Source: the human T2T-CHM13v2.0 reference genome, Homo sapiens. Taken from it: a stretch of DNA of 64,000 bases. Below the pieces are notes generated by a model, which saw only the letters and a list, made by a program, of their open reading frames with translations, was not told where the DNA came from and searched no databases. A program made the position numbers and the translations under genes. The number at the start of each line of letters is the position of its first letter. Within the stretch, counting starts at the first letter, position 1. Shown here piece by piece: positions 1 to 64,000 of this stretch. The stretch lies in assembly GCF_009914755.1 (NCBI RefSeq), contig NC_060940.1; one strand, written 5' to 3'.

Positions 1-265
1 TCCACAAATCCATAATTTTCCAAAAGCTCAACACCTCCATCTGGACTCAAAAGTACATCAGAACCCCACCTCCAACCTTGAAATGGCCTCTCCATGTGTG
101 GAGGTAGATTAAGCCCCTATTGTTCAAATCCCAATCCAATCTTCATTCTCAGCCTAAGACACTTGGGCAATGAGAAATAGGGAAAGAGGGCCCCTCTTCG
201 GTCATTCCCACCTAACAAGCTGCAAAAGCAAAAATTGTTCATCAGAAATCATCTCTGACAACTTA

Positions 266-445
266 TAGGGATCGGTAAACTTTTTCACAAGGGTCCAACT
301 AGTAAATATCTTAGGTTTTGTGGGCCAGATGGTCCCTGTGAAAATCACTCAACTCTGCCATTGTAACACAATACTAAAAACAGGGAAATGAATGGGTGTG
401 ACTGTGTTCCAATAACACATTCTTTACAAAAACAGCCTCCAGCAG
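266..445 (+). mobile_element. MER58A-like hAT-Charlie DNA transposon remnant
   Basis: Motifs 'ggtaaacttttt...tagtaaatatcttaggttttgtgggccagatggtccctgtg...actcaactctgccattgt...gtgttccaataa' match the MER58A consensus as I recall it. Confidence 0.75.
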
Positions 446-2439
446 GACATGCTTCACAAACTCCTGAGGCTGACAAGTACTATTGCCAATACCTTGTCTC
501 TCTCTAACTCATCACTGGCCTGAAGTAGCAAAACCCCAAAGCCAGATGGAGAGTCTCAATCCAAAATAACATCTTCTACATTAGGAGATCTGTACAGAGT
601 AAAGGGCTGCAAAGCGCTTCCATCCCAGCATTGCCCAGTGACCTCAGAGATAAAGGACTCTCTGGGACTAGGTAATGTTCAACTTCCTGTACTCAAGGAA
701 TTTCAGGTCCTCAGTGTACACAAACTGACCCCAGACATCAACACAAGAGCTGGATATGGAAGAGAAGTTTCAATTTTGGTTCTCAAATCTGTATTTCTCT
801 CTACATTGAATGCTTGTCTCCTTAATTTAAGTAGAAGCATAGAGAACTGAAATGTAGAAGTCAGTCACAAATCCTACCTGGGTTGGGCAGACTTTCCCTG
901 ATAAGACCCTATCTATTGTAAAGCTCCCACATCACACAAGAAATCTATCTTTATCTTAAGTAATAAGCATTATGCCAGTCAATCTTTCTGTGGCAGGTTG
1001 ACACATCATTAAACCAAGGCATGAGGATTAAAAAAAAAGGCCCCATCAAACCATCACAACTCCCATTTCTTTTATATGTAACAATGCAATAAAGGTAACT
1101 CTTAAAATTGCAGATGTCCTGCATTCAGCCTGATCAGATGGGGTTATTCCAGGTTTTCTCCAAAATTGCAATGCCAATTGGGGTACCAGTTTCAAAGATA
1201 ATACTAAGTAAGTAGCTCAAGGAACTGAAGAAAAAAAGAAACATAACAGAGAAAATCATTTTCAACTCCTACTAGAAACTGTTGAAAGCTTTTTTTGTAC
1301 CCAATTAGAGATTAGAGAAGGTGGAGGAAGATCTAAACATCGTGATTAGCGTGTTATTTTTTTTTCTTCTTGCTCCCAATTAAAGAGGGGTTTCTTCTTT
1401 CACTAGAGATGCACAGTTATTAAATCATGATGTCTTTCTTTTAAAAACCAATTTATAGCAGAGGGCTCCTCCATACCACTGCCACTTCTGCAAGGTTGCT
1501 TATAATTGCTCCATGCAATGCTTTGACTAATTAAATCACAGGAGATTGTTTCTTAGTAACACACCTGGTCCACTCTTTGTTGTTGGCTTTCATTAAAGCA
1601 CGGTGTCTCATGCTGCCTCATAGCATGAAAGGATATTAATCAGGTAAATGGCCATTAAAAGTCATATCAGTGTTTGCTGTGCAGTGATTGTTTTCTCAAA
1701 TCTTGAACAAAGGAGGTTTCTTTGAAATCTCAGGGCTGGCCTCCAATCACAGGGAGAATAACCAGGTTGAAATGCTTTGTTTTTCAACCTTACCAAGAAG
1801 AAGAAAAAAGGAACAAAATGCAAGATGTGGCAAGAAGTTAAATTATATTTTTTGCACCACTGAGCTATTTGGGACAAAGAGGGACAAGGTGAACAAACTG
1901 CAATCAGTGTATGGCAAGTGGGGGACAACAGATAGGAAGTGTTTTCTAATGGCCCCCATTCCCTGGGAGAGCAAAGCTCGACTTTGGAGGCATTGCTGCT
2001 AATTAGGTTGCATTTCAGAGCTCTAGTTAGAAATAAAAATGCCCCGGGAATCGAATGCTACTTGCATATTAAATTGAAAAGGGAAAATGTTGCTAAATAT
2101 CTCGTTTTGTCAAGAAAGTATCCTTTATGGTTTACTGATCAGGTACTGTATCTGGACATGGAATATGGTCACGCCAGTTTGATTTTTGAGTTACTTTGCT
2201 CCTCACCCACCCCCACCGCCCCAGAAAAGCCCCTACAAATTAACATGTATTTATATAGCCTAGCCCACATCTAGCAGAGCAAACATTCCATTCAGGAGAG
2301 GGAGAGAGGTGACTATAAGGCACCTGAATAAATGACCAGCTTGCCAAAGGCATCTGCGTATAATCCTGGATCCTGCAACCTTTTCTTGTTTTCTGCCATA
2401 AATGGCGATTTGTTCTGGATTGAGCATGTGGCCTAGTAG

Positions 2440-2714
2440 AAACTGGGGTAAAGCATTCTGCTTAAGAACCCAGGCTCTGGAATACACATTCTGGGGTTGG
2501 AATTCCATGTTTGCAACCTTATGGCTGTGTGACCGTCAGCAAATTACTTAAATCTTCTGTGCCTTGGCTTTATGTCTATAAAAGTCACAAAAATAACAGT
2601 AATAAGACTCCTACAGTTGTTATGAGAATTAAATGAAAGTATTATATATAGTCTGAGATACACACACCCACATATATTTATATATACACACATTATGTAT
2701 ATACACACGCACAA

Positions 2715-2780
<66 letters not shown>

Positions 2781-2825
2781 TCTGGTTCATAAAAAGTCCT
2801 CAATAAATGTTAGCTGTTAATAGCT
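2440..2825 (+). mobile_element. MIR SINE interrupted by compound microsatellite
   Basis: MIR core 'gctgtgtgacc..caaattacttaa..ctgtgccttggct' and tail 'ctcaataaatgttagct'. Confidence 0.7.
2660..2780. repeat. Compound (CA)n(TA)n(GA)n microsatellite
   Basis: Directly visible dinucleotide runs. Confidence 0.95.
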
Positions 2826-3529
2826 GCCAAAGGCTTACACAGTATATGTATAATAATACATATATTTTATTCAAATCAGAATGTCAAATGGAGACTCAGT
2901 AACTAAATACTCCTGGCGGGTTGCCTTTTGTGATGCTGTATCATGAGAGAAGGGTGTGAGCTTGAATTGGTGCTAACTGAGTCAGTGGGGAAATGAAATC
3001 AAGGTGGCCTGTTTTGGGGCACTTCTATGGCTCTCCAGTGGGATCCCAGCAAGAGGCTTCTGCCTAAAGCCAAGCATACCTCACTGGGGCAGCCTTTGAG
3101 ACGGTTGTCCACGCTGCCCACTGCACAAGAGCACCCAGAGAAGGAACGGGGGCTGAAATTGAGACCGCGGCCCACAGTCCACTCTGCATGCATTTGAGCC
3201 AGCTATGCCTGACAGGGTCTTCCAACAGAGAGAACCTCTGGGCATCTTCTTTTGGTGCAGCCTCAGTTGCCTGCACAGGGGCCTTCCTGACACTTCCCAA
3301 AGGACAGAACGGGCAACTGCAAATGACAGAAAGGCCAACACCACTTGGCTCAGGCAGGAAGGCCAAGAGCTTGCAAAACCAGGAATTGCTGGGGGTGGCT
3401 CCAACTCTGAACACAACACGGCACCTCCAGGGCCCTGGGCATTTCCAGGGTCCAGGGCCCTGGGCGTCTTCAGGCTGCCTTCTCTCTCCCAGCAGATCCT
3501 CGTTGCACAAGGCTGTCTAGTGCTCCATG

Positions 3530-3800
3530 GTGACCAGAAGAAGGGCAGCACCTCCAGCTCACTAAAGCACCTGTGCAGCTCTCAAGGCTCCAGAGAAACT
3601 TGCCCCTCATTGGTTGGGATCCAGTCACGTGCTATTCCTGACCCAATGACGCTGGGCGAGAGGAGCTGATATTCTGATTGGCCATGTTGGGGAGGGCGGC
3701 GGGGTGGTTCCAGGGTATTTCAGGCCCCATGGGTGGTGCCACAAGCATGTGACCTTCAGGGCTCAGAGTTGGAGACAGCAGGCGAGCTGGTTATGCAGGG
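3530..3800 (-). mobile_element. Old MLT1-class (MaLR) LTR fragment
   Basis: 'ctcattggttggg..gtcacgtg..cctgacccaatg..tctgattggcc' resembles the antisense of old MLT1 LTRs; boundaries uncertain. Confidence 0.4.
3609..3699. promoter_or_regulatory. Candidate NF-Y/USF/GC-box cluster
   Basis: ATTGG 3609, GTCACGTG 3624-3631, CCAAT 3643, ATTGG 3677, GGGCGG 3694. Confidence 0.35.
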
Positions 3801-4051
3801 GAAAGCGGAGGTGCTGTTACTAGAAGTAGCATGACTGGATGTTGGCTCAGTAAAATGGCAGACGTTCCGTAGAATGGAGAAAGGAGGAGGCCATGGAGCA
3901 GTGGGATGGGGCTTATAGGGAAAGCAACATGACAGGCGTTTTCTCCCTAGGTGTCTTTCTGAAGACTGTTGCTGACCGTTGAGCCGACATGGACAACCTG
4001 AAAGCCCCTGCTGTGGCACACAGGGCGTCAGAAACTGACCTAAATCTCGAA

Positions 4052-4240
4052 GGCTGTGGTTCTCACATTCGTTGCACATTAAAATTACCCGAGGAGCTTT
4101 TCAAACATCTCTGTGCCTGAATTCCACCCCCAGAGATTTATTTAACTGTTGGAGAGGGGATGGGAAGAGGTTAGGTGCGGATATTTTTTAAAAGCTTCCC
4201 CAAGTGATTCTGTTCAGCCATGACTGAGAACTACCATCCT
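4052..4240. mobile_element. MER5A/B hAT-Charlie element
   Basis: Termini 'gtggttctca...' and '...tgagaactacc'; internal 'ccacccccagagatt', 'aaagcttccccaagtgattct'. Confidence 0.75.
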
Positions 4241-5552
4241 AGGGCATCTGCCTGTATTCTTTAGCAAACTTGCTCACAGAAGGGGGAGAAATTACCAAAC
4301 TCCTGAGAATCCTCATCCTGGTTAGACATACTAATTTTCCCCACTCCAGGGCAGATTCTAAGATTAGGGGAATTATGCTAGGGGCACTTGGGAAGAGAAT
4401 GGGGGGTTGCTCTTTTGAATGATGAGAAAATAAGTAAATTAAAAGGCACCACGCTTTATCTTCTCACTGTTTTGTTTTCACACTGCTTCCTCTAATATGC
4501 TTTTACACTGCTTTCAACAGCCATGATGTCATCATATAAGCTTACAAAAGAAATTGCGGAAAAGGTGGAACTTTTGGGAAATGTGCTCAGAGGAGGAAAT
4601 TATTCTCCTGCCCTTACTCTCTCTGTCCACCAGTTTCATTTCTGTCCCCTTTCTCCAGAGAAAGGGGGATTCCTTTTTTTTTTTTTCTGATTGGAAGGAG
4701 ACCCCCATTCAATGTTTGTATGGGTTCTTTTACTAATTACAATAAAAGAGTTGCCATTCAAGAAGCCAAGTTTCTAATGAGGAAGTGAAAATAACCACCC
4801 TGCATATTAACTGCCGACCATCTCCACTTGCTGGATTAAATGTCAAGAAAAGATGCATTCACTGCTGGGTTTCTAATCTGCTTTGATTCACTAGTCTGCT
4901 TATGCATACTAGCTTTCCTGTTTTTTTTTAAGGTGTTATTTTCTTTACTGTTTAACAGGCTCAGGAAAGGCTTAAATTCATGAAGAGTGGGCCTGTAATA
5001 GGTTTGCAAGCAGAAAGTTAAGAATGCCTGGGATGTGTCTTGGGGTCATCACCAGTGTGGGTTACTATTATATTCACACACAGTAACCATCTGTTGATAT
5101 TGAAGGCAGTACTAGAACACAGCCAAGTGGTACTAAAACACAGTCTCTACCCCCACCCCTACCCCAGTCTACCCAGTACAACAATTTTTATATGACTTAC
5201 TAAGATTTAAAGGACCCCCTCAGATGCCACTCTTTTCCATTACTTTCACATGGTCAGATTTATTCTGAAATGTACTCATCATGAAAGTTTATTGCATTCT
5301 TTTTTTGTTCTTTACATCCTCTCTTGTATTTGTAAACCACATCCATTTTACAGAACACTTTTATGTTTGTTATCATATTTTAATCCTCACAGCCACCCTG
5401 GAATAATGAAGTATGTTAAGGACACAAATGCTGTTAATGATTCCACTCTTTAAGGTGATATCTTAATTAGTCAGTGAATGCACAGTTTCATGGCAGACTT
5501 TTCGAATGCTTTGGCATATGACTGCAAGTTAATGGCCTTCCCTGATGGGTGC

Positions 5553-5934
5553 TGCTATAGTTTGAATATGTCCCTCAAAGTTTATGTGTTGGAAACTTAA
5601 TTGCCCTTTTAACAGTATTAAGAGGTGGGGCCTTCAAGAGGTGATTAGGCAATGAGAGCCCTACACTCACAGATGGATTAATGCCATTATCAGGAGAGTG
5701 GGTTAGTTATCATGGGAGTTCATAAAAGGATGAGTTTGGCCTGATTTTCTCTCTCTTTTTCATGTGCTGACTTCCACTTTCTGCCTTGTGCCATGGGAAG
5801 ACCCTCACCAGATGACAGTGCCATGCTTTTGGACTTCCCAACCTCCAGAAATGTGAGTCAAACAAATTTCTATTTTTTATAAATTACCCAGTTTGGGGGT
5901 ATTCAGTTATAAAAAGAGAAAATGAACTAAGACA
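5553..5934 (+). mobile_element. MST-family (MaLR) solo LTR
   Basis: tgctatagtttgaat...aaaatgaactaagaca (TG..CA termini); degenerate 5-bp TSD ggtgc/ggtac. Confidence 0.85.
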
Positions 5935-7957
5935 GGTACATAACATTTTCATATAACCCAAAAGCACCAATTTTTATTATCCAGTATCGTGTGCTACAGC
6001 CACCCTCAGCTGTTCTTTGACCCTGCCATCCCATTAACTAAGGATCAAGTTCAAATGCACACAGTGACAAGGAGGGAAGAGTAGTTTCATAGCAAGGGAT
6101 GTATAGGGACTATGGCAAACCAGAGAACACAAGCCACTTATTGCCATGAAAAAACAAGGTCCAGGTGTTGCCAGATCTTTCACTTTCTCAAGAGAAGCTT
6201 TTAATCAAGATCCCAATTTAATATCTCTATCTTTACATTGTAACTAATCTTTTTTTACTGTCTCTCTTTCTAACTGTATAGGCCACATCAGTCATTTTAT
6301 TCCAGCTGGATTCAACCTGTACACTGTTATCTGTGTCTCCTGCTCATTCCTCATTTTTCTATTTTGATTAGTTCAGGATTGGCAATGACAACATCACTCA
6401 CTCAAAACAGCCAAATCAGTATGTTATGGGAGAACCAAATGGTCAGTCATGTCAAATTATCTTTTCTCGTGCCTGAGTATCTCCTGCACCAAACAATTTT
6501 GATTACCATCTCTGTCTGTTTCTATTGTAACTTAAATATAATTCTGATACCATACATATCCCATTGAATGGTAATTGTCTATGTAGATATTTCTCTCCTA
6601 TTAGATAGCTCCTTAAAAGCTAAAACTGTTTCTTTTTCATCTTTCTGTCCCCAGTTGCTAGTCCACAATGGACCTCAATTTTTATTTAATGAGCATAGAA
6701 AGCTTTGCACAGCTATTTGTAAAAGGAACAATTTTAGTGATTTGGAAAAGTGAATAAACCCTACTGTGATGTGTGTATACATACATATACATACACATAC
6801 ACATACACAGATACATACAGACACACGCACCACACCCCTAACAATATCGTCATCACACAACCGAATCCTGTGGTTGGCCCATTAGGAAAGATAAGGCCAA
6901 GGTTCTTTATAATCACCAATAATAATGAATGTAGTTCTGAGAACAGAAGTAGTAAGCAATGAACTTGAACTAGATGCTTCCCCAGATGCTTAAACATTTA
7001 TACTGGGCTCTTGAAATACACTTCCTCCTCCTTCTTCCTCCAAGCTTCCATGACTGATCCCCATCCTATCACTTTGCCCTGAACCCCAGCCAGAGCAACA
7101 TGGACACAGGCGTCCATGTTCCTATGTTGCTTCCTCTCCCTGTACACTCTGTCCCTCCCCCGTCCTATTCATCCTTCACAGAAGCTCAAACTCCATCTTC
7201 AGTAAAGTGTCCTGGTTGCTTCAGTTACAGAAGACCTCTTCCATTTCAAAACTTTTGTAGTGCTTATAATCTAGTCCTTCCACTTTGCTACTTTATTATA
7301 TTTAGTCTTTCTTGTGTTAATGTGTAGTTGCATCCCTCATAAATCTTTATAATTATTATTATAAAGAATATTGTCTTTAAAATTGTTATTTTGAAGGATG
7401 AAATGGGAATGAGGAGACAGAGATCTACAGATTCACAGTAACAAAAGTTGTTATATTGTCTTCACTAATTTTGAGATTAATAGATCCTGTGCATAGCTAT
7501 GAAATGTAAATATCACTGAATAAATCCAGTGTTGGAATACGTTTAACTTCTGCTCAAGCAATGGCCTTTGTCTTTTTATCATGCATATTCTTGATATCTT
7601 TTTCTCTCTCATTCATTCAGCAAAATTTATTGAGCTCCAATTGTGTGTCAGGCACTGATCTAGGTGCAAGGGATACAGCTGTAAACAAGAGACAAGATTT
7701 ATGCTGTCACTCAGCTGACGTTACATTAGAACAAGCAAACAATTTCAAACAGCAATTACTACCATGAGGAAAACCAGGTTGACAGGCTAGAGAATACCTG
7801 GGCCTGTGAGTGAGGTAACAAGCTTGGTGTGTTGATGGAACAAAGGCAACACACAAAGCCACTCAAACTAAAAGATTTCGTCACAAGTACAAGTGTTTTA
7901 TTTTTCCCCTTAAGTAGAAGTTGCTAGATTCTAGACTCTACTGGTTGCCTCACTTTA

Positions 7958-8821
7958 TTTTTCAACATTTTAACTAAACTATAATATACCTATAGGAAAG
8001 TACACAATCATAAGTTTACAGCTCAATGAATTTTTTTCTCAGTGAAGACACCTGTGTATGTACTTAAATTAAGAAACTGTGTATCACTGGCCACGACTAT
8101 CCTCAAAAATGCCCCTTGTCCTTCTTTTCAGTGACTAACTCCCCTTTTTATCACCACACATGAGGTTTACCTGGTTTTTAAATGTATATGAATGGAATTA
8201 AGGTGTTATTTGGTAGTCTCTTATTGAGTGTACTATAATTTATTTCTCTATTCTATTGTTAATGGGCATTTGAGTTATTTTTAGTTTTTGACTATTAAAA
8301 ATACTGCTATTATGAAGGTCTTTGTACAAGGCTTTGGTATTTGTATGTATACATTTGCTTATATAGGGTGTTTGTATTTCCAGCGTTAGTAGATGCTGCT
8401 AAAGTGGTTGAACTAACTTTTACTTCTAAACCAGAAGTTAGTAAAATTCAGTCACTCCATATCTTCACCAACACTTGATGTTCTCTGTCTTCTGCAATTT
8501 AGCTTTTCTAGTAGAATCACAATAATATCCACTATGACTTTAATTTTCATTTCCTTTATTATTAATAAGATATTGCTTTTCATATGTTCATTGGTCATTT
8601 AGATATCCTCTTTCTGAAAAGACTGTCTTTCACCTATTTTTTATTGGGTTACTTTTTCCTTTCCATGTAATTTGTGGAATTTCTTTATATATCACAAATA
8701 TTTATTAGATATATGTCTTGAAAATGAATTATCCCACTCTGCTTTTTTACTTCCTTAAATTTGGCTTTTGATCTACAAAAATTCTTAAGTTAATTCAATG
8801 TTTCATTTTTTTCTGTATACA

Positions 8822-8857
<36 letters not shown>

Positions 8858-8915
8858 TTTCCCTTTGAGTTAGTGTTTTACAAAACCTTTGAAGAGATCA
8901 TTAACTACCCAAATC
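7958..8915 (-). mobile_element. Old L1M (L1MC/MD/ME-type) 3' region
   Basis: Antisense L1M 3'UTR/ORF2-end motifs ('tacagctcaatgaatttt', 'gggcatttgagttattttt', 'tcaccaacacttgatg'). Confidence 0.7.
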
Positions 8916-8919
8916 TCAT

Positions 8920-10598
8920 GAAGTGGTAGAGCTGTGGATACACAGTGACAGCAGGGAGGAATAGGTTTGGTGTCCAGATGATCCACTTGGATACCTGTTG
9001 GTCTTGCTTGACAGATGATATCTGTAAATACACAAGTACAGCAGCCATGGCTTGGGAAGGGCATAGTGAACAGGAGCTCGTACTGCTCAGAAATAAGGAT
9101 CTGGATCACAGCATCAGGTAAGCCACCGAGGTCAGCAGAGGTGCTAGGTAACAGTGAGGAGAATCCAAAATGGCAGAGAAGAGGGAAATGGTGACTATTA
9201 GTTATAGCTCTGAGACCAGCTGCAAGTGGCAGGAGCTGAAGATCATACCATTAGCCTTCATCTGAATTTCCCTTGGGAAAAGAAGCCCATTGGAGTTCTG
9301 GCGTGGGGGTGGCTGTTCCCAGAAGCTCCATGAAGAGGTGAATTGGAGTGGTACACGAGGTGGACTGTAGTGCATGTGGTAATCTGCCTCGTTTGGTAAG
9401 TGGTGTATCCAGCAGGCCTTGCCTCAGGACCATAGACATATGATGTTTTATTGGACTTGCATCGTATATCCACCTAATACACCCAATTCTCTAATCCTTT
9501 TGTTCTTTCCTCCCACTGACTGGCATGGTGGTTCTTTACTGCCATTTCTGGTTTTCCTAGCATTTCTACTTCATTTGGTGTAGGCCATCACTATTTTCAT
9601 CTGTGTAGAAGCCACTCTAACAGTGTATTTGTGCCATCTTCCAGAGTCCTTGCCAGGATGTTAAACTCTGCATTTGACAGAGTGTTTCCCAATCAATGAA
9701 TTGTGTCTTACTGAATGTTCTATTCTCTCCCTAGATCAAGCACCTTCAGACTACAGTCCCATAAACATTTTCTAGTTTCTATTCATACATGTTACCTAGG
9801 TCTTACATCTCCTTTAAGTCTAGACCCTTTTCTCCCTTATCAGGCCCACTATATCCCTGCCCAGGTTATTTTGGACTTGACCCTTGTTATTTATAGTCTT
9901 ATTGGCCATGATGAAAATGGGGGCATATCCTGAAGGAGTGGTTGGCATGTGTCTTGCAGGGGAGAGATGTCTGCAGTCTTCAAATAAGGGAATGTGGTAG
10001 GCCATTAAGGCAGTTGTGCACCATTTCTATATGTTCAGAGGCTCAGGGCGACCTTGATATGTAAGGTTTTAGTCTGCTTTAATTCTCCTCTTTCCTAATC
10101 AAAGACATAATAGATGTGCCTAGGTTTAGAGTTTAATTTCCAATGTCACTCATATGATGAAATTTTGGGCCTGGTCCTCAGCTATCTCTGCCCTTATGCT
10201 GTATGAAATGTAAGTGTCTTTATTTGCTATCAAGCAGGACCTCTGCATTTCCTCTTTATCTTTTCACTGGCAATTAATTACTGTCAGTCATTCATGATGT
10301 TTTTCCGCAGCATCAGTGGAGCTTAGTAATAGCTATCTGAGATGACTGTCCCTTTTTTATGGTTACCACATTGTTTCTCAAATGCCTGCTATTGCACCAG
10401 CTTGTGAATTCCCTTCTGCTAGTATGCTATCCTAGTTAACCAGCAGTAAAAACTCTAATAATTGCATTGCCACCTCATGCCAGGAACTATCTGTATTCTT
10501 ACCACCAACGAGTCCTCCTTGCCACTTGGACAGCAGCAAGTGATCCAGCTCCAAAATCCCATCTCAGCATCTGCTTTCTCCAACTACTTCTAATACCA
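8920..10598 (-). mobile_element. ERVL-class internal fragment (ERV3-16/HERV16-like); 8920-9245 appears to be on the opposite strand
   Basis: The reverse complement near 10540-10598 reads 'tggtattagaagtagttggagaaagcagatgctgagatgggattttggagctggatca', the leader of ERVL-16-type internals, directly adjoining an LTR. Confidence 0.6.
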
Positions 10599-10935
10599 AC
10601 TGTTGCAGATCTTATTCCCCAGAAAGCAGAATTTGAAATGGAGACTAGTGTACAGGAAGCTTTTGGAATCAACACTTATGGAAGGGATGTGAATAAAGTG
10701 GTACTGAACAGGAAAAGTTGGACTGTAATATAGTCTCAACAAAGTCCTCAGTCAACTGTATATGGAACTGTACAGCTACAACCCTCAAATTCAAGTGACA
10801 GAGCTGGGATTTTGCACGTGCACATCCATCAGTTATTGAATAAGGCTGCTCTGAAAAGGGAGTATGGCCTAGAGCAAGGTGACTCCCTTAACTGAGACAG
10901 CTGTAAAATGCTGGGAGTGCTGCCTGCAGAGAGCC
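10599..10935 (-). mobile_element. LTR16/LTR33-like ERVL LTR
   Basis: 'ccccagaaagcaga..tgaaatggagactagtgtacaggaag..gatcaacac..gtctcaacaaag' matches the antisense of LTR16/33-type LTRs. Confidence 0.6.
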
Positions 10936-10989
10936 CTCAGATTTTAACCCCTTTTAAAGTGTGGTGTAATTTACTATACCAACAGAACA

Positions 10990-11351
10990 AAGAAGATTAA
11001 GTTGGCACTTTTATTTTTACTTCAACCCAAATACTTATTTCTCTCCTCTTACTGCAATGAGCCTCTGATATGGTGACAAATACAAGTAATGATAGTCAAC
11101 ATTTTTGTTTCATTCCTAGTTTCAAGGAGGAAACCTTTTACATTTTACTAATAAATATCATATTTGCTATAGGCATTTTTATCCATACCTTTTATTAGGT
11201 ATTAATTTCCCTTCTCTTTCTAGCTTTTAAGGAACAAATATTGAATTTAATTAAATGTATCTTATCTATTGAGATAATTATATAATATATTCAGATTATT
11301 ATCTTTTATTCTATTCACATGGCAAATTATAGTAATTTTAAAAAGCTCAAC
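10990..11351 (-). mobile_element. Old L1M ORF2 fragment (host element, left part)
   Basis: Antisense L1 RT-region motifs 'gatagtcaacatttttgtttcattcct', 'atctattgagataat'. Confidence 0.65.
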
Positions 11352-11352
11352 T

Positions 11353-14300
11353 GGAGAGATGGGGGACAAGATGGGTGACTAGACAAACCAGGAAACACTG
11401 CTCCCATGGAAGGGACCAAAATATCAGGTAAACCAATGTAATTTGAGCAGGTCATCAGAGAGAAAACACCGAGAGTGGATGGAGAGGTGACACGGACTCA
11501 GAGGCTGAAACAGGGCGAAGCTTGGAACCCTGCATGGTGTACTCAAATTCCAGGGCAAGGTCCTAGCAAAAGGCTCCTGGGGAAGGGTTGAGTGAAGGGA
11601 CTGAGGCGCAGGCCACTCTCACCACTAATCTCCGGGATCCTAGATACAGAGGTTCCTGTGACCCCCATAAACATTTGAGCTAGAAAGGGGATCTGCTGAG
11701 AGAGTAAGCAGAGACAGGCCTTCAGCCAGTGCAGAGTCCAGGGGCTTTTGTCTGTGGAGCAGCTCCGGTGGAGTGGAACCATAGGCACCCATCCCCCAGG
11801 GCTCCCCATCTCCCTCTGAGAAGCTCTAGCCCTAGCTGACTGCTGGGCCAGGAGAGAAGAGAACTAGCTTCTCCATGGGAATGGGGTGTGTGTGTTCTGC
11901 AGGCTGCTCACCAGCCCCTTGCTATGCTTCTGCCTGGCTGTCCGGCAGGAGCATGTGCCCAGTACAGTCTCTGCTTCCCAACCTGGGTGCTTTGCTCCAC
12001 CTGAGTACTTTTCCAGTGACCTGGGAGAACTTTGGATCCCCCAGTACAGCCAGAACCCAACACTAAGCCATGGGCCAGTCAACACTAGAGAGTGCTAAGC
12101 TGAGATCTGTGCCAGAACTCAGACTGGGGAAGAGCCCCAACTCTCAGAGCACTGACAGGGGTGAGACATACAGGTTTGTGGGCTGTTGTGGGAGCAGGGT
12201 GTGCCTTTCTTTACAGGGCCAGTCCAGAAATGGTGTGGCCTATCTCACTGCTTCAGCCTCTACCCAATGAGTCCCATAGCCAAGAACACCTAACATAAGA
12301 AACATGGGTGTGGTGCCAGTGATTGGAGGGGCTCCCCCAAGGTCCAGGGGCAGACCTGGTGAGGAGGTCAATTCTCTCTTCCTTACCAATGTAGAGCACA
12401 TCTGCAAATATGAGGAAATACAAAAGAGACACATGGCTAAGAGCCTATCAAACAGCCATTACTCTTAAATGCCAACTACTGGATAGCAGTTCAGCCTACA
12501 CCACCAAAAATATTCTGCTAACACCTGTGAACCCAAGAGTAAGAATCCAGCCACATGTAAAAACCCTGTACAGAGCCTTGGCCCTCTGAAAGCATATAGA
12601 AACTAAGCCAACTGAGTACACTTATCTTACACCACAATTGAAAGAACACCAACCTTCCCAGATAAGAAAGAATCAGTGCAAGAACTCTGGAAATTAGAAA
12701 GGCCAGAGTGTCCTCTTACCTCCAAATGAACCCACTGGCTCCCTGGCAATGGTTCTTAACCACACTGAACTGGTAGACATAGAATTCAGAATCTGGATGA
12801 CAAGGAAGCTTATTGAGATTTAGAAGAAAGTTGAAACCCAACCCAAGGAATCCAAGAAATCCAGTAAAACAATACAAGAGGTGAATGATAAAATCACCAT
12901 TTTAAAAAATAACCTAACCGAGCTTCTGGAACTGAAAAATTCACTACAATAATTTGATAATACAATCAGAAATATTAACAGAAGAATAGACCAAGCTGAG
13001 AAAAGAACCTCAGCACTCAAAGACCAGTTCTTCAAATCAACTCATCAGATAAAATTTTTTAAAAAACTGCAGAAATTAACAAAACCTCTGAGAAATATGG
13101 GATTATGTAAAGAGAAAAAAACCTATGGCTCATTTGCATTCCTTAGAAGAAAAGAAAGCACCTCGGAAAATATATTTGAAGATATAGTCCACAAAGATTT
13201 CCCTAATCTCACTAGAGAGGTTAACAGAAAAATTCAAGAAATACAGAGAACCTTGGCTAGATACTGTACAATATAACCATCTCCAAGACACATGGTCATC
13301 AGATTCACCAAGGTCAACACAAAAGAAAAAATTTTAAAGGCAGCTAAGAAGTTATATAAAAAGAAAATCCTTTTAGGCTAGCAGTGGACTTCTCATCAGA
13401 ACCTTACAAGCCAGAAGAGATTAGACGCCTAATTTCAGTATCCTTAAAGAAAATAAATTCCACCAAGGAATTTCATATCCCACCAAATGAAGCTTCATAA
13501 ACAAAGGAGAAATAAAATCCTTCTCAGACAAGCAAACACTGAGGGAATTCGTTACCACTAGACCACCCTTACAAGACATGGAATTGAAAGAACGACACTT
13601 GCTACCACAAAAACACACTTAAGCACATAGCCCACAGACATATAAGGCAACTACACAATCAAGTCTACATAACAACCAGCTAACAACACAATGACAGTAT
13701 CAAAATATTACATATCAATATTAACCCTGAATGTAAATGGGCTAAATGCCCCACTTAAAATACATAGAGTGGCAAGCTGGATAAAAAGACAAGCCAACCA
13801 TCTGCTGTCTTCCAAAGAACCGTCTCATATAACAAAACCCACACAAGCTCAAAGTAAAGGTGTGAAAAAGACTTACCATGCAAACAGAAAACAAAAAAGA
13901 GTTGGAGTTGCTATTCTTAGATCAGATAAACAGACTTTAAAGAAGGACATTGCCTAATGATAAACAGTACAATTCAATAAGAGTTAACTATTCTGAATAT
14001 ATATGCACCCAATATTGGAGCATCCAGATTCATAAAATAAGCTCTTAACCTACAAAAAGACTTAGACAGCCACAGAGTGACAGTGACAGACTTCAACACC
14101 TCACTGACAGAGTTAGACAGACCATCGAGGGGGAAAACTAATAAAGAAATTCTGGACTTAAACTCAACACTTGACAAATTGAACCTAATAGACATCTATG
14201 GAATATTCCACCTAACCACCATAGAATATACATTCTTCTCCTCTGTGTGCAGAATATATTCTAAGATCAACCACATGCTCGGTCATAAAGCAAGTCTCAA

Positions 14301-14392
14301 TAAATTCAAAAAAATCAAATCATACTCAAGCACACTCTCTGATCATGATGCAACAAAAATAGAAATCAATACCAAGAGGATCTCTTAAAACT
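11353..14392 (+). mobile_element. L1PB-like LINE-1: 5'UTR, decayed ORF1 and ORF2 endonuclease start; 3' part absent
   Basis: 5' end 'gggggacaagatgg..gactagac'; ORF1 remnant ~12650-13620; ORF2 start 13691 MTVSKYYISILTLNVNGLNAPLK; EN motifs DFNTSLTELDR and SKINHMLGHK in ORF 14077-14388; frameshifts and stops throughout. Confidence 0.9.
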
Positions 14393-14467
14393 ATTATTAT
14401 TTATACCTATTATATTATGTGTAAACAATAATAGTTATATATTATATAATAATATATACAATAATAG

Positions 14468-15133
14468 AACTATATTGTAATAGTTATCCGGATAACTATA
14501 TTGTAATAGTTATCCGGATAACTATATTGTAATAGTTATCCGGATAACTATATTGTAATAGTTATCCGGATAACTATATTGTAATAGTTATCCGGATAAC
14601 TATATTGTAATAGTTATCCGGATAACTATATTGTAATAGTTATCCGGATAACTATATTGTAATAGTTATCCGGATAACTATATTGTAATAGTTATCCGGA
14701 TAACTATATTGTAATAGTTATCCGGATAACTATATTGTAATAGTTATCCGGATAACTATATTGTAATAGTTATCCGGATAACTATATTGTAATAGTTATC
14801 CGGATAACTATATTGTAATAGTTATCCGGATAACTATATTGTAATAGTTATCCGGATAACTATATTGTAATAGTTATCCGGATAACTATATTGTAATAGT
14901 TATCCGGATAACTATATTGTAATAGTTATCCGGATAACTATATTGTAATAGTTATCCGGATAACTATATTGTAATAGTTATCCGGATAACTATATTGTAA
15001 TAGTTATCCGGATAACTATATTGTAATAGTTATCCGGATAACTATATTGTAATAGTTATCCGGATAACTATATTGTAATAGTTATCCGGATAACTATATT
15101 GTTATAGTTATCCGGATAACTATATTGTTATAG
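14468..15133. repeat. Minisatellite, 26-bp unit (ATAGTTATCCGGATAACTAT-ATTGTA), 25 copies
   Basis: CCGG recurs every 26 bp from 14488 to 15112; units identical except the last (GTTA for GTAA). Confidence 0.97.
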
Positions 15134-15194
15134 GCAACTATATTGTTATAGTTATATATGTTATAGTTATATATAGTTATATACAATATAGTTA

Positions 15195-15500
15195 TATGTG
15201 TATGTGATACATATATAACTATGTATGTATGTGATACATATATAACTATGTATGTATGTGATACATATATAACTATGTATGTATGTGATACATATATAAC
15301 TATGTATGTATGTGATACATATATAACTATGTATGTATGTGATACATATATAACTATGTATGTATGTGATACATATATAACTATGTATGTATGTGATACA
15401 TATATAACTATGTATGTATGTGATACATATATAACTATGTATGTATGTGATACATATATAACTATGTATGTATGTGATACATATATAACTATGTATGTAT
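15195..15500. repeat. Minisatellite, 27-bp unit ATGTATGTATGTGATACATATATAACT, ~11 copies
   Basis: Directly visible; gives the periodic MYVCDTYIT translation. Confidence 0.95.
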
Positions 15501-15767
15501 TATAGTTACATACAATATAGTTATATATGTATATATACATATAGTTATATATAATACATATATAACTATATATGTATTACAGTTACATACATTATAGTTA
15601 TATATGTATAAAATACATATATAGTTATATATAATTGTTATAGTTATATACATTATAGTTATATATAGTTATATATGTATTATATATAGTTATATATGTA
15701 TTATAGTTATATAAAATATAGTAATATATGTATATAACTATAGTGTTTTTTATATATAAATATATAA

Positions 15768-15811
<44 letters not shown>
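15500..15811. repeat. Degenerate AT-rich low-complexity tract ending in (TA)n(CA)n
   Basis: Repeated 'atagttatat' motifs followed by dinucleotide runs. Confidence 0.9.
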
Positions 15812-15812
<1 letters not shown>

Positions 15813-16260
15813 ACTTAGATTCTTAGGATAAAACCAACTTAGTTTTTTATTCCTTTTACACATCTTTTGAAAAATTTTTTGCCAGAATTTTGGATTAAAA
15901 TTGTTATGTCTATGTTTTTGAGATATTGGTCTATAAGTTTCCTTCATTGTACTGCTTTGTCAGATTTTGCTTTCAAGGTTATAGTGACTTTATTAAGTGA
16001 ATCAAGAAATTTTCTGTCTGTTTGCATAAAACTGGTGTATATTCCCTAATTGTTTGGACCAATTCGATAGTAAATCCATTTGAGGCCAGGATTTCTTTGT
16101 GAGAAGGTTTTTATTGAGGATTCTTTTTTTTTTTTTTTTTTTACTAGATATAAGACCATTCAGATTTTCTCTCCCTTCCTAAGTCAGTTTTAATAAGTTA
16201 TAATTTATTAATACCTCCATTTTATCTTAATTATCAAAAGTTTCTACTTAGATTCTCATC
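15812..16260 (-). mobile_element. Old L1M ORF2 fragment (host element, right part)
   Basis: 'cttagattcttaggataaaaccaactt...gagatattggtctataagtttcc...tagtaaatccatttgaggcc' continues the antisense L1 that breaks at 11351. Confidence 0.7.
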
Positions 16261-18664
16261 CTCCTTCTGCTACTTTCTACATGTTTTTCTCCTCTTTGCC
16301 TTGAACTACTTTTTAATTGGAGATTGCTTTGAGTGAAAAAGTGACTGAGACTATTGAACTTCTCTGCACTTTCATTCTCTTCAGCATCTTGACCCCTCAA
16401 GTCTTCCTACCAATGCCTTCAAAAAGATATCTTTTTAAGTTTTATTCAGCATTGCTAGTTTCTTTTAGCAGGAGGATCGGTCTACCCATCCATGTTAGTT
16501 CAAAATGGAAATGCTCTCCATATTGTTAAAATAAATATCTGACTGATAAATGTAAATTACATGCTGTAATTAATCTATCTCGTATCAAAATAATGTTACA
16601 AATTTTTTTTGTAGGAAAAACACTGATTATTCTTATATTGCATTCTATTTCTCCTCTATTATATAGCAATCTCCTTAGACACAGAGACCATGTATCTCTG
16701 CATAGAAAAATAAATTTGAATCCAGTTATTGAATACTTATTCATGCAATTCAAAAAACACTAGAATTATTACTTTCAGCATATTAGAGATTCTCAATTAA
16801 TGTAGTCTATTATTATCATTATTATTATAAGTGTATTATTCTATTTCTCCAATGCAATTCTCAGTAAAACAATAAAGTTGTTACACTAATAAAATTTGCT
16901 GAGACTGACTTAGCTATTTATCTAATTCGGTAAACTTAGTTTAATGGACAAAGCAATCATCATGTAAAACTAAGGTCCTTAATTCTTCTCTTACCTGAAA
17001 AACAGACTATACTTATCACCACTTATGTTAATCTCCTTATTAAGATCAAGAATTATTAAGTTTTACACTAGACACATACATACAACAGTGTAACAGTCAT
17101 CAAATACATATGCTAGCAAAGGAAAGTTTATGTAGACAAATGAAAAATAATCTGATAAATTCAAAATTTAACCAAATTTGTCCACCCTCTTTGTTTAAGT
17201 ATTATAGATAAAGGTAAATTTTAACGGATGTAAACTCTTCCCATTTGTCTGAATATAAGCCAACTTCATTAAATGCTTTCTGAGTTTCTGTTTTGTTTTG
17301 AGAGCCCACAGGGTCAAGCAGTTAGTATTTGCCAAAATATCCCATGTCATTAAGACAGAAATTAAGTCATCTGGACCAAACTTTGTAGGAACAGCCATAT
17401 TTTGAAAAAATTAAGATAAATTCTGGCTGCAGGTCGAAATGATAGTGATAGCAAAACTTTAACTGCTAGTTAGCCTGGTTAAACTCTGCTCTGAAATGTC
17501 TTTTGTTAACCTGATCTCTCTATTTAGAACTCCATTACCCTGTGTTTAAAACAAAGGCACCTCATTCAAAGCAGGCTATAATTGCAGTCTTTCAGCAAAA
17601 CAGCATTTACCAAAACATGTCCTTTAGAATGTGGTACAATTTATCACCCCCACGGTGCATGACACATAATTACATTTGTCACCGCTTTAATTGGATGTTA
17701 CATGTCAGTAATGACTCATCAGCCCCAGAAGTTATGAAAGATGAATTCTCACTACCATACTTTAGAATTTGCTCCAAAAATAAAACTAAAGAAGAGTTTA
17801 TTTCTCACTCGGGGTAGAAGCTACATTTGGGAGAAAAACTAATCTGTGCTTTAGAAAAATAACTATGTATTTCATTTATTGACAGCAAGATGATTGCCTG
17901 CAATGTTTCTCATTACCCCTAGATCACAAATGAGTAAATCACTGTCAGACAAACCAAGGTTAAAACTGTGTGTGTATATTTTAACATGATGCAAAAAAAA
18001 AAAATTAAAAAACCTCCATCACTAGGAGAGAATTGTTAATTTAGAGAATTTTTCAGATTCTGTGATCTGATAAGCTCTGCAACCCAGTCATCGCTGAAAT
18101 TAAATTAGGTTTCAGAAAATGAATATTTCATTTTTAAGATTCTGTTGCTTGGAGACCTGGGAAGACAAAGCTGGTTTAGCCCAAGACAGGAGAGATGTTA
18201 TAAGGGGCAGCATTTTCTATGGGAAACTGCCAGAGAATGCCTAGGAAAAATCACACAACGGAGACAAACAATGATGATGGTACAAATGGATTCATTACAA
18301 ATGCCACAATGCATGTTATTTCTTCTAAGCTGAAGAAGTCTCACTCTACCCTTCACCCGTGTTATTCAGACTTAAATTGGGAAAAATATCATCACACCGT
18401 AGACCCAATCTACCTACCTTTTGTTTTAACAGACTCAAGGGGGAAAAAAAGCAAAGCAAATGTAACCTCAGTGGCAAAGCAAAGGGTGCTTTCTCTACCA
18501 AGGATGTTCACTAAGTTATAGGGATATGTAAACCCAATTCTACATGTTGCTTAGGTCTATAGTCACCTGGCTACATGTATTTTAATCAGCATCATAAACA
18601 TTGATTACACTCCTTTCACTATCAGTGAAGGTACATGGTTTTAAGAGATCTTCCACATTTTGGG

Positions 18665-19112
18665 TGTGGTGGAATGCTAATTGTTTCCCAGAATCTGTAA
18701 TAGCAGAATCCCCTGAGCTTTACCTGGGTGCAAGATTACTCACCTGAAGATTACTTTTCCCAGCCTTGCTTGTAGGTAGGTGTGGCCATTGCACTGTGTT
18801 TGACCAATGAGATGCTGGCGGAAGCCAAGTTTGTAACTTGAGATTATATTTTTTACAAGGGGGCCCCTTCTTGTGAGCTGGAGTGGGAAGGTGATGGTGT
18901 GAGCCAGATTTAATCATGTGAAGCTATACGTAAGGCATGGCAGAGCAACACAAAGAAGTAACCTGGGTCCTTTAATCTCATGGAACAAAGTAAATTAATC
19001 AATCTGTACCTCCTGCCCAATTGTAAACTGTAAGGTGAGAGATAAATAAATGTTTATCCATTAGTCTGCACTGAGGGTATCTTTTTTATAGCAATATAGC
19101 CTGTACCCTAAC
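18665..19112 (+). mobile_element. MLT1 (MaLR) LTR
   Basis: 'tgtggtggaatg..ttttcccagccttgcttgtaggtaggtgtggccat..tttgaccaatgagatg' and end 'atagcctgtaccctaac'. Confidence 0.6.
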
Positions 19113-19329
19113 TTTCAATTTTAATAGTCTCAAGAGATAGTTTTTCCTCCTATCATTTGTTTAAGTTTACCACCATTCTACCCACTCTGATTCTCATCTT
19201 CCTTTCTCAGTTCATTATAGTAGATACAAATTGGGGTTGCAACCTAACTTTTCAAGATCTTATCTGTGCCACCCCTTTTTTTTCGGTTACTGCTATCCCC
19301 TACCTAATCCCCACCCAGAATTTTAACGT

Positions 19330-19690
19330 GTGTTCCTAATGTGAAATGCATCTATCTATGTGACCCTGTCTCCATGATCACAGTGATTGCCTTAGAAATT
19401 GGCACATGCCACATGCAGGAACAGTCAGTTCTTTCCTAGGATCTTCCTCGGGAATGGGCACTTTCTCTCTTCTGAAATAGATTCCCTGACTTGTAAAGGA
19501 CTTCTTACAGTGGGAAAGAATGAGGCTGATTTAAGGAAAGGAAGAAGACAAATCCCAGTGCTTGTCTCCAGTTATCCTAAGCCAGAGCCCTAAATTTCAC
19601 AGGTCATTTAAGTCCCCCCAAAAATTATCTTGATATAGGCTAGTTTGAGCTGGCTTCTGTCATTAGCAAATAGAAGATTTCTGATTAATA
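19330..19690 (+). mobile_element. Old MLT1 (K/L-type) LTR fragment
   Basis: 3' end 'gctagtttgagctggcttctgtcattagcaaatagaagatttctgattaata'. Confidence 0.5.
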
Positions 19691-21388
19691 CTCTCTGGAA
19701 ATTAATTTCATTATTGTGACACTGTCCTATTATACTTAAAACATCCAGGCTTTTGTGGTATTTTCCCCCAGAAGCATCAAGAAGCAAACAATCAATGATT
19801 TAGAAAACCCAATGTCATATAATATCTAGTTTTAGATATATTTCTTATATATGATTAAATTTCACTCTTTAAAGCATGGTTTTATTCTTCCAGGCTAAAC
19901 ATAAGTTGCTGCAATCCATAAATGTTACTCTAATTTTGTTCCTGCCATGCTACACCAAATGATCACTTCAAAGCAGCAGCTAGATCATAAGAGAAAAAAG
20001 TTTATTTCTGTTAGACTACTCAGCACATGACATGGAGGTTAACCACCTTGAGAAAGAAAAAAAAATCATAATGCTAAATCTAAAAGCACATGCCACACCA
20101 TAAGAATGACTGCTCTTTTCAGTACATCTGAATGTTGGAAAACGAAAAGGTTGATCAGCTGTCTGTTCATAAAGTGAGGGCCATTTCACAGGCCAGGTTT
20201 GATTAAAGAATTAATCTCAGTGATCTAACTGAAACATTTTTTAAAAGAAATTGAAGGGGAAAGAGGCAGGCGCTTCTAACTTTAGAGTGGGGTACTCTGT
20301 GAATCTTACAGAGATGGATGTGACTGGCTGCATTAGTGGTGACTGGGTAGTTTCCATATTGCCAGTGCAGTATGATCATTTAAGATAAGGCACTCTCTTT
20401 GAATAACTGATGAACAGTAATTCTCCCTAGCAGACCGAGACTTAATTTTAATCAAATAAAAGTGCTTGCTGGAAAGGGTGTGAGAACCATTTCCGAGGTG
20501 TCAGAGCTCATGCGCAATACACATTTAAGGAAGAATTTCTTTCATGTTCTTTGACACCAAAGCTACTCCCAAGAATCAAAGTACAGAAAAATTCCTATGA
20601 TGAATAGGGTCTGACAAGGGCCACCATATCAAAATTCTCTCTGCAGCTGCCAATCATCACTGACTGACAGAATAGACAGTCCCTGTTGCTAGAGCCTTAA
20701 AGACGAACTTATTTTTAATCTAATATCCAGTAGGAATATGTTCTAGCCTTCTACTATGATTTCGTGACTCATACTAATATTCTATTTTCAGCAAGGACTA
20801 AGAGACACCCCTAAGGAAGAAAAGTAGTAGTAGGTGAGTCATGGTTTTCCTTTTCCTGATAATTCTTAATTGTTCACAGCATAACTATTTTTCCTCGGAT
20901 TATGTCTTTGTGGGTGTCTGCCAATTTACAAAGCTGGGTCAAGAAATGATTTACTTTTTTCTTCAATTAAGTAATGAGTAGTTATTGTGTAAATGAATGC
21001 ATAGAATTGTTAGGCAGAATAGAAAGGAGAAAGTACTAGACATTCTTTTCTAAGAAGTTAATAATCCATTTGAGGGGAAGACAGAACTCGGAGTAGAAAT
21101 CAATTTAAAACCTCAAAAGACAGCAGTCCACTTGAATGTACTTCTGCATAAGTGGAACAGACTGATATTTCTTAAATTTCAGTCGCATGCTTGATAATCT
21201 GATGCCATTTCTCTTGCTACTTTCATATGCCGCTGGAATTATTATTATTTACTCAGTGTTTTTATGTAAGTGAAATCATTTATTTTTTCCTTAAATAACC
21301 TCATAATCAAAGGAAACTTTAGATAACTACCATAAATGGAAACAGCCTTATTTGCCATGAATTAGAAAATATAAAAGCAAATATACTA

Positions 21389-21468
21389 TTAGGCTGGTGC
21401 AAAAGTAATTGCGGTTTTTGCCATTGTTTTTAATGGCAAAAACCGCAATTACTTTTGCACCACTCTAA
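21389..21468. mobile_element. MADE1 (Hsmar1-derived MITE), miR-548-type hairpin
   Basis: 80-bp element flanked by TA/TA; arms tggtgcaaaagtaattgcggtttttgccatt and aatggcaaaaaccgcaattacttttgcacca are exact reverse complements. Confidence 0.95.
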
Positions 21469-21879
21469 TAAAAATAAAATAATGTTAAAGTTTCAGCTAT
21501 GTTTGCCTGCTAAAGGGGCTGAGAACTACAATGCATCTGTAAAATCTCAAATCACTTTTCTTTCACCCAAAGTCATCATGGTACCACCAGTAATATGTGT
21601 CTCATACTTAGGGAGACATTACTTAAGAATAACAGTGAAAGGAATTCAGAAGAGGGAACAATCTGTGGGCCTGGTGATCTGCTAAGGCTTCATGGAAGAT
21701 GCAAGATTTGAGTAGAGCTTGAATCCACAGTCATGGTTATCCAACTACTGGACCCAGGGGCAGAAATGATTTGGGCATTTAGAGAAAAGAGTTGAGACAT
21801 GGGAGTAGTATACAAGTGATGCTAAGCTTGCTTTCTTAATCGACCATCATATCTGACCTAGGACTTCAAAAATGACGGC

Positions 21880-22110
21880 TGATTAACATTTACTAGTAGC
21901 TTACTCTGTTCCAAACACTAAGCTAGGCATTTTCGCATATTTCCTCTTTCGATCCTAATAATATAAGGAACCTGTTATTATCCTCATTTTATAGATAAGC
22001 AAACCAAGGCACAGACTAACTCAAGGTCACATAGCTTTAAAAGTAATTGAATTGGGGATTTCAATCCAGTTCCTTCTGTGTATCCAAAGCCCATATCTTC
22101 TACTTCATAC
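21880..22110 (-). mobile_element. MIR SINE
   Basis: 'tattatcctcattttatagataagcaaaccaaggcacaga..caaggtcacatagct'. Confidence 0.75.
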
Positions 22111-23100
22111 TATGTTTACAGTGAAACTGTGAGGTGACAACCATTGGTCATTTCAGGCAGTTCTCATGAAAAGACTGTAGTGGAAGCTAAGAACGGAGAA
22201 GAGAGGAGGGAGCTTCTCCTTTGCTATGTCCCTAAATGACCTGAGTGATGGAAGCTAATAAACACCCAGGTAAACGTGAGCATTCCAGCATTTTCTTTGC
22301 TTCTGGAATGCCATAATTTGTCCTTCAGTAGTGAAAACAAGAGCTTCAAGTGAGTTCTCCCTACTCCGAAACTGGAAAATATCAGCTGTGCCTATCAGCA
22401 GCATCAGTGACCAAAAGTTGACCTTGCTTAGTTAATCAGTAGAGAAACTAATCAGTTGGAAAAATGCAAATTTGTTTTCTGCACAGAGTTGGAAACTCAT
22501 TACCCTGAACCACTCCTTAAATTAAGTTCAGAGTAGTGACTCAAAATCTGGGTCAGATAAGGAACAATGTAAAGCTGTAATAAGCAGGCTTGAGAGCAGG
22601 AGCACTCTTTGAATCCCATCATTGAAGGCATTTGTGTTCATTTCTTCTTAGGCCCCTTAACTGTGTCTACAGAACAGAAAATGGCCAACTCAGTTTGGAT
22701 TGGATTGTTTTTTCCTAGCTGTCCCATATTTATGTGGATGAAAATTTTCTTGTAATGCGTTTTAGTTTCAGTTTGAACAGTGCCCTCTGATCCTTTAGCC
22801 CAACTGTCAAACCTTAAGCTACTTTATCTTTCTAAACAAACGGTGGATTGCTATAACCTATTACCTGGGTCATCAGATTCCAGAGGTGAACATCTCATGG
22901 ACTAACCCTGTCCCTTGCTACCTGGAACCCCTGGGTCACTGTGAGAAAGTAGAACTGTGTCTTTGTTTTTGAAATGCTAATTATGATTTAAAATCAGTGG
23001 CTGTCATTCAGCGCCCCAGTGGGACAAGCCAACAGTGGTACACCATTTCCTTTTCTCATTCCCCCCAAATGATAAAGCAACTTTAATAAAATTAGCCCTA

Positions 23101-23338
23101 GGCCGGGTGTGGTGGCTCATGCCTGTAATCCCAACACTTTGGGAGGCCTAGGAGGGCAGATCACTTCGAGGCTGGGAGTTTGAGACCAGCCTGGCTAACA
23201 TGGTAAAACCCTGTCTCTACTAAAAATACAAAAATTATCTGGCTGTGGTGGCATACAGCTGTAGTCCCAGCTACTCGGGAAGCTGAGGCATGAGAATCGC
23301 TTGAACCCGGGCAGCAGAGGTTGCAGTGAGCCAAGATC
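23101..23338 (+). mobile_element. AluS, 3'-truncated with no poly(A) tail, with TSD
   Basis: ggccgggtgtggtggctca start; ends at 'gagccaagatc'; AAAATTAGCCCT at 23088-23099 and 23342-23353. Confidence 0.92.
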
Positions 23339-24129
23339 AAGAAAATTAGCCCTGTCCCTCTGCACTTTTGCTAACTTCCCTTCCAGCATGCCTTGGAGAA
23401 CATGTGATTGATTCCCAGGCACGTCAGTTCAGAAGGCATCTGCCAGAAAGTGGCACTGAGGAAGACATTTAATGCAATGCACAGTGTTTCTGTGCAGTAG
23501 GAGATTCTCTAAGTTAGTACTTCTGTTTTATAATGAAATCATCAGCAACAAGAAAGAGTTGTCTAGAACTTTGAAACAAAATGCCTTAGGATTCCAAATA
23601 AATGTTATTTTGACTAATGCATTCATTACTTTATGTACCTACTATGTTCCTGGCATCAGGCCAAGTTGCGGGAGGTTCAAAAGTTAATTGGCCAAAATAC
23701 CTTGAAAAGCTCAAAATGGATCTCATAGGTGAGGCAGATGAATTGTGACAAGTGAGACAAGTGCAATGATAGAAGTGTCTACAGGTGCAACAGTGGTGCC
23801 ATTTTCTCTTTCTCCCTCAAAAATCTTAAAGTTAGCAATAGGTAGAACTTTAACCTGGAGAAGATATGATAGGAAAAGCTGTGGATATCAATTGCTGTCA
23901 TCAGATAGTCAAAGAGGTACCACAGAGAAGGTAAAATAGTATTTCTCTGCATTGCTCAAGAAAGCTTATCTGGTTAAATATCCACAAGAGGTATTTTAAT
24001 TTGAAAGCGGTAGGAACTTTCTCCTAAGTAGGGTATTCCCGTAAGATGCTATCTTCTTTAAGAATTACCAAACTATCCTATTTTTATGCTACAAGTGGCC
24101 AGTCATACATTTTTCCACCTTGCTAGGCA

Positions 24130-24660
24130 TGTTTCTTTGCCATCAGCTCACTTCTTTTGTGAGAACGTCTCTTATTTTTATGCCCTGTGCAGAGACAGGA
24201 GCACTTAGCCATGTTGTACCTCATGATCACACCCCACCCCATCCTAGCTAATTGATCCATGATCAGATCTATAACCCAGGGCCAGGCAATCATTGGCTCT
24301 TTTTCCTGAAAACTTGAATTAAGAGCCAAAGAGACTGTGGTCGTTCAGTCACATGTGTCCAGTTGGTAGACTCATGACTCGTGGCACTGTTGGGCTGTGT
24401 GCATAGAAATATAGCCAGCTCAAAGAGAGGCTGCCAAGAAAACAGGACTATGGCAGAACACAGATGCTAAGAGAGAGAAACAGGACCAAGTAGCTCCTGA
24501 AACTGTGAGTGGGATTTTCATTTCTTCTGATTTCTAGTTCCTATGGCATTGGCTGTGACTCTGAGTTTGCCCATCAAATCCTTAAAATAATCCTTCCTTC
24601 CTTGAGCCAGATTCAGTACATGTCTGTCCCATACAACCAATGATACCTACTCTAACATTA
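24130..24660 (+). mobile_element. Old MLT1 LTR fragment
   Basis: 'aacccagggccaggcaatca', 3' end 'cttgagccagattcag..ctgtcccatacaaccaa'. Confidence 0.45.
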
Positions 24661-25436
24661 CCAAATATAAACAAGTTTATATTTCTCCTTCAAGAATTAA
24701 ACAGCATCTCTACACACTTCTGCCTGCAACCTTAAACAAAATTATCCTTTAATTAAACATCGTTCCTTGAACTTCATTTTTATAATCATTATTATATTAT
24801 CATCCGTTTCTTTTGTTCTTACACATGAAGAATAGTTTGAGAGGATCCAAAAATGCTGAAGTCAGAATCATTTTCCTCCAGAATTGGGAATTACTACTCT
24901 ATTATTACTACTATTTTTATATTATACATGATTATATTATACATTTTATATTATAGAAGTATATTATACATACATTTTTATATTATATATAATACAATGC
25001 CCGACTGATTCTCCTTCTTTAATAAATGCTACACCCTTTTTTCTGAAATTGTGTAGGTTTCTCTCTACATATCTTAATAATTCAAAAATAGCACTAGTAT
25101 ATGTCTCTGTGTGTTTCTTTTCCAAGTCACTGCCTGGCATTTAGTGTCCTCTTTTAACCTAAAGACTCAAGAATTTCTTCATTTGAGGGATTTATCCATT
25201 TGTTCTATTATCACTTTTTTTTTTAACTTTTCTCCCCATCTATGTTTGTTCTTTCTGTAACGCCCATTTGATATCCCATCTCATAGATTTATCCTGTGTA
25301 TCTTCTCTTTCTTCCATAATTTTAATTTTGCTCCTTTTCGCTCTGTATTTTAAGAAAATGTCTATTGTTAAGTTATCAGTTTACTATTTCACTGTTTGGC
25401 TATTTAGTGTTTATAGTCTATTTTTGATTTGGATAA

Positions 25437-25991
<555 letters not shown>

Positions 25992-26122
25992 TAAAAATTT
26001 TATGCACATTTATGAGATTAGTAGTTTAAATTTTTTTAATTTGATCAGATTCAAAAACAAGATTTGTATCTCCTTGGCAGAAATGGAAGACAAATGTAAA
26101 ACATCTAATAAGGTGAAATTGA

Positions 26123-26617
<495 letters not shown>

Positions 26618-29600
26618 TCTAAAGTTTTATTCAAAGAGGGGGCCAGAATAAATGTTTTTAGACATATAAAGATTTAGAGAATTTGACAAGAGATTTTCTT
26701 TCTTAAAGTATTATTAGCAGACATACTATATTAGAAGTTTAGGGCTCCAATTATAAACAGAAAGCTTCACATCCCAATACAGTATGTCTGATAATAATCA
26801 CTTTATTGAGTGTGATCTCTGGACAATTACATTTACATATATTTAATAAAATCATATATCTATATGTGTATATGTACATGCATATGTATGTATATGTGCA
26901 TATATGTGTGTATATATACATATATACACATGACTGTGTTGTTTATATAAAAAGCAATCTGAAGAAAATATGGCAAAATGTTCACATTGCTAGATTTGTC
27001 TGGTTGATGGTGTCAGATATGGTGCTATTTTTCTGTACATTTGAAACATTCTATGTTAAATATTTTTAAATAATTTCAAAATAGAAAGTCAATGAACATG
27101 CCTCGTACAGAAGCATACACTCCAGGCATCTGAGAATATCAGTAGGTGTTCCCTGGCGGGCTCATCAGATCATTGGTGTTGAAGCTGTTTTTTATGCTTA
27201 TCATAGTAATGCTGCCTACAGTGAACTGTTTAAGAAAAAAACAAAGACAATTTTAAAATCAGCCATGCGTCTCTGAGAAATATTTTTCACTATTCGAGCT
27301 TAGGTTTACTTGAGTTGTAAGTCTTTTTACTGTGGGGAAGGGACCAGATTTGGCAGGAGGATTGTTGCAAAAGAATGGTGAGAGAAAAGCAAGTGCTGTC
27401 TCCCCTGGTGAAGGGGGACTATCTTTAACAGTCTCTTTCCTCGGATTCATAAATGGATTTCTGCCTCATCTTGCAGTAAATCTGAGACCAAAAGAATTCA
27501 TAGGGCCTCCTAATGCACGTAATGCAGCATGACTGATGAAATGTGGCAGGCACAACCCAATATCTAGTTTTCTGAAAACCACACTGAAATGAACCATCCT
27601 GGCCAGAAAGTTAAAACAATACACAGACTTGAACAACCACCAAAGTTATTTTCCTTGATTCAGTCGTCTTCTCAGGCACTTTGCAATTTGGATTACAAAG
27701 CACTGTGTATTTTCTGATGGTGGGTGACAGCTACTGTTTATTCCCAGAAACTCAAATTAATGGTTTTGTTAAATCGACTTTCACCACTGCACACATAAGT
27801 CATCCCCTGGGGATCTGTCTAAAGGTCTAAGCCAGTTTCATGTACTTCAAAATGAGTGCTCTTAAGCAAACAGCAAGAAAATTGGTTACCTGAATCTTGA
27901 AAGTAAATTGAGGTGCTGCCTGCAAGGACACAGAAGGGTCAGAAGAAACAGGTATAAAATAAGAACCAACTTCATTGGCCCTTCCCTAGCACAACAATCA
28001 TGTCAGTAGACTGGACCAGTGATTCCAACACAATGGGAAAGGTTGGGATTAAGAAGCGTTCTGTTCCCATTTAGTTCTTTTCCTGTGTCTCTCAGCCTCA
28101 GTTGTTCGATCTGTAACACTGGATTCCAGCTTCCTGTTTAATGATTCCATAGATGAGGATGAAATGCAATTACAAATGGGAAAATATCCGTAGATGACAC
28201 AACACCATAAATGTATACAGTCACCATCTAGATAGTTGGGTGAATGTTTCACATTGGTGGCTTAGACTCAGTGAAAGCAGCATACTGAACTACAATGACT
28301 TCTCAGGGCCTAAGATTGTCATATAAAGTGGTTGTAATCATGTAAAGGCATTATGAGAAGGGCAAGAGAAAATAGCTGCAAAATCACATTGCAAAGTTAA
28401 AAAGATGGGGCAAATATCAGGTGTGGTAATCTTTTATGAGCGTTCTGACAGCATCCTTCTGTCATATGTTGATGAAAGAGACAAAGAAACACCAGTTCTT
28501 AGCAACAATGTCAAGGAAATGACTGTAGGGCTCTGCATGTGGGGCAGATTTGTCTCCATTATTTGGATATTTCAAGGAGAAATTGGGAGAGTTTTTTCTT
28601 ATTTAATTTCATGTGAGTTGCCTGGAAAATTGCCACCATTCTCGATTTCATTTTTTTATTGGGCATTCTGAAATAAAATGATTAACCAGTGTAGGTAGGG
28701 ACTACATGCTCATTTTTGGAGGGATTCTGAAGACAACTTATAAAGGATGCTATAAAGGTTAGGTAATGACACATGTCTTATTCAGGGTGAAAATGTTGGG
28801 TTTTCTTTAGTAATATAAATTCTCCAAATACTGGCCTGCCTAAAAGATTTAAAATTGATATCATCTACTCAAAGATCATAGGAAAGAACACAAATGGGTT
28901 AGACCAAAACCATAGACCTACTTTAAGTGCTCAAAAACCAAGAATGAAAAGTCAAGATTGACAAGGATTTGATTCAGGTTCCAATAAAGCCCTTGCCAGA
29001 GCAATGGAGCAATGGGAGTACAAGGTTAGGGATCTCTGGTCTGCAGGCAGGCACTTAACTCCCACATTTGTGTATTCTCCTGTAAAGTGGAGATAATGCT
29101 ACAGTATTTGCACTTTGCTGTACAAGGCTATAGATGGGAATGTGGTTTCAAAAATATAAAGCCCTGTGGAAATGCAAGTTATCTTCGTTACACTGACAGA
29201 CAATTCAAGAGTGTTTGGTTTCCACCACTCTGTGCTGGTCACCAAAATAATGCGGTAGTCATAACGCAAAAGCAATATTTAGCACTACCCTCCAAAAGAA
29301 ACTCTGGACTGGCAATATTTTGCATGCTCTTACACAGAGTCCTCAACCAGGTGTGTCCACAGTTCTCGGGGAAGTCCATGGATTCACTTCAGTGGAGTCT
29401 CTGTTTCCTCTAAAGTTCTATCATATATGTGCGTTTATTTATATGTGTATGTGGTCAGTATGTGTGTGTGAATGTGAGTGTGCACACAGAGTTTCATCAA
29501 AGTACCAAAGGGATCCATGCCTCTCTTCATGAAAAGCATCACCTCCTTTTGGTAGTTACACATCCTCTACATAATCTGTATTTCATTGTAATTGTTCCCA

Positions 29601-32600
29601 TTTTTATAAGGAAAAATAGCCTGCAATGTATTTAGACTGAACAGCCTATTCTCAGACAATGTATTCCCTAAACATAGTCATTTACTCAAAGGTTGTCATT
29701 TCTTTAAATTTCTGTTCTGTGTACTCCCTTTTCTGGCAGGCATTGAAATAGTGTATTTCAATGAAGGTTGAGGGTTGACTCTGAAGGCCAAGATGCAAAC
29801 CTGGCAAGCAGAAGGCTTGTGGTTTTGATAAATCCCGAGCCATTGTTTGATAGGAAAAATGATCATAATGTGTTCAGTAGGAAAAATAGCAGGCCACAAA
29901 TATTAAAGCTAAAGACTTTCATTGCAGCCTTGATGCAGACTGGCCAATGGACAGTATCTCACCCTCAACTGCCTTATTACCTAGTTGGTTGAGAGTTTCC
30001 TGATAATTCTCAGAACATAATAACCCTTCCAGTGATGGCAACAGACTCTCTCTTCCACAGCTGCTGCATCAATGGTAGTCATCTCTAAGTGGTGTGGAGG
30101 ACTCTACCACATCACAAACAAATCTCAACCCAAATCTGTTGAAGTGCTTTGTTTGGTTCATGGATTCTCAATTCAATTCTAATGACATTTGTATGCTCCC
30201 AATATCACAACATTGATATCTAAATTTCCTTTGGTTCCTAAATACTAGGATTGCCATGTTTGCTGTAAGAAGGTATATGTTGCCTTCTATTTTCATTTGG
30301 TAAATAATACATTTTTGTTAAACAAGGCTGATTGCCATAGAAGCAGCTGAGCTCAAACAATAGATACAAAGCTTGAAATGTAGTGATACTAAAGATCTAA
30401 CCATCAGCACAGTGAGAACTTCTTGTTCTTGATCATGATAATCAAAACCAACCTTGCCAAGGCTTCTTAAAGTAAAAAGGGCTGGATAAAATGCCATTGT
30501 CTGATTCTTTTGTTTTATAGGGTAATATGCAAAATCTTCAGCTTTTCCTAAGCAGTATATAAATGTCCTCAAAATTCTACCCTTTAGCATAATGGAATAT
30601 TTTGATGCTTTTATAGTGTTTTGTTTTGTTTGTTCATTTTTGTTTTTTGCATTCAGTACTATTTACAACTTTTACTAAAAAAAAAAAGCTTTAAAAAAAC
30701 TTCCATAAAACTTGCTCACCAACTTATGAGTAGGGTTACTTTAAAAAAGAAATCGGAGGCTGGTGGTTAATAATGTGCCTGCCTTAAAGCTTAACAAAAT
30801 AACTTCCCATCGAGTATCTGTAAATTAATGACTAATCCAACTTTTAACACAAGTTCACTAGAAACAAATGTTTTACATATACATGGCAATCAATAAAGAA
30901 GACAAAAATATACGGATGTGTTTAATCATTTATTTCTTAAATTCCATCATGTGTGTTGGTGTTTGGCATGCAAATACCATGGTTTGTTGTGAAAATATAA
31001 CATACGTGAATTGAATTCATGGCCAAAATAGCAAACAAATAGTTGTTTTCATGTTTTAATGTTTAACAATAGTATTCATATTTTTAAATATAAATATATG
31101 TCTATGTGAGTGGATATACATATGTGAACATTCAGACACAGACATTTTAATCTTGAATCTTTTGTTTTTATTTAAAAAAAATCAAAAAGTTAGTTAACAT
31201 CTCAAGTTTCAATATCAGATTTTTACAGCCAGAATGCAAACAGCAAGGGGGTTAAAAAGCAGTTACTTCTTGTATGTGTTTGCCTCAAAAGCATCTTCTC
31301 TAGAGCTGACCCCATTGGCTAAAACCTTCTTCTTTTGTGCATTGTTCTTGATTTGGTGTGTCACCTGTCTCTTGTTTGTCTATAGATTAGCACAAAAATG
31401 TCATTGCAAACTAAGTGAATAGGGCACAGCCTCAGCACCTGCCACTTTTAAAACTCTTTAGAAGATTCCCTTGTTTATTTTGTAGGCACCCAGGGGGGCA
31501 CTTAAATAACTGCATTGAAACAAACAATACTGGTGATGATTAAGGAGGCTTTTCACATGAAAATTCACTTCAGAAAAATGTTTTGCAGATGTACTGAAGA
31601 AAACTGTATCACTAAGAACCACTCAAAATACTTTGGTGGACCAAAACACCTTTATATTTCTTCTGGCAACCTGCCAAGTTCACTGCCGGCTTGAAAAGAA
31701 TTCTATAGCTGGAGGCTAGAGCAGAAACTGCAATGATTTAAAAGAGAATTGGCTACAGTAAGAACGATAATGCCCTATATCGTTAAAATGCAACTGGCAT
31801 CTCAGTCTCCCTACAGCTCTTTGAAAATGTGCTTACTCTTCAACTATTTACAAGGAAAAATGCGGAGACAATTGAAATCATAGGAAATAAAAATTATTTT
31901 AAACGGCTGAGAAGTATTTGCCAAATGATTTATCAGTAGTGCTTATAAAATAATGGCATGTTCTCAACTGTTAAATGAGTAAGAAATCCATGCAGAAATT
32001 CTGCTCATTATGAAACTCACCCACCAAACACAAACCATTTTCATGATGCCCTAAATTAATTAATGCCGACTGTAAACACAAAAACAGTTGGCTGAAAATT
32101 AAGATGTGAACACAAACGGACACCGTTCTGATATGATTGGTGTATCTTAGCATTTGACAGAAACAAAGAGACCTTTGGTTACTTTTCTGGGTGATTATGG
32201 AGAATGAATATGTGGTCTGGCAAGCTAAGGAAAATCACAGAGTCCATGGACCAAATTAAAAGGTATCTCTTCAGCGTTTGTACAAAAACCAACAGGAACA
32301 TCTGTCCAGTAGTTTAGATTATAATAAGCCACAAAGACACACGTATAAATTCAGTATTCAACACATTATACAAAATCCATTATTATTTTTTCTTTATGTA
32401 AAAAATAAGTAGAATTCTTCTTTCAGTTGAATACAAATACCTCTCCATTTAAATTTGCTCTCGTGAATACACAAAAGTCAATGTGGGAGTCAAGAGTAAT
32501 TTGCAAGGAAACTCAACATGGGAACTGTGGAGAGGAAGCAGTCGGTTTAGCAGACCAATCTTTCAATGCATGTCAAAACTTAAATAAGCCGTGCTGGCAC

Positions 32601-32989
32601 CTGGCCTCAAGGGGCTTAAGGCACAAGGGCATAATGTAAATATATGGTATCAGCCAAGGTTATTGACTCCTCTCATAGAGGTATGTCTCAAGTGTAGTGG
32701 GAAGATTGACATGGAAACATTTTCTAAAAGCCTAAATGTGTACAATCAGATAAAAACTCATGGAGTGGGACTTTTGCAGCTCTAATCCAGACACCACATT
32801 TCAATCCCCAATAGCCATGCCCATCTTTACAGTCAAAAAAGAATAGTTCTCAGTTATACCTGCCACTAATTACTGACTTCTTTCTTTGCTGTGCAAACAA
32901 AAAATCACCGGTGACATATGACAAAGTCTTGACTAAAATAACCTATCACTGAGAATTTAATTCAATTATGTTTACTGTTTTATCCTCTC

Positions 32990-33790
32990 CTGATGGTTTC
33001 AAGTTCCATCAATATGCTAAATCTGTATTTACAGGCTGAACCTGCTTCCTGAGTTCCAGACGCCTAAATGTGATCTCCTTGATTTCTAGATGAGTCTCTC
33101 CTGCCTCCAACTCAACAGTCCTTGTAGAACTCATCATCTCCTTTAACCTTACATAAACCTGAGCACATCCTCCATTAACTAACCACGCAGTTACACGAGG
33201 CCAAGCATTGAGTGTCATTCCTGGCTTTCCCTTCTATACAGTTCCCGCAATTATATCCAATCAATCCACTGAATCTAGTCCTGTTGATTCTACCTTCTTA
33301 GTACCTTTCAAATATATCCTTGGCCTCCATCCCTATCCCAGTATCCTAGTGTTCAGGGCACCATTGCCTTTCATTAGATTGCCACAGGAGTCTCCTCACC
33401 TGATTCTCAACTGCTACCTTGTCTGCACATAAAACAGCTTTACAATAGCCAAAATGATCCTTCTAAATTTAAATTTTGATTTCTGCACTACCCTGCTTGA
33501 AACCTCACAAAGGCTGCCCACTGGCCATATGACAACACATAATCATAATCTAGTTTCTAAATATCACTTCAGATTGTTCTCCTCCCAGGACCCAGGGGAC
33601 ATTCCAAAATAATGCATTCTTTCAGGCTCTCAAAAGAACCACTTCCAGGCGAGTCCTTCTCTCACTTCATTGCTGACTAACTCCGCAGCTCCTTGGAATT
33701 TAGTATAGCTATTACCTCTTTCCAGAGCTGTTTGCTGGCACCCCAATGGCTGCCCTAGGTCCTATTTTCCTGTGCTTACTAAGATCTTAG
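32990..33790 (-). mobile_element. L2 LINE fragment (continues ~35095-35250 after Tigger1)
   Basis: Pyrimidine-rich L2 motifs 'tcctgagttccagac', 'gattctaccttc', 'gccaaaatgatccttctaaa'. Confidence 0.6.
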
Positions 33791-33794
33791 CATA

Positions 33795-35089
33795 CAAGCA
33801 CATGTCGTTTCATTGCACTTCACCTTATTGAACCTTGTGGATATTGTTTTACTGTGTTGTCTATCAGTGCCATATTTTCAACAGCACATGCTCACACATG
33901 TCTCTATATCACATTTTGTTCATTACCACAACATTTCAAACCTTTTTATTATTATTATAACCATTGTGGTGATCTGTGATGAGTGATCTTTGATGTTACT
34001 ATTATAATTGTTTTGGGGTGCCACAAACCTCACACATATAAAACAATGAACTTAATTGATAAATTTTATGTGTGTTCTGACTACTCTACTGACCAGCCAT
34101 TTCCCCATCTCTCTCCCTCTCCTCGGGCTTCCCTATGCCCTGAGCCCATACATCAAGTCAATTTTGACTTTCAAGTTTTATTATTTTAGAAATACGTTTC
34201 ATAAGGCTACAGCTGCCATACATAGATAGTGATTCCTCTATGGATCTGGGCAAAGTTAATTGAAAACTCCCTGGAAAGGATTCAACATTCCAGATGTCAT
34301 TAACAACAGTTATGATTCATGGAAGGAGGTGAAAATATCAACATTAGCAGGTGTTTGCAAGCAGTTGATTCCAATCCTCATGGATGACTTTGAGGGTCTC
34401 AAGACTTCAGTGGAGAAAGTAACTGCAGATGTGGTGGCAATAGCAAGAGAAGTAGAACTAGAAGTGGAACCTAAAGATGGGAATGGATTGCTGTAATCTC
34501 ATGATAAAACTTGGAAGAATGAGAAGTTTTATCATGAGATAAAATAGAAGCTACTATGAATGTTGTTGAAATGACAATAAAGGATTTATAATATTACATC
34601 ATTAGTTAATAAAGAAGTAGCAGTGTTTGAGAGGATTGACTTGAATTTTAAAAGAAATTCTACTGTAGGTAAATGCTTTCAAACAACATTGCATGGTACA
34701 GAGAAATCTTTTGTGAAAGGAAGAGTCAATGGATATGGCAAACTTTATTATTGTCATATTTTTAAAACTTGCCACAGCTACCCCAATCTTCAGCAACCAC
34801 CATCCTAAATAGTCAGTGATCAATATTGAAGCAAGACCTTTCCACCAGCAGAAAGATCATGATTCACTGAAGGCTCGGATGATAGTTAGCATTTTTGAAC
34901 AATAAAGTATTTTAAAGTATTTATGTTTTTAGACATATACTATTGCACATGTCATAGACTACAGTATGGCGTAAACATAACTTATACTCACAGAGAAACC
35001 AAAAATATTTACGTGACTTATTTTATCACAATATTTGCTTCATTACAGTGGCTTGGAACCAGGACCCACAATATCTCCAAGGATGCCGG
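33795..35089 (+). mobile_element. Tigger1 DNA transposon, internally deleted
   Basis: Both termini present (caagcacatgtcgttt...; ...aatatctccaaggatgccgg) with TA flanks; transposase remnant in ORF 34260-34496; jump at ~34143 from the 5' region into mid-transposase. Confidence 0.88.
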
Positions 35090-35380
35090 TATATCCCACT
35101 TCATTTCAATGACCCACTTACTGAGTTACATTCCATACTACATTATCAATGCCTCCAAGTCAGAGACTATGTCTTACTTTTGTTTGTATGTCTAGTTGCT
35201 AGAATAGTTCTGAGTGCACAGTAGGTGATGAGGTTTATTTTGATGTTGAACAAATATGTACAACCTGCAAAGATATTTTTACTCAGTGCTTTATCCATTC
35301 AGATTTTGCCCTCATGAATCAAAACTGTAGTTATAAATATAAATAAATGTATAAATGCATATATATGTGTGTGCATACAA

Positions 35381-35605
35381 TCAGTTGGCCCTCCATATCT
35401 GTGGATTCCACATCCTCTGATTCAACAAACTGGATAAAAAGTATTTTTAAAAATCAATAAAAAATACAAGCTAATAAAAAATACAGTATAACATCTATTT
35501 ACATAGCATTTGCATTGTATTAGGTATTCTAATTAATCCAGAGATGATTTAAATTATGGGGGAAAATTTATGTAGATTATGTTCAAATACTATGCCATTT
35601 TATAT
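35381..35605 (-). mobile_element. MER2 (TcMar-Tigger) fragment
   Basis: 'cagttggccctccatatctgtggatt...tacatagcatttgcattgtattaggtatt..gagatgatttaaa'; followed by a (CA/TA)n tract. Confidence 0.8.
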
Positions 35606-36168
35606 ACACACACACATATACACACACACATATACACACACATACACATACATACAGATACACATACATATATATTTATAACTACCTATATATTTATTTA
35701 TGTTTATGACTACAGTACATCATATTTACATAAAAAACTCTGGGCAGAATAATAACTATGGAAACAGAAATGGTAAGTATAATAAATAGGCCAAAACACA
35801 ACAAAAGGCCCCAGGAATACAGAAGGAATCATCAATCACCACGTTTCACAAAGACGAGCAAATATAAAGAGTCTCAAAGTACTACTTAGACTAGGTAACT
35901 TGCAACTTAAAATTCCACCACTGAAGATTGCTGCTTCCAGATAGAACATGACTACTCCCAGGAATTATTTGTAAAATGTAAATACTCTTAGGAAACAGGC
36001 TCCATTAAGTCTCCAGATATCTTAACGCTAATTAGTTATGGAATCTCCTTCTGCTGTAATGGAGAATCCTGGGAGTCGGGGTTGAGTCTAGAGAAGACAA
36101 CAGAAGCAGGCTTCGCCTCCTTCATCATTGTATCCAGAACTGTTTACATCAGGGCCCTGTGCTTGCTA

Positions 36169-36331
<163 letters not shown>

Positions 36332-36359
36332 AATTGAGAACCAACAAAAGATTGTTACT

Positions 36360-36920
36360 TTGTTTCAGCTTTATTGAGGCCTAACAGAAGTACACTAAAT
36401 TGCATCTACTTAACATGCACCATGCGATGGGTTTATTTTTAATTTAATTTTAAGTCCCAGGATACATGTACAGGAAATGCAGGTTTGTCACAAAGGTAGA
36501 CGTGTGCCATGGTTGTTTGCTGCATCTATCTACTCATCACCTAGGTATTAAGCCCTACATACGTTAGCTATTTATCCTGATGCTCTTCCTCACCGCAACC
36601 CCCAACAGGCCCCAGTGTGTGTTGTTACCCTCCCTGTGTCCATGAAATATGCATACACCTGTGAAAGCATCACCACAATCAAGACATTTTTACCCCCCCA
36701 AAAATTTCCTTGTGCCCCTTTATAATCCATCCTTCCCTCCGCCTTAGCCTGTGCAACTATTGATCTGATTTTTGTCACTCTAGATGAATTTGCACTTTCT
36801 CAAATTTTATGTAAATGGAATCACAGAGTATGTGCTCTTTTTGGCAAAGCTTCTTTCACCCATCATAAGAATTTTGAGATGTATCCATGTTGTTGTGTGT
36901 GGCAACAAACTTTTTACTTC
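36360..36920 (-). mobile_element. L1M 3' end interrupted by an L1PA 3' fragment (36432-36644)
   Basis: L1M 'cagctttattgagg..catcaccacaatcaagac..gtaaatggaatcacagagtatg'; inner L1PA 'gatacatgtacagg..cacctaggtattaagcc..aggccccagtgtgtg'. Confidence 0.75.
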
Positions 36921-37989
36921 ACTAAAGTGATGATATCTTTTAAACCATTCTTTCTACTATCATAATCATTTTGTAAAAGAGAAGGCCTTTTAACCATCAA
37001 AAAAGAGAGGATGTGTCCTCCAAGTAAGAACAGTTGTTCTCCAGAATGAGAAATTGGCAATGTCATGCTGACAAAGAGGGGGAGTCCCTAGGTAAAATAG
37101 TATAAACCTCATCACCCAAGGCCAGTCCTTCTCCTGGCCATGAGAGGGGAAGCGCTGCCCCTCACAAAGCCTTATATGCCTCATTCAGGGAGGGAGAAAA
37201 GCAGTCCCTCTTGAGACCTGTTTCCATGGTAACCAGTGAGCAATTGACAATGTGGCTGCAGTTGGGCCTCCTTGAAGGGGAAAAATCTTCAACAGGAACC
37301 AGGCCACTGAGAGATGGAAGAAAGGACAGCTCATACCCAAACCTCACGAGGAGGCTACAGGAATCACTGGACAGTTCCTTTATTGGGAAAGCCCCCAGTG
37401 ACTTTCCAATGAAATGGATAGAGAAGGGAAAAGAGACCCTTCGGAATCAGATGAGTCCATGAACTGGCAGCAGTCAGGGCAGTGATGACATCACAGAAGG
37501 AGGATGGGCCTTAGACAGACATCACTCTTTAGAATCCCTGCAACTTTGAGCAAGTTCGTGAATCTCACTAAGGCTCAGTTTCCTCCATAAAATTAATCAA
37601 TATCAGGGCCTCTGCATTGGACAACTCCAGAGGGCACCATTGGGGTTATACCTTGTGTTTGCCTAACCTTCATTGCAGTGGGCAGGTGCATGCTTTCTAC
37701 AATGTCCTAAGGTCTAAAGGGGTAGAGTTCTGTGTGTGGCATTTTAGGCCTGGAAAGGATGAGAGTCTACAAAACCAGAGAAATACTGCAGGTGAGTGAG
37801 GGGCTAAGATCCAGATGCCCCCTGCCACATTGATCCTCTCCAAGACAGGAGGCCCCAGATCCCCAGATCTGAAGCCCTTTTTAAGAGCAAGAGTATCAGC
37901 TGATGAATTTCATGCATTGCACACCGTGACTCCCAAGATGGTCTGTCAGATCTCCAGGTTCTGGAGGTTGGAGGTTCCGCTCAGTGACA

Positions 37990-38190
37990 GCCTGGCGGTA
38001 CAGCATACCCAGGTTCAAATCCCAGATCTACCACTTAATAACTAGGTAATCTTGGATGGATTACTTAACCTTCTTAAGCCTCATTTACCTCGTGATAATT
38101 TATTTTATAGAGTTGCTGAAAGAATCAATGTGAAAATGTACATAAAGTGTTTAGCAAATACAGTAGTGCTCAATAAATGTCAGCTTTGTT
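37990..38190 (+). mobile_element. MIR SINE
   Basis: 'ggttcaaatcccag..ccactta..ttacttaaccttct.agcctca', 'gctcaataaatgt'. Confidence 0.7.
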
Positions 38191-38480
38191 GTAACTCTTC
38201 AGATTTTCCCTGGGCAAAGTAAAAGCTTTCTTGGAGCCTTTCTCTTAATCAGTCCTGCCTCAAACATCCCTTCTGCTGAAACAAGCTGTGATTAATCCAC
38301 TGTAGACCCGACACTCCACTAAATGGGGCACAGTGCAGAGGTCCGTAATGAGGATCTTTTTAAAAGTAAAGCATATACATCAGTCTCAACACTTATAAAC
38401 ATCAGAATTACTTGGAAAGGAGGTTTACAAAAATGCAAATGACATTTTGGAAAGCCTAATTCAGTAGGTTAGTTTAGAGC

Positions 38481-39283
38481 TGTGATATTGTGATTTATAA
38501 TAAATATATATTTGCTCTTGGTCTCTATTCCTGGCACAGAGCTCCTAAAGTCCTTGGAATGTCCTAAGTGGTGAGTTTATGCTAAAGAGGTAACTTTTGG
38601 AAAACCTCTAAGGATGGGGGGCTGGTTGCCAGGGGAGCCAACCATGTGATTAGAAGGTTGGAACTTTCACCACCCACCACCCTGACCTCCAGGGAAGGGA
38701 AAGTGGCTGGAAGTTGACTTAATTTGCAATGGGCAATGATTTCATCAATCACGTCTATGTAATGAAGCCTCCACAAGAAAAAAATCTTAACAGAAGACCT
38801 TCAGAGAGCTTCCAGGTTGCTGACCACATGGAGGTCATGCCCAGAGAGGGTGTGAAAGCTCCACACCCCTTTTCCATACCTTGCCCTACTTATCTCTTCC
38901 ATCTGGCTGTTTCTAAGTTGCATCCTTTATATTAAAGCAATAATGTTGTAAATGAACTTTCTCTGAGTTCTGTGACCCATTCTAGCAAATGGTCAAACCC
39001 AGGAGGGAATGGTATGAACCTCTGGTTTACAGCCATTGGTAAGAAGCACACATGACAACCTGGACTTTCCATCAACATTTGAAGCGGGAGCAGTCTTGTG
39101 GGATCAAGCTCTTAACCTGTGGGGTCTGCTACTAACTCTGGTAAGTGTCAGAATTGAATTGAATCATAGAAAACCCAGTTGGTGTCCATAGCAAATTGGT
39201 GTGGACCCTACACGTTTGATCACAGAGGTATTCTGTGTTGAGTGTGCATATAGACAGAAGAAAAGTTTGTTCTTCCCTATTCA
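38481..39283 (+). mobile_element. MER21-family LTR inserted into a MER5 element
   Basis: tgtgatattgtgattta...'ggctggttgccaggggagccaaccatgtgattaga'...tattca; MER5 halves at ~38380-38480 and ~39295-39372; orientation not certain. Confidence 0.75.
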
Positions 39284-39373
39284 AAGGCAGAGTTATTTAT
39301 CTGTGTTGTTTTGTTTTTAAAGATTCCCTGGGTGATCCTAGTGTGTAGCCAAGATTGAATATTATTGACCTAG

Positions 39374-39565
39374 AGCAGAGTTGGCAAACTTTTCATTTAA
39401 AGGGCCAGTTAGTAAATATTTTAGGCTTTGCAGACCACCTACATATTTTGCCACATATTCTTTGTTTGTTTAAAAATGTAAAAATAATTCTTAGATTGCA
39501 GGCTGTACAAAAATAGGCCATACCCAGATTTGGCCCACAGGTCACATTGCTTATTGATTCCTGGT
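39374..39565 (+). mobile_element. MER58 family element
   Basis: 'cagagttggcaaacttttc..aagggccagttagtaaatattttaggctttgca..gatttggcccacagg'. Confidence 0.75.
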
Positions 39566-40905
39566 CTAGAGACCATAGCCCTGGAGGTTCCATGATCTAA
39601 TATATTTTTTGGTTTCATCTAGAATCCAATGAACACATGGACCCAACACTCCTTTGGCCAAGTTGATGATTCTCCACCATTTATTTGCCTGCCTCACTAT
39701 ACACTTCTAGCAAGCCACTGCAAGGCTGCATTGCAGCTAAGAGGAAGCCCTCCTTGAAGGCTGCACAGCAAGGAGTGTTGGCAGAGTAGCTGGGTTTCCA
39801 CTGGGAGAGCACGAGTCAGCATCATGCTGGGCTCAAGCATGGATATGCACTGCTGCTGCCAGAGCATCATAATTTGCAAGCATTTATCGAGTACCCTTCA
39901 TCTAATTTTCATCCTGCGGAAACTAGAAATTGCTACACTTGCACACAATAAACTTCTGGCAGTTAGCCTTCTAAACTGGGACACTACCATTTGGGAGGGA
40001 AAAGACCTTTCTGGTGGTTAAAGATGGGGCTTCCAGTTACTGCATTTGTTTTAATACAGTCTATTCCATAGAGCCATCGATGGAGACTCATTATATAACC
40101 TTTCGTGGAAAGCTTCTGACTTCTTTCTCAATGCACAGGTGGGATGTAAAGGGACATCCCCATCATAAGGCACTTGCCCCAGGCTAGGAACTTAATTCTC
40201 CCACTGTCGACATGTGGCTCTTTAGATTTCATGCTGTAAGTCTCCAGAGGTTTCTCAGGTCTTGCCCTGCAGAAGCAGAAGTCATGGGAAGGAGCTGTCG
40301 CGTAGTTCTTTTTTTTTGGAGCTTGGGTGCTGAAGATCAGTTCCTCCAACTTTTTGGTTTTTTAATGTTTCACTCCAACTGCAAATTTCACCCCATTTCT
40401 AGTGTACTCTCCTTGAGAGAAGTGGAGTTTCAGATGGGAGCAACTTCACTTGAAGCCCATATTAAATATGGGAAACACATTTTCTGCATCATAAGATGGG
40501 GACATTTTTATGATACCAGTACTCTTAGGAAGTGGACTGTTCAGAAAAATGATTTGGATTGAAGAGGGCACACATATAGGTGGAAGAGTTGGTTGTGAAA
40601 CAAGGGGAAGAATTAACTGGTTTCTCCACTGAAGGAGGGAGGAAAAAAATAAAAGGAAAGAATATGGGTATATCCAGCAAGACAGACAAATGTATGCTCT
40701 CCAAGCACTCTCTCTCTCACCTATCCCAGTTCTTTCATGTTACAAAATTCACAAAATGGCTGTGTGTACATGAATTTTGGTGGAAACAGTGAAGAAACTG
40801 AGCTTCATGCTGACATTGACACAGAGTAGGACAGCTCTAAGGTAGCCTATGTGAATGAGCAATGGAGAAAGAGGGAAAAACATAAGGAGTTAACCCCAAA
40901 AAATT

Positions 40906-41262
<357 letters not shown>

Positions 41263-41370
41263 TTAGCTGTTGTTTAAAGTTAACTAAATCCCGATCTGAT
41301 GTTTATTCTCTTATTTTTAGCTATTGTTTAAAGTTAACTAAATCCCGATCTGATGTTTATTCTCTTATTT
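41263..41370. repeat. 54-bp tandem duplication
   Basis: 41263-41316 and 41317-41370 differ at one base. Confidence 0.95.
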
Positions 41371-43396
41371 TTATTTTTAATTTAATAAGTGCTTCACGTG
41401 ACTTTTGAGTTATAGCTGACTGCCCTAGCTCACATTTTAGTGCCAGAGTAAGTATCAAATGGTAGATTTATTTCTCTTTTTTATAAAAGAAAATCAATAA
41501 CCAGTTTGCAATGCCTTTGGTAGAAATTCAATGACTAACATAAGGTTTTACTTTATCAAGAAGCTGGGATATTGTCAACAGCTATCCAAGTAACTGATTC
41601 AAAATCCAATTGTGAAAACATTTACTGGGCACTCTCTGCATGCAAAGCAGTGAGAAGGTGCTGGGAAGATTAAGAAAAATCAGGTGCAGTCTCCCTCCTT
41701 AGGAGAAATGGCACAAAATAGCATGGTCATGGAACCAGAGCAGTGATTCTGACATGCATTTCAGAGACAAACATGGTGGAGGCCATGTGACTTAATCAGC
41801 AGGATGGAACTAAAATAGGGCTGCCTAGGATTATACAAACTATGCTGTTGCTGCTGGAGATTCCCAAACTGTGGCCTACCAATGTCATGGCAGGTGGGGG
41901 ATAAGTGGACGATGAATCCCTTCAGTGCACCATTCAAGGGCTTTCAGCCTGAAATAAGCTAATACTATGAGCAGAATGCCCAGGAAGGGTTTATGAAGGG
42001 TATACCATACTCCCAAGATCAAAATCACCTCTTGAGGAATCCCTCCCAAAGGACTCACAGTCATCTTCCAAAAGGCTTTTAGAAAAAACTAAAGGATATG
42101 TTTTTCCAAGAGCCTGATGTCTTAGTGGTCTGGAAGACATCCTGGGAATTGTCTGGAAAGGAGGCATTGGACCTCTAGCTGTGATGAGATATAGGAATAA
42201 GGAGTGGTGGGCTAAGTGTGCATCTAGTATGCAAAATAGAGAGAACAGTAAGTGTGATGAGAATAAGAAGGTAGTTGCCCAAAAGCAAATTTAATTCTCT
42301 CCTACTCCTACTGGAGAGAAGAACAAGGGATTTGGAGGAAACACAGCAATGCAGCATCCACAGGCACATAGTATATGCTCAATAAATATTTTTTTTCAAA
42401 TAATATACAAATATAGAAATAAGGTCTACAAACATCACTTGAGAAGCACAGGATGTGATTCACTCTTCAGAGCCAAATTTTATTTGTGGTATCACTTTAA
42501 AAGGCAGCAGCAGTAGTGCTACTGAGACCATTTCCGCTGGGAGAGAAGTTCTGAGGACTCTGAAAACTTATAGGAAGAGGCAGGCAAGACCAGAGATAGT
42601 GATAAGTAAAGTGATTAACTGAGGAGCTGTGTGGGGGGAAAAGGATGTCTCAACTTAGCCAAGGTTCAGAGATAACAGAAGCTTTTCACCAAATGAAAGG
42701 TGACTGAGTGACCAACTGTCACTGACTTCAGGAATAACTTGCAGACAGAACAGGTAGACTCAGACAGCATTCTCAGGTGAAGACCTCAAGGGAATTCAGC
42801 TAGTTGAGGCAGCCCCAAAACCTGGTGGGAATCCAGCTCATTTCTGGGAAACCTGAACAAGAACGGATTCATAGATCTCAAAATTGTACAAAGAGAAATT
42901 TACCAATAAACACAGGAAAAAATAAAATTTCCTGGAAATATCAGCTACCAACAAATATATTTTCAGGTGTGCTTCAGGATTAAGGTTTATAAAAGTGTGT
43001 TAAGAAATGAAAATATTGTTTGTGTGGGTGGTGGTTGTGTTCCTGGGGCAAAAAAAAGAGAGAGAGAGAGAGAATTGCAACTCCAACTCTTCTTTTTATA
43101 TATGAGAAAACTGAAACTTGGAATGATAAAGTGACTCACTCAAAGTCTCCACACCTACTTGGTAGCAAGTCTTTATTCATAGCTGCATATAATATATCAC
43201 CACCTGACATATTATATATTCTTCTATTTGAATATTCTTTCCATTAAAATGGGACTTTATTTGCTCACAATAATATTCCCAGAAGCTAGAACAGTGCCCG
43301 GCACTAAGGAAATACTCAGTAAACATGTGCTGAATGAGACAATGATTTAAATCTTTAGACTCATATTCCAATGCCATTTAGATTACACCATCCTGT

Positions 43397-43721
43397 GAGT
43401 TTGTGTCCTTTGCAGGGACATGGATGAAGCTGGAAACCATCATTCTCAGCAAACTAACACAAGAACAGGAAACCAAACACCACATATTCTCACTCATAAG
43501 TGGGAGTTGAACAATGAGGACACATGGACACAAGGAAGGGAATATCACAACACGGGGCCTGTCAGGGGGTTGGGGGCTAGGAGAAGGACAGCATTAGGAG
43601 AAATACCTAATGTAGATAACGGGTTGATGGGTGCAGCAAACCACCATGGCACGTGTATACCTATGTAACAAACCTGCATGTTCTGCACATGTATCCCAGA
43701 ACTTAAAGTATATTAAAAAAA
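43397..43721 (+). mobile_element. 5'-truncated L1PA 3' end with 17-bp TSD
   Basis: L1PA 3'UTR; AGATTACACCATCCTGT at 43380-43396 and 43722-43738. Confidence 0.95.
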
Positions 43722-43831
43722 AGATTACACCATCCTGTTCTCTAAGTATAGGGGAACTGGCAGCACTCAAATCAACACATATTTACCAGGTACACATTAC
43801 ATGCCTGGCACTGTACTTGTGGGAAGAAGAG

Positions 43832-44360
43832 ATGTATTAGTGAGGACTCTTTCAGAGCAAAATGCAAAACTCAACTGAAACTAGCTTAAACCTAAAAAGG
43901 TGGAGGGGGAATTTGTTGGTTTATGTGACTGAAAAGTTCTAGAGTAATACTTTCAGAAATGGCTTGAACTAGAGCACAAACAGAGTTATCCAGGCTTTCT
44001 TTCTTACTCACGGCTCTGCTTTTCCATGCATTGGCTTCACTCTTGGTCATGATTTCTCCAGAAAATAACCTTGGTGCTTCAGGAAAGAAATTTCCTTTAT
44101 CCTAACAATTCAAGCAAAACTCTAGGTAGGGCTCTTATTGGTCCAGCTTGGATCATGTACCCATTCACAAATGAGTTACACTGATGCAGTATTTTGCTTA
44201 ACCAGAGTGGATCAAGCGTCCACCCATGGAACCAGAGATGAAGTCAGCCCCTTCTAAACTACATTGAACTGGACTAAGTGTGATCCTCTAAAAGAAAATT
44301 GCAATACCCCATCCAAAAGAAGAGATTTGCTGTAAAGGTTAAGATCATACACATCCTCCT
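43832..44360 (-). mobile_element. Old MLT1 (K/L-type) LTR
   Basis: 'tgtattagtgaggactctttc..aaaactcaactgaaactagcttaa', 'ctcttattggtccagcttggatcatgt'. Confidence 0.6.
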
Positions 44361-46042
44361 GCACCCTGCAAAGAGGGTATGGGGGTCAAAGCATTTAAAT
44401 GAGTCTCTAAGTCTCAGAAGGTTAAAACTTTCTTGGGGGAAAAACATAAATCAATAAGTAATATAAAATAGCACTTCATTAAGATAAAATATGAGCTCCT
44501 ATTTATCATGGGCTTATTACACTGTATAAAACCATAGCAATAATTATAAAAGCTCAACATCCTTTTAATATACAATGTTGTGCTCTGTACATGGACACCT
44601 CTACACAACCTGTGATTGATATTTCTATATCTGATCCTTGTAAGCTATTAATATGGCACGGCCAGGTAGCCAACAGTTCAGGTTCGGTCTTACTGTTATC
44701 TTTTTAGAGCAGTGTTCATGCAATTGATGGCCATTTTATTGTTTTCTGCTTTTAAAAAATAAAAGTAAAGAAGAAGAAAAAGATAGTACATGAAATGATT
44801 ATATAACTATATAATAATAATTATCTTAAATTTCATGAAGCTCAAGCATGGGCGTCACTAGGTGAGGGAAAATTAGCGAGCCTCCCTCCTCAGTTGAATG
44901 CTCTTTGGACCACAGTTGACTAGGAGTTCAAATATAAAGGAAGACAATTAAAGAATAGATACTGGACTCAGGAAATGTAATTTTGTCAGCTTTCATAATA
45001 AGTCTACCTATTGCACGTATTTCTCTCACATACCTTTCGGGACTCGGTTGTCTATGAATGTGGAGACCTGCCTATCTGTGCATCAGGGCATGAGAGCTAT
45101 CTAGATCTGTGTTGATTAAACTTTTGTTATTCACAATGTTTGCTCTATTTTCCTAACTCCTCTCCTATCACTTAGCATTTCCCCTTAATTCCCCTTTTTA
45201 CTTAAGTACATTTATTTTTAAAGGAAGATCTGTGTCACAAACATAAATGGAACGCTGGTATCTCTGTCATAAATCAAAAGCATCTGAAAAATAAAACAAT
45301 CTTATTAAATTCCAGATAGATACTGCTGCCAAGCCTCTAAGCCCAAGGCCTGCTCTCTCTTTATTAAGAAAAAATGATTAGCAAGCATCAGAGAGTTAGT
45401 AAAGACATATTAGCACCAAACTTGAACTTTTTCCCTTGCCTTGAAGATAAGAATTGAAAGAGAATCGAAAGGCAGTGACTTCATCACGGTAAGACATTGT
45501 TTAATCCCTTGTTCAAGTGCTACCTACAGAGATCCCAGACCACCACCCATGATCCCAGGCTGGAGGAAGCAGCAGGCTAGCGGAATTCAGGACCAATGAG
45601 CCAGGAAAGAGGTACTGGTGAAGACTTCCTGGAGGCAGTGACACTTGAGCTTGTCCTTACAGGGTTGGAATGGTTTTGACTCTCTTCTGTGGGAAATGCC
45701 ACTTGGTAAGGATGCAGGCAGGAACGGGCATGCAGTTAGTTCTGCCTGAAGGACCAGTGGTGCCCAGTCCTGTCGGAGCGTCCTCAGAGCCAGGGTATTC
45801 ATGCAGTGTAGTGGGGAGGAGCAGGGAGCCTCCATTCCGTTGGCTCTTCAATCTTTTATTTTAATCAGTTGCTTCTCACTCCAGTTAACGTTCCTCAGCA
45901 CAGATCTTTGTCACTAATGGTATGATTCTCACCTAGGACCCAATGCAGAGCTCACATCCCACCCTCCTTCCCCCATGACAAAGCACTGGCAAACCCTGCC
46001 AAAGAAGAAGCTTGGCTGCAAAGCAGTCTGGAACTGGACCCG

Positions 46043-46148
46043 GGATAGATTCACCAGGAGCTCACCACCACAGGGAATGCTGCACTTTGACTGGACAGAA
46101 TGCATCCTCCATGCCCACAGAGCATGTGCCCAGGATGAATCTCACTGT
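46043..46148 (+). repeat. 106-bp local duplication, copy A
   Basis: Ungapped match to 47269-47374 with 13 mismatches. Confidence 0.9.
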
Positions 46149-47268
46149 ATCCCAGTTCCTCATGCTTGGCCCCAAACCTCTTTTTCACAGTAATAAAGAA
46201 AACACACTTTACAAAAAGGCAGTTCATCTATGAACATATTGGCTAGGATAACACATCTTAGAGCTAAATGTGTCACTGTAAATGGACTCATTTTATATCT
46301 CCACATACTGTAGATGTTTAAAAAAAGGTACATGCACAGAAACTATGGGAACTGAACTGGAGTATGAGCCAATTACCCTAGACTTTGCTGTAATCTGACT
46401 TTTGTGTAGCACATTTTCTTTAGCATTTTTCTTAATGGGGGATGGGGAGTGGAGGCAAAGGAGACAAACTGACAGCAGAGCATTTTATTTAGACAAAAGA
46501 AATATATTCAGCCTGTCTTAAATTATTTGTCATTATAATGACGTTTTCTAATTTAAAAGTATTTTGCTTAATAATATATAATTGAATATTATATGCAATT
46601 AATCATATCATCATAGCTCTTTAAAGATTTATCTCTCAATATCTAATTAATTACGAGGTCTTGTTTCTTCCATCTTCAAAATACACCTGGAATTTTTACT
46701 TATTCCTATCTCTACTGTCTTAAGCCTAGTCCAAGTCAATGTCCTCTCTTATTAGAAAACTGTGGAAACCTCCTCCTTGGTATCCTGCTTTGCATTCTTG
46801 TCCTTAAATAATCTATTCTTCAAATAGCAGTCAGAGGACTTTTCTAATCCTATTGTTCTCACTCTTAAATCTCTCAGAGCCTCCCCACCGATCTCAAGGT
46901 AGAGCCCAATTTCCTTCTAGAATCCTATAAGGCCCCTATCCAGCTTCATCTCTCACCACACACCCTTCCTTGCTCATACTCTGCTGATCTTGAGCTCTGG
47001 CCTGGAGACAAGCCTTCTTGTGTAGTGGTTAGAGATCCTGGCTCCCCACCTGATTAGCTATATGATGTTGGATGAGTTACTTAACCATTAGACTTGCCTC
47101 ATTGCCAAGGCAGGGGCAACAATGATCCTTATCTCCTAAGCTCATTTTAGAAATATATGGGTTAAAATAACTTCAACAGGTTTGCACTAGCCAGAGGCTG
47201 GAGGGCATTTTAAGATTTTGTTCTCTCTGGGAAAAAGGGACCTTCTTTCCACATCTCCTTCGTACCTT

Positions 47269-47374
47269 GGATAGATTCACCAGGAGCTCATCATCACAGT
47301 GAATGCTGCACTTTGACCAGACAGAATGCATCCTGAGTGCCCACAGAGAATGTGCCTGTGATGAGTCTCACTGT
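47269..47374 (+). repeat. 106-bp local duplication, copy B
   Basis: Ungapped match to 46043-46148. Confidence 0.9.
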
Positions 47375-47418
47375 CAGAACACACCAGTGCAAACCTTACT
47401 TACCCATCAGGTCCTATC

Positions 47419-47645
47419 TGTTATGGGCTTCATTGTGTTCCCCCCAAAGTTTGTACACTGAAGCCCTAAACCCCAGTAGTTTAGAATGAAACTGTATTTG
47501 AAAACAAGGTCTTTAAAAGGTGATTAAGTTAAAATGAAGCCACTGGTATGGTTCCTTACTCAATCTTACTGCTGTTCATCCAAGAAGAGGAAATTTGGAC
47601 ATACAAAGAGATGCCCAGGGATGCAGGCACGCACGTGCATGCGCG

Positions 47646-47676
<31 letters not shown>

Positions 47677-47884
47677 AGAAAAGCCCATGTGAGTACAGAG
47701 TGAGAAGACAGATATCTGCAAACCAAAGAGAGAGTCCTCAGGAAAAAGAAAAAAAAAAACCTGCTGACAGCTTGATCTTGGACTTCTAGCCCCTACAAAT
47801 GTGAGAAAATAAATTTCTAAATTTCTGTTGTTTAAGGCACCCAGACTGTCATATTTTGTTATGGCAACCCTAGCAAACTAACAT
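47419..47884 (+). mobile_element. MLT1A/B/C-type MaLR LTR
   Basis: tgttatggg..'gaagccctaaaccccagta'..'cttgatcttggacttctagcc'..'atggcaaccctagcaaactaaca'; an MLT2-like 3' fragment follows to ~48062. Confidence 0.8.
47627..47677. repeat. Alternating purine-pyrimidine tract with (GC)7 and (AC)n
   Basis: 51 bp of uninterrupted RY alternation. Confidence 0.9.
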
Positions 47885-47966
47885 AGAGTTGCAGATTTTG
47901 AACTTACCAAGCCTCCACAATTGTATGAGCCAATTCCTTTAAATATCTATTATCTAGCTCGCTCGC

Positions 47967-48020
<54 letters not shown>
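47967..48020. repeat. (TCTA)n tetranucleotide STR, ~13 units
   Basis: Directly visible perfect repeat. Confidence 0.95.
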
Positions 48021-48021
<1 letters not shown>

Positions 48022-49112
48022 CATCTTATTGGTTCTGTTTCTCTAGCTAACCCTAACAAATATACTGTCCTAAGAGTAATTGCCTTAGGAGGGTGCCCTT
48101 GCCTGAACATGAAAATGGATTCTGCCATCGTGGATCCTTGGGATGTCTGCATGTTTCCTTCCAGCACCTGCAGGAACAAATGGTTACATTTATGATTATG
48201 TATTCACCATCCATCCATCCATCACACAGTGATGTCCTAGAGTAAATGGCCATGTCTATTGTTTACTGCCACACCCCAAGGACCTATCATGTTAAATTAG
48301 TGTTGGATGAATAGACATGGAAGATCCTGTGAAGTCTCAATTTCATATTATCTGTTTGCTCTTATAACTCACAAGAAAATTAAAAGAACACATCTTTTTG
48401 TAGAGCTGATTGATATATTCACCAATACGATTAAGGTATTCATCACCCGTCAGTCTCTTATTTTAAACCAATATTTTACTGGGTTTATGTATTCAGTGCG
48501 AGAAAAACTTTACTCCAAATCCCTTATTATTATGGCTCCTTGTACCTTAAAGTCATACAGGTGCACTCAATATAAACGTGAGTGGGCGAGGGATGGAGCA
48601 GCTGTGATTGACAACAGTGACAATAGACTGTGGAGCAAGAAGTGACAGAAGTTTGCTGACTGGATTCTATATTTAATATTTCCAAGCAAATTAATTCTGT
48701 CACCTTTGTGAGACTTAGCTATGCTTCAGGGCATGACATTTTAGCCATGGTTTTTTTCTTCAGTTTTTTTGCATCTTGGATTGCAAACTTCTGGCTCTTA
48801 AATAAAAATAATGCTACATTGTTTATTTGCAAAGTAACCACATGGGACAGGGGAAAATGCACCAGAGGGGTAACCAATAGAGTGATCCAACTGGCGCAAA
48901 TTGTGTGCTTTTCTTAGATACCTTCCTTCTCATTACCTCTATCCTCAACTCTCTGTCTGCTACAATAAGGGGATGATTTAGATTTTTCTAAAGACTCCCT
49001 CCAACAATGGGAGCTTATGACTGAACACTTGACTCACCTGGCAGGTAAGAAGACCAGTGTCTTCCGTGCTGTGTCTCTCAGGATTTGTTTCAGAAGTATT
49101 CTCTACCCCGTT

Positions 49113-49113
49113 T

Positions 49114-49150
<37 letters not shown>

Positions 49151-49182
49151 TTCTCTGTCTCTCTCTCTCTCTTTCTCTCTCC

Positions 49183-49214
<32 letters not shown>

Positions 49215-49223
49215 AACACACAC
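49113..49223. repeat. (CT)n(CA)n compound microsatellite
   Basis: Directly visible. Confidence 0.95.
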
Positions 49224-50453
49224 AATTATTAAGGTTTTATTATATTCCTGGTACTGTGATAGATGTTGGGGAAATATAAGAATAAATAAGAGTTGTCTGT
49301 CCTCCTGGAAATGAGAGGTAATGGGCACTGGCATTATTAGGTGATGAGTGCTCTGATAATAGAAGCTCTGGGTCCCCCTGAGTTTACATCATGAGCCCCT
49401 CACATAGCACTGTGTGGAGAGAAATCAGGGAAAGCTTCCTGGAGGGAGTGGAGCCTAAACTAACACTTCGAGGATGAGTGAGGTTCACCAGGTGAAGGTG
49501 TTGGAGTGTGTGTGTGTGAGTGTCCGCATGATGATCAGGTGTAAAGGACACATTCCAGGCAAAAGATTCCAGCCACACTGAGCTCTTCCCTGCTCCCTGA
49601 TGCTTACCTTCTTGGTCACTTTAATCATTGGTTCCATCTGGAAACTCTGTCTGTCATCTCTAATGATTCATAGTCCACCCATCCTTCAAGGCCTGGGTAA
49701 AATACCGTCCCTTCCAGGAAGTCTTCTCTGATTACTGGAACATCCAGAGCCAGCCTACGTGGTCCTCCCATCACATCAGTGATGAGTCACAATAGGCAAG
49801 CCACGTGAAACAGGGCCCCACAGGATACAAACATATATTCAATAAATAACAATAATCAAAAAAAGTCTGAAAATAATTTCTATTATTAGTACATACTCTT
49901 AGGAAAATGAAGAAAACCATACAGACTTCACAAGAATTGTTTTTAATAAATTCTATATTCTTATATTTCTCATATTTAATACCAAACAGTTTCTAACCAA
50001 AACATAACCCACTTAGCTCTTTTTTGCTCTCTCTGCTTCAGTGAGTCATTCTCTCTTTTTTTCAGAATAATCATGGAGGGGTGCTAATATGCATGCATTT
50101 CCCCTTCACATTTGCATGGAAATTTGTGCTATCAATATCTTACCTGACTCACCAGGCCAGTGATTCTTGTTTAAGGCAGAGAGGTTCCCAGTTGGAACTT
50201 TTTAAACTTCTACCAAGGAAGTTCTCAAAGAACATAAAAAGATTCTCTCTCAGTGAAGAAAAAACAATGCATTCTCTCTTCACCTCCAATTTTTTTTCTT
50301 TATGTACTTAATTCTTTAGCATTTGTTGAATATGAACTATGACAAAGTATAGGAAGAAGCCTTCCTACTCAAGTTCAGAGACCTTATGGTTTTGTGAAAA
50401 TATAAAATTAAGTTTCAGAGGAGGTTACCTTAGGGAAGGCCTTCACTGGAGCT

Positions 50454-50735
50454 TTTTATTTTTTATTTTTTATTGTTTTATCTTTTCTTCTGAGACATGA
50501 TCTCACTCCACCATCCAGGCTAAAGTGTAGTAGCATGATCATGGCTCACTTCATCCTCAACCTCCAGGGCTCAAGTGATCCTCCCACCTCAGCCTCCCAG
50601 GTAGCTGTGACTACAGGCACATGCCACCATGCCTGACTAATTTGTTTTTTGTTTTTTGTGTTTTTTTGTTTGTTTGTTTTAGAGATGATGTCCCACTACA
50701 TTAGCCAGCCTGGTCTCAAACTCCTGGACTCGGTG
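50454..50735 (-). mobile_element. AluJ, 5'-truncated
   Basis: 'gctcaagtgatcctcccacctcagcctccc', 'ggtctcaaactcctgg'. Confidence 0.85.
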
Positions 50736-52339
50736 CATCTTAATCTTAATCTTAAGAGTGTGCTACAGAATTGCTTAGAAAAAAAAAAGGAGTTAATGAG
50801 GCTGAAGTCTATATGAAGTTTAACTAGGTTTGCAGAAGGGGAAGTCTTTTTTTTTTTTCAGCATTGGTCTGTGTCTTTGGGTACTGCCAGACATATTGCA
50901 AATTCAGGCCACTGATCACAAGAAAAATCAGAAAAGAATTATTAATGCCTTAGAAAACCATTTTAAGACATTCCCACCTCAGTGAAACAGCCCAGCAAGA
51001 GCCTTGTGGTGGCAGGTCAACAGATCATCTTTGTACACAAAGCAGAGCGTTTTTCTGATGCAGAATCTCAGAACTCCCCAGAAGAGGCTAAACATCAGGC
51101 CTATGAATAAAGCTGCTACATAAACACAGGAAAAGCTACTGACGCATAGACCCATAGTTTAAGAAGGAGCTAAAGGTATTTCCTCGAAAATTAAGCAAGC
51201 AATAAATCTTCTTATTCACAAGAATGACCCATGTTCCCTCACCTTTGATAACAATGCAATTTTACTCATCCAGCAGCAAAAGAATTATCAAAACTTATGC
51301 TAGAAATATTATAAAGAGCTGGCCTGCCTGTTTCAAAATTCCTCCCAAGAGGAATCTACACAGCAATTCAGCATAAGCTATGAATGTTATTGGATTAATT
51401 AGAACACTTCAGAAAAATTTCAAGTGGGGAATTATAAAAATTCTGATGGAAATTATTCCCAGGAATGCTCTTAATATAGAAAAGTTACCGTATGAGGATT
51501 GAGATGGGGTGATAATTCATTAATGGCCTGAAAGTGTTCATGGTAAATTGGTACATAGCTATAAACACACATAATCTATTCATTATTTCATTCTCAATAC
51601 CTATGTAGAGTCTAATATGAATTGACAGTGTTTCGGTGCAAGGAACATGGTGGTGAACAAGCAGATAAAATCCTATCTTATGGACATACATTATAGGAAG
51701 AGACAGGAAACGTTCTCCTCTATAATGTATGGTCAAGATGCTAATAAAAGGTATAGGGAAGAAATGAAGCAGTATGAGAGAAAGGGAGGAAAGAGAGTTA
51801 GGATAGGATGGTTATCTTAGGATACTTCAAAAGGCTTTCTAAGGAAGTTTCATTTTAACAGAGGCCTGAATAATTGAAAGAACACGTCATGAGAGGTCTG
51901 GAGAAAATATCCCATATAAATGAAAGGAATGGGAATGAGCTTAGAATTCTGGGGTAATATCACAGAAATAGATGGTTAAACAGGCACTGTGGAGGAAAAT
52001 GACCCTTGGAAGGGGGAGAAGAAAGAATGTGAGATGTCAACAGGTTGGATGGATCATTCTTGTAGATACAGAATATTCCCCAATTAATAAACATGTGACT
52101 ATGTGAGAGACCTATTGAGCTGTTTAAACTGTCAAAAAATGGGATGTGGAGTGGCTCGAACATTAATAGATGACTGTATCAAAGAGAAGTTGTGCTGACA
52201 GCATGCATCTCAAAGGAAATGGTATTTAGGGAAGAAGAAAGGGTCTAGAAAAAGCAATGAGAAAAAAAGAGAGAAAATGTTCTATCTCTAGGCTCTGGTC
52301 CAAGATTAAAAAATAAGAAAAGTCATCACTTGATAAGCA

Positions 52340-52940
52340 GACCAATGTGGAAAGCAGTTTGGAGATGTCTCAAAGAACTTAAAGCAGAACTACCATTCAA
52401 CACAGCAATTCATTACTAGGTATGTATCCAAAAGAAAAGAAATCATTCTATCAAAGAGACACATGCACTTGTATGTTTATTGCAGCACTATTTGCAATAG
52501 TAAAGTGATGAAATCAGCCCAGGTGTCCATCAACGGTGGTCTGGATAAAGAAAATGTGGTACATATACACCATGGAATATTATGTAGCCACAAAAAATAA
52601 TAAAATCATGTTGACTGCAGCAATGTAGATACAGCTGGAGGCCATTACCCTAAGTGAATTAATGCAGGAACAGAAAACCAGATACCACATGTCCCCACTT
52701 ATAAGTGGGAGCTAAGCATTAGGTACACATGGACATAAAGATGAGAACAACATATGCTGGAAACTACTAGAGGGGAAGAGGGGAGGGGAGAAAGGGTTAA
52801 AAAACTACTGATTGGGTACTATGCTCACTACCTGGGTGAAAAGATCATTCATACCCAAAATATGCCCATGTAAGAAACCTGCACTTGTATCCCCAGAATC
52901 TAAAATAAAAGTTGAAATTATAAAAGAAAAAAGAAAGAAA
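52340..52940 (+). mobile_element. L1PB/old L1PA 3' end
   Basis: ORF2 C-terminal region and 3'UTR 'attgggtactatgctcactacctgggtga', then aataaa and an A-rich tail. Confidence 0.85.
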
Positions 52941-53015
52941 GCACCACAAGCTGAGGTGGGAGAAAACTTTGAGAAGTGATGGATCGGTCTATGGCTTTAA
53001 AGGTGGTAATGGATT

Positions 53016-53380
53016 TGATATGGTTTGGCTGTGCCCCCACCCAAATCTCACCTTGAATTATAGCTCTCATAATCCCCACATGTCATGGAAGGGACCCTGT
53101 GGGAGGTAATTGAATCATGGGGGTGGGTTTTTCCTGTGCTGTTCTCATGATAGTGAATAAGTCTCATGAGATCTGATGATTTTATAAAAGGGCAGCTCCC
53201 CTGCACATGCTCTCTTGCCTGCCGCCATGAAGACTTGCCTTTGCTCCTCCTTTGCTTTTTGCCATGATTGTGAGGCCTCCCCAGCCATGTGGAACTGTGA
53301 GTCCATTAAACCTCTTTTTCTTTGTAAATTACACAGTCTTGGGTATGTCTTTATTAGCAGCACGAGAACAGACTAATACA
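53016..53380 (+). mobile_element. THE1 solo LTR inserted into an L1M 3' tail
   Basis: tgatatggtttggctgtg...cagactaataca; TSD ggatt/ggttt. Confidence 0.9.
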
Positions 53381-55579
53381 GGTTTCATAGGTGTATAATT
53401 ATCCCCAAACTGGCTATGGTGTATACATTAAATATAGGGAGTTTTATATGTCAAATAAGAGTTCCACAGGCTACAAATGTGTCAGAATTCCATAACCTTA
53501 CATCTATGATCAAGGAAAAGATTGGAGTTGATAATTATAAAGAGCCACCAGGATGATACACTCAAGAGATGAAGCATTCCAATGTCTTGCCTTTTCCTCC
53601 TTGACCCTTAGCACAGAATTTAATTGATATCCAGGTTTATTAGTTACTGTAATACAAATTTTAGAGGTGGACATGTTACCTAAATGGATATTGAGATTTC
53701 AGATTGCAGCTGCACTTTCAACTGATAGAAATGTTAGAAGCTGAAAGATAAAACTGACTTCTCACACCCAACAGTGCCTGTCAACTTGACCAAATGTCTT
53801 ATACTGCAGTACCAAGGGCACATCACCCACATGCACTGACTTTTCTATTTTGGTGAACAGAAGGGGAAGCAGCACTATCAGATAAGATAACATGATGAAT
53901 GTTCCTGGACTGCACATGTACTTTGTAAGTCCTGGATCTCTAAAAGTTCCTTGACTTAGCTGAAGACCCAGAAATTGGATGGAACTCGAGTTGAGTATGT
54001 GATGTGAAATGAATCAAGCTACCCCCTCCTTCAGTGCCTCAAACACATTGTTCAAACCAATCAGCTTAAATTGCAAAGCGAGTTGTCTCATCCAAGCTCA
54101 CAAGGTTCATGCTTCTCCTTTAAATTTCAAAGACAGTTATTGACAGTGTGTGAAGAGCCCGGGTCCTTATCAACAATTGTTTCATTAAGAAATTTCATCC
54201 CTTGCAAAGGGGTGGACTGAACATCTGCTGCAGTTAGGAAAATATGGACAAAGAGTGGAACAAACAGAAGGAAAAGAAAATAGAAAGGTGCAAACCTAAT
54301 CAGTACACCTGTGAAGTAATGAGGAAAGGGAGAGAAAGCATAATGAGGAGACTCTAGAAGTCACTCTACAAGGCAGACAGTGCCTTCTCACAATTCAAGT
54401 AATGATTCACTCCATGTTGGATATTTTTGTGCCTATATTGAATTATGCAGCTTAGTTCTGAGCACCACTAAAAAGGATTCATTCATTAGCAAAGAGCTTC
54501 ATACACATGGATCCTGAACCAGATACGAGGCTTATTCAGCTTTCTCCTTGTGCTTATTGAAATCTATTACTTCACTATCCAAAAGAAATGATAAAATGAC
54601 CAATGTAACTTCATAGTTAGTATGAGGATAGTTTTCTAGGTTCACTGTAATTAGTTTTTATACAGATATGTGCTGTGATATGCTCATTTCTGGTTCTCCT
54701 GAAACAATATAAATACATGTAGGATGTAATGCCTTTTTAGATGACATATCACCATTCCTTTTGCCCACTCATGTGTCCTCACCACCAAGAAAGGCTTTCT
54801 CAAGACTTTCTGGAAAGGACCGTATAAACAGAGACCATGGACATCTCAGCAGGAACCTGGGTAAAGAAAAGACCCCAGGAGTTTCCATGATGTAAATCAT
54901 CATGGAAAATATCTTATGAATGCCTCATAAGACCTTTTGGCCTTGGTAGAACTCTTGGGAGCTGGGGGACATTTCATGATGGACCCTCACTCCATATTCA
55001 GTGATTGAGTTTCCTGTTCACTGGCAAATCATGTTCACTTATTGAAAAAAAAGAAATGTATCCTTTGAGTGTGTGTTCTGAGATCTATGCTTAATAAACA
55101 TGTCAGATTCTTGTAAATCTGTAATGCACACACACACCCCTATATTTGTGTTCTATTTTAGAAGAATATACTGGAACCACACATACCAACCTATTAACAG
55201 AGGCTACATTAAAGAACTGAGAGAGAGTATGAGGCAAGAAGCAAAAAGGAGATTTTCATTTTGTTGCAATTTTTATTGTTTGAGGTAAAAGATTTTTGAT
55301 AGACAATCATTACTATTAAACTTTTTTAAAAGAGGAAAAAAACAAGAACACTTTGGATACTCATTTGCATTTATAATCCAATGGATTTTCCAACTAGCAT
55401 GAATTTCTTGGCAGTTACTAGGTAGGTCGAGGTGTTAGACGACTCAGCACGTAAGTGTGGTCCAGACCACAGCCAACCATTTAAACAAGTAGGAAGTCAT
55501 TCCCAACTCTAAAGAAACTGGGGCCTTTATTTCTTCCTTTCCTTTTCCCTTTTCTTCCTCCATTTCACTTCCCCCCCTC

Positions 55580-55670
55580 TTTTTTTTTCTTTTTTTGAGA
55601 CAGAGTCTCACTCTGTCACCCAGGCTGGAGTGCAGTGGTGCGACCTCGGCTCACTGCAACCTTCACTTCC
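55580..55670 (-). mobile_element. Alu 3' fragment
   Basis: 'tttgagacagagtctcactctgtcacccaggctggagtgcagtgg'. Confidence 0.85.
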
Positions 55671-56920
55671 CTTTTATTCTTTCTTTCCTTAAACTAAATC
55701 AGTACAATTACGGTGGCCACTCCGGTTTCATAATCAATATTTTTGTTGAAAACATAAGTCACATTCAGAGAAACAACACAGTCATTCATTAAATATGGAG
55801 TGAGGGTCCTTCATGGGCAATGTGAAAGGCACTGGGGATACGGAGGTAAAGAGGGCTGACTCAGTCCCATGGTGTCCTTGCTCTGATGGAGACCATATTC
55901 TACTGCAAATCTAGGTTGAAAATTCTGAGTTGAGAATAGGAAACTTCTAGAATAAAGAAATGTGCTCATCATGACTTGCTCAATTTTGCCTACATGAACG
56001 AGTAAAGGAGGCACAGAGGATCCGCACCAGACACGTCAATCTGCTTGCTACTATAGGAAATTTTGCCTTTTATGCTCCAATCAATGCATACATGGCCTCT
56101 GTTCATGCCCTGGTCATGGGGCCAGCACTGGGTGGTTCCCACGAGGGGCTATCTATGGTTGGGGCAAGGCTGGCTGAAGGCCTAATATGCAGCTTGACTG
56201 AAAGAAAAGCATTCTGGGCATACAGATTCTCTCCATCAGAAATCCAAATCTAAAAAGGACTTTGCAGAAAGATAACAGGATAGAGGGAAGTAACCCTTGG
56301 GGTGGGGCTGAGTCCCACTAATAACAGAGCATTGCAGGGAAGAGCTTTAAGTCCTGTGGTAAAGAGCTCAGACTTTGGTGCTCGGTATTTTTTTCTTTTT
56401 TAATGCAATGTCCAAGTTGCCTTTGCCAGAAGACCCTGCAAGTTCTCTCTGTCCTGATGGAGTAAGAAGCACAAACTCAAAGTCAACCAAAAAGAAAATC
56501 AAATATACATATTGTATTCATATACATGTTATCTATTTATTGATGGACCCTCATTCCATATTCAGTGAGTGAATGTGTTGTTTCCTTGGATGTGACTTAT
56601 GTTTTCAATTAAAATATCAGTTAGGCAACTGGAATGGCCACTATAATTGTACTGACTTATTTTAAAGAAGAAAAATTCTCATTTCCATGTATCAGAATTT
56701 AGGAAAAACATGTAATTATATCTTCTGAGGTAGATAACATCTGAAGGAAGAATAGTCCAAAAGAAGGAAAAATAGTCCAGTGATGCCAATTCACTGTTCT
56801 TCTTTAGAAACTGAAGAAAGCAATGTGTATGTAACATAATAAAGGACCCCAATTTAGTTTATATAGAACTTGAATTAATGAGAGCAGTTGTTACTTTTGT
56901 TTTATTTAAAAAGTACCTAT

Positions 56921-57213
<293 letters not shown>

Positions 57214-59349
57214 CTATCAGGTTCACCTCCTATGAGGTAGGGCTTAACAACTGTTAACATTCAGTCCTCAAAACTATACCATTCAATTGACACAGCTATT
57301 TTCTCCACTATACATATGAGAAAACAAAGGCACAGAAAGGTTACAGAATTTCCCCAGGGTCAAACAGCTAATAAGCACCAAAGTTGAGATTCAAACCTGG
57401 GTCTGAACCCATACTTTTAACCCTCACACTATGCAATGCCTTTGCTACATGTGGGACAATGTTGTATTCCTCCATATCTTCCAAGGTCAAATATAAATAA
57501 TACCAACCAAAATCTGGGATCATTTTCTATGGAGGAAGGGAGGCACTGAGCAGGTTACCACAGGTTAGAGAATTTGTTCGTTCTTGTGTGAAATCTCCCA
57601 TGGAATCAACACATTCTATTATTATCTGCCCAGGATGGAGCTGGATACACTTCTTACAGTAGACATGATGATATCCAAGATCCATCTCTTCTCTCAGAGT
57701 TTGGTTTTCTATTCATATTCCAAAGCTGGCATTAGCAGACTCAAGAAGGGGTCCGTTGTTCAGTTTTTAACAAGATTTCAAACTCCTACTTAAAGCGTTC
57801 AGCTTTAAATCATTTTTCTTTTATTCATTCTTCAGAGATTTCTGAGGGATTGCCAATACTTGACTCTGCTTTGACAAAGCTATCCTTGGATATCAGATTA
57901 GATAAGATGATGAATTGTACTTAAAACTCCACATAAGTTAAAAGCCCAGGAGTTTTTGCCAGAAACTTTCTCAAACACAGTTAAATCTCATAACTTGCAA
58001 AGAATGGAGGGAGTTGAGTTTGCCTATGCAATAATCCAATTCATTAATGCTGTGGCTGGGATTACTGAAACCAACAATAGGAAAATGTTCTACATTATTT
58101 CCCCCAAAGAAGCCTATACAGCTAGCAGAAATCCCCCAGGTTATGAGAGGAAAACATTTAATTCTAAATGGAAGTTAACATCGACATTATGACCAGGGAT
58201 AAAATTTCTATACTTCATAGATTCTACAATGAGTATTTTCACCTTTTCACCTCCCGGAAATTGGAATGCATATCATAATCACTGTTGGCCAGGTGTCAGT
58301 CATGAGGGAGTTGTCACTGTCTGCATATGGGCATCGACATGTGCAGAATGGCTTGCAATGGCTTGCAAAAAAAAATTCTGAGACAATAGCAAATTCTCCT
58401 ACAGTTCATCACCAAGGTGCTTAGTGGTAGCGAACTTGCAGACACTGACAACCCAGGTGAAACAGTATTCAAAAGTGCAGGTGTTTTAAGAATGTCCCAA
58501 CAAATGAATTTCACTTTTATTTCTTTTTCTACAAAGATGTGTCTAAATAAGTTTTAACTAAATTTTAATAGGTAAAAAGTCAAGGTTTTAGGAATATCCC
58601 AACACATTTATTTCATTTATATTTCACCTTTCTAATAAAAGTGTGTCCAAATGTGTTTAAAATAAATGTTTTATGAGGCAAAAAGTAAAAGTTCTGAGTG
58701 ATAAGAAAGCAGTGAGCCTATGTAATTGGCAGTCTTTTTCTTTAAGTGTCTTAATCCTACATAACATACTGGTTTCCCTTTAATCAGTGAGGTCTTAGAT
58801 ACAATGAAATATGATAATTATCAGGTAGTATAATACTATGTTTATGAACTCTGATTTTGATGGCAGATAAGCTGGGCACAACTTTTGAGCTCGACAACAT
58901 ATTCCTTCAGTTAGTTTTCTCAAATTACTCATCTCGAAGCCTCAGTTACTCATCTAGAAAATTCAGGTGCCTATTTCATAATAGTGATGACAATGAGAGA
59001 ATGCATGTTGGACACTTAGCAGAGGGCCCACAAACTCTTAACATGTGAGTGGCTCTTGATTGTTCGCTGTCTTTGGCCAGAGACTCAAAAACATTTCTTT
59101 TTTTCCATCTTCCTTGTGAACATGAGGCTCTCAGAGAACTGTGGTCGATTTTCTTATCATTTCTGCAAAATCATTTTAGTGGACAGGGAGGAGAAAAATC
59201 CTCTAATAAAAAATCCTATCACTAAGTTGAGCATACATAAGCAGTACAACCCTCTCTCCTCACTCTGAAAGGTATATTTATAGCTGCAGAGGGCAGCTGA
59301 GGTCACCAGGAAGTGGATGGAAGAAGAGTCAGTTCATCATGGAGTGAAC

Positions 59350-60058
59350 ATTAACCAATTAGGAGCAAGGACCAGGAAGGAGTCAGACAGACAATTTCCC
59401 CCTCTCTTCTCCATGATGTGGTTCCTCCTTGCAGTCCTTCTAGAAAAGTCCAGAGTGCCAAGCAAATATACTGACTCTGGGGTCCTGCTGTGCTGCATCG
59501 TGGCTCATTGTGAACCAGTGGTCAATCCAGGGACTCATCTTTGTCAATGGTGCATCATTTCCTTTCCCTCCCCTTTGCCACTGGGGGCTTGCACTCCCAA
59601 ATATAATATCAGCACTTCAATCCATATCCCTGCCTTCTAGACCCTTAGCACACCCCCATGACACACATGCTGGTGAGGATGTTGAGTTCATGTGAAGCCT
59701 TGGTAATTTTGGTTGGAAACATGTTTCTAGAATCAAGGCAATGTGGTTTGGTCAAATTCAGATGAGATTGTGGAGCCGCGTGTCCTAGATTCCAGCTTTG
59801 GCTCTAGACCTTATAAACCAACCCTGTGGCCTTTAATCTCTCTCATCAGTCTAATGGAAATCATATTACCTGCCTTCCTTATCTGGAAATGTCATCATCA
59901 GGATCAAGAGAGATAAGGTTTGAGAAAGTAATGTGTAAGCCATTAAGTAGTACACAGATGACCATTACTGCTGTCAAACAGGAATTTGGTGCAATGAACT
60001 CTGTTCCCCTTTTCTTTCAACACAAGTGTTAAACGTTTATAAAATTATGAATACTTTA
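59350..60058 (+). repeat. Inverted duplication, left arm
   Basis: Reverse complement of 62895-63612; core 59664-60015 has only 2 mismatches in 352 bp. Confidence 0.97.
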
Positions 60059-60068
60059 TGTACTGCAT

Positions 60069-60467
60069 TGTATTAGTTTCTTAGGGCTTCGGTTACAAAG
60101 TACAGCACACTGGGTGGCTTGAAACAACAGGAATTTTTTATCTGATGGTTCTGTTGGCTACAAGTCCAAAATCAATGTAGTGGCAGGATCATACTTTCTC
60201 TAAAGACTAGAGTCTCCCCCTTTTCAGCTTTTAGTAACCCCAGGTGTTCCTTGGGTGTGGCAGTGTAACCAGTTCTGCCTCTGTTTTCACATGGTCATCT
60301 CCCTGAGCATCTCTGTGTCACCAAGTCTCAATCTAAGGACACTTCTCCTTGGATTTAGGGCCACCCTAATCCAGTATGACCTAATCGTAACTGGATTATA
60401 GCAGCAAAGGCCTCATTTCTAAATAAGGTCACATTCACAGGTAACTGGGTTTAGGTCTTCAACATAT
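60069..60467 (-). mobile_element. MLT1 MaLR LTR
   Basis: 'tgtattagtttcttaggg..acactgggtggcttgaaacaacaggaattt..tggatttagggccaccctaatccagtatgacct'. Confidence 0.8.
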
Positions 60468-62612
60468 GGATCTATGAAGGTAACATCATGAAGAGAAGCT
60501 CAATTCTTTTTAACAAGCAAAATAATCTCGCTCTTAGAAATTTCTCATCATCCATGCTAAAACTGCCATGTTTTTAGTTCAAAATCTCCTGAGCCAAATA
60601 TATCAAAACTTAGCTCTATAACAGTCATTTAAGTCTGTGCCATCCTTTAAAGACTTTTCAACATTCCAATAACCAAATCATCTTGGGTAAAAGGAAAAGA
60701 GGAAAAAACGGAGAAAGGAATTCACATTCTCTTTTACATTTACAGTCTGTTTCATCATCCAAGAGTGCAATAATCGTTTTATTTAATCATCACAAACAAC
60801 CTATAAACATTGTTTTTGTTTGTTTTATAGATGAGCAAACTGAAGCTCAAATAGTAAAGGGTCATGCCTAAAGACTCAGTGTAAATGGGAGAACTTTGGA
60901 CTCTAATGCTCATGTTTTGAATCAAAACACCAAGATGGCTCTTCTTATTTTCAATTTAATTCTCAAGTAAACGCTGTGTGTAAAAACTATCCCATCATTT
61001 TAGCAACTCAACATCAAAGATATAATCTGATCAATGAAGGATGATCCTCCAATCTCTTCACACTCTAGTGCCCAAGTTTTTTGGTTGAGGAATCTCTCAC
61101 TTAGGAATCCTCCTATACACTGAATCTGAATGGCCCCAAGTGCTGGGTTATAGCTACCTTGCACCTCAGTCCTTGGTCATTCATTTATTCATCCATTTAG
61201 TGAATATTGTTGGACATCTATGTGCTATGTATAGGGTTCCAATAATGACTAAAACAAGCCCTTATGGAGCTTACAGTTTCTTGGTGGCTAAAGCATTGGC
61301 CCTGCAGGTCAAATCAGCATTTCACTTTCAATGCTAAGGATGGAAATGACTTTGGTCAAATCAACCTAAAACTGAAAAGCCAAGAAGGAAAAAACGATGT
61401 TTATATACTTGATGTGAATCAGTTCAATCAATTCCTACAGGTCATAGACTTCTCCTTGTCTCAGAGCCCAGTAAATATTACTGGAGAGAGAGAGAGAGAG
61501 AGAGAGAATGAAGAAACTGCCAAAAAATGAACAAAAGAGGGAATGAAAGGAATGTCCATCTATGCAAGCAACTCTTGGTTGCAATATTACCTTTTTCCAT
61601 ATCACAGAGGATGTTTGAAGAAAAATATTACTTCTAAGTGCATAAGCACTGACCTGCTTTAATAATTCAGATCAGAGTACAGGTTCTAAGATCTTCCAGA
61701 ATGTTGCATTAAAATCTAAGATACACAAGGCAGGAAAAGGTATAGTCAAATTCGAGGGCACAAAAGTCAGCCACCATGGGTGGGCTGGAAAGGGGTGAGG
61801 GGAGTTCTCCCTGCAAAGTGCCAGGGAGAAGGTTTTGCTGATGCCAGAGAACAATGGAGACAGGGAAGAAGTAGGGAGAGTCAGAGGCACCTCAGATTAG
61901 TTTGTTTTTCCTTCCTATAGATTTCTATGTGTTTGAAATCTTTGAGACCTTTTTTCCCCTTTGTCTTCTGAAACACATGAAAATGTTCAGTGTAATGCAT
62001 TTGTCATCAAGGCAGATAAAGCACATCTGCAGTCAGCCAAGAATAATGTAGCAATGGCCCAATTGTGTCTGGGTCTGCATTTGACTAGCTGTATGCAGTT
62101 CTCCAACCTGGACAAGGTCAGAATGAGTTCCTATCACCAGGCTTTATCAAGTAGCCATGAGTCTGGACAAAAGCAAATCATGCGTGTTCACTGCATCATT
62201 GTTTGCAATGCTGAAGACTGGGAGTGGCCCAAATATTACTGGAAGGGGAATTGATACTTACACTATGGTGAATTCAAATAATGCAGCTCCATGCAAAGCG
62301 TTCAGGCAAAACAGCTAGATCCATATGGAGTAACATGGCTAAATTGTACACATTTAGTGACACATGTAACTGTAATATAATTATTTATGTGTGTTTTATT
62401 TATAAATTATATACATGTTCAATCATACTAGTATATTTTATACCTTCTAAAGTATATACTAGATGAAAATAAAAAAGAATGAGATGAAAAATAAAAATGA
62501 AAATATTTTCTTGTTGACCCCAGTGGATTATGTTGCAGACATAAAATTTGAAGACCATAGCTCTCATATATAGTGTTAACTGAAAGGGACACAGTATCTA
62601 GCATTTCCTCTA

Positions 62613-62845
62613 GCAGAGGCATTGGCAAACGTTTTCTATGAAGGGCCAAATAGTAAATATTTTCAGCTTTTGGGCCAGACAGTCTCTGTCACAACTGAAA
62701 ATACTCAACTCTGCCCTGGTAGTGTGAAAGTGGCTGTGGCAATATGTAAAGAAATGCACATGGCTGAGTTCCAATAAAACTTTGTTTACAAAAAGGACTG
62801 CCTTTAGAATTTCACCTGTGGGTCATAGTTTTTTGACCACTGCTC
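62613..62845 (+). mobile_element. MER58A
   Basis: 'ggcaaacgttttctatgaagggccaaatagtaaatattttcagcttt..actcaactctgcc..gttccaataaaacttt'. Confidence 0.8.
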
Positions 62846-62894
62846 TGGTAAAATATCATTTGTATAAAAGCCAAAAAACACACGCAACTTACTT

Positions 62895-63612
62895 GAAGTT
62901 TTCACAACTGTATAAATGTTTAACACTGAACTTGTATTGACAGAAAAGGGGAACAGAGTTCATTGCATCAAATTCCTGTTTGACAGCAGTAATGGTCATC
63001 TGTGTACTACTTAATGGCTTACACATTACTTTCTCAAACCTTATCTCTCTTGATCCTGATGATGACATTTCCAGATAAGGAAGGCAGGTAATATGATTTC
63101 CATTAGACTGATGAGAGAGATAAAAGGCCACAGGGTTGGTTTATAAGGTCTAGAGCCAAAGCTGGAATCTAGGACACGCGGCTCCACAATCTCATCTGAA
63201 TTTGACCAAACCACATTGCCTTGATTCTAGAAACATGTTTCCAACCAAAATTACCAAGGCTTCACATGAACTCAACATCCTCACCAGCATGTGGGTCATG
63301 GGAGTGTGCTAAGCGTCTAGAATGCAGGGATATGGATTGAATTGTTGATATTTTATTTGGGAAGTGTAAGTCCCCAGTGGTGAAGGGGAGGGAAAGGAAA
63401 TGATGCAAAGTATCTATGGAGATGGCCTCCTGGATTGACCACTGGTTCACAATGAGCCACGATGCAGCACAGCAGGACCCCAGAGTCAGTATATTTGCTT
63501 GGCACTCTGGACTTTTCCAGAAGAACTGTAAGGAGGGACCATATCATAGAGATGAGAGGGGAAAATTGTCTGTTTGGCTCTTTCCTGTCCTTTGCTTTCC
63601 ATTGATTTCAAT
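62895..63612 (-). repeat. Inverted duplication, right arm
   Basis: Reverse complement of 59350-60058; the ORF track shows near-identical peptides on opposite strands (59826+ and 62889-). Confidence 0.97.
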
Positions 63613-64000
63613 GGGATAAAACAACATAGAAATTTCAGTAATCTTATCCTATAAATTTTGGTAATCTCCATTAGTGCTGTGGTTCAATCTGAGAAGACTA
63701 TCACCGGGGCTTCTGTTATGATCCCATGGGCAGTTTCTTCAATCACCTACAGGAGATAAAAGGGTGAGTGTTATAGGATGAAAATATCACCCTGCTTTGT
63801 ATATGTGTGTATTTTTAAATGAAACCTGTAGAATTGAAAAATTCAGAAAGTTATAAAGGATGTTGTTATAATTATCAGTGTATCTAATGGATGATGTCAG
63901 AACTATTGAAGTATCTACCTTATTTGTGATAATATATATTTTAAGATAATAAAACATGACAGGTAAAGATGAAGTCTCTTATGTTTTCCTCCCTATGCTT

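What the first reader, a model, noticed from the sequence alone, without database searches (positions are those of the whole stretch)
14468..15133. Array of 25 perfect 20-bp palindromes (26-bp unit) able to form large hairpins or cruciforms
Seen: each unit is ATAGTTATCCGGATAACTAT (its own reverse complement) plus a fixed 6-bp ATTGTA spacer. Twenty-four units are identical, and the last variant extends the palindrome to 22 bp. The whole ~0.65-kb array therefore nearly matches its own reverse complement and can fold in many registers. Established: hairpin-forming AT-rich minisatellites underlie the fragile sites FRA10B and FRA16B, and palindromic AT-rich repeats extrude cruciforms. Inference: this is a recently expanded, probably hypervariable and replication-stalling VNTR.
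Basis: partly seen in the sequence, partly recalled or inferred. Interest (0 to 1): 0.7.

Follow-up and report, generated by a model that had tools for sequence, protein, structure and literature searches.

The report
AT-rich hairpin minisatellite inside broken L1
A 0.65-kb run of 25 near-identical short palindromes sits in the broken end of an old LINE-1 element on human chromosome 16; it is likely an ordinary, probably length-variable hairpin-forming minisatellite like several already described, and far shorter than the repeats that cause visible fragile sites.

Summary
In detail: 25 perfect 20-bp palindromes at 26-bp spacing (14480-15123), 24 identical units plus one variant, all 25 exact genome matches at this locus. 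The reading needs two corrections. The array is only 77% identical to its reverse complement, so it is not a giant palindrome or PATRR. The predicted stable fold is not the CCGG-centred palindrome (-3.3 kcal/mol) but a 20-bp stem between neighbouring units with a 6-nt loop (-18.2). The array is one block of a 1.4-kb AT-rich compound repeat that replaces the 3' part of an L1 nested in an older antisense L1. Flanking direct repeats and inverted half-units point to birth by fold-back and slippage. The closest known case is MSY1 (25 bp, hairpin-forming, block-structured, hypervariable). Palindromic AT-rich arrays are common genome-wide; CCGG-centred ones occur at 4 loci. It is far shorter and less AT-rich than fragile FRA10B/FRA16B alleles. 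Small cruciforms in a supercoiled plasmid are predicted; polymorphism and fork stalling are untested. Verdict: new member of a known kind, an unusually clean one.

The parts
14468..15133 (.). 26-bp minisatellite, 25.6 copies, 25 perfect 20-bp CCGG-centred palindromes (14480-15123), 73% AT, 25 CpG
14480..14525 (.). Example of the predicted stable fold: two neighbouring palindromes pair into a 20-bp stem with the 6-nt spacer as loop (-18.2 kcal/mol)
14394..14467 (.). Left AT-rich flank (89% AT); ends in a degenerate unit that lacks the central 10 bases of the palindrome
15134..15198 (.). Linker with a further degenerate unit (direct repeat of the array's 11-nt end at 15136-15146) and an inverted 14-nt half-unit at 15182-15195
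15199..15500 (.). Second homogeneous array: 27-bp unit, 11.2 copies, 100% matches, no CpG, weak folding (-0.156 kcal/mol per nt)
15501..15811 (.). Right AT-rich degenerate repeat (88% AT) with an inverted half-unit at 15511-15524, ending in a 25-nt TA run (from 15776) and a CA run where the L1 tail would be expected
   Evidence: position of the tail inferred
11353..14393 (+). Younger L1: 5' UTR, ORF1 (Pfam Transposase_22 and Tnp_22_dsRBD) and the first ~0.7 kb of ORF2; homology ends where the AT-rich repeat begins
   Evidence: (71-73% to two other copies over ~3 kb); the labels 5' UTR and ORF2 start are recalled
11060..11352 (-). Older antisense L1 fragment, left of the insertion; ends at a TTTT/AAAAA site (11336-11344) and CAACT (11348-11352)
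   Evidence: the endonuclease-site consensus is recalled
15811..16117 (-). Older antisense L1 fragment, right of the insertion, continuing the left piece; starts with CAACT (15811-15815), a probable remnant of the target-site duplication

Best explanation
This is a single-locus, AT-rich 26-bp minisatellite whose unit is self-complementary; it lies in the broken 3' end of an L1, likely grew there by fold-back and slippage, and is likely a neutral, length-variable repeat of the MSY1 type. Steps: (1) Shown: an L1 (11353-14393) interrupts an older antisense L1, and a 1.4-kb AT-rich compound repeat stands where its 3' part should be. (2) Inferred: that AT-rich tract, probably seeded by the L1 tail, turned over by slippage and template switching, leaving direct and inverted half-units on both sides. 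(3) Shown: the unit read from GG to CC is a 10-bp-arm stem-loop, so head-to-tail duplication makes a spacerless CC|GG palindrome at each junction. (4) Inferred: one unit, bounded by a short direct repeat, was amplified to 25 copies within the last several million years. (5) Predicted: in transiently single-stranded DNA, neighbouring units pair as 46-nt hairpins in many registers of similar energy; this would misalign strands in whole-unit steps and so change copy number and keep the units identical. In duplex DNA only small cruciforms of 2-6 units centred on the AT-rich spacer are predicted, and only at strong negative supercoiling.
For: Array, purity, uniqueness. L1 context: ORF1 Pfam hits E 2.7e-8 and 1.3e-10; homology to other copies ends at 14391-14393 in 3 of 3 fetched copies; left and right old-L1 pieces abut within about 25 nt in 5 of 11 relatives. 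Direct repeat at 14468, 15118 and 15136, and inverted 14-nt half-units at 15182 and 15511; flanking direct repeats are a described route of minisatellite birth (PMC3389668, passages). Folding: single unit -3.3, pair -18.2, chain of pair-hairpins -230.2, one long hairpin -223.5 kcal/mol. MSY1 in the same assembly: 25 bp, 66.6 copies in blocks of 26/26/14, 82% AT, self-complement 0.88, -0.31 kcal/mol per nt, against 0.78 and -0.347 here; its published mutation rate is about 3-3.8% per generation with hairpin-driven slippage proposed (PMC2599865, passages). The class is common: tandem palindromes with the same arms on chr1, 2, 6, 11, 13; 1509 matches for three spaced copies of a different 10-bp CpG-centred AT palindrome.
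Against: Polymorphism was not measured; one assembly only. The locus is not among the 22 chr16 rows of the 467 human-specific VNTRs in PMC8327921 Table S1, though that list excludes VNTRs inside repetitive elements. One AT-rich, apparently self-complementary VNTR there (SMG1 row) is nearly fixed at 434-476 bp, so hairpin units do not guarantee variability. The age bound is loose (under about 6-7 Myr, or 10-12 Myr if unmethylated; recalled mutation rates). Left old-L1 alignments are weak: scores 114-159 against shuffle maxima of 90-117, 1 of 11 not above control, 4 of 11 placed 300-1000 nt away, 1 of 11 overlapping by 45 nt. Only 5 nt of the expected target-site duplication survive. The order of L1 truncation and repeat growth is unknown. 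Among 14 comparison loci none had as many identical palindromes of 20 bp or more (25 here; next 10 at FRA16B, 6 on chr2), so this one is extreme; those loci were chosen through motifs, not sampled at random.
Confidence: 0.75

Rival explanations
1. The array is a real fork-stalling, break-prone element in cells: hairpins on the lagging strand or transcription-driven cruciforms are cut by structure-specific nucleases, and rare long alleles would form a rare fragile site.
For: Strong folding. The 6-nt loop is within the range below 9 nt that blocks forks in yeast, shown there for long Alu arms (PMC8053094, passages). A 921-bp FRA16B insert formed structures and paused polymerase (PMC2875025, passages). 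It lies in an intron of a predicted lncRNA (hub annotation). AT-rich flanks surround it.
Against: The longest perfect stem is 20-21 bp, shorter than at FRA16B (40), a chr6 locus (69) and a chr13 locus (34). Each extra pair of units costs about 21 kcal/mol, and a full-length cruciform is hundreds of kcal/mol unfavourable in a 3.7-kb plasmid model. '16q12' has 0 occurrences in a fragile-site review (PMC9714581). Cruciform motifs were negatively correlated with ssDNA signal in ape cells, cause unclear (PMC12637528, passages). In the FRA16B plasmid assay, constructs 300 bp or more from the origin showed no significant loss of replication efficiency.
Confidence: 0.12
2. The array is a copy-number- or methylation-dependent regulatory element (25 CpGs, 50 CCGGAT half-sites) acting on nearby lncRNAs or on the CASC22/TOX3 region.
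For: 25 CpGs in 666 bp, obs/exp 2.1 against 0.17 for the window. CASC22 and TOX3 are named GWAS signals for menopause age, PCOS and breast cancer pathways (PMC13175888, one passage). CASC22 begins about 9.4 kb downstream (hub annotation).
Against: No annotated enhancer overlaps it (hub annotation). No canonical WGATAR and no GGAA on either strand. It sits in L1 debris. CpG-centred AT-rich arrays are common, and similar CCGG arrays on chr2 and chr12 carry CTGG in their other units, as expected from passive CpG decay. The 12 listed papers of 33 for TOX3/VNTR/16q12 showed no such link in titles or abstract starts.
Confidence: 0.05
3. The purity and length are specific to CHM13 (recent somatic or culture expansion, or assembly polishing), and typical alleles are shorter or more mixed.
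For: 24 of 25 units are identical and the neighbouring array is 100% pure; only one assembly was seen.
Against: No N in the window; degenerate units in register at both ends show a natural history; equally pure blocks occur at MSY1 and on chr2. The 1.4-kb tract is short enough for long reads to span (general knowledge).
Confidence: 0.08

Closest known systems
MSY1 (DYF155S1), Y-chromosome minisatellite
   Same: Unit 25 vs 26 bp; AT-rich (75% published, 82% measured; 73% here); unit predicted to form a hairpin alone or with neighbours; pure blocks of identical units; single array.
   Different: No sequence kinship seen; MSY1 has no CpG and no perfect palindrome of 10 bp or more, 48-118 copies, proven hypervariability, haploid. 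This array has 25 perfect CpG-centred 20-bp palindromes, is autosomal, has 25.6 copies and unknown variability.
FRA16B and FRA10B AT-rich minisatellites
   Same: AT-rich, hairpin-prone units inside a larger compound AT-rich tract; the FRA16B tract in this assembly also has 24 perfect palindromes of 20 bp or more.
   Different: FRA16B lies 13 Mb away at chr16:71.12 Mb, is 93% AT and is fragile only when expanded up to 2000 copies; FRA10B is 91% AT and fragile above 5 kb. This array is 73% AT and 0.65 kb.
PATRRs (PATRR11, PATRR22, PATRR17, PATRR8)
   Same: AT-rich and self-complementary; cruciform-capable in supercoiled DNA in principle.
   Different: PATRRs are near-perfect single palindromes of about 200-595 bp with over 90% AT (PMC7999016, passages). 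Here 77% symmetry, a mismatch block every 26 bp, 73% AT, longest perfect stem 20-21 bp.
Other CCGG-centred AT-rich arrays in the same assembly (chr2:123.66 Mb, chr12:82.88 Mb, chr13:105.20 Mb)
   Same: Same CC|GG junction logic; the chr2 array has 6 identical 24-bp perfect palindromes at 34-bp period, self-complement 0.88.
   Different: chr2 is shorter (249 bp); chr12 has 23 CCGG units but no perfect palindrome of 20 bp; chr13 has 3 units.

Membership tests
Minisatellite / VNTR | Head-to-tail unit of 10-100 bp | tested here: met
   26-bp period, 25.6 copies, 99%; size class from PMC3389668
Minisatellite / VNTR | Copy number varies between individuals | not testable with these tools
   One assembly only; not found in the supplements searched
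AT-rich hairpin-forming minisatellites (MSY1 type) | About 75% AT or more, unit near 25 bp | tested here: met
   73% AT, 26 bp against 75% and 25 bp
AT-rich hairpin-forming minisatellites (MSY1 type) | Unit or adjacent units predicted to form a hairpin | tested here: met
AT-rich hairpin-forming minisatellites (MSY1 type) | Variant units arranged in pure blocks | tested here: met
   24+1 units of 26 bp, then a separate pure block of 11 units of 27 bp; unlike MSY1 the second block has another unit
AT-rich hairpin-forming minisatellites (MSY1 type) | High intra-allelic germline mutation rate | not testable with these tools
   needs pedigrees or sperm typing
Rare distamycin/BrdU fragile-site minisatellites (FRA10B, FRA16B) | Expanded array of several kb | tested here: not met
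   666 bp (1418 bp with the whole tract) against over 5 kb or up to 2000 copies; other alleles unseen
Rare distamycin/BrdU fragile-site minisatellites (FRA10B, FRA16B) | About 90% AT or more | tested here: not met
   73% against 91% and 93%
Rare distamycin/BrdU fragile-site minisatellites (FRA10B, FRA16B) | Inducible metaphase gap at the locus | not testable with these tools
   0 mentions of 16q12 in PMC9714581
PATRR | One near-perfect palindrome of several hundred bp | tested here: not met
   77% best self-complement; longest perfect stem 20-21 bp
PATRR | Over 90% AT | tested here: not met
   73% against the definition in PMC7999016
PATRR | Recurrent translocation breakpoint | not testable with these tools
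   no breakpoint data here

The most novel reading that the evidence does not exclude
A methylation-switchable structural minisatellite: the only long array found in the genome (by the motif probes used) with a perfect CpG-centred 20-bp palindrome in every unit, hypervariable in length, in which CpG methylation tunes hairpin or cruciform formation, and whose long alleles break or change transcription in the CASC22/TOX3 GWAS region, invisible to short-read studies.
Probability: 0.05. Interest if true: 0.7.

Novelty: new member of a known kind. Interest (0 to 1): 0.27.

Why it matters
If the best explanation holds it matters little biologically: it is one of many AT-rich palindromic minisatellites. 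Its use is as a clean test case. It is an autosomal MSY1-like array with one pure unit, one CpG per unit and a weakly folding sister array 65 bp away as a built-in control, so it can test whether stem stability predicts VNTR mutation rate and whether CpG methylation changes it. It would matter more if length varied widely and tracked the CASC22/TOX3 association signals, or if multi-kb alleles existed.

Tried and rejected
Giant palindrome or PATRR: rejected. Full-length cruciform: rejected on energy (two-state model with recalled supercoiling constant 1100RT/N and junction cost 0-10 kcal/mol). Structured RNA family: 0 Rfam matches in 11000-17000. Dispersed family or mobile unit: all exact matches of the unit, in both registers, are at this locus; with the centre free, 34 of 59 matches lie elsewhere, and the listed ones have other centres (18 strand-rows not listed). 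Canonical GATA or GGAA sites: none. A 14-bp overlap with a synthetic operator in an E. coli circuit paper (PMC6129954) was the only hit of the motif search in print and is taken as chance. Pfam found nothing significant in 13 of 15 stretches, including all ORF2 and old-L1 pieces, so those labels rest on DNA homology and recall. Catalogue look-ups were negative: PMC8327921 Table S1 (all 22 chr16 rows seen; its file 1 was not searchable), PMC11760257 and PMC13308034 supplements (motif in several phases, gene names). The Sulovari 2019 list and the Bois and Jeffreys review could not be read and may bear on prior description. Earlier scan notes were not available.

Full report
Observation. The array is as described. 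There are 25 exact 20-bp palindromes every 26 bases from 14480 to 15123, none elsewhere in the window at up to 3 mismatches, and none in 100 shuffles. TRF gives 14468-15133, 25.6 copies, 99% matches; in that register 24 units are identical and one differs by a base. The last palindrome is 22 bp, and the last two spacers are ATTGTT. All 25 exact genome matches are here, as are all 24 matches of the unit read as a stem-loop; the tool warns that such counts can be lower bounds. The array is 73% AT and holds 25 CpGs, obs/exp 2.1 against 0.17 for the window.

Correction 1: symmetry. The best ungapped match to its own reverse complement is 77%, because each 6-bp spacer mismatches. The longest perfect stem is 20 bp with a 6-nt loop, 21 bp at the variant end. 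PATRRs are near-perfect palindromes of several hundred bp with over 90% AT (PMC7999016, passages). This is not one.

Correction 2: what folds. One palindrome alone gives an 8-bp stem of -3.3 kcal/mol. Two neighbours give a 20-bp stem of -18.2. The minimum for the array is a chain of such pair-hairpins (-230.2); one long hairpin is close (-223.5). Ten units fold far better than shuffled DNA (z -24.7) and than 60 arrays of shuffled units (mean -23.7, best -58.7, observed -93.6). In a two-state cruciform model with a recalled supercoiling constant and a junction cost of 0-10 kcal/mol, a one-unit cruciform needs sigma -0.066 to -0.107 and a two-unit one -0.027 to -0.045. In a 3.7-kb plasmid at sigma -0.06, forms of 2, 4 and 6 units are favourable at all three junction costs, while 12 units or more are strongly unfavourable. 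So plasmid cleavage is predicted, centred on the AT spacer. Extrusion in chromatin would need strong local supercoiling (inference).

Setting. Upstream, 11355/11359-14393 aligns at 71-73% with two other copies, and homology stops at 14391-14393 in 3 of 3 copies fetched; the best of 41 other matches to the last 706 bp is 78% over full length. Pfam confirms L1 ORF1 (E 2.7e-8, 1.3e-10) in 2 of 15 stretches; the other 13 gave nothing significant. Downstream, 15827-16000 matches the same kind of element on the opposite strand, about 1 kb further along it. In 11 relatives of that older piece, the stretch left of the younger L1 abuts it within about 25 nt in 5, overlaps by 45 nt in 1, lies 300-1000 nt upstream in 4 and is not above control in 1; the left alignments are weak. 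CAACT flanks the insert on both sides (11348-11352, 15811-15815) and a TTTT/AAAAA site precedes it (consensus recalled). Thus a younger L1 was inserted in an older antisense L1, and a 1418-bp, 79% AT compound repeat stands in place of its 3' part. The TA and CA runs next to the right junction lie where the tail would be. A tail origin is inferred, and the order of truncation and repeat growth is unknown.

Birth and growth. The 11-nt end of the unit recurs in register at 14468, 15118 and 15136, preceded by shorter degenerate cores. Exact inverted 14-nt half-units lie at 15182 and 15511. Short flanking direct repeats are a described route to minisatellites (PMC3389668, passages); the inverted pieces suggest template switching (inference). 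Read from GG to CC the unit is a stem-loop with 10-bp arms, so tandem duplication alone makes the spacerless palindromes. A second pure array (27 bp, 11.2 copies, no CpG, -0.156 kcal/mol per nt) follows 65 bp later, so the tract has amplified units twice, one of them without strong folding. No substitution in 24 units bounds homogenisation to under about 6-7 Myr (95%), or 10-12 Myr if unmethylated, with recalled rates. That fits a young array but does not show ongoing change.

How unusual. With the four central bases free, 59 matches occur, 25 of them here. Two spaced copies of the inner arms give 79 matches, with arrays on chr1, 2, 6, 11, 13 and others. Three spaced copies of another 10-bp CpG-centred AT palindrome give 1509 matches, the first 50 already at 14 places on chr1. 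CCGG-centred AT triplets give 49 matches at 4 loci: chr2 (4), chr12 (21), chr13 (1) and this one (23). Of 14 comparison loci this one has the most identical perfect palindromes of 20 bp or more and among the strongest folding per base (-0.346; -0.348 and -0.371 at two shorter arrays), but several have longer perfect stems. The comparison set came from motif probes, so the rank is indicative. Six further loci were viewed; two of them (L019, L020 not scored) overlap this theme.

Known relatives. MSY1 is 75% AT, has a 25-bp unit predicted to form a hairpin alone or with neighbours, variants in blocks, 48-118 copies and about 3-3.8% mutation per generation, with hairpin-aided slippage and sister-chromatid conversion proposed (PMC2599865, passages). 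Located by its published primer, it measures 66.6 copies, self-complement 0.88, -0.31 kcal/mol per nt, against 0.78 and -0.347 here. The array works like MSY1 by anatomy; the mutation rate is untested. FRA16B lies 13 Mb away and is 93% AT. FRA10B and FRA16B are fragile only at several kb (PMC9714581 and PMC2875025, passages). In favour of some stalling, a 921-bp FRA16B insert paused polymerase, though constructs 300 bp or more from the origin replicated normally, and loops under 9 nt block forks at long yeast palindromes (PMC8053094, passages). Against it, cruciform motifs were depleted of ssDNA signal in ape cells, for unclear reasons (PMC12637528, passages).

Prior description. A full-text motif search found one unrelated paper. 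The locus is not in the 22 chr16 rows of PMC8327921 Table S1, which excludes VNTRs in repetitive elements, nor in the held supplements of PMC11760257 and PMC13308034. It is probably in genome-wide repeat catalogues that were not searchable here. CASC22 papers (13 listed; passages of two) did not mention a repeat in what was seen. Other papers were seen as listings only, except PMC2674676 (passages).

Verdict. A real, unusually clean AT-rich hairpin minisatellite in L1 debris, a new member of a known kind. Best explanation 0.75; in-cell fragility 0.12; CHM13-specific purity 0.08; regulatory role 0.05. Interest 0.27.

Noticed in passing
window 15199-15500: Second pure minisatellite (27 bp, 11.2 copies, 100% matches, no CpG, weak folding) right beside the palindromic array; a natural control for mutation-rate comparison.
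   Followed up: partly
L052 (chr2:123.66 Mb) 795-1043: 34-bp array with 6 identical 24-bp perfect CCGG-centred palindromes; its first unit has CTGG instead, as from CpG decay.
   Followed up: partly
L053 (chr12:82.88 Mb) 904-2408: 35-bp AT-rich array, 45 copies, with 23 CpG-bearing units in one block and CTGG units in the next.
   Followed up: partly
L039 (chr6:68.59 Mb) about 600-1000: AT-rich repeat with a 112-bp perfect palindrome and a 69-bp perfect stem; a better cruciform candidate than the array studied.
   Followed up: no
L055 (chr16:71.1155-71.1185 Mb): FRA16B motif region: 20 exact matches of the 30-base motif, an 80-bp perfect palindrome, and an adjacent 37-bp array that folds at -0.371 kcal/mol per nt.
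   Followed up: partly
L058 and L059 (chrY 7.24 and 23.58 Mb): The MSY1 flanking primer matches twice; one site carries the 66.6-copy array, the other only a short remnant and no array.
   Followed up: partly
L020 1-981 and L040 1-1801: Long, pure 36-bp AT-rich arrays (27.5 copies at 97%; at least 51 copies at 96%) on chr5 and chr13, running off the fetched stretches.
   Followed up: no
window 47640-47680: (CG)n run followed by (CA)n, a Z-DNA-type motif.
   Followed up: no
window 41263-41385: Near-perfect 54-bp tandem duplication (98% matches).
   Followed up: no
window 14483-14496 (each unit): The central 14 bp equal the core of a synthetic operator in an E. coli circuit paper (PMC6129954); only 7 bp of information, taken as chance.
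   Followed up: yes

What the first reader, a model, noticed from the sequence alone, without database searches (positions are those of the whole stretch)
59350..63612. Invertible cassette: ~0.7-kb inverted repeats around a ~2.8-kb spacer
Seen: 59350-60058 is the reverse complement of 62895-63612. The arms are mostly unique sequence plus a MIR-like fragment, so their identity cannot come from two independent insertions of an ancient SINE. Established: near-identical inverted repeats are substrates for NAHR and produce recurrent inversion polymorphisms. Inference: the spacer (~60060-62890) probably occurs in both orientations in the population. It may already be catalogued; I recall IR-flanked human inversions of similar span in InvFEST but cannot verify the locus here.
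Basis: partly seen in the sequence, partly recalled or inferred. Interest (0 to 1): 0.8.

Follow-up and report, generated by a model that had tools for sequence, protein, structure and literature searches.

The report
Old inverted repeat, partly homogenised arms
Two 0.7-kb copies of the same non-coding sequence face each other across 2.8 kb of DNA about 140 kb from the TOX3 gene; they are an old local duplication whose cores have recently been copied onto each other, and published surveys list no flipping of the middle piece.

Summary
Window 59353-60062 is the reverse complement of 62890-63607: 718 aligned columns, 60 differences, 91.6% identity. A 2,827-bp spacer lies between the arms.

"Near-identical" holds for only part of the arms. 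Two tracts are 100% (89 bp) and 99.4% (334 bp) identical. The other 287 bp are 79-87% identical (K2P 0.20 against 0.005). No permutation of the differences reproduces this clustering (0 of 200,000).

The arm has only these two copies in the whole CHM13 genome, within the sensitivity of the search. There is no target-site duplication, no transposase, no Rfam hit and no hidden symmetry in the spacer.

Best reading: an ancient local inverted duplication whose arms still exchange sequence by gene conversion. It is therefore a plausible NAHR substrate.

No call lies here in a T2T-based callset of 373 inverted regions from 41 genomes. None lies here in a 612-region catalogue of IR-flanked candidates, or in the 45- and 22-inversion InvFEST-derived sets. 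Inverted duplication pairs chosen by structure alone were polymorphic in 6 of 319 cases (1.9%).

This is an ordinary member of a known kind, of low interest.

The parts
59353..60062 (+). Left arm of the inverted repeat (710 bp)
   Evidence: reverse complement of 62890-63607, 91.64% over 718 columns
62890..63607 (-). Right arm of the inverted repeat (718 bp). It overlaps the annotated terminal exon 62913-63746 of lncRNA LOC107984901 (hub table) and the first 91 bp of the RefSeq enhancer 63517-64716
   Evidence: the only other copy of the left arm in the whole assembly
60063..62889 (.). Spacer, 2,827 bp, non-coding and not palindromic
   Evidence: Best internal inverted alignment scores 31 against a shuffle maximum of 40. 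No Pfam hit reached a curated cut-off. No Rfam match. Holds a (GA)n run at 61483-61508 and an old repeat at 62612-62794 with diverged copies elsewhere in the window
59655..59988 (+). Long near-identical tract (334 bp, 2 differences, 99.4%), pairing with 63302-62969. Read as a recent gene-conversion tract and the most likely place for any NAHR crossover
   Evidence: perfect runs of 171 and 153 bp. Longest stretch with at most 1 difference is 325 columns; the largest in 200,000 permutations was 188; the 2 differences are at 59663 and 59835
59443..59531 (+). Second identical tract (89 bp, 100%), pairing with 63517-63429
59775..59985 (+). MIR-like segment inside the left arm, mirrored in the right arm; limits approximate
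   Evidence: Recalled resemblance to the MIR consensus only; not tested by any search

Best explanation
This is an ancient, locus-specific inverted duplication. A non-coding segment of about 0.7 kb, which already contained a MIR-like element, was copied in inverted orientation 2.8 kb away tens of millions of years ago. Since then the arms have diverged to about 80-87% identity. The exceptions are two tracts (89 bp and 334 bp) that were overwritten much more recently by gene conversion between the arms and are now 99.4-100% identical. The structure is therefore recombinationally active, and in principle it can invert its spacer by NAHR within the 334-bp tract. It behaves as a fixed-orientation locus, or at most a rare variant, in the human samples surveyed so far. 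It has no evident coding, RNA-family or transposon function. Shown: the repeat, its mosaic identity, its two-copy status and its absence from the inversion lists I could search. Inferred: gene conversion as the cause of the mosaic, the age, and the lack of common polymorphism.
For: Repeat and limits. Mosaic identity: 0 differences in 89 bp and 2 in 334 bp, against 50 in the other 287 bp. K2P is 0.0047 against 0.203. The longest stretch with at most 1 difference is 325 columns; 0 of 200,000 permutations reached it, and the largest was 188. Two copies only in the 3.1-Gb CHM13 assembly, by DNA search of the whole arm and of two halves, and by two translated searches. A 123-bp low-identity piece still retrieved the partner and nothing else. 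No other copy in the window by BLAST or nhmmer. No target-site duplication at the outer ends. No long ORF, and no Pfam hit above a curated cut-off among the 8 of 26 ORFs scanned. No Rfam match. No inversion listed here: Porubsky 2023 Table S1 has 0 chr16 coordinates beginning 5808, 5809 or 5810, the single 5809 token being chr7. Moreira-Pinhal 2026 Table S1 has no chr16 row anywhere in hg38 52.21-52.34 Mb. Base rate for structure-only inverted SD pairs: 6 of 319 polymorphic in 54 people.
Against: Only one haplotype (CHM13) could be read, so orientation in other people and in apes is unknown. Gene conversion between inverted arms goes with crossovers, so rare or recurrent inversion is not excluded. 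[quoted passage not shown] My hg38 position (about chr16:52.294-52.299 Mb) rests on a recalled hg38 coordinate for the 3' end of TOX3, combined with the TOX3 exons I located in CHM13. The 5234 prefix (8 tokens, 2 shown) was not fully resolved. The near-identical tracts could instead be conserved elements; that needs orthologues to test. The genome searches cannot see copies below roughly 80-90% identity: the 90-bp, 79%-identical outer piece did not retrieve even its partner.
Confidence: 0.7

Rival explanations
1. One reading: a polymorphic, possibly recurrent NAHR inversion. The 2.8-kb spacer exists in both orientations in present-day humans through crossovers inside the arms.
For: Inverted arms with a 325-column stretch carrying at most one difference and perfect runs of 171 and 153 bp. 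The mosaic identity shows that the arms do recombine. Validated NAHR inversions of the same scale exist: HsInv0040 (IR 755/756 bp, inverted segment 3,589 bp) and HsInv0061 (IR 654/656 bp, 1,674 bp), both made of 'unique sequence + several TEs'.
Against: Those two have 99.9% and 99.7% arm identity, against 91.6% here. The lowest identity among the NAHR inversions in that table is 93.7%, in 7-kb arms. No call at this place among 373 inverted regions from 41 genomes on T2T coordinates. None among 612 IR-flanked candidates merged from five SV studies plus InvFEST paired-end predictions. Only 6 of 319 structure-selected inverted SD pairs, which are longer than these arms, were polymorphic.
Confidence: 0.06
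2. The near-identical tracts are not conversion tracts. They are functional elements (for example an exapted MIR enhancer, or the lncRNA exon) kept unchanged in both copies by purifying selection since the duplication.
For: The right arm overlaps an annotated lncRNA terminal exon and touches a RefSeq enhancer (hub table). Two adjacent CpGs at 59777 and 59779 survive in both arms inside the long tract.
Against: It needs about 40-fold lower divergence (K2P 0.005 against 0.20) over 334 contiguous bases in both copies, with sharp edges. That is ultraconserved-element behaviour in a sequence largely made of a SINE-like relic. The left copy has no annotation. No Rfam family matches.
Confidence: 0.06
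3. A relic DNA transposon with long terminal inverted repeats, or two independent insertions of one old interspersed-repeat family that happen to face each other.
For: Background arm identity of about 80-87% is in the range of old repeat families. The genome searches are blind below roughly 80-90% identity and did not pick up other MIR copies, so diverged family members could have been missed.
Against: Only two copies in 3.1 Gb at the sensitivity reached. No target-site duplication. No transposase or other domain in the spacer. The same MIR-like insert sits at the same place in both arms (the MIR identity is recalled). No copy in the other 59 kb of the window by nhmmer, apart from one weak 92-base hit at E = 0.016.
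Confidence: 0.04
4. The inverted duplication is itself the scar of an ancient inversion made by staggered breaks, which leaves inverted duplications at the two breakpoints. On this reading the arms are a product of an inversion rather than its substrate.
For: This is a known route to short inverted duplications flanking an inverted segment (established knowledge, recalled). The arms are old and the spacer is unique.
Against: Nothing in a single genome tells this apart from replication-based template switching. It is compatible with the best explanation for everything that happened after the origin.
Confidence: 0.1

Closest known systems
HsInv0040 (chr2) and HsInv0061 (chr6), validated human NAHR inversions in InvFEST / Giner-Delgado 2019 Supplementary Data 1 (read)
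   Same: Short inverted repeats (755/756 bp and 654/656 bp) made of 'unique sequence + several TEs' (HsInv0061 includes a MIR3) flank an inverted segment of a few kb (3,589 and 1,674 bp). This is the same architecture and scale as here (710/718 bp arms, 2,827 bp spacer).
   Different: Their arms are 99.9% and 99.7% identical over the full length, and both orientations were genotyped in people. Here identity is 91.6% overall, only 423 of 718 columns are near-identical, and no second orientation is on record.
Inverted segmental-duplication pairs tested by Moreira-Pinhal et al. 2026 (PMC13629690; sections 4, 7, 13 and part of Table S1 read)
   Same: Low-copy inverted repeats of at least 90% identity a short distance apart, treated as candidate NAHR substrates. 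Most are monomorphic (6 of 319 polymorphic).
   Different: Those pairs are 1-50 kb long by definition. This pair is under 1 kb, so it falls below the SD threshold and was not in that selection.
Large sex-chromosome palindromes with arm-to-arm gene conversion (human Y P1-P8 and X palindromes; recalled, not read here)
   Same: Inverted arms around a unique spacer, with arm identity kept up by intrachromosomal gene conversion.
   Different: Those arms span tens of kb to Mb, are over 99.9% identical along their whole length and carry genes. Here the arms are 0.7 kb, conversion covers only part of them, and nothing coding is present.

Membership tests
IR-mediated (NAHR) polymorphic inversion, InvFEST type | Inverted repeats at both breakpoints | tested here: met
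IR-mediated (NAHR) polymorphic inversion, InvFEST type | A stretch of near-perfect identity long enough for homologous exchange (about 200-300 bp; threshold recalled) | tested here: met
   325 columns with at most 1 difference; perfect runs of 171 and 153 bp
IR-mediated (NAHR) polymorphic inversion, InvFEST type | Both orientations observed in the population | not testable with these tools
   Only the CHM13 haplotype is held. Indirectly, there is no entry at the locus in the lists searched
IR-mediated (NAHR) polymorphic inversion, InvFEST type | Overall arm identity in the range of validated cases (93.7-99.9% in Giner-Delgado 2019 Supplementary Data 1) | tested here: not met
   91.64% against the table read
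Segmental duplication (UCSC definition as quoted in PMC13629690 Methods) | At least 1 kb long, at least 90% identical, not made wholly of transposable elements | tested here: not met
   Identity of 91.6% passes, but length of 710/718 bp fails
DNA transposon with long terminal inverted repeats | Target-site duplication outside the repeats | tested here: not met
   Only a displaced 5-mer is shared
DNA transposon with long terminal inverted repeats | Transposase remnant between the repeats | tested here: not met
   Longest open frame is 118 aa. No Pfam hit above a curated cut-off in the 8 of 26 ORFs scanned
DNA transposon with long terminal inverted repeats | Further copies of the repeats in the genome | tested here: not met
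   2 of 2 matches are the locus itself. Sensitivity is limited to roughly 80-90% identity or more
Palindrome maintained by arm-to-arm gene conversion | Arm identity far above the level expected from the age of the duplication | tested here: inconclusive
   True for 423 of 718 columns (K2P 0.005) but not for the rest (K2P 0.20). Concerted evolution across species was not testable

The most novel reading that the evidence does not exclude
The arms are still exchanging, so the 2.8-kb spacer flips recurrently at low frequency in the germline or somatically. That would make this an uncatalogued, recurrent micro-inversion in the CASC22-TOX3 association region (polycystic ovary syndrome, age at menopause, breast cancer). 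Alternatively, read-through transcription of the minus-strand lncRNA across both arms would yield a long hairpin RNA with a perfect duplex of about 330 bp.
Probability: 0.06. Interest if true: 0.4.

Novelty: new member of a known kind. Interest (0 to 1): 0.15.

Why it matters
It matters little. Short inverted low-copy repeats are common in the human genome, and most do not give detectable inversion polymorphisms. This locus is a clean small example of partial homogenisation by gene conversion in arms that fall below the 1-kb segmental-duplication threshold, so SD-based inversion screens do not consider it. Even if it flipped, the functional effect would probably be small. The spacer has no gene, and a crossover in the identical tract would leave the overlapping lncRNA exon almost unchanged. 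The one feature that raises interest is its place about 140 kb from TOX3, inside a region tied by GWAS to ovarian and breast phenotypes.

Tried and rejected
1. Rfam at E up to 1 over 58500-64000: 0 matches.

2. Hidden palindromic continuation into the spacer: best score 31 against a shuffle maximum of 40, so rejected.

3. Coding or transposase content: 26 stop-to-stop ORFs of at least 60 aa, the longest 118 aa. Of the 8 scanned in Pfam, only three had sub-threshold chance hits.

4. Tests of the MIR label. BLAST and nhmmer of the arm against the window found no other copy. DNA and translated searches of the whole genome with the MIR-like part returned only the locus itself plus E > 0.1 noise. 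These searches cannot see old SINE copies, so the label stays untested.

5. Sensitivity control. The 79%-identical outer 90 bp did not retrieve its own partner, so 'two copies' holds only for roughly 80-90% identity or more.

7. Porubsky 2022 (Cell) is not held under the PMC id I recalled or its DOI. Supplements of its bioRxiv version are closed.

8. Phrase searches such as '16 522' across table cells do not work. The positive control '16 557' failed, so say nothing.

9. My first guess of the hg38 position (52.35-52.38 Mb) was wrong. I corrected it after locating the TOX3 exons.

10. The inversion benchmark supplement gave 0 tokens, but only 35,069 characters were read as text, so this is a weak negative.

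Full report
OBSERVATION

The inverted repeat is real. The repeat finder reports three collinear inverted pairs between 59353-60027 and 62930-63607. A gapped self-BLAST of 57000-64000 joins them into one match, 59353-60062 against 63607-62890: 718 columns, 52 mismatches, 3 gap openings, 91.64% identity, E given as 0.0. A global alignment with 50-base margins shows that similarity stops within a few bases of these ends on both sides. The arms are 710 and 718 bp long, and the spacer is 60063-62889 (2,827 bp). In the assembly the locus is CHM13 chr16:58,091,353-58,095,607.

THE ARMS ARE A MOSAIC

"Near-identical" is only partly true. Of the 60 differing columns (52 substitutions, 8 gap columns):
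- none lie in 59443-59531 (89 bp);
- two lie in 59655-59988 (334 bp, 99.4%), which contains perfect runs of 171 and 153 bp;
- the three remaining segments are 78.9%, 82.9% and 86.5% identical.

The longest stretch with at most one difference is 325 columns. When the 60 differences were placed at random 200,000 times, none reached 325 and the largest was 188. The longest perfect run (171) was reached once.

Kimura distances are 0.0047 in the two tracts (423 sites, 0 transitions, 2 transversions) and 0.203 in the rest (287 sites, 35 transitions, 15 transversions). I used substitution rates recalled from the literature, 0.5 to 2.2 x 10^-9 per site per year. At those rates the background distance means a duplication roughly 46-200 million years old, and the tracts were made alike within about the last 1-5 million years. 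The rates, and therefore the dates, are my assumption.

WHAT THE ARMS AND SPACER ARE NOT

No Rfam family matches at E up to 1.

The locus holds 26 stop-to-stop frames of at least 60 aa, the longest 118 aa. I scanned 8 of them in Pfam, and none reached a curated cut-off.

The spacer has no inverted self-similarity beyond chance: score 31, shuffle maximum 40.

There is no target-site duplication at the outer ends.

Elsewhere in the window the arm has no copy. BLAST gives hits only to a (GA)n run and to an old repeat at 62612-62794. nhmmer gives one weak 92-base hit at E = 0.016.

In the whole 3.1-Gb assembly, the full arm, its two halves and two translated frames match only the locus itself at significant E-values. 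A 123-bp piece from a low-identity segment still found its partner and nothing else. The 90-bp outer piece, 79% identical to its partner, did not find even that partner. "Two copies" is therefore established only down to somewhere between 80% and 90% identity.

The same searches did not return other MIR copies. I share that impression, but no tool here could test it.

MOST LIKELY MECHANISM

A local inverted duplication of about 0.7 kb of non-coding DNA arose long ago. The arms then drifted apart, and two patches were later overwritten by gene conversion between the arms. This is the ordinary behaviour of inverted low-copy repeats and, on a larger scale, of the sex-chromosome palindromes (recalled).

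Conversion shows that the arms pair and exchange sequence, so a crossover in the 334-bp tract could invert the spacer. Two other things cannot be decided from one genome:
- whether the tracts instead reflect constraint on both copies;
- how the duplication arose (template switching, or a staggered-break inversion that left inverted duplications).

IS THE SPACER POLYMORPHIC IN ORIENTATION?

This could not be tested directly, because only CHM13 is held. I therefore looked for the locus in published lists.

(a) Porubsky et al. 2023 (PMC10150506; passages of the main text and a search of its supplements). The study reports 373 inverted regions, 296 of them balanced, from 41 genomes on T2T-CHM13 v1.1/v2.0 coordinates. 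Tokens beginning 5808, 5809 and 5810 occur 0, 1 and 1 times. The 5809 token is a chr7 coordinate and the 5810 token is not a chr16 coordinate.

(b) Moreira-Pinhal et al. 2026 (PMC13629690; abstract, sections 4, 7 and 13, Table S1 part 1, and prefix searches). The paper lists 612 IR-flanked candidate regions, merged from five SV studies of 195 individuals, InvFEST paired-end predictions and inverted SD pairs.

To place the locus on hg38, I first located a TOX-type HMG-box exon at chr16:58,243,833-58,244,135 (Pfam HMG_box, E = 2.5e-12). I also located a glutamine-rich terminal coding exon ending at 58,237,116-58,237,118, on the minus strand. That stop codon lies 141.5 kb beyond the right arm. 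The literature places CASC22 next to TOX3, so I take this gene to be TOX3. With my recalled hg38 3' end of TOX3 (52,438,005), the offset is about 5.80 Mb and the locus is at about hg38 chr16:52.294-52.299 Mb. This position is an estimate from recall.

A row for this locus would contribute four coordinates beginning 5229. The tables hold one such token, in a chr12 row. More widely, prefixes 5221-5233 and 5235-5238 give no chr16 position. Prefix 5234 has 8 tokens, of which 2 were shown, on chr13 and chrX.

(c) Giner-Delgado et al. 2019 (PMC6748972; Supplementary Data 1 part 1 and a supplement search). Its two chr16 inversions lie at hg18 73.8 and 83.7 Mb.

(d) Aguado et al. 2014 (PMC3961182; passages). 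'chr16' occurs 0 times, in tables that use that format.

(e) An inversion benchmark (PMC13721702) gave no token, but only 35,069 characters of its supplements were searchable.

Base rate. Among 319 inverted SD pairs chosen by structure alone (1-50 kb, at least 90% identity, less than 250 kb apart), 6 (1.9%) showed both orientations in 54 people. The arms here are shorter than any of those. They are also less alike overall than every NAHR inversion in Giner-Delgado's table, where identity runs from 93.7% to 99.9%. I put the chance of a polymorphism at appreciable frequency at about 5%. [quoted passage not shown]

COMPARISON WITH KNOWN CASES

The nearest known cases are HsInv0040 and HsInv0061:
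- HsInv0040: IR 755/756 bp, 99.9% identical, 3,589 bp inverted, "unique sequence + several TEs".
- HsInv0061: IR 654/656 bp, 99.7% identical, 1,674 bp inverted, including a MIR3.

The architecture and scale are the same as here. They differ in having near-perfect arms throughout and a demonstrated second orientation.

The locus fails the 1-kb length criterion for a segmental duplication, which explains why SD-based screens would skip it. It fails three tested features of a long-TIR transposon: target-site duplication, transposase and further copies.

CONTEXT

The right arm carries nearly all of the annotated terminal exon (62913-63746, minus strand) of the predicted lncRNA LOC107984901, and its outer 91 bp fall in a RefSeq enhancer (hub table). 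The left arm is therefore an inverted near-copy of that exon. A crossover in the identical tract would exchange almost identical sequence, so an inversion would barely change the transcript.

The locus lies in the CASC22-TOX3 interval. Papers link this interval to polycystic ovary syndrome, age at menopause and breast cancer (passages only). Nothing ties the repeat itself to those signals.

VERDICT

This is an ordinary small inverted low-copy repeat with a clear gene-conversion mosaic. I rate it a new member of a known kind, with low interest.

Noticed in passing
G000 C16:58,237,116-58,244,135 (loci L007; outside the window, about 141.5 kb beyond the right arm): Minus-strand TOX-type gene, taken to be TOX3 from its published neighbourhood with CASC22. 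It has an HMG-box exon (Pfam HMG_box, E = 2.5e-12) and a glutamine-rich terminal coding exon. I used it to anchor the window to hg38.
   Followed up: partly
window 62913-63746 (hub annotation) against 59353-60062: The terminal exon of predicted lncRNA LOC107984901 lies almost wholly in the right arm, so the left arm is an inverted near-copy of it. The annotated 3' end (62913) has no canonical AATAAA within 50 nt upstream in the alignment.
   Followed up: no
window 58471-58587 and 58575-58693: A diverged direct (tandem-like) repeat, 76.9% identical over 121 columns, about 0.7 kb upstream of the left arm.
   Followed up: no
window 62612-62794; also 267-432 and 39374-39429: An old interspersed repeat at the inner edge of the spacer, with 74-85% identical copies elsewhere in the window. 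By recall it resembles MER5A (hAT-Charlie); this was not tested.
   Followed up: no
window 61483-61508; also 2755-2780 and 49111-49197: (GA)n microsatellite in the spacer, with similar runs elsewhere in the window.
   Followed up: no
window 60068-60470: The left arm's inner boundary (60062) sits within about 6 bp of the start of what looks, by recall, like another old interspersed repeat. The original homology may have been cut short by an insertion. No resumed homology was found deeper in the spacer.
   Followed up: partly
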